A stretch of 34,732 nt of DNA. Source: Calcarisporiella thermophila CBS 279.70 (Eukaryota > Fungi > Calcarisporiellomycota). Shown piece after piece: positions 1-34,732 of this stretch. Where the stretch lies: assembly GCF_041956535.1 (NCBI RefSeq), contig NW_027192220.1, positions 95,485 to 130,216 on the forward strand, read 5' to 3'. The notes below the pieces were generated by a model. The model saw only the letters and a list, made by a program, of their open reading frames with translations. It was not told the origin of the DNA and did no database searches. How positions within the stretch are numbered: position 1 is the first letter of the stretch; every line of letters begins with the position of its first letter. Made by a program: the position numbers and the translations under genes.

Positions 1-644
1 GACATGATTTTATTTTTCTGGTAACTAATTTTATTATATAAGGACAAAGAAAAATCATATATTTTTAAAAAGCAAACTGCTTTTAAAGGAGACTTTTTTC
101 TCATATTCTGTCATATTTCTTTTGGGGTTTCAATATGATACATGCCTATATTACGTCAATTACAGCTAAAGCTTTGCTCCCATTATGTGATGTTACTAAA
201 TCGATGTCTAATGACATTGGGTGAACTTGTGAAAGCTGATTCTTCAGATGAGAGTTTGTGAGGAATCACACAACGCCCAACCTTAAGCATCTCTACCTGT
301 TTAACTGTGATTCCTTTGCCTTATGATCCCAACCTCATCCTTTAAATTATTTAAAATTTATTAGGGGATGAATTCCAAAGAAAATATTTATACATAGTTG
401 AAAATCATATGAAAAATAAGTGTTTAAAAAGAAAATGATATTATATAGGACTATTGAATATTCGATAGTAAAAGAGATCAGAGATTGGTAGAGTAAAGAG
501 GTGAGTTGCCCCGGTAAAACTCATCGTATTGCAGTATAGACTGCTATATGATCCTTGCGCTACAGTTTCTAACGACCACTGTAGTTATGTACGCACCATA
601 AGGAATTTCATACTGTGTGCCAAGTGGTATGTCAAAAGTGGACG

Positions 645-1082
645 TCAAAGTGTAACGGGTCTGGGAGTCACTGTCACTATCTCAACTTCCGGTGATAAAC
701 CCCTCTGTAGTAAACCACACAACTCACAACTATCATCCTCTAATGGAACTCTGAGAGTAGAGGTTTTTGTGAGAGTAACCGTTCTCCAAGTTCTCCAATT
801 TTCAGTTAAGGTAATCGTATTGTTGATCACTGTCACTCTTGGAGCTCCCAAAGGGCAATCGCACGGAGTATATAAACGGGTGCTCATGGTAGAAGTTAAA
901 GTATAAATTTTTCTTGGAAGTTGGAGGTTTGTGGGTGTTGGTGTGAAGGGAATAGCATTATTCCCGGCACATCTTTTTGAGAATTCATTCTGCTTAAATA
1001 TTGATGAGCTTTGCAGAGATAAAGTTTGACATAGGCAACCAATAAAATAAATAGGGATTATGGATGCTTTAAAGCCTTTCAT
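645..1082 (-). CDS. Hypothetical secreted Thr-rich protein (~145 aa from ATG 1082)
   Basis: Single ORF. MKGFKASIIPIYFIGCLCQTLS resembles a signal peptide. Repeated VTVT/TVTLT segments and several Cys. No family recognised. Confidence 0.5.
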   Translation of the reverse strand: MKGFKASIIPIYFIGCLCQTLSLQSSSIFKQNEFSKRCAGNNAIPFTPTPTNLQLPRKIYTLTSTMSTRLYTPCDCPLGAPRVTVINNTITLTENWRTWRTVTLTKTSTLRVPLEDDSCELCGLLQRGLSPEVEIVTVTPRPVTL

Positions 1083-1649
1083 TCTAGTATGATTTAAAGA
1101 AGAGAAAATTATTGTGTTAATACAAAAGAAAACTAGCAATTAGACCCTTGCTTGGGGTGATGTCAATAAAAATCTTCATACAATTTCTGGAAATTTAAAT
1201 TTTTGTTTCAGCAAGCCATCCTATCGTAAATCTAACCCAATTAGGTGATTTAGCAACATCAATATCTCATTAGACCACAGTAATATATGGTATGAAATTC
1301 TATTGAAAAAGAAATGGTTATATAGAGGACAATCGCTAGTTTAATACTCCATTTCAGCTTTCTGCCATCGAAAGGTTTTAGTTTATCTCTGTTAAACATG
1401 ACAGAAATTGTTACTGAAGCTAGTTTGCGTGTTACATTTTTTTCGACAGTGTTCTAATTGATATTTTAAAGGGAGGTTTTGAGTTGCCAAGACTAAAGAG
1501 TGCCAATTTTTGTGACTGAATATCTTGTGCTTACTACCATACTGTTTAAATTTAAAATCAAGAATTTCGACTCTCTTAGGCAGTTAAATAGCATGAAGAG
1601 TTAAAGAGAGAAATAAAACGACAAATATGGAAAAAAAAATCTGATCGTT

Positions 1650-2520
1650 TCAAACCTCTGTAGTGGCCACAGCTTGATATCCAGAAAAGGCTTGGGTCAG
1701 GAAAGGAGATCTTGCTTCCTCTGCATGGTCATTCTGTTCACGCAATTGGCGATGATAATTAATGACTACAAGTGTACAGTACCCCTATACGATATACAGT
1801 ATGATATAAATTCATAAATAGAATATCCTAATATCAATAAAATATCTCGTCTGTTGTAAAGGACCAGAAATCTAACCCCAGTAACTAGTGTAAATATAAA
1901 AAGAAACCCGAGTATGAATGGGAAGAATTTGACCATGTCTAGACAATATGGATCCGGTAATTTTTCTGGGTGGCTTTTATCGTAGCACATGTCCTTGTTG
2001 GGCCATTCTATTTTAACTGGACCTAATCCCAATAGTGTAAGAAGGATGTTAGTTGCCGCAAAGAGTAGACCGATTTGGTTGTAGATGGAAAATATAAGCA
2101 CATAAAAGATATGTTGCTATAAGAAAAGAAATTTCATTAGAAATGATATAGAAGCGAAATAACCATTGTTAACAAGACTACAATGATTCCGGATATATTC
2201 CGTCAAATTAAAATCATCATTCGAGATCAATGATAAATGGAAATTTATGACACCATTACATGGCACCTGCATTCCATTTCAGTATGCTATGCTATTTATC
2301 TTCCCCCTGTGCTTACCTTAATAGCTCCAACTAGCCCAAACAAAGAGGCAATAGTGCTAATGAACCACTGTATAATGGTATATACAGTCATTCCTGACCC
2401 GTTGGAATGTTCAAAAATCAATATGGCGACATTTGCAATGAGGAGATAGAACGACAGCAATAATGTTCCTGCCCGCAATGAAAAGCAAAAACAACACCTT
2501 TTTAGCTTGGGTATAACCAT
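1650..2520 (-). CDS. Small four-TM membrane protein (CCFCFSLRAG N-terminus, LAPTM-like topology), 3 exons
   Basis: Exon 1 2520-2317 (donor GTAAGC). Exon 2 from 2116 (QHIFYVLIFS...) to ~1877. Exon 3 ~1784-1650 (GYCTLVVINYHRQLREQ...ATTEV*). Splicing joins the two track ORFs and adds a C-terminal exon. Confidence 0.7.
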
Positions 2521-4068
2521 TGTTTATAAGAAGAACATGGAAAAAATCGCATTAAAAATCTATTCAACGCATTCTATTTTTATTATAGAATGAGGAGAGC
2601 AAATACGTTTGGGCTGCTTTGCTACAAAAGTTTAAATAAGGTGTCGCCAATTAGGATGCAGAGCAGTGCTAATATCCATTTCACTTATGCAATTTCTTGC
2701 TCAACGTTTTTGGGCATATGATAACACATATTTGTGGCTTATTCAATTCACCTTGTTCCAGAGTAGTCACTCTAAAAATTTCCTGTATTTGGAAGATAAG
2801 CAAATATCCTCTAGCTATGTTTACGTTCTTGCCTAACACTTTTTAAAATACATTAAAATGTATTCGAATTCTAAATATTATCTTAATTTTATAGGACTTT
2901 AAAATAAATTCACCCACCATCAAGAAGTTAAAAAGGTGCCACGGGTGCAATGTTTATAGTGTTAACATTTGGTAAGAAATTCCACTTAAAAGTCCCCTAT
3001 AGCTTACAATCTTAAAACACCCCTCTACCGTTTTTCGAAACGCAGAAGCTAGAAAAAAAAAAGAATATAGACTGTGTTGGAAGCAGCCAAATACATTGTG
3101 GTTTAGGACGTATACCCCCATTATATAATCAAATCATATTAAATCCCAATATACATTTATATAAAATTCTCGTTTATTATAATATTCATTTCCACTACAA
3201 ATAATTAACGTATCCAAAATTTCCAACGCAGTTCGGAGAGAGATTATTCCGCCGTGCAAATGGGAGGTGGCTTTCGATTATCAAAGTTACATTGAACACT
3301 TTCAGTATATTTCATAAAAATATAGCGTGTTATAGCACGAATATCATATATATAGAATTGAAAATAGAAGATAGAGGTTTAATATTTTCTTGTAGCCAGT
3401 TATATTAGAGATCTATTATTGATTTTTCAGACCACCTCGTAAATGTCGGAGCTATGACGGTCCCAATATTTGGGCATGGAATTCTAATGTATAGTGGAAT
3501 ATATATCTCATTTTGTGCATTATTTCGCCAGAGAAAATGGTTAAATAGTAGAATTCAATTATCTGATTCTTTAAGTTTGAAGATAATTTACAAATAGCGA
3601 AATGTTACAAAATAGAGTGATACAGATAATCATATATCTTGAGGGTAGACTTGGTTATAAAACTATTTTCCAAAGGTCGTGCTATCATAATGAAAGTTTA
3701 CGTGTAATCTAAAAAAGAACCAACTAAGCTAACTTTTGAGAGATTAATTTGAATCATTTTGTTTGCCACAATACAAAAGCTATTACGGGAGTTCCATTAT
3801 ACGAGCCCCGGTTGATAGATTTTTGTAGAAAAATCTATTCAAAAATACCTTTACGAACTTTCTTGGCAAGTTAAGCTGTTTACACGCACAACTTATGAAA
3901 TTGCCGAGTCTTTTGGTATCGTTTTTCGTAATAGATAAGGAGGGTTTCACATATTTCTATACCATATAGAACCAATTAGAATATAGTATTCAAGTTAAAG
4001 TGGCGAAGAGAAAATCTCCCGTGAACTCCTTAAGCTCGACAAAAATGAGGTAGAGCCATTCAATACAA

Positions 4069-5841
4069 ATGTCCAGCCGATACGCCCCCCTCCTTTCTAT
4101 ATCCGAGCAAACCCCTGTGAGAAAATCTACTAATTATGCTGCACTCTTTGCTGCCTTTGCGCTTTCACTAGGATCTCATTACGCAGCCCATACATTGAGT
4201 GCCCTCAAGTCCGATCTGAAAACGAATTTGAATATCAGGTAGATTGAGCCCAGACCATTTGTCAGCTCTCCAAACTAGCACAGATTAGTTATATTTCATT
4301 CTTTTTTTTTGTTTCTATTCAAGCAATGCACAATATGGAGTGATCCAATCCTCAGTATCTCTTACCAACACACTACTCCCTACTCTTGGTGGACTTTTTA
4401 TCGATAGTTTAGGTGCACCTCTTGGCGCATCCTTAGCAACTCTCCTCGTCGCAATTGGAAACATATTCGTAGCTGTGGGTGTTCAATTTAGTAGTGTTGG
4501 CATCCTAGTGTTTGGAAGGGTAGTGTATGGATTGGGTAGCGGAACAGTGGTCATTTGCCAGGAAACAATAATAAGCAGAGAGATTGGGCGAAAACGACTG
4601 GCATTTGTATTGGGAATATTGTTCAGCTTTACTAGGATTGTAAGTCGAACCATTTTCAACGATTGAGTGATTCTCTGTATCTAAATCTAAATACTTGACT
4701 GGTAGGCCTCTTTCATGTCCAATATCACTGTTGTTCCCATCAAAAACGCAGCCGGATCTTTCGAGTTCCCGTTTTGGGTAATGCTCCCTGTTTATCAAAA
4801 ACATTCCCCCTTAGTACGAGCGCTTACATGTTTCTCTTTACTTTCCAGTTCTCTGCCATGTTTTGTGTAGCATGCTTCTTGATATCCCTTGTATATCTCT
4901 TCTCTAATAATTCCATTCAGCACGGAGCGATAGATCCTGCACACATCAGCGATGCGAACTCTGAAATTGAATTCAGTGAACCACATAATAAACCTCCTCG
5001 TTTCAACATCCATGCCCTTCTTCACTTACCCTACGCATACTGGGTTCTCATCACGATTCAGCTAGTGATGGCTGGCTTATGGTCTTCTTTTTTGCACGTG
5101 AGCACCGAGCTTGTTCAGTTACGCTACGGTGAGTCTCAAGAAATTGCGGCTTATAATGCGGGGGTGGGGCAAGCCGTACCCATAATATTATCGCCTTTTC
5201 TCGGAGCATTTATTGATCGATTTGGTCTCAGAATCACTCTAGGTAATTAAGGAGATATAAAGCATACTCCACTTCCTTCAATAATATATCTTATTTTATC
5301 TGCAGTGATTTTGGCCTCTTTTACCCTATGTCTATCGCAACTTTCGCTACTATATTTATCTTTTCCACTCATCTCCATGTTCCTCTTCTCCATCTCGCTT
5401 TCGTTCGGACCAGTCGGACTTGCTACCTCAATCCCCCTGCTCTTATCCCTAGATCTCGTGGGAACCGCCTATGGTGTGTTTAAAGCGGCGGAAAATGTTG
5501 GAGCAACCCTTTTTGATATCCTAATTGGCGTAGTGCAGGATGGAACCCCAGATGGAGGTTATTCTAGAGTCATTGGGGGCTTTCTAGTTGCCGCAATAGC
5601 AGCCATCTTGTTGGCATTGACGCTTTGGATGCTCGATCGTGCTAGAGGAGGTACCTTAGAATCTAATGGTCAATCTCTTGCGAGCCAAAGAAACCTTCGG
5701 GAGGAAGCAGAAGATGGCCCTTATGATCAAGAATATAAAGTCCAAGATAACTGGCTGTGCGCTTTTTTGTTTGCCATTGTTATGGTTCTTAGTTGGATCT
5801 TATACTTCTGGTTTGTAATACATAGCATTTTTAGCCACTAG
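4069..5841 (+). CDS. Major facilitator superfamily transporter, MFSD1-like, 5 exons
   Basis: ATG 4069 (MSSRYAPLL...SLGSHYAAHTLSALK). GT-AG introns near 4239-4323, 4640-4706, 4778-4848 and 5243-5305. MFS motifs GGLFIDSLG, GRVVYGLG and GAFIDRFG; many TM helices. Confidence 0.88.
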
Positions 5842-6057
5842 AACGCTACTCTTTTTGAAACTTTATGCCAATTAATTATCAGGAGTGGGGGGATCCTCTA
5901 TTATTGACGCTAAATCTATGTATTAGGCGTATTCAGTTGTATTATAATTTTCGTGTATATTTACAGTATGCCTTTATTGAATAAAAAAAAATTAAATACT
6001 GGTATATTCTTAATATACACTAATTGTTTCTAGTCATTCCATAGGGTAATAGCTGCT

Positions 6058-7376
6058 CTATCCACCATCTAATACATGGTCGATGACTCCTGCTCCTAAA
6101 CATTCCTCACCTCTCCAAACCACCACCATTTGGCCTGGTGTAATTCCCCGGACCTCTCTTTCAAACCTTACTTCGTACCTGTCAGCAGAAGTATCTCTCC
6201 GGCGTATCACCCGTGCTCTCTCTGCGTTCTGCCGATATCGCACTTGTGCCTCCACTATCATCTCATCTCCATCTCTATCAAGCTCACTTGGAGGTGATCC
6301 AATCCAGTTCCAATCCCCCGCAACAAGTGCCTTTGAGAAAAGTAGCGGATGGTTCCTAGTAAATTCAACAATAAATGTTAGTAAGAGGGAAAAAAATCTA
6401 AGCAGGATAAAATGTAGTTTAGCATACGTTCCAGGAACCACAACGAGAGTATTAGTGCTCATGTCTTTACGCCATACAACCCACTTTGAAGACCCGTGAC
6501 AAAATCGGGATGCCTGCCCGATGGTATAATGAAAGAGTCCTTTGTGTTCTCCAATAAGAAGGCCTTCATGAGTTTTGACAGGACCTGGGTTTTGCGGAAT
6601 ATATTCGGCTAAGGAAATAGAATAATCCTCGGTTATATTCCTTGTACCATATAGATCAATTAGGCTGCTATACCTATAAAGTCTCCAAACTTCCTTTTGT
6701 TTCCTACAAAGCATATTCCCATGCTCTCTCGCTTACCCGCTGTTGCCAGCCCCAATTTACGGGCCAATGCTTTCACATCGGCTTTATTCATTTCGCCAAT
6801 GGGAAATATGGCACGGGAGAGTTGTGGTGCGGGTACGGTGGAGAGAAAGTAAGTCTGATCTTTGTTTCTATCACTTCCTCGTAACAGACGAACCCCCTGC
6901 CCACTTCGATCTAACCTAGCATAATGTCCTAGATACGTTCCAAAATTAGATGCCTATTTCAAGCATTTATGTAAAAAAAATCCTAGTTCTCACTGTCTTA
7001 TACCTGTTGCTATCCACGCTCCATCACCGAGAATACGTTCCATCAATACGCCAAATTTGATTTCTCGATTACATGCAACATCAGGGTTGGGTGTCCTACC
7101 TGCTTCAAACTCCTCTAATGCTTTTGCAAATACTTTTATCCAATATTCTCGTGAAAAGTCCACTAATCTCCACTTGATTCCCAGCTGTTCACATACACGC
7201 GCAACATCTTGTTGGTCCTCAAGAGATGGACAAGGTGAAGAATCTTCGTCCCGTGAATCCCAGTTACGCATGTAAACACCCTCTACATCATAGCCTTTCT
7301 GTTGAAGAAGATAAGCGCTGACACTTGAGTCAACTCCACCCGACATTCCGAGTATAACTGTAGATTTTGCCACCAT
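6058..7376 (-). CDS. SLM3: Mitochondrial tRNA-specific 2-thiouridylase (MnmA/Slm3/TRMU), spliced
   Basis: PP-loop [30 protein letters not shown]|HYA across an intron, [25 protein letters not shown]...CLGAG. Confidence 0.95.
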
Positions 7377-7620
7377 TTATTTTTTTTAAAAAATTAGAAC
7401 TATTCAACTATTAATATCCCGGAGCTAATCACCTTTATCGCCAGGTTTGGGAAAAAGCGAAGTAGTGGAATAGGATTTATGTAGGCAAAATACATGGTTT
7501 AATTTCTTAATTTTATAGACTATTCTCCATGTCATTTCTCCCAATTTCGAGTAAATAACACAATATCCAGGCAATCCAGTGTTTATTGAAGCACATAAAT
7601 TAACAGTCACAAATTTACAA

Positions 7621-9647
7621 TCAATAGTCTTCATCTTCATCTCCTTCGTCAAATATCTCGTACTCCTCCACTTCCTCTCCAACAGCTTCTTCTCCATCTG
7701 AATTATTTGCACGTGCATGCTGCCATTTTCTCAGGAAAGTATTCATTCGCGACTCCAGTGCCGATTTTTCTCCACCCTCGCCCTCTTCGTTCTCTTCTCT
7801 ATCATCATCTCTCACTTGTGACTCTCCTTCCCCAGCCCTGTCTTCTTCAATATCCATATCCCCTTCTTCCTCACCCATAGCCACAATTCCTCTTCGACGC
7901 ATTTCCTCACGCCACATCTCCACGACTTCTTCGCATTCTATGTCCAAGCTCATTTGACCCCGCAATAGTCGATGCGCCTTCCAGCTGAAAAGTCTACGAA
8001 TAATTTGCATTGATGTTGGAGGAAAGAACCCGTAGACAGGATGATACTTCACTAATTCCTCGCCACTTTCCTTCCCCTTCTTATCCTTGCTCTCGATTTC
8101 AGCAAAGGGAGCATTAATCAATTTTTGGAGGAATGTATCTGTACAATCACAAAGCTGGAAAGTAGAGTTGTCCTCTGGAAGTGCAGTGCCAGTAAACAAA
8201 TGCGACTGTTCGGGAGGGAGACGAGGAATCTCCATTTCTGAGCCTTCTTCTTGGAAGGATTTATCACCAGCAGATGCTGTTGATTCCCCGCGGGTAAGAG
8301 AATTAGGATTGCGAAAAAGACGCTGCGCACGTTTATAAGGCTTCATGACCCTAATATTGCGCAAGTCAACTGTTTGATATCTAAAGGTTGATTAGAAATT
8401 TCAGAAGCATAAGTGTGTGCAAATGGAAACGCTTTTGAATTCAGACTCACATCCGGAAGCGACTGTCTGTCCGCGGATCCACCCCAAACTTCACCCATGT
8501 CCCTCTCCATGGACCGGTGCTAAACACATAAGCAAGGAATGGGAGCGCCTTTTTCAATTTGTGCTGTTCTTCAGGCGGAAGCTGATTCCTCAGGGCGATC
8601 TTGGTCCAAATCTCGCGCTTATTGAATAACTATATAAAATTGTATAAATTTAGTAAAAAGCCAACCCTAGCTAGTGATCCTGTATTACTTCGGCAATTTT
8701 ATTCAAGTATTCTTCATCTATCACCAATGCTCTATTTTTCTGTGTCTCTGGGTGAGGTGCAGTGGGCACTTCTTCTGCCATCCCGCCGACTCGTATGATA
8801 GGCAAGACGACTCGTCTAACGCGGGACAATAACTTCACATTTTGCTATATATGCAAAGATAGGTAAAAGATAAACGAGAGAGCTTAACATAAAGCTATTT
8901 TTACCTCTCCTTCATGACCCTTTTCTATTACTGGAACAAGATTTGGATTCTGCTTATAATTATATTGAATCGGAAGCTCGATACGCGTAAATAAAGGAGG
9001 AAGTAAGCTCCGGCTATCGCCCTCGGGCCCCAGTTTGAAGTCATATGATAAGATGGCGTTGACTAATAGGAGACGGAACGGATAGAATTCATGTTAATAA
9101 TCTGGGAATTAATTTATGATACGAAAAACTCGATAGATTACTATCTGCATTTTCGATATCTCTTCGAAGTTTTGCGACCGGATCGTCCGCATCGGGTATA
9201 TACTGGTAATCCGCTAGGGCTATATCAACATTCACAATATACAATAATCTTTCCATGTATTCAGAAAAAAGTGTGCATGAATTTCATTTTACCTCTAAAT
9301 CGACAAGTACGCGTCACTAATCCCACTATTTCTGCTTTTATTTCCCCTCTATCTCCTTCTATTAACTTTCCCTCTTTTTTTTTTCTTCTCCGCGTAACTT
9401 TCATCAATAAATTGGCAGTGGGAACCACATCGCCGTGTATGGGGTGGCTAAATGGATCCTTAGGGCGGTATCGTAGCTCGAGCGAATCATAACCACTTGC
9501 AACGCGCGAGAGAGATTTCAAACCACCAAGCGTAGTGAGTACCTTATTTAGATTGCGCACATAACCAGGATACTCGATGGATATGAGTTCGAGTTTTGGA
9601 AGTGGAATGCGCTCTGCTTTTTCATAATCTGTGTGGAGCGTAGCCAT
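7621..9647 (-). CDS. TFC1: RNA polymerase III transcription factor TFIIIC subunit (Tfc1/tau95/GTF3C5), multi-exon
   Basis: N-terminal SIEYPGYV..L.TLGG, LELRYRPKDPFSHPI, NLLMKV, CRFR..ADYQ. The C-terminal exon has FQLCD and an acidic tail (EEYEIFDEGDEDEDY). Internal exon boundaries were not all resolved. Confidence 0.88.
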
Positions 9648-9812
9648 ATTCGCGTTACCAATTATAATCTATCAGCGGAATAAATTTCATAAAATAGGTG
9701 AAATGCAGTCACAAACTATAACTACGTCATAAGATTTGTACAGGAATAAACATATTCTCTACTTTGGATCAGAACTGTTTTCGAGAGTCCAAATCTTCAG
9801 AATCCATAAAGT

Positions 9813-10004
9813 ATGCCCGCCAAACGCCAGCCTCAACGTTTTGAACTTGAATCCAAATCTCCAGCTCCCGCTACTGGCTTTTTTGGCTCATTGAAGGAAG
9901 AGCTCCTTAATCCCGGAAATATGTCAGTTGTGATCGCAGTGACAGCATTCGCAGGTGCAGTACTCTTCACACGCAATTTCGGAGACATGATCAACGTGTA
10001 CTAA
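9813..10004 (+). CDS. TOM6: Mitochondrial import receptor subunit Tom6-like (63 aa)
   Basis: Short hydrophilic N-terminus, then NMSVVIAVTAFAGAVLFTRNFGDMI. This matches my recollection of the Tom6 tail-anchor pattern (SVV....F...V.F). Divergent from TFC1 across 165 bp. Confidence 0.65.
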   Translation: MPAKRQPQRFELESKSPAPATGFFGSLKEELLNPGNMSVVIAVTAFAGAVLFTRNFGDMINVY

Positions 10005-10741
10005 TTGCACAATCCAACTGGAATTCTTGCGAAACTGGAGCCGATTATTTGCTGTGCTTTTTTTTCTTTTTCATACTGGTTGGTTCTTTTTTGGTTTTTT
10101 TTTCTATGACTTTACTTCTATATATTGTATGTGATCTCGCTTCTGCCTCCTTTCCCACCCCTGTTTTCTTCTTCTGTTTGATATAATAGAATTAAAAAAG
10201 TCTCTCTTTTTGTTTTTATAATAAAAGCAAGAGAACTAGTATCCGGACTACCATATTTAATCACTACCCAGAGTTTAATTACCAATAGTACAAGTTTTAG
10301 CTTTCTCCCAAGGTTCAGGGAAGTCGAACTGCATTTAACTTGCTCTAGAGCCCAACGCCTTAGAACGACAATAGTTATGTTAGAAACGATTATCCAACGG
10401 ACAATTATTGCTGTAAATATATTTATCTGCGATTTTATAGGGTACTGTAGTCAGTGTACATTTAACCTATAGAATTGCGATAGAGAGTAATAATCTGTGT
10501 ATTTTTTAAGATACAAATGTGCTTTTTTTTTTGGTATATTCAGGCACCTCAACTGTGATTTTTTAACAAAAGGTCATTAGAATTTAGGAATCGATCCCTT
10601 AAGTGGCTTAGAAGGGAGGGTGTGTGGATCACCATGATTGGCGCTTATTTTCTCCTCTTTTTTTTTTACATCAACTAATAAACCATTTTAGTTTCCTTGT
10701 CATCGATATCATTGTCTTCTCAATATAGAGGAAATTAAGAG

Positions 10742-11618
10742 ATGAATCTCGACACAAGTAAGGCACCCAAAGAGGTGAAGAACGCCGCCAATTACTTGCG
10801 ATCGGATAAGTCTGGTCTTAAGATCCGTCAAGGGGTTTTGAATGGAAAACGTGTAGAGTATTTTAAAGGTAAATTCTAGCAATCCTGCTTGCTGTTCCTT
10901 TTACTTCCACTCCACTTACTAACGGATCTGGCTATTCTCCATCTTAATTTGGGCTATAGGCAAAGGTTTGGTCAACGCACTTCTTCGCGAGAATTATGCC
11001 AAACACACACCCAAAACGCAACCTCCTCTTACCACACGTGAAGAAGCACAGCAATTTGCACAACAGCTGCTTTTGAATGGCTTCTTCCTGCGTATTGATC
11101 GTGGCGGCACGGTCACGACCGGCGTGCGACAAGTAAGCATCGCACAAGAGCAAATGATGAGCGAAGATATGTATTATGTCTGGCTATATGAGGGCAGCCA
11201 GCTCTTCACATATCTCGCAAGCTTAGGCCTGCTCGCTGCTGTGCTTGCCGCCGTCTTGTTCCCACTGTGGCCTTCGCCTATTCGTGTTGGCGTGTGGTAT
11301 ATCTCTATCGGCATGCTCTTCTTAATTGGCTTGTTCTTCGTGATTGCCATTATCCGTCTAATTCTTTACATTATCACCCTAATTGTGGCTCCTCCGGGGA
11401 TTTGGATCTTCCCCAACCTTTTCGAGGATGTTGGCATTATCGAAAGCTTTATTCCACTGTGGGCTTGGGACGAACCAAAGAAAAAGAAGGAGAAGGGCGG
11501 TAAGAAGGCTGGTGCTAGCTCAAGTGCTGAAGGAGAAGGTGAAGGGACAGGGGGTGCAAGAGAAGGAGAGGGCGAGGCTGCGAGCGAGAAACATGAAGGA
11601 GAGAAGAAGGATGAATGA
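10742..11618 (+). CDS. SEC62: ER translocation protein Sec62, 2 exons (intron 10869-10959)
   Basis: GVLNGKRVEYFKGK, YYVWLYEG, LFPLWP, two TM helices, PPGIWIFPNLFEDVGIIESFIPLW. Confidence 0.95.
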
Positions 11619-11884
11619 AGAAAAAAAACCACCAGAAAATAGAAGGGTTGGCAAGGTCAGGCTCGTGGATTGGAGTCGCATGAGGGTGAAATTGCGGTAT
11701 ATTCTTATAGGCTGAGATGTTTTGATGTTTTTTTCTTTTTCTCGCGTAATACTATTATAGTAGAGTTTTTCTTTCATATTTCTTTATTTTAAGGGAATTC
11801 TTATCCAGCATAATTAATAACAAAAAAAAAATTGAATATATACTCAAACTGAAACTAGTTTCGACTGTTCCACTTACAACAATC

Positions 11885-12495
11885 TCAATTCTTGGTGAAT
11901 GCATATCCAATCAACGCCACAGCGCTAATACCCAATACCGTCCGAACTGAGTGCAGCTTGGTCCAGTGCTCAATCAAGACGCTTGCCTCCCGCTCCTTGT
12001 CCACCTTTTCCTTCTTTCCTTTCTCCCCCGAATCACCCTTCTTTTCTAGGTTTGTGATTTGCTTTCCTAAGTCGAGAAGTTTTGCATTGGTAGGCATGAT
12101 ACAAAGAAGTGTGTAGGGAGCATTCAGGGCGATTATTCCTCCAGCATAGAGAAAAGCGCGTGGGGACCCGAGATAAGTGGCAAGAGCCCCTGTTAATGCG
12201 GAGCCTGCGATAAGTTTAATTTGTGTATCTAATAATGTAATAAAACAAAGGCAAAGGATTAGAAGAACGAGTCCCCCTAGCCCAGAAACAGTAACGCACT
12301 TTTTCCCTTCTCGTAATGAACTCCCCAGTGCCGCGTGCTTTCCCCAACTTCCGAACTCGCCTCCTTCAGCCCTGGAATAATAATACAGTTATATGCCAGG
12401 GCTACGCCAGCAAAAAGAGCTGTCGAGGTAATGCAGCCTATTTCAGCTGCTCGACGGACGATGGGGAGAACATCATTAACATTCAATTCGCTCAT
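11885..12495 (-). CDS. DUF1772 / anthrone-oxygenase-like membrane protein, 2 exons
   Basis: IIIPGL...HWGVHYEKG, PYTLLCIMPTNAKLL, LIEHWTKLHSVRTVLG. One intron near 12205-12299. Confidence 0.75.
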
Positions 12496-13294
12496 GGTAG
12501 AATGCTGGGATCCTGAGAAAAATTTGAGGATACGTGGAAAAAAAATTGAGTGGAAATTTTTAATTTTTCACTTTTTTATCTTATCCGCCGAGACTGCGCC
12601 AAGCTCGGAATAACTAAGTAGAAAAAAAAATGTTATTTAGGATGCCTTAACAGGATCCCACATCCGCCAAAATAAACCCGAGAATGCTATGCAAGTGAGG
12701 TCGAAGAGCGATACAGTCGTCATTTCCAGTCCTTTGGACTCTGTTTTTTGGATACAAAAAATTGGCACAAGGTCAAACCGTCTCCAGTGCAGACAAGGGC
12801 ATCACACGTAGCACCAAGTACTATCACTCTATTTAAAATTGGTTTGATGTTTACTAGTGTCAAACCCTGATAAATTAGAATACGAACAAAAAACTGAAAA
12901 CTGGAATTATCCACTGCGAATCAACATCAGCTTAAGGTCTCTCTATCTTGCAATACTCCATGCATATGAAATATTCACTTTAAAGGCTTCAAATTTATAC
13001 AGCTTTGTAGCCTTACTGAACGGCTAGACTGGTAGGTGTAGGTACAAATATCCTGTAGAGAAATCCATCTGTTTTTCAACACCAGCAGACAATGGTGCCT
13101 ATTTTGAAGATTCTACGAAAATACTCTTTCAAGATGATAATTGTTAAGCTTTTGATGTCATAAGAAAGTATAAAAAGTACGCAAACTATTCTTTCTTCTC
13201 TAGAATTTTGACATTTTTTCTCTGTAAAAAAGGGGTTTCTATTCAGAGTCCAAATAAATTAGTCATAGGAGCAATCTATACATGAGGGATGAAA

Positions 13295-13576
13295 TTATTG
13301 ACATGTTTCACAATCGCTCTTCCCGCCTGCTTGCTTCATAGCATTCCTGATACAGAGTGACCAAAAAGGCAAAAAGAGAATAAAATTCGGTTTGTTAACA
13401 TCACCTTCCTCTCAGAAAATTATCCATACAATGTATGTTACAGCTTACTTCTTCTCTTTACATGCTCGCTGAAACTCTTCCCATTCCTTCATGCACTTGC
13501 TTCTATCTCCTCCATTACGAAGCAGGCATTCTTGGAGAGCTTGATGGTCGCAGCTCTCAGCTTTTTTTGGCTCCAT
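13295..13576 (-). CDS. Small Cys-rich CHCH-like protein (~59 aa), 2 exons (intron 13347-13448)
   Basis: MEPKKAESCDHQALQECLLRNGGDRSKCMKEWEEFQRACKEKK. A GTAAGC donor overlaps the apparent stop; a TATCAG acceptor continues NAMKQAGGKSDCETCQ*. Confidence 0.6.
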
Positions 13577-14488
13577 TATCGAAATCTCAAATCGTTTTGA
13601 AATTATTATTATGGTGAAAGCTTCGTTAGCTGTTTTGTGACGGTTTTTAAGGGCATCCGAAATCCCTTTGTCACATAATCTAATTATAATTTCCACCTAG
13701 TAAGACTGCATGAGCATCCCAATACACTCATTTAGCACTACACTTAATTCACTGCTTCAAAATCTCGGAAGATGTTGGAGTTCAGATACTGCTGTGCCTA
13801 ATGCAACTGGATATGAGGGTGAGCTTCTAACAGAATGCGTATTTTGACACAGATATGTCAATAGGAAATTTTGGTGTTAGAAGGTTACAAATTGCAGTTT
13901 AAAAGAATAACATGCCCGTAGTAATTGCAGGGCAGCTTTGGTTTTCTGTTGATAGACTAACCAAAGAACGACCAAATCAAATGCAATCATTTTTTGGAAC
14001 TTCAAAAGGAGATTCTTTACTGCAAAAGCCTTTCTTTATGTTATATCCATTCAGTCATTGAATATTTCGCACCCAGTGCCTTGTGAGGTGGAGACAGCGT
14101 CGTACCGAGCATCACGTTACACTCTCAATAAATAGCTGTATATGATAAAATATGCTTACAAGTCGCCTAGTGACCTCCAATTATGCGATTGCAAGATCAA
14201 AAGTAACCTACTTATCCACCCTACCCTGTACTTTATATTGACGAGTCTTTGGATTGTCGGCCACTTAGGTCATTGCCACTAGTTGGGCATTCATTTAAAC
14301 ATATTTAGCCCAAAAGTTCGATGTGATCTCCAACAGATGCTAGTTTGAGTTTTTTCTTCTTCAAAATTACGGATATTACATTTACCACTTTAGGGTTACA
14401 ACAAATGCCATTATGTGCTTAGTATGGTTGAATATGAATTAGCGAAAAATTCATGAACAGATAGAAGGATAAATATACTCGTGGACGA

Positions 14489-15755
14489 TTAAGGAACATT
14501 ACAATTGAGAACAGGTGTGTGGCCGGACCAGAAGAATCCTCCCACAATGACTATCATGAGAACTTGCCCAATGACAATCGAGCTAACTGCATAGATACAC
14601 GAAAAGTTTCTAGGTAATGTTGTTATCTCTACTATAAATGTTGATATTGTCGTTAAACAACCGCAAAATCCGTCTATTAACCCCGAGGATATCTCGCAGC
14701 TGGGAGGCATTGCAGGGCGCGATATGATGAATGCTGCGAGTAGAGCGGTACCAAGAATGTTGGCCACTAGTGTGCCAAGAGGGATAGGATAGCGGTTGTT
14801 GAGAGAAAGCGCCAACACCCACCTAAATAATGTCCCTAGACTCACAGATAATAATCAGCGCGTAGGTCAAAAAAAGAGGTATAAAACTGGAAATTAGGTT
14901 ACCTAGAGGCGCCATGACTAGTGGTAAACTCCAAGCACGTCCACTCGACACAAAACCAGCTAACAATGCCATCCCGGTCCACAAAACCACGCCTCCACTG
15001 ATAGCTAGCAAGTCCAGTTGGGATGTCTTCTTTGCTTTGACCGCTTTTATTGGTATATCGTCGTCATTCGACGGAAGGAGTATATCCACCAACTCGTCAC
15101 CGAAAAGGAGCCCGGCCAAAGACATTCCCAATGTGATACAGATATGGGCCAAAAAGGCTAGGAACTATTTGAGTTAATACACCACTCCTGAATAAAGACG
15201 AAAGCCGTGGGCAAATAAAAACAAATTTGCATACACTTTGAAATCCGCCGCGAGAATACCCATCCATATTTGCTAACTCAGTGAACATGCCAAACTGCCA
15301 GGATGAAAAAGTTGTAATGGACCCACATAATCCAGTGGATAACCCTACATACAGTGCATATGACCTAAGATTTATCCAAGCAATCTTTAGATCAGCTAAT
15401 TCGCCACATAAGTGCTAATGGAAAACAGTCACCGGCGTATAATCCTGTTTTCACACGCTCTCACAGCGCCCATAATAGCGCATCCCACGAATTGCGCGCA
15501 AATAAGAGGGAAAACAGGGCTTCCCTCGTATGTGTGGAGATGGACGAGTCCCAATCTGATCAGTACTCCCGCAAAGGAAAAGATGATTAGACATGAGGCA
15601 ATCGCCCAGCGATTCTCTACAGCGATGTTCTCTTTTTTTAGTTCGGGCGAAGGGAGCGATGAGGCTTCATCTTGTCTCAGTATTCTTTGATTTAATGCAG
15701 AGAGATGCAGGTGGGTCGGCGACGACACCTCCGATAACGCGAGGTCGGAAGCCAT
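14489..15755 (-). CDS. FEX1: Fluoride export channel (FEX; two fused CrcB/Fluc domains), spliced
   Basis: GVLIRLGL, AQFVGCAIMG, GLSTGLCGSITTFSSWQ, PLGTLVANILG, GFCGCLTTISTFIVE. Confidence 0.9.
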
Positions 15756-16254
15756 ATATCCGACATTACTGGCCTCTCGGGATTGGAAGATAGAAAGGGC
15801 TGCGGCACATTCTCAGGCCGGGTAAATTGGAATATCCAAGAGCCCAATAGCGCGTTTGGATACCCCGCGATAGGGCCGAATATACAGGGCAATTAAGCTC
15901 GTCTCATTTGGCGTAGGAATGACACCAGGCCGAGCCCGCAGCTAGTGTGAACAATGGGAAGAGCCACGGTGAAGAAATCGCAATTATTGTGCCACCAACG
16001 CGTGAGTTCTTGTCTGCATCACGCAATCCAACGGAGTACAGATTTGCTGGTTGCGTTTGCCACACATGTTTAACTGCCGGACTACTAGCGACTTATATAG
16101 CATTGCTGATTTCCCTACTACGCATTTTTCACCTTGCCTGCCTGCCCTTTTTTATGCAAAAGCTTTTCTGTCTCTCCTCTTGCCCTTTGCTTACTTAATG
16201 CATGCCCTCTTCTCGCTGCCCTAACCGCTCATCCCTAGCCCCTCTCCCGAAATA

Positions 16255-18670
16255 ATGCCAAACCAACTTCCCTCCACCCGTGAGGCCATTGTCTTCGATG
16301 ACCACACCCATCCAGTATCGCGCACGCTCGTTAAGGACACCCTTCGCGATGGAATGCACTCTTGGCGCTCTGCTTTGACCAATTACTTGATTGGCCTCTT
16401 TCCCATTGCTACATGGCTGCCTCATTACAACTTCACATGGCTGACTGGTGATTTGATTGCTGGTATCACAATTGGATGCGTGGTCGTCCCTCAGGTAAGC
16501 TGCATTTTTATCCGAAAATTGCATCCATCTTAATGAGATTTACACCACCGTGATTAGGGAATGGCATACGCGCGCATTGCAACCCTTCCGCCAGAATATG
16601 GCCTCTACTCATCTTTCGTGGGTGTTTTTATCTACTGCTTTTTTGCCACTTCAAAAGACATGACCATTGGTGAGTCCTTCAATGCCCAGTCCAATACTGC
16701 CACTTCTGTGCTCACCCTCTATTTCGATCTTTAGGTCCAACTGCGGTTATGTCCCTACTTCTCTCACAAATCATCGCCTCCATTACCTCCGAAACTAGCG
16801 CCTACTCCCCAGTGGTGATTGCCAGTGCCTATGCTCTCATGGTCGGCGTAATTTGCGCAGGGCTCGGGTTACTCCGCCTAGGCTTCATAGTCGACTTTAT
16901 CCCTAATCCGGCTATCGCAGGTTTTATGACCGGCTCTGCTATCACAATTGCCCTGGGACAAATACCAAAGTTGCTAGGAATTAAGAGTGTAGATACCCGT
17001 GCTGCCGGATATTTAGTTCTTGGAAACTCACTGGCTGGGTTGCCTCGCACGTCGCTTGACGCGGCGTTTGGGCTGACTGGTCTCTTCATCCTTTATGCAA
17101 TACGCTTTGTGACAACACGCCTGATCAATCGCTATCCACGTTATAAATGGCCCCTATTCTTCGTTAACATTGCCAGAAACATCCTCCTGGTCATTGTCTT
17201 TACGGCAATCGCATACGGCATCTCGAAAGATAATCCCGATAAGCCCCCCATTTCCATTCTGAAGAACGTGCCTTCGGGGTTCAGAGACGTTCACGTTCCC
17301 CACGTCGACGTAGGGCTCTTGCAGAGAATTGCCCCCAATTTACCAAGTGCTGTCATCATTGTTGTGTTAGAACATATAGCAATCGCAAAATCGTTTGGTC
17401 GAGTTAACGATTATAAAAGTAAACCACCCCTCTCTTTTCACTCCTCACATGTGTTCAATATTGAGCATTAATCTCTATTCCTCACTCTACCTTAGTCAAT
17501 CCTAACCAAGAACTCATCGCCATTGGAGTCTCCAACATCATTGCCTCCTTCTTCTCCGCCTATCCCTCCACGGGTTCTTTCTCGCGATCCGCCATTAAAG
17601 CCAAGAGTGGAGTAAGGACCCCGCTTGCCGGTATCTTCTCAGGTATCATCGTCATTCTCGCTCTCTATGCTTTGACCCCGGCGTTCTACTACATTCCTGA
17701 TGCGACACTTGCCGCGGTTATCATCCACGCCGTCGGTGATCTGGTTGTTGGCCCAAACACCTGGAAACACTACTGGAAAGTGAATCCCTTCGAGCTACTT
17801 ATCTTCATCGTGAGTGTGGTCGTGACCTTCTTTGTGACCGTGGAGTGGGGAATCTATATCTCGGTGATCCTATCGGTGCTGCTTCTTCTTTTGAGGATTG
17901 CCCGCCCACGGTATTCTATTCTGGGACGTGTGCCCGTCGAATCCAATGAAAAGGACCACGCACGTTACGTATATGTTCCCATCGAACACCGCACCCTGAA
18001 GACCACGACCGAGATTCAATGTCCACCCCCCGGAATCCTTATCTTCCGCTTCGAAGAGGCCCTCACCTATCCCAATGCCAACTTCATCGCCGACCGGCTC
18101 ATCGAATATGTAGAGGAAAATACACGCCGCGCTGGAGAACGGCCCAAACGTAAAGGAGACCGACCATGGAACGACGCGGGGGATAAGCCCCATATTAGGA
18201 ACTCTTCCTCGGCGAGCACTGAGCGGGACAAGCCAGTGCTAAAGGCATTGGTGTTTGATTTTTCTGGAGTGCCTCACGTTGACACCACTGGATTGCAGAT
18301 GCTGATGGACGTTAGGGCGCAACTGAATCGCTACGCAGATCGCAATGTTGACTGGCATTTCGCAAATATCATCGACGGGTCAGTTCGCCGTTCCTTGATA
18401 ACTGGCGGATTCGGAATTGCTAAAGCACCCAAAGGCCCCGCAGAAGTGGCACCTGTGGTATCTTCGCACAACCAGGCCGTTGCCTCTTCATCCTCGACTT
18501 CACCAACTGCTTCGGTAAGGGAGGACTCTTTGACGGAAGAGAAACCGAGCGTCTCCATGGTCGAGGAGGGTCAAATGACCGCTACTGAATTGGAGGTACT
18601 AGACCATACCCCATTCTTCCATGTAGACCTGGACGAGGCGGTCCGAGTCGCTGCTAAGGACTGGCAGTAA
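16255..18670 (+). CDS. SulP/SLC26 sulfate permease with C-terminal STAS domain, 4 exons
   Basis: [16 protein letters not shown]|[58 protein letters not shown] motif [14 protein letters not shown]. Confidence 0.95.
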
Positions 18671-19840
18671 AACAGAATATACGGCGCCGTACACACTTAC
18701 AATGTTTCTCTACACACTTTTTATTTGTTTCATTTCTTGCTCTGAACTCTTATCCCTATATTCATATTTCAATATTATTTATACGACGCCTGGGGTTTCA
18801 GCTTTAACCTCAATAGTTAGCCGTCCTCCTTGTCTTGTATATTTATTTTTATCTACTCTTATTTATCTACATTAATAACTGCTACACTGTACTGTCACTT
18901 TTATTTTTTTTTAAATTCAATTGTCTACTACGGGAGAACAATCGTTTTTTTTTTTCTAACTCTGCTCCAACCTGCGCTTTTTTTTTTAAAAAAAAAAAAA
19001 CTGTTCTTGTCGAACGCAATTAATTGCAAAATGAGGCAGTTTTAGTGGCTGCCCAGGCACTCTCCTGCTGTGGAAATAAACATCCTCCCTCGGTTTAGCG
19101 CTCCACTAAAATACGTGAAGATTCCATATTTTATATAAATAGTGAAGTTGGCCCACGAATAACGGTTTATCCATAATGGTTTATGAAAAGTGCGAATATC
19201 TGAGGATCGCCAGAGAAAAGGGCAGAGGCAAGAAACCAATCAAACCTAGGAAACATTTCCCCTATAACATTAGTTACTCTTTATAATGATGGCAGATAAA
19301 GCCCCAGTTTAGAGCCTGAGTTGCAGGCACCCTAAGCAAGCTCTAACCCTGTGGTCATGTCTTAAGCTTGTTCGAAGTCCGCAAATGCGCCCACCTTCGA
19401 TTTTAATATCTTTTACTCTTCAGTCCTAACTACAACTTGCACCTAGCAACAGAAGAGCTACCTTTTCATCCTCGTTATCGCCCGCAGTAGCGTCAATAGT
19501 CTATGGATGCTGAAGTTTTCTTTTTTTGAAATGAATGATCATATCGCTCCAATTCCTATGGCCTTATATAGAGATCCTCTTCGTCTATCCTCATCAATAT
19601 TCTTTCTATCACATTCCTACAAAATTGAATGGAGTCTTCAGACCAACATGCACAGAGGAGCCGAGTGCAAGCTGCAAGTTACTTCAATAAGATTGAGAAA
19701 CCAAAACTAATAGGGTCAATGTATTAAGTATTAAGATTTACACGCAGCATGAAAGTATACAAGTATCACACATACAACACACACAAGAAACCGTTATACA
19801 TTGCATATGCACAGTTGACACACAGGGCCCCAAATTTAAC

Positions 19841-22800
19841 TTAGGCAGCCTCATATTTCCACCCGCTAATGGTGCTTTCATCCCGCGACAAGATCCACGT
19901 GTCCCAGTAGTGGGTGTCCAGCTTCATGGCCACCACCTTGGTAACGTCATTGCGAGACACCGTCTTGATGCGAACATACCCCTCCTCATCCTCATCCTCC
20001 TCCTCTCGGAGCTCTTGCTCGTGAGCGCGAACCGCCTCCAAGAAGGAGTCCAAATCGTGCACACTCCTCCCCCCCACCTCCACCACCCACACTCCCGGTC
20101 GCATACTCACACTTGCGGGTGACCCATACAGAGTGCAAGACACATAGACCCCCGTCGGAACCCTCTTCACCTGCTCAAGCACAGCTTGATACGGCATCTG
20201 CACTAGTGCGCCTTGCCACTCTACTATCCGTGTCGTCTCTAATCCGCTGAGGGGGATGGTCGGCACCCTGATGCGCAATTCTTTCGCATCCCGGAGCACC
20301 ACCATTTCCACCTCCTCCAAATGCTCAATCCGCTTCAAATCGGACATTCTTCCAACGCACTCCCCGTTCATCTCCAGGATCACGTCCCCCACCTGCAGCA
20401 CCTTTTGTGCCGTTTGGTCGAGCACGTTGAGGACGTAGAGGAGCGAGTGCCGCCCGCGCTGACTGGATTCTATCCGTCGCACCCATTCGTCGGTCAAACC
20501 AAGCGTTCTTGCGGCTGCAATGCGCATGGTCCAGAGCTCCACTCCGAGCCCACGCAACTTCGGCTCCTCCCCGCGCATCATCGGCTCCAGCGTAGACTTC
20601 AGCAGATTCACGGCCAACCCCGACATAAACGACATATCCCTCCCTTTCTCATTCTGAGTGGAATAGCTTAGCCACAACGCTTGCACCTTTCCATCACGAT
20701 CACAGAGCACGCCACCTTGGGCGCTCTCCGCGTCGTCCACCTTGATCCCCTCCACGTTCATGGCCCGCCACCGAGGAGGCGAGCATTCTCGTGTGCCCAC
20801 GTTGCTGATGCTGGACACCACGGTCCGGCGAACCACCGGGGAATAATCGCTCGAGCATCCAACCAGCCAAGTCTCGTCGCCCTGCGCCAGCATCTTATCC
20901 GAGAATTCCACTGCCCGAATGGGGGTATCACCGAGAAGCGAGCGATCGAAAGTCAAGACAGCAATATTATAAACAGGGTGAAGATAAAGAAGCCGCGCCG
21001 GAATAATGATGCTATTGGCGACCGTGATAAAAATGTCTCCCACAAGAATCGTGACGGTATCGCGATCGCACACAATGAGTGGGGGGTCAGTCGATACGAT
21101 CACGCCAAATCCATAGAACTAACCACAGAAGATAATACAAGTGTTGGGGGGGTTATCCACAGGGTGTTTACAGGGAATGGGAAGAAGGGAGGTGAGACTG
21201 TGACAGCTCGCTTTACCTGAGTGTTTTTCATTCCATCCACCAGATAAGGCAATTGGAAATCAATGGCCACGAAGGACGGCATTAACAAGCCGGCCGGATG
21301 CAGGGATTCATCCAGCGTGGGAAACGATGCTGTTGCGGACACATACGAGTGCACCTTGGGCGGGGGCGGCATCTCGGTAAAGTGCCAAAGTCCAGTTGTG
21401 TCATCGCGAACTGCAACACGGAAGCTATGCCAATGACGGTCGACATGCATAATCATCACCTTTTCTTTGTACGTCTTTGACAACGAGAAGAAACGGATAG
21501 GCACGCGTGCGCCATCAGGCAGCGTCTTAATCGCCTCGATAAATGCGTCCAGATTTGGCGTTGGGATACTATTGACGCTGACAATCACCGATTTGCGCCA
21601 AGCTGATGCGCTGGCAAGCATGTGTCCACTCGTCGCGACATACGGCCCCCCCACCGGCAGCTGGTAAGTTCGTGCAATTTGGTATGACAGTTCGTGAACT
21701 ATTCCCCCTCCTACCTCCACAAATCGGTCGGGCGTAATGGAATGTAGATCCTGCACCCTCAGGCGTACATTGAGCAAACTTTTGCCGCGGCACACCATGA
21801 ACTCAATCTCTTCGCCCACCATATTGTCCACCACCGCGAAGAGCTGATTGAAATTGGCAATCATTTCGCCCTGAAGCTTGACTATGATGTCCCCCGGCAC
21901 AAGCACATTGTCAGCAGGGCCACGCGGGAGCAACGATCTTACCACGAGCAATCCGTTCTCGTCAGGAAAACGCGCACGCACTTCCTCCTCCACTTCTGCC
22001 CGCAGCCCTAACTTCCGCAGCTCATCGTAGGACATGTACTCAAACTCCGTCTGTAGCGTCCCGCGTGGAACTTGATGCCCGCGACGAATGTAGTTGAGCG
22101 CACGCTTAACTCGATCCAGAGGAAGATAGTAGCTAGATGCGGCTCGACTTGCTCCTCCAGCATTTAACGCGACAGCGTGCCCGTCAATGTCCAATACAGG
22201 GCTGCCGGACGAACCCCCACTAGTGCCGGATGCAGCTTGCAAATAAAATGTGTTAAAATCATTATATTCGCCAACCCCATATTCGGGGGCGCGCCGATCA
22301 AGCCTCGCTATGGTCCCCGCGAGGATGCTCAGTTTTTCACCAGCGTCATTACCAACCACTCGGATTTCCATCCCAACCTTGGCACGTTCTGGAGAGAGCG
22401 GGATCTCAGACAGCTCCATGAATCTGACCTTACGCGGATCAAACTGTAAAAAACCAAAATCGTGCACCGGGTCGCGATAAATTGGCCGCAGATCAACCTC
22501 CTCATAGTTTGTTAGTATGCCTTGGGCCACGATAGGAGCGGGGGAAACGACGTGACGATTCGAGAGAATGATCCCGCGTCTTGCGTCAACAATAAATCCC
22601 GACGCGGAATAAGCCCCTAATTGCACATGAACACATTATTCCACCCTTCTTCTTCTTACCGCGTCAAAATGGATTCCAAGACTTATTTACCCGATGTCTC
22701 TGTGTCAAAACTCCGAACATGACACGCCTTAATCGTGACAATGGCCTTGATAGAGCGCTCAAGCGTCGGCTCCCATGACTTCGCGTCCATCATTGCCAGA

Positions 22801-22943
22801 GGCTGCTGATACCATTTTGGCTGTGCGATATATGGAATGGACTTGGAGCGATTTCGAAAAGGGCTGGAGGAGCGCTGTTCCGGGGGCTCGTAGAGCGGGT
22901 GGCGGGAGGGGAAGGGCGAGGATATTGGCTCTTTTTTGACCAT
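19841..22943 (-). CDS. NMA111: HtrA-family nuclear serine protease Nma111/Ynm3, 3 exons
   Basis: ILSNRHVV, YRDPVHDFG, VVGNDAGEKLSILAG, YNDFNTFY, GGSSGSPV (catalytic Ser), PDZ domains and a duplicated C-terminal half. Confidence 0.95.
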
Positions 22944-24611
22944 GCTGCAAAGAGTGTAGGATAAGAAAGATGAATACGCTAATGTGATGAAAGATGCTCA
23001 GCAAAAACTAAGGAGAATTGAGCGGGAGCTGGACGAGGAAAGGATAGCGACGAGCACTTTGGGCGTAATTATGGTAAAATTCCGTGTGAAACTCAGAAGT
23101 TGCGTCGAAAAACTCCACCAATATCGATCATATACAGTGCCCCTGCCACTCGTTGCGGCTGATTTGCTCTCCTCTAGGCCAAATATTCTCTAGATTTAAA
23201 CCCAAATTCAGCCGACTTCTATTCGCTTGCTGGGGATCTTTCTTCCGCGAGCGCAGGGTGGCAGGAAGAGATGGCGGTGCAAACCTACCCCTCGCCTATG
23301 GGTCCATTTCGATGGAATCTGCCTTCCAGCTTTGGGTGCTTCTGGTTAGCCATTGTGGCTGAAATATATGTCGTGTGGCAATTGGGATAGAGTGAAAGTA
23401 ATAATATGCATTATCACAAACAAGAGTAGGCACGTCATGTTTAGGCTAACCTAAGGGGAACCTGCCTGCTTCGAATAAGTCTGCACGTGGAGGATAGATT
23501 TCGATGGTGTATCATGGTTGTTCAGTTAGGCCAAATTTAAGATCGAGCAACAGTGGATAATGTTTAAAAGAGTTGTCTGGTGGAGATCGTTTATATAGCG
23601 TCGTCATTTGAAACTCTGGTCTCCTCCAAATATACATTTTTCTTGTTTGAAAAAGATTAAGTTCATGGCCTTTTGCAAATATCTTCACTGTTATCATTTG
23701 AAAGGCAAACGGTTTATGTAGTGTAAGTATGATCTCATTAGACTCCGAGTTTTCCAACTCTACTTAGGTTGACAGGGCGATCGTTACGAGTCTGTTACAT
23801 ATGGGTTTCAATCCAATGCGTATGGTAAAAGCTTCTGAAACAAGCGGACTTTTCCTCAGAACTCTCTATATAGAAAGACGCGTGAAAATATACGAGTCTA
23901 TCGGCTTCATCGAAACGTGTGTCTCTAATTTGTAATCAAACTTGAAGAGTCACTTTAAAATAGGAAGAGCCACTGAAAACATTATCAAGTTAGCTATACC
24001 CTCAATTGTTTTTGCAACGTTACCTCAAGCCAGGATCAGCGCAAATATCTGCGCCCGGAACGCATATGTTTTTTCTCTTAACATAGGTCGTCCAAATGGG
24101 ATCCATGATTTATTTCTTTGACTCAAAATTGTTAAAAACTCTAAAAAAAATGATTATTATTTTATATGCATCAGAACGCTAGGACCTTCACCGGTACACT
24201 ATTTGGACTACATTAGTATTAGAATAAATATGGATGATAAACAATGTATTTCAGCCGAACACGACATTTTTTTTAATCATCCTTATAAAGTTAGGCTAAT
24301 CTGACTTGCCCTAAGTGATGGACTGCTTTAGATATCCTTAAGCATCCCATGAATTCATCATTACATCCCCTACAAGCGTGCAGTGGGAAAAAGCATTACT
24401 AGAAGCAAACGGCTAACAATGTTGAGTGAAGTTGACGTGCAGAATTAGTTTGACACAAGGTGGGGAATCTGCTGCTATATTAAGGTATTCACCTCCACAT
24501 GCTTATACTTGATCACCACATTGAAGCGGGTAGATTGCCGTTGAGGAAATAACTAAGCCACTACACCATAAAAGATACAAGGAAGGATCTTGGTTCTCCA
24601 AGTTCATCAAA

Positions 24612-25634
24612 ATGACTTCGCATCCCCAACATCCTGAGCAGAAAGCCTTGCTCCAATTTGAGCATCAGGTTGGCGGCCATCAGCGCATGCTCGCCCATCC
24701 TGAAAACAGCGGAATAATTATCAAACCAGTCACAAATCGAGAGCACAATTTTTACGAGGAGAGTGCACTTCACCCCGATTTTAAAGCTTGGATGCCTGAA
24801 TTTTATGGATGCCTGGTTCCCCAGAGTGGTGATGCTCAATCCAACGGATTACCGTTGGATGCTGATAATGGTTTGAAGAGTGGTGAAGTATATATTTGCA
24901 TGGAAAATCTCGTTGCTGGTTTCAAAAAGCCATGTTTAATGGATCTAAAAATTGGAACCCGTCTATATGACGACGATGCAAGCGAGGAAAAGAAAGCTCG
25001 AATGCAACAGCAGGCGCTTAAAACCACTACTGGATCACTTGGAATCAGAATAACCGGGTTCCAGGTACGATTCACAGTGAATGTACTCTTGATTCAACAC
25101 GGCTATGATGCTGACTTTAATATTGACTCCCTAATTTAGGTGTGGAACGAAAGTACCAAGAGCTACTATACTTTTGAAAGGGAGCTTGGTCGCTCGCTCA
25201 CTGCTGATGGCGTACCCGATGCCCTCGCACGCTTTTTTTCAGCCGATGGGCTCACTCAGGACCAGCGCGCAATGCTGATTGAAAGATTTATGGATGAATT
25301 ATATGCATTTGAGGAGATGCTCCGGGAACAAGAAGTGAGGCTCTATGCAAGTTCACTTCTGTTTATTTATGAAGGCGACCCCGTAGCTATGGCTGAGGCT
25401 TTAACGAAAGAGGAGGAGGATATAAAGAAGAAGGAGGAGCGAGAGAAAAAAGAGGAAGAAGAAGAGGAGAACATGGAAGAGGAAGAGGAAGAAGAAGATG
25501 AAAGGAAAGTATTTGAACTTCGTATAGTGGATTTTGCGCATTCTCACTGGGAAACCGGTATTGGCCCCGATGACGGTGCCGTGCTTGGAGTTCAGAACAC
25601 AATCAAATTCTTGGGCGCACTACAAAAGAAATAG
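24612..25634 (+). CDS. Inositol polyphosphate kinase (IPK family, Ipk2/Arg82-like), intron 25065-25139
   Basis: QVGGH, PCLMDLKIG (PxxxDxKxG), SSLLFIYEGD, an acidic insert and IVDFAH. Confidence 0.92.
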
Positions 25635-26091
25635 AATCCAATATTTCGTGCCATCCATATTAGCATATGTTCTAATATATATATACCTATCATTAGTCTC
25701 GCCCTCTTTTTTTAATGAATACACTCGTCTTCTGTAGAAACACTTTCACTACTAAAAAGAAGTGAGGAGAATAGTTTAATGCAACTTGAACTATTTCCGG
25801 AGTTGTGGTAGAAAAGTGTGAGACTATGCCTTCAACCAGGCAGTTAATTTAGTGAATGTTCCCCCATAGATGAATATATCTTCGCAACATAATACACAAC
25901 GAAAATGTCTTCGCTCTAATGGGCTCTACTATAATACGGAAAGCGGAAAAGAAGATGCTTTGTCTTGTCGACATCATAATGACTTGAATCTAGCTTATTT
26001 TAATATCTCTGAACTTATGTATCTTTCATTTTCAATAATTAGCCATAAATATAAAGCATAATATCTTTCTCAAAGATTTAAAAGAGATAAC

Positions 26092-26164
26092 TGTTTCTAG
26101 CCGGGTTCGAACCGACGATCCTTCGCGTGTAAAGCGAATGTCCTAACCACTAGACCATAGAAAC
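26092..26164 (-). tRNA. tRNA-Val (anticodon TAC)
   Basis: GTTTCTA/TAGAAAC acceptor stem, A-box TGGTCTAGTGG, anticodon arm TTCGC-TTTACAC-GCGAA, T-loop TTCGAAC. 73 nt, with a T4 run just downstream. Confidence 0.95.
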
Positions 26165-26247
26165 TGTTTACGATGAATGAGGCAAAAAAATTGATTTTCA
26201 TATGGAAAAATATAGCAGTCACGATAAGCTCTAACACGGGCCCGGTC

Positions 26248-26967
26248 TGGGGGAGGATTAGTGTNNNNNNNNNNNNNNNNNNNNNNNNNNNNNNNNNNNN
26301 NNNNNNNNNNNNNNNNNNNNNNNNNNNNNNNNNNNNNNNNNNNNNNNNNNNNNNNNNNNNNNNNNNNNNNNNNNNNNNNNNNNNNNNNNNNNNNNNNNNN
26401 NNNNNNNNNNNNNNNNNNNNNNNNNNNNNNNNNNNNNNNNNNNNNNNNNNNNNNNNNNNNNNNNNNNNNNNNNNNNNNNNNNNNNNNNNNNNNNNNNNNN
26501 NNNNNNNNNNNNNNNNNNNNNNNNNNNNNNNNNNNNNNNNNNNNNNNNNNNNNNNNNNNNNNNNNNNNNNNNNNNNNNNNNNNNNNNNNNNNNNNNNNNN
26601 NNNNNNNNNNNNNNNNNNNNNNNNNNNNNNNNNNNNNNNNNNNNNNNNNNNNNNNNNNNNNNNNNNNNNNNNNNNNNNNNNNNNNNNNNNNNNNNNNNNN
26701 NNNNNNNNNNNNNNNNNNNNNNNNNNNNNNNNNNNNNNNNNNNNNNNNNNNNNNNNNNNNNNNNNNNNNNNNNNNNNNNNNNNNNNNNNNNNNNNNNNNN
26801 NNNNNNNNNNNNNNNNNNNNNNNNNNNNNNNNNNNNNNNNNNNNNNNNNNNNNNNNNNNNNNNNNNNNNNNNNNNNNNNNNNNNNNNNNNNNNNNNNNNN
26901 NNNNNNNNNNNNNNNNNNNNNNNNNNNNNNNNNNNNNNNNNNNNNNNNNNNNNNNNNNNNNNNNAAA
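26248..26967 (+). mobile_element. SINE copy A, mostly hidden in the assembly gap
   Basis: Head TGGGGGAGGATTAGTGT just before the gap and AAA just after it. Flanked by the 17-bp direct repeat CTAACACGGGCCCGGTC (26231-26247 and 26968-26984). Confidence 0.65.
26265..26964. other. Assembly gap (700 N)
   Basis: Run of N. Confidence 1.
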
Positions 26968-27144
26968 CTAACACGGGCCCGGTCGGGGGAAGGTTAGTGT
27001 AGTGGACTATCCCTGGTATGCCGATGAGAACGGCCTGGGTTCGAATCCCACTTCTCCCACCATCACTTACTCTTAGTTTGTGGTGCTATCCACTTGATCA
27101 GAAATTGAGTCCATTATTGAAAGGATCCCTCCTACGATAAGTAC

Positions 27145-27378
27145 TGTCACAGGGTTCGAATGGTAGACAAAGATCTTTATGAAAATAGAAGATCGGTGAG
27201 GATCCATAAGCGAATGGACTCGTATATAAATAAGAAATCACAAATAACTCAATATGGTTTTCACATGACTAAACTTAAGATATATCTCATAAACACAATA
27301 AAACGACTAACTATCAAAAATAGTAAAGGATATTAACTTTATCTCGGTAACATAATGAGCTGAGTTAATCCTGTTACA
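27145..27378. mobile_element. Solo LTR (234 bp) nested in SINE copy B
   Basis: TG...CA ends with inverted termini TGTCACAGG/CCTGTTACA. 5-bp TSD AGTAC (27140-27144, 27379-27383). The empty site is seen in SINE copy C. Confidence 0.88.
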
Positions 27379-27541
27379 AGTACAAAGATTACATCGGTTT
27401 CACGTACATGCTATTCACGACAACTACAATACACGCATATCAATTGAACGCCTATCGATCAAGGACCTATATCTCGTTATGTTAAGTCCATTGACATTAA
27501 TTTCATGTAATATATGGAAATTAAATAAAAAATTTCCATTG

Positions 27542-27793
27542 CCCTATAGGAAGTCACATAGGGAAAAAATAGGGAAAACATAGGGGAATAATGTGGAAAA
27601 CATAGGGAACACCTCACTTTCCGTATGATTTCCTGATATTTCCTATAATTTTTAGTGGTTTTTATATGGATTTTTATATGGGTAAGGATTTGGAATTTTT
27701 AGAAAAATTAGAGGAAATATTAGGAAATTATTGGGAAAATGAGGTGTTCCGCATGTGTTCCCTATGTTTTCCCTATGCCCACTTCTTATAGGG
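27542..27793. mobile_element. MITE / non-autonomous TIR element (252 bp), CACTA/CMC-like
   Basis: Termini CCCTATAGGAAGT / ACTTCTTATAGGG, reiterated subterminal ATAGGGAA motifs and long imperfect inverted arms. 3-bp TSD TTG (27539-27541, 27794-27796). The empty site is seen in SINE copy C. Confidence 0.85.
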
Positions 27794-27803
27794 TTGATTG
27801 ATC

Positions 27804-30002
27804 CCGATGGATTTGCCATAACACCGAATCGAAGGTGATTTGAGCCGCGTGTCTTACTGTCCTTGGGGCTTCTGGTAGGTCGCCAAGTACGAGATTCCTG
27901 GGGTTCAGCACCTGAGTGTTTAGGGGGCCTAAGATGGTGTTGATACACCTCTCCGCCCAATGCCACACTGACGTGAGTTCGGGACATTCGAAGAAGGTGT
28001 GACGGATGGTGTCCCTCGGAGCGTTACAGCGGGTACATTTCGGGTCATGACCAGGGAATGTCGAGTTTGTAATTACACGCTCTACGCGGATTCGCCAGCG
28101 TAGTGTGCGGTGTTTTGGGAGTGTTGGCCGTTTTTGGATGGAGGTCCAGACCTTTTCCCATTCCTTTGCCGTGGATGCAGCATCTGGCCAGGATTGGGGC
28201 GTCAGCGTTTCTGGTTCCGGAGAGCCATTTCGCTGGAAGTGCCTTCTCCGTCGGATGGAGTATTCCAGGACGGGCGCGCCAGCCAGGTGACAAAGGTGAA
28301 GTGGGAAACGAGGAGGCGGATGTTGTCGGGGTATGGCAGAACATTTCGTGATTTTCTCTACTAGGTTGGGGGGCAGGATAAGGTATCCGTGTTCCCATTG
28401 TAAGGAAAAATCCTTATAGCGACGTTCGCACGCTCTTTTTAGCCTTCCCATGGGTTGCGCGGAGTATCTACGCTCCATTTCCGATTGTATCGGCATGTTC
28501 CGCTCCAAAAAGGCTTGTCGCCGGAGTGAGCTGCATTCAATTCTTTCTCTATTGATAAGGAAGGTTAGGATATCGTTTAGTAGGTACGATGGTGTTGGCG
28601 GTTTCGGCTCCTCAAATTATCGATCTTGTTCTGTAGTTAAAGGGCATTTGTACAGGGGAAGAGACAGTACATCTGGAGTTGACCAGTTGGGTGACGCGAT
28701 CGGGCCGCCTTCGAGAGTGCGCCACTCTTGATACAAGTTATACTAAAATCCCCCTTTGCGTTTGAGTTTGGCACATGTGAAGGTGGTTGCGAAGATGGAC
28801 ATCTCGTATCCGAATGGAGCGTACATGCTCAAGATATTATGCTTCAGAATGCTTGCCCACAGAGGTGTTTTTGGGTCTTGGTTAGGCCTTATTAGTGACT
28901 CTGCGAACTTTGGTATCCATGAGGCAAGTAGGGCTGTTGTTTGGTGGCGAGGGAGAATGAGTCCAAGCCCACCTTCTTCTCGGGATTTTGCTAGCAATTT
29001 GAGACTGATTTGCGGGCCACGTCCATTCCATAAGAACTGCCGTATTATTTCGTCCAGCTCTTTGAAGAAGTATTCAGGTGGGCGTATAATTGTGGCAACG
29101 TACCATATTCGGGACAATAGTCGAGAGTTGATCAGGTGGACTTTACCGAGGAGTGAGAGTTTCCGAATCCTTCATGATTGGATCGTTTGTCTCAGCTTTG
29201 ATAATTGACATGTGTAATAAGCCTCACTTGGATGGTCTGGCATTTGTGTGGGCTTATCTGCTGTCGGAAGGTAAATTGGGATGCCGAGGTCGGTAACTAT
29301 CTCCCCTGCTGGAATGTATTCACATCTGGGCTTTATCGAGGTGCGAGCATGTTGGAGAACGACCAGGCATGATCTAAGTCTGGATAGTTGTTGTGTTACG
29401 ACGGTTATTTCATACTTATACAAATATGTATAAGCAAGTATCTTATCATCATTTTTAGTCATCATCTCCTATTCTATCATATATATAGGATATGCTTTCT
29501 ATCTTTTGAATTCTGTAGTGGTGTGTGTTATTTGTGTTATCCCTTCTATCTGTCTTCTTTCCTTTTATTAATATACTCTTAATCAGTTCCAACAGAGCAC
29601 TTAGCGTGGGAGCGACCGCTTCCATTTTGTTGATGTTGACTTTTGCGTCCGCAGCTCTCGAGTATATGTCGAGGATTTGAAACAGGTGGTCAGCATCTTG
29701 TTGGTCTACAACTCCTAGGGTCAAATCGTCTGCGTAGGCGAGCGCTTTGAGGGGTCGTTGTGGTGCTGAAATGGTAATGCCGCGTATCTTGGCTCTGATT
29801 GCGGCGAGTAGAGGTTCAACTGCGATGTTGTATAGGTATGGAGACAGTGGATCACCTTGTCGAACTCCTCTTGTGATAGGAAATGGAGCCGTTAGAGAGC
29901 CATCTATGCACACTGACGCTTGAATGCCTTCGTGTAATCTATGGATAAAGGATCGAAATCGCGGGCCAAATTTGAACTTCTCTAGGCACCTCTGTATCCA
30001 TC
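27804..30002 (-). mobile_element. Degenerate L1/Tx1-clade non-LTR retrotransposon ORF2 (RT plus CCHC zinc finger), truncated at both ends
   Basis: RGVRQGDPLSPYLY, LAYADD, KVNINK, (Y/D)LGIP, LSLLGKVHLINS, FLW...GGLG, CTRC...HTFFEC...W, LWQIHR. One frame once the solo LTR is removed, with in-frame stops at 29172, 28743 and 28617. Confidence 0.93.
29350..29594. mobile_element. Solo LTR (245 bp), Ty1/copia-type termini, nested in the LINE RT
   Basis: TGTTGGA...TCCAACA termini and 5-bp TSD GAGCA (29345-29349, 29595-29599). Excision restores the frame APTLSA|RTSIKP. Confidence 0.9.
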
Positions 30003-30062
30003 TTGTTTCCTGAAAGTCTATGTGACTTCCTCGCGCAAAAACCAATTTTCCGGTAACCAATT

Positions 30063-30263
30063 TGTTACGGGAGAAAGGAGTTTTGTGTGGAGGGGTGTCC
30101 GGATCTTGATAAAATAAGAAAATTTATCTTTATAGTTCAGAGAATTGGTGTAGAACATTATAACAAACCGAAGGGTTTAAATAAGTCAAGAAAAGTTATA
30201 CGTAAAAGTAAGAGAAATAACGAAATCGAGAGGAAATTAAGGGTGTCGAAATCCTTGTTATAC
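30063..30263. mobile_element. Possible degenerate LTR fragment
   Basis: Starts TGTTACGGGA exactly where similarity to the tRNA-Ala 5' flank ends; a possible end is TCCTTGTTATACA. No TSD found. Confidence 0.3.
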
Positions 30264-30346
30264 ATGTCGTGCTATCACGTTATTTTCGTCATGATACTCG
30301 CGACTATTGCACCTTTACCTTACGCTAACTCGTGCTACACTCTCGA

Positions 30347-30807
30347 TTTTTTTGGGGGGGGATTTATGGATCTTTATTGAAAAGTATCCTTTTAAGTTAG
30401 TATAGTGCCTTGTTAGGAGAAATACATGTAAGTAGTGGTTGATCGTATGAATACCATCCTATTTTTCAAGGACGGTATTATACAAGAGAGGAAAAGAATA
30501 TGGACTAATATAGAAAGAAAGAAAAAAAAAAGGAAAACTAGAATGCGGGTGGTAGGGTATTCGGCAAGGTCGTATTGGAGCTGAGTTTTGGTTGAAGGAT
30601 ATTTCGTCTCCTTGGATTTGTATCAAACTTCCCTTACACCAAAGCTCTTGGAAATCTTCTTTCTTATCCTTTATGGACGCTGACCATCATTTGGATCTCA
30701 CGATTTTTTGCATTTCGTGGCCTAGTTGTTCAGCTAGCGCTATTTCACTTGGTTGTGCGTTATCCATTATCATCGATAATCTTGATCGATAGATGATCCA
30801 AATTGCT
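30347..30807 (-). mobile_element. 5'-truncated LINE 3' end (ORF2 C-terminus, 3' UTR and A7 tail)
   Basis: Minus strand encodes AIWIIYRSR...IVRSK*W...FQELWCKG, like an L1/Tx1 ORF2 C-terminus. It ends AATAAAAGATCCATAAATC8A7. 15-bp TSD GTGCTACACTCTCGA (30332-30346, 30808-30822). Confidence 0.8.
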
Positions 30808-30825
30808 GTGCTACACTCTCGAGTC

Positions 30826-31162
30826 TTTTTTTTTGATCAATCAATGGAAACTTTTATTTAATTTCCATATATTACATGAAGTTAATGTCAATGGACTTAA
30901 CATAACGAGATATAGATCCTTGATCGATAGACTTTCAATCGATATGCGTGTATCGTAGTTGTCGTGTATAGCATGTACGTGAAACCGATGTAATCTTTTG
31001 TACTTATCGTAAGGGCGATCTTATCAATAATCATGACTCAGCTTCTGATCAAGTGGATAGCAGTCACAAACTAAGAGTAAGTGTTGGTGGGGGAAGTGGG
31101 ATTCGAACCCACGCCGTTCTCATCGGCATCCCAGGGATAGTCCACTACACTAACCCTCCCCC
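30826..31162 (-). mobile_element. SINE copy C: intact 337-nt tRNA-derived SINE with A9 tail
   Basis: tRNA-like head with A and B boxes, a unique body and poly(A). Perfect 16-bp TSD GCTACACTCTCGAGTC (30810-30825, 31163-31178). Confidence 0.95.
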
Positions 31163-31242
31163 GCTACACTCTCGAGTCACTTGTGACTGTCAAGGTGACT
31201 TGCCCGTACCAAAAACCAATTTTCTCGTAACAGATTCGGGCT

Positions 31243-31315
31243 GGGGGACTAGCTCAAATGGTAGAGCGCTCGCTTAGCATGCGAGAGGCACCGGGATCGA
31301 TACCCGGGTTCTCCA
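31243..31315 (+). tRNA. tRNA-Ala (anticodon AGC)
   Basis: GGGGGAC/GTTCTCC acceptor stem with G3:U70, anticodon arm CTCGC-TTAGCAT-GCGAG, ATCGA T-loop typical of eukaryotic tRNA-Ala, and an oligo-T terminator near 31327-31332. Confidence 0.96.
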
Positions 31316-32205
31316 AAGCAGTGTAATTTTTTGGTCTTTGAGTACTAAATTTTATGTACTTTTGTAAATAATTTACCAATTCTCAATTGTTTCATTTTGC
31401 TTCACACATAGACAATTTAACTCTAAAGATTTCAGTATGTTTTCGAGGTTTTATCTGATTAAAAATACAGTTGGTGAGTCTCGGATTGTTTTACTGGATA
31501 TTTTTTGAACATACACGACAAAAGCATAAATTCTGAAGATGGGTTAAATTGGCTAGATTAATTTAGCTAATTTGTTCGGCTATGACTATAGCCTTACTCT
31601 AACCACATCGTAGTAGACTACAATGAATTTTCACATAAATGCTATTTCAATAGGCTAAAAAAATGATAAATGAAACCATCACTTAGAAATCTCAGTGTAA
31701 TTGAAATATTTTGATTAACCTATTGTAATTCTGTGAAATCTATCTAGCAAAAAACAAATGGTTTCCCTTTGCGGATTTTAAAATATGCTCAGGCTTGTGC
31801 AAGTGCAAGTTTCAGCTGGATAGTAGACATTAGAAACTTTCTTATGCATAAAGTTTTCTTAGTTCAAATCATATCTCTAAATCCCGACAAGAATAATGAT
31901 AGATTCTATTCAAGGTGACGAACATGGTCGGTAGTTTGCAGTTATTCTGCTCTTGGCAGTAGTAGACAAAGATATTGGCTTCCACCTGAGGATTAATTTT
32001 TGCCGAAGTTGTTACTAGCATTGGGTGTTCTATGAACAAAAAAAAAACTCTCTTGAATCGCTTGTCCTTCAACGTAACTAAAAGTGTTTTTTTCTAACTC
32101 TTTTTATATTTCATTCACCCGCGGTGATACATAACAAGCGTGAAAACCTAATATATAATAATCCACCCTCTGACATTTGGAGCTCGCCTTATCGAAAAAA
32201 AAAAA

Positions 32206-33538
32206 ATGCCATCGGATTGTGAGGCATTAGTAGAAGGTGAAAATGAGGGTTTAATGTCAACACCTCATTCTGATGAGAATCCAACCCGGGCAAAAAGTTC
32301 TCGAAAAAACCTGCTCATAGTTTTTTTCTTATTAATTTACTACGTCTTGTTGCTTGTGATATACAGCGGCGTAAATCTTGGAGGCATTTTCCGGCGCTCG
32401 GTAATCTAGATCTTAATACCCTCTTCAAACTGTATTCATAGCTTAGCCTATTTTTACAATACAGTCACACTACTCGAAGAATTATTGTCGTCTCTACAGT
32501 TACAGTGGCAAATGCTATACTGCTTCGGATATAGAATATGAAGATTTGGATTCGGAAGTATGCTTAGGTGAAAAATCCAAAATACTTCGAGGTGAATGCT
32601 CCGCTTCAATTCCTTGGAATGAAAAAGTTGAATACACGTTTAAAGGTGAAAAAAGTAAAATCCGCATTGATGTTAGCTGCTTGATCGGAGTAAGACTCAT
32701 GTGCAAATTCTTATTTATTCTCCCATGCTGATGATTGCTGAATTTCTTTTAACAGGGTGGCAATGTTGTTATAAAGAATTCAAACGATGTTTTCCAAGCT
32801 GGCATCTCCTTTCATGTGCGTGCCAGTCAACAAGAGCTCCACAAAAAAATAAATATCACAGCCCAAAAAAATCAAGAATCTGATACAAATAATATACATG
32901 TTTTTGCAGACAGCATTGGGCCCGATACCTCGTGTGTGAATGTTGATATTACGATATTACTTTCCAATAAAACGGAACTCCTCGAAATCGACTATCCGAA
33001 TGCCAACTTTGATATATCTGGAGTGCAAATGAATACTTTGAACCTAGATGCCTATAGGGGCAAAGTGAAGGCTAAGGTGATCATAGGTGTGATGAATTTT
33101 GAAGGATAATGAAATTGTACCAATAATGAATATCACTAGGATCTTGCTCTGAGTTCATTAAGGGTGAATATCAGGCGTGGTGATATAGAATTCATGTCAA
33201 CGACCACCGATTATTGTAGCATTAGAACGGGGAGTGACAAATTGAAACTTAATATCAGCCCTACCAATGGCCGCAATGCGTACTATTTTATTGAGAGTAA
33301 TAACTTGGAAATGAAGATTCCGCGTCACCGTTATCAAGGAAGTTTTGCTATCACTTCCTATGACAATGTGAACGGACCAGCATATATTGGTCCCAACCAC
33401 TCGGATCTTATCATTACGAGAAATCTGACTGACGATATATCTGGAAGGGTGTCTATCAACGGTTATTATCAAACTAATCAGACAGATTCAATTTTACAAA
33501 TATACTCATCAAAGAGTTTTCAGCTGAATTTTACTTGA
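32206..33538 (+). CDS. Hypothetical single-pass membrane protein with a beta-rich (adhesin/DUF4097-like) ectodomain, multi-exon
   Basis: N-terminal TM (LLIVFFLLIYYVLLLVIY), followed by open exons separated by GT-AG introns. A paralog lies directly downstream. The domain call is tentative. Confidence 0.6.
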
Positions 33539-34093
33539 TTCTAATTGTGATAGTTTTTGAATAATATCGGCATGATATCACTATTAAATAATAGACATCG
33601 TATTTATATCTAACCCTTCTTCCAATACATTAGAATCTAAGAGTTTTCATTGCTCAATCAGAGTTTAATGCAGTAATACTTGAGCAAAACTATTACCAAA
33701 GCGCTTACTGATTTATAATGCTATTTGCTTAAAAATCGCATTGCATAGATTATAGACTCTATGTGCTAAATATTTTCTCCCTAAATCTGAAACTTCTAAA
33801 GACAGAGACTAATCAGTTGACAATATCGATATAACTCTAAGTACTAGTATGCTATTTCTTAACAAAAATTTCCACAGCATACTGTACTTGAAAACACTAT
33901 TTTTTTTTTTCACCATCGGGAAAGGATAATATTTAAGTAAGTAGACAACATTTTATTGTGTTCGTACTACGAAGCTATCCTCTACTCTTGGCAGCACTTT
34001 TTGTATTATTATAGCGCAACCTTTTGAACACGTGTAACAATTAGAATAAGAATTTTAGATGTACTCAATGGCTCTTTTTATTCTCAAACCGCC

Positions 34094-34732
34094 ATGACTT
34101 CGGATTATGAGGCATTACCGGGATTGACAAATGAGGCGGATGTGGGCAATGTTTGTTCGAATGTCCCCTCTAAGCGGCGAATAATGTGACCTCGAATCAT
34201 CTTAATGACCTTGTTTTCCTTGCTAATATTGGTATTTGGTTGCATGTATTACTTCAACTTCGTAGAAAACCAGGTAAATAGTTGACTTGGTATAGAATAG
34301 CTTGCTGTTTAATCATGAATCACAGGAACATAAACCATAAGTATAATATTGCTCTATTCTTAACGTAGCAGGAGGATTGGGATTGGTCTCAGTATGATAG
34401 TGATTTTTGGAGTATAAAATGTTGCACTAAAAGGGATTTACGTTACTATTCTTCGAGCAATTCCACAACTGAGAAATCTACATTTCTACAGGATAAATGC
34501 CCCGCCTTAATTCCGTGGAATAGCAAATCTGAGCATATTTTTAAAGTTGAGCAGCGCAATATTAACATCGATGTGAGCTGCTTGGTGGGGGTAGGTGATA
34601 TACTAAGAACTTGTAGTTAAGTCATTGCTGTCTGATGAAAGTTATATAGGGGGGTAACGTCATAATAAAGAAATCGAATAACGCCACGCATGGTAGTCCC
34701 TACAAAAAGTCTTTTTAAGGAAATTGCTTAGA
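34094..34732 (+). pseudogene. Tandem paralog of 32206-33538 with an in-frame TGA; runs off the window end
   Basis: MTSDYEAL vs MPSDCEAL, and CPALIPWNSKSEHIFKVEQRNINIDVSCLVG vs CSASIPWNEKVEYTFKGEKSKIRIDVSCLIG with the same intron position. TGA at 34187-34189 lies before the TM segment. Confidence 0.6.

Follow-up and report, generated by a model that had tools for sequence, protein, structure and literature searches.

LINE and SINE insertions at a nearly fixed distance upstream of tRNA genes in the fungus Calcarisporiella thermophila

Targeting of tRNA genes by the mobile elements of dictyostelids is a model for the survival of mobile DNA in compact genomes, and we know of no other lineage in which such targeting by non-LTR elements has been studied. 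The TRE5 elements of Dictyostelium and NLTR-B of P. pallidum possess an APE, a reverse transcriptase (RT) and a zinc finger, end in an oligo(A) tail, are bordered by target-site duplications (TSDs) and lie at a fixed short distance upstream of tRNA genes in the opposite orientation (PMC5911963, PMC5006619). ORF1p of TRE5-A contacts TFIIIB (PMC5911963).

The stretch analyzed here (the window; 34,732 nucleotides) carries nested retroelements in the 5 kb separating two tRNA genes, all with their 5′ ends toward the tRNAs. The left-hand target is tRNA-Val(TAC) (26,092–26,164, minus strand; ARAGORN; Rfam RF00005, 66 bits) and the right-hand one is tRNA-Ala(AGC) (31,243–31,315, plus strand; Rfam, 54.5 bits; 31,242–31,316 according to ARAGORN). 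We read this interval as layers left by successive rounds of position-specific target-primed reverse transcription involving L1-like LINEs and a SINE, with the site set by distance, and assign this reading a probability of about 0.85. A foldback or inverted-repeat element (27,542–27,795; 75-nt arms and 11-bp tandem units; repeats I3, I5 and I7; TRF) divides the Val-side stack from the Ala-side one; no copy of it was found in other loci by local BLAST.

The closest counterpart is TRE5-A of Dictyostelium discoideum, together with TRE5-B/C and P. pallidum NLTR-B. These are likewise non-LTR elements with APE and RT, an A-rich tail and TSDs, found within a narrow distance upstream of tRNA genes of any isotype and in the opposite orientation, all of which is seen here as well; both genomes are compact and harbor a Ty3-like LTR element nearer the tRNA (PMC5911963, PMC5006619). 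The TRE5 distance is 44–54 bp, whereas here the TSD edge falls at 60–72 bp and the element start at about 80 bp, although the way of counting distance may differ. In addition, the host is a fungus rather than an amoeba, and a tRNA-derived SINE occupies the same niche.

On the Val side, the putative SINE A (26,248–26,967, plus strand) is enclosed by two copies of a 17-bp TSD (26,231–26,247 and 26,968–26,984, plus strand; direct repeat D3). Its legible sequence amounts to approximately 17 nt at the start of the head and 3 terminal A's, the rest being an N gap (26,265–26,964). SINE B (26,985–27,541, plus strand), identified by local BLAST and by inverted repeats I1, I2, I4 and I6 shared with SINE C, had been placed at the Val site too, and indeed it starts directly after the second TSD copy. 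It has a tRNA-like head, contains an extra 239 bp (27,145–27,383) absent from the 335-bp copies, and is cut off at the 3′ end ahead of TTGATTGATC(A)n. SINE A might instead be an assembly artefact, both gap edges representing one SINE read twice: the length of the window gap is an estimate only, and the assembly does contain overlap artefacts, since a 20-N gap in another SINE locus (L008) is bordered by a perfect duplicate of about 140 bp. We consider this explanation unlikely. The 3 bases preceding the repeat all differ between the gap edges (GCT at one and AAA at the other, AAA being what a poly(A) tail would leave there), and the SINE heads disagree at about 3 positions, which argues against a simple contig-overlap duplicate; moreover, tandem SINE stacks with common TSDs and free of gaps are known at three other loci (L013, L016 and L009). 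The layered reading as such is independent of SINE A, which rests on the 700-N gap.

The Ala-side stack includes SINE C (30,826–31,162, minus strand), a full-length 335-bp tRNA-derived SINE with its body at 30,835–31,162, a poly(A) tract at 30,826–30,834 and a 16-bp TSD (30,810–30,825 and 31,163–31,178). Next to it lies the 5′-truncated 3′ end of a LINE, designated LINE2 (30,347–30,807, minus strand), which has a 15-bp TSD (30,332–30,346 and 30,808–30,822) and 49 matches in the genome. We also considered this fragment as a separate SINE-like family and rejected the idea, as longer copies reach further 5′ and identify it as the 3′ end of a LINE. The original prediction had put the tRNA-proximal TSD edges at −67 from tRNA-Val (SINE A), at −65 from tRNA-Ala (SINE C) and at −68 from tRNA-Ala (LINE fragment); re-measured from the tRNA +1, they lie at 67 bp, 65 bp and, with SINE C removed, approximately 68–69 bp.

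Further from tRNA-Ala, a LINE1a fragment (27,796–30,008, minus strand) carries the Pfam domains RVT_1 and zf-RVT and is homologous to sequences in L032, L027 and L039. Its 5′ truncation falls inside the RT, and about 460 bp are missing at the 3′ end; a dispersed repeat that ends near 29,597 interrupts the fragment, which has decayed into several frames. A single LINE had been envisaged for this locus. LINE fragments do share the same site, and the one beside SINE C is at tRNA-Ala as described, but it differs in family from the RT-bearing LINE1a fragment, and the insertions represent at least two families, LINE1 (with subfamilies a and b) and LINE2.

That the Ala-side insertions are tRNA-proximal also holds, with the correction that both the LINE2 fragment and SINE C lie inside a solo LTR of a Ty3/gypsy family, itself tRNA-targeted (30,063–31,232, minus strand; TGTTACG...GTAACA; about 350 bp once the inserts are subtracted); 11 bp separate the LTR edge from tRNA-Ala +1. 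In seven loci, this LTR start is present 9–23 bp upstream of tRNA +1, with identical LTR orientation in all seven. LTR-bearing regions upstream of tRNA genes resemble one another. A remnant of an older LTR start (30,009–30,059, minus strand) forms direct repeat D4 with 31,210–31,236, and was compared with the target sites of L010, L021 and L022; the 5′ junction of LINE1a is about 50 bp from the LTR edge, which is the place of SINEs within the LTR at other tRNA genes. Locus L062 contains gag, protease, RT, RNase H and integrase, and ends with a PPT and TGTTACG. The window LTR probably belongs with this Ty3/gypsy element, the link being the first 7–15 nt only. A TG...CA LTR no more than about 25 bp upstream of tRNA genes, combined with a Ty3/gypsy gag-pol, is characteristic of Ty3-like elements, and the distance of 9–23 bp is similar to that of Ty3 of Saccharomyces and DGLT-A of Dictyostelium (13–33 bp), with Tyl3/Tyl6 of Yarrowia being further elements of this type. 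They use an integrase mechanism, unlike the LINEs and the SINE, and the LTR is a bystander to the LINE/SINE finding.

The SINE head has A and B boxes and a cloverleaf fold (−34 kcal/mol), contains the motifs TAGTGTAGTGG and GGTTCGAATCC, and is identical to tRNA-Gly(GCC) at 56 of 79 positions. It scores below the Rfam tRNA gathering score, and at the E-value threshold Rfam returns a weak tmRNA/tRNA-clan match alone. The 5′ ends of the SINEs are precise, and their sense strand has no TTTT run. Judging by its sequence, the SINE is probably transcribed by Pol III.

The host genome is compact (28 Mb), and its tRNA genes are clustered; in the genome-wide RF00005 search, 63 of approximately 1459 rough tRNA candidates were scored. 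The genome contains at least 40 near-full-length SINE copies of 95–100% identity, out of 171 candidates, and we examined 32 copies of the 335-bp SINE in 30 loci, sampled as the best-scoring SINE copies and not as all tRNA genes. A tRNA gene stands head-to-head with the SINE in 19 of the 32, the first SINE base being 76–97 bp (median 81) from tRNA +1; two more pairs, 86 and 88 bp apart, are known from coordinates alone. Eleven tRNA isotypes are found beside SINEs (Ala, Gln, Lys, Ser, Thr, Cys, Arg, Asn, Leu and His, plus Val in the window). The claim that the 5′ ends face the tRNA extends to every tRNA-adjacent SINE (19/19) and to all tRNA-adjacent LINE fragments. Exact TSDs are present in 13 SINE copies, 16 bp long in 10 of them, and the sharp genome-wide peak expected by the original prediction is there: the tRNA-proximal TSD edge lies 60–72 bp from +1 in these copies (one at 80; median 68), divergent throughout. 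Because 19 of 32 copies have a head-to-head tRNA inside a 22-bp distance window, head-to-head insertion upstream of tRNA genes is confirmed as a genome-wide pattern that exceeds chance.

The remaining 13 copies have no tRNA inside 1.5 kb at the Rfam gathering score, and most of them adjoin contig ends or stretches of N. The copy in L006 is cleanly off-target, no tRNA having been found upstream of it even at E ≤ 1, and the SINE in L019 lies inside a LINE and is devoid of a TSD. An identical TSD is re-used in the stacks at L008 (three copies of one TSD), L013, L016, L009 and the Val site of the window. A "75-bp truncated SINE" in L008 was rejected, being the duplicate around the 20-N gap.

Random insertion would give the same picture if selective survival, or segmental duplication of tRNA-SINE modules, had shaped what is left, and a compact 28 Mb genome with clustered tRNA genes and similar LTR-bearing upstream regions might lend itself to this. 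We regard this explanation as refuted and give it next to no credence: a peak only 12 bp wide, a TSD that stays at 16 bp and uniformly divergent orientation (19/19) are beyond what selection can give, and each SINE copy has its own TSD and flanks, which, along with the 11 tRNA isotypes, indicates that the modules were not copied.

A second alternative is that the machinery recognizes a DNA sequence upstream of tRNA genes, such as the Ty3/gypsy LTR or a conserved motif, and not distance. The seven tRNA genes with the same LTR start, several SINEs at similar places within the LTR, and a weak bias towards T|A where the first nick falls are compatible with it. Against this, the LTR is absent from at least nine of the tRNA genes that carry a SINE, and their spacers and TSDs are unrelated while the distance is the same; the SINE distance is unchanged whether the spacer is native DNA or LTR. 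The two window targets are unrelated, and apart from the weak T|A, the 23 target sites have no common consensus. Sequence recognition is therefore largely refuted and, in our opinion, very improbable, and the unrelatedness of the 23 sequences upholds the earlier proposal that targeting is positional.

The LINEs follow the same rule. Four fragments, representing LINE1a, LINE1b and LINE2, are found next to tRNA-Leu, -Phe, -Val and -Pro; they begin 76–88 bp away and are oriented like the SINEs. Of the three LINEs, LINE2 is the more distantly related. The element had been described as an L1-type LINE, in agreement with its RVT_1 and zf-RVT domains and its alignment with human ORF2p: an 840-aa open frame in L032 matches residues 125–872 of human L1 ORF2p with an E-value of 1.4e-78, compared with 1e-24 for R2. 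For the endonuclease part, the match is to P0002 (PF03372), a protein mapped to G000:C32 at 97–98%, and an intact LINE frame of 1372 aa is reported at G000:C3, approximately 773.7–777.8 kb. A Pfam search of the LINE gave no match to RNase H. With an N-terminal APE, an RT, a C-terminal Cys-His motif, no RNase H and L1 ORF2p as the closest solved relative, the window LINE, known here from fragments, is best classified as L1-like. It resembles human and plant-type L1 in several respects: its ORF2 has RVT_1 and zf-RVT domains and runs collinear with human L1 ORF2p for about 750 residues, it ends in a poly(A) tail, its copies are often truncated at the 5′ end, and the TSDs measure about 15 bp. It differs from them in lacking a TT/AAAA-type target preference and in insertion confined to tRNA-upstream sites.

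The SINE and LINE1a are linked through their 3′ ends. In L039, L042 and L057, the LINE1a 3′ end is contiguous with an ORF2 of the window type, and its last ~60 nt are 83–85% identical to the SINE tail; both share a 7-bp hairpin with compensatory changes, followed by TTGATTGATC(A)n. This common terminus supports mobilization of the SINE in trans, as had been proposed, and the SINE is most likely mobilized by LINE1a. Such a 3′ end in common with a resident LINE, together with a tRNA-like head that contains A and B boxes, is the hallmark of tRNA-derived, LINE-dependent SINEs. In the eel pair UnaL2/UnaSINE1, the SINE has a tRNA-like head, its 3′ tail comes from the partner LINE, and a stem-loop lies beside the repeat tail. 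The fungal pair has the same combination of a tRNA-like head and a LINE-derived 3′ tail and is additionally site-specific for Pol III genes. Mammalian L1 shows relaxed 3′ recognition, whereas the 3′ hairpin that the fungal LINE has in common with the SINE is of the stringent type.

We propose that the first nick would be made in the tRNA-sense strand about 60–72 bp upstream of the mature tRNA 5′ end and the second 16 bp beyond it, away from the tRNA; with this geometry, the 5′ end of the element would come to face the tRNA and start about 80 bp from +1. The insertion site would be fixed by distance to the tRNA gene and not by sequence. Stacks could arise as each new insertion at the same site remakes the same TSD and displaces older copies outwards. 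The ruler is most likely a LINE protein docked on the Pol III pre-initiation complex (TFIIIB/TFIIIC). By analogy with TRE5-A, for which such docking has been shown, we infer a tether between this protein and Pol III factors; among TRE5-type elements, targeting also depends on the B box and TFIIIC.

Positional targeting could also operate without a protein tether, if the endonuclease preferred a structural feature on the upstream side of the Pol III complex, for instance bent DNA or the boundary of a nucleosome-free region. In yeast, TFIIIB covers a region that ends just short of the analogous upstream position, so that the target site would lie just beyond it; in addition, exact positions within a locus (the TSD being re-used) and a spread of 60–72 bp between loci would fit any locus-specific anchor. 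We judge this explanation to be quite unlikely, as the strict orientation and the fixed 16-bp stagger are more easily explained by an oriented protein contact and TRE5-A, the one studied analogue, uses contacts between ORF1p and TFIIIB (PMC5911963).

Returning to the tethered LINE protein, we lean slightly towards a broader hypothesis, namely that a fungal lineage independently evolved a TRE5-like ruler. An L1-like LINE would dock on the Pol III pre-initiation complex and nick with single-nucleotide precision at about −65 and −81 (the 16-bp stagger), and a tRNA-derived SINE would hijack the same machinery, thereby placing new Pol III units head-to-head beside active tRNA genes. No fungal equivalent of a tRNA-targeted LINE/SINE pair was found in the literature searched, and presumably none has been published.

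Should this hold, tRNA-gene targeting by a non-LTR element, and by a SINE, would for the first time be seen beyond the dictyostelids, and the host is a culturable thermophile. The fungal system combines at least two LINE families, a SINE partner, a sharp 16-bp staggered cut and a Ty3-like LTR element. As a second and probably independent system, it would permit a direct test of convergent Pol III tethering, and may provide natural material for programmable "safe-harbour" insertion via target-primed reverse transcription. It would also show that the target specificity of a LINE can be inherited by a SINE.

SINE C, the tRNA-Ala-side copy of a tRNA-derived SINE family with a usual length of 335 bp, was used to search the assembly of Calcarisporiella thermophila (28.2 Mb, 116 contigs; the window is G000:C30:95485-130216), and among 171 first-look candidates at least 40 were near-full-length copies with 95–100% identity. 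tRNAs were located within the 30 best SINE loci with their 1.5-kb flanks, a sample of 32 SINE copies. A tRNA gene lies 76–97 bp from the first SINE base in 19 of these 32, invariably in divergent orientation (19/19); the neighbors are tRNA-Ala(AGC, CGC), Gln(CTG, TTG), Lys, Ser, Thr, Cys, Arg(ACG, CCT), Asn, Leu and His. Two extra SINE–tRNA pairs, recognized from coordinates alone, are spaced by 86 and 88 bp. Thirteen copies have a tRNA as well as an exact TSD, which measures 16 bp in ten of them (range 12–17) and has its distal edge at a median distance of 82 bp. The TSD edges nearer the tRNA bear out the original prediction of a fixed insertion distance, forming a peak at 60–72 bp (median 68, one outlier at 80) with all elements divergent. 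Granting 1459 tRNA-like sites in 28 Mb, a random copy is expected to fit this distance window and orientation well under once per thousand. Insertion upstream of tRNA genes is a real, genome-wide pattern, far beyond chance.

The remaining 13 of the 32 copies had no tRNA at the Rfam gathering score within the same loci and flanks. Most of them have N runs or contig ends 30–700 bp upstream; the SINE of locus L006, tRNA-less without such an explanation, is a clean exception. Locus L019 (G000:C32:153831-155999) contains a SINE within a LINE, without TSD and possibly as a chimera or a nested insertion. It lies directly 3′ of an L1-like ORF2 annotated by NCBI as a gene (protein P0002), and the DNA immediately 5′ to it looks like a further tRNA-like head in reverse.

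In the window, ARAGORN and Rfam place tRNA-Val(TAC) at 26092–26164 (minus strand) and tRNA-Ala(AGC) at 31243–31315 (plus strand); these genes diverge, and the intervening 5 kb is therefore upstream of both. The window also carries two ordinary fungal genes, encoding a sulfate permease (16749–18670, plus; Sulfate_transp and STAS) and an Nma111-type PDZ/trypsin-like protease (19841–22626, minus), each in two frames, presumably owing to introns. By sequence reading, a 66-bp spacer separates tRNA-Val from the first of two copies of a 17-bp repeat (26231–26247 and 26968–26984). The first copy is followed by the initial 17 nt of a SINE head (SINE A), an N gap (26265–26964), the bases AAA and the second copy, immediately past which SINE B begins (26985–27541). 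Within SINE B, 239 bp (27145–27383) have no counterpart in SINE C or in any of the 30 further SINE copies examined; they may have been inserted, or SINE B may preserve an older, longer version of the SINE.

SINE A might be suspected of duplicating SINE B across the gap, as locus L008 (1761–2062) possesses a 20-N scaffold gap with a perfect ~140-bp duplicate on either side (SINE tail, TSD and LINE start); this is an artefact of contig overlap and calls for caution at other gaps of this assembly. The edges of the window gap are not duplicates: the three bases preceding the repeat are GCT on the left versus AAA on the right, the latter being what a preceding poly(A) tail would leave, and the two SINE heads mismatch at about 3 positions. 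Tandem elements with one common TSD also occur gap-free in L013, L016 and L009. SINE A is probably real, and the other conclusions are independent of it.

A foldback element (27542–27795), with the SINE B 3′ end on one side and the truncated 3′ end of a LINE on the other, divides the Val-side stack from the Ala-side one. Its 75-nt arms, 81% complementary, consist of 11-bp ATAGGGAAAAC-like tandem units, and no copy was present in the other 60 loci. Beyond it lies a decayed RT-bearing LINE (27796–30008, minus; RVT_1 and zf-RVT), whose 5′ junction cuts into what is left of an earlier LTR start (30009–30059). An AT-rich dispersed repeat (~29380–29597) breaks the RT of this LINE; its start, TGTTACGACGG at 29408, and its end, ...CAGTTCCAACA, suggest that it may be a short solo LTR from a different family. 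Further copies are present in L047, L050 and L055, and the corresponding ORF residues have about 40 short genome matches.

Ten base pairs from tRNA-Ala stands a Ty3/gypsy-type solo LTR (TGTTACG...GTAACA; 31232 down to 30063) holding two insertions, SINE C (30826–31162; 16-bp TSD) and then a 461-bp poly(A) element (30347–30807; 15-bp TSD), with target sites shifted by 3 bp. The initially noted distances of −67, −65 and about −68 from the tRNAs were accurate to within 1 bp.

Across 23 independent target sites, no common sequence was found beyond a weak T|A at the first nick, a signal to which the placing of the poly(A)/TSD boundary contributes. Insertion distance is the same over native DNA and over a Ty3/gypsy LTR spacer. 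SINEs in LTRs are necessarily younger than the LTR; therefore, the tRNA gene is the point from which the elements' distance is set, regardless of the intervening DNA, and specificity is positional rather than sequence-based, as had been proposed. In L008, the SINE and then a LINE1a fragment are flanked and separated by one 15–16-bp TSD, present three times. Since re-use is exact within loci but spread over 60–72 bp between them, we infer a locus-specific anchor, e.g., the position of the initiation complex, and not the mature 5′ end itself. At G000:C23:430246-436719 (L052/L059 joined), tRNA-Val and tRNA-Glu diverge and originally had just about 120 bp between them; the LINE stack that now separates the two faces tRNA-Val at a distance of about 70 bp, which shows which of the two served as anchor.

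The Ty3/gypsy LTR family is a second tRNA-targeting element of this genome, Ty3/DGLT-A-like. Its LTR edge lies 9–23 bp upstream of tRNA +1 in uniform orientation in seven loci (window 30063–31232, L014, L022, L023, L029, L044 and L060), and L062 is an internal gag-pol copy ending with PPT and TGTTACG.

The RT query matched 69 places in the genome. tRNA-adjoining LINE fragments start at 76–88 bp, head-to-head like the SINEs: LINE1b at tRNA-Leu(TAG), LINE2 at tRNA-Phe, and LINE1 at tRNA-Val(CAC) and tRNA-Pro(CGG). The 461-bp poly(A) element adjoining SINE C, noted earlier as a LINE fragment, truly is one, but of LINE2, a family other than that of the window's RT-bearing LINE (LINE1a). It is a 5′-truncated LINE2 3′ end; other copies reach further 5′, and one is truncated elsewhere with its own TSD. 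Locus L032 (contig C93) carries an uninterrupted 840-aa frame with RVT_1, 84% identical to the window LINE and collinear with residues 125–872 of human L1 ORF2p (E 1.4e-78; R2 proteins, about 1e-24). A zf-RVT lies downstream of the RT, the domain search detected no RNase H in the LINE, and P0002 covers the N-terminal endonuclease (PF03372). The LINE is L1-like, as predicted, by its ORF2p alignment and domains. Its best database relatives are two annotated proteins of C. thermophila (phylum Calcarisporiellomycota), one mapping to G000:C32 with 97–98% identity, which points to this species or a very close strain as the source of the genome. An intact 1372-aa frame lies on G000:C3.

In L039, L042 and L057, the window-type ORF2 continues to a 3′ end closing with a hairpin of 7 bp, TTGATTGATC and poly(A), whose final ~60 nt share 83–85% identity with the SINE tail; the hairpin contains paired changes (LINE CGGAAAC/GTCTCCG versus SINE TGGAAAT/GTTTCCA). 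LINE1b possesses an analogous hairpin, then CATTGATC(A)n. At the sequence level, this common end is the signature of a LINE RT that would recognize its own 3′ end, borrowed by the SINE. The SINE head has good A and B boxes and folds into a cloverleaf, every copy begins at the same G run, and the sense strand contains no TTTT, features consistent with putative Pol III transcription.

The inserted elements have their 5′ end tRNA-proximal and their poly(A) end distal, so that under target-primed reverse transcription the first nick would be made in the tRNA-sense strand about 65 bp upstream, at the TSD edge closer to the tRNA, and the second 16 bp farther from the tRNA. Among studied systems, Dictyostelium TRE5-A comes nearest; it inserts 44–54 bp upstream of tRNA genes in opposite orientation, and its ORF1p contacts TBP, Brf1 and Bdp1 (PMC5911963). 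By analogy, a tether to Pol III factors may operate here (probability of about 0.6); the main alternative is that the endonuclease instead recognizes a structural feature at the edge of the complex.

In a 2018 review of Pol III-targeted retrotransposons, the non-LTR examples are dictyostelid only (TRE5, TRE3, NLTR-A and NLTR-B) and the fungal elements are all of LTR type; the coverage of Spaller et al. 2016 is limited to dictyostelids. We found no fungal tRNA-targeted non-LTR case in full-text literature and a 2026 review, a coverage outside which most subscription journals and Repbase Reports lie, and it is probable, though not certain, that the system is so far undescribed. Its interpretation as tRNA-targeted LINE/SINE insertion is supported in every testable part: genome-wide position, unrelated targets, an L1-like LINE and the SINE–LINE 3′ end. 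We consider it a fungal, probably convergent variant of the TRE5-type targeting of tRNA genes, here by L1-like LINEs, to which it adds a tRNA-derived SINE with the same targets, a constant stagger of 16 bp and a coexisting Ty3-like LTR element nearer the tRNA.
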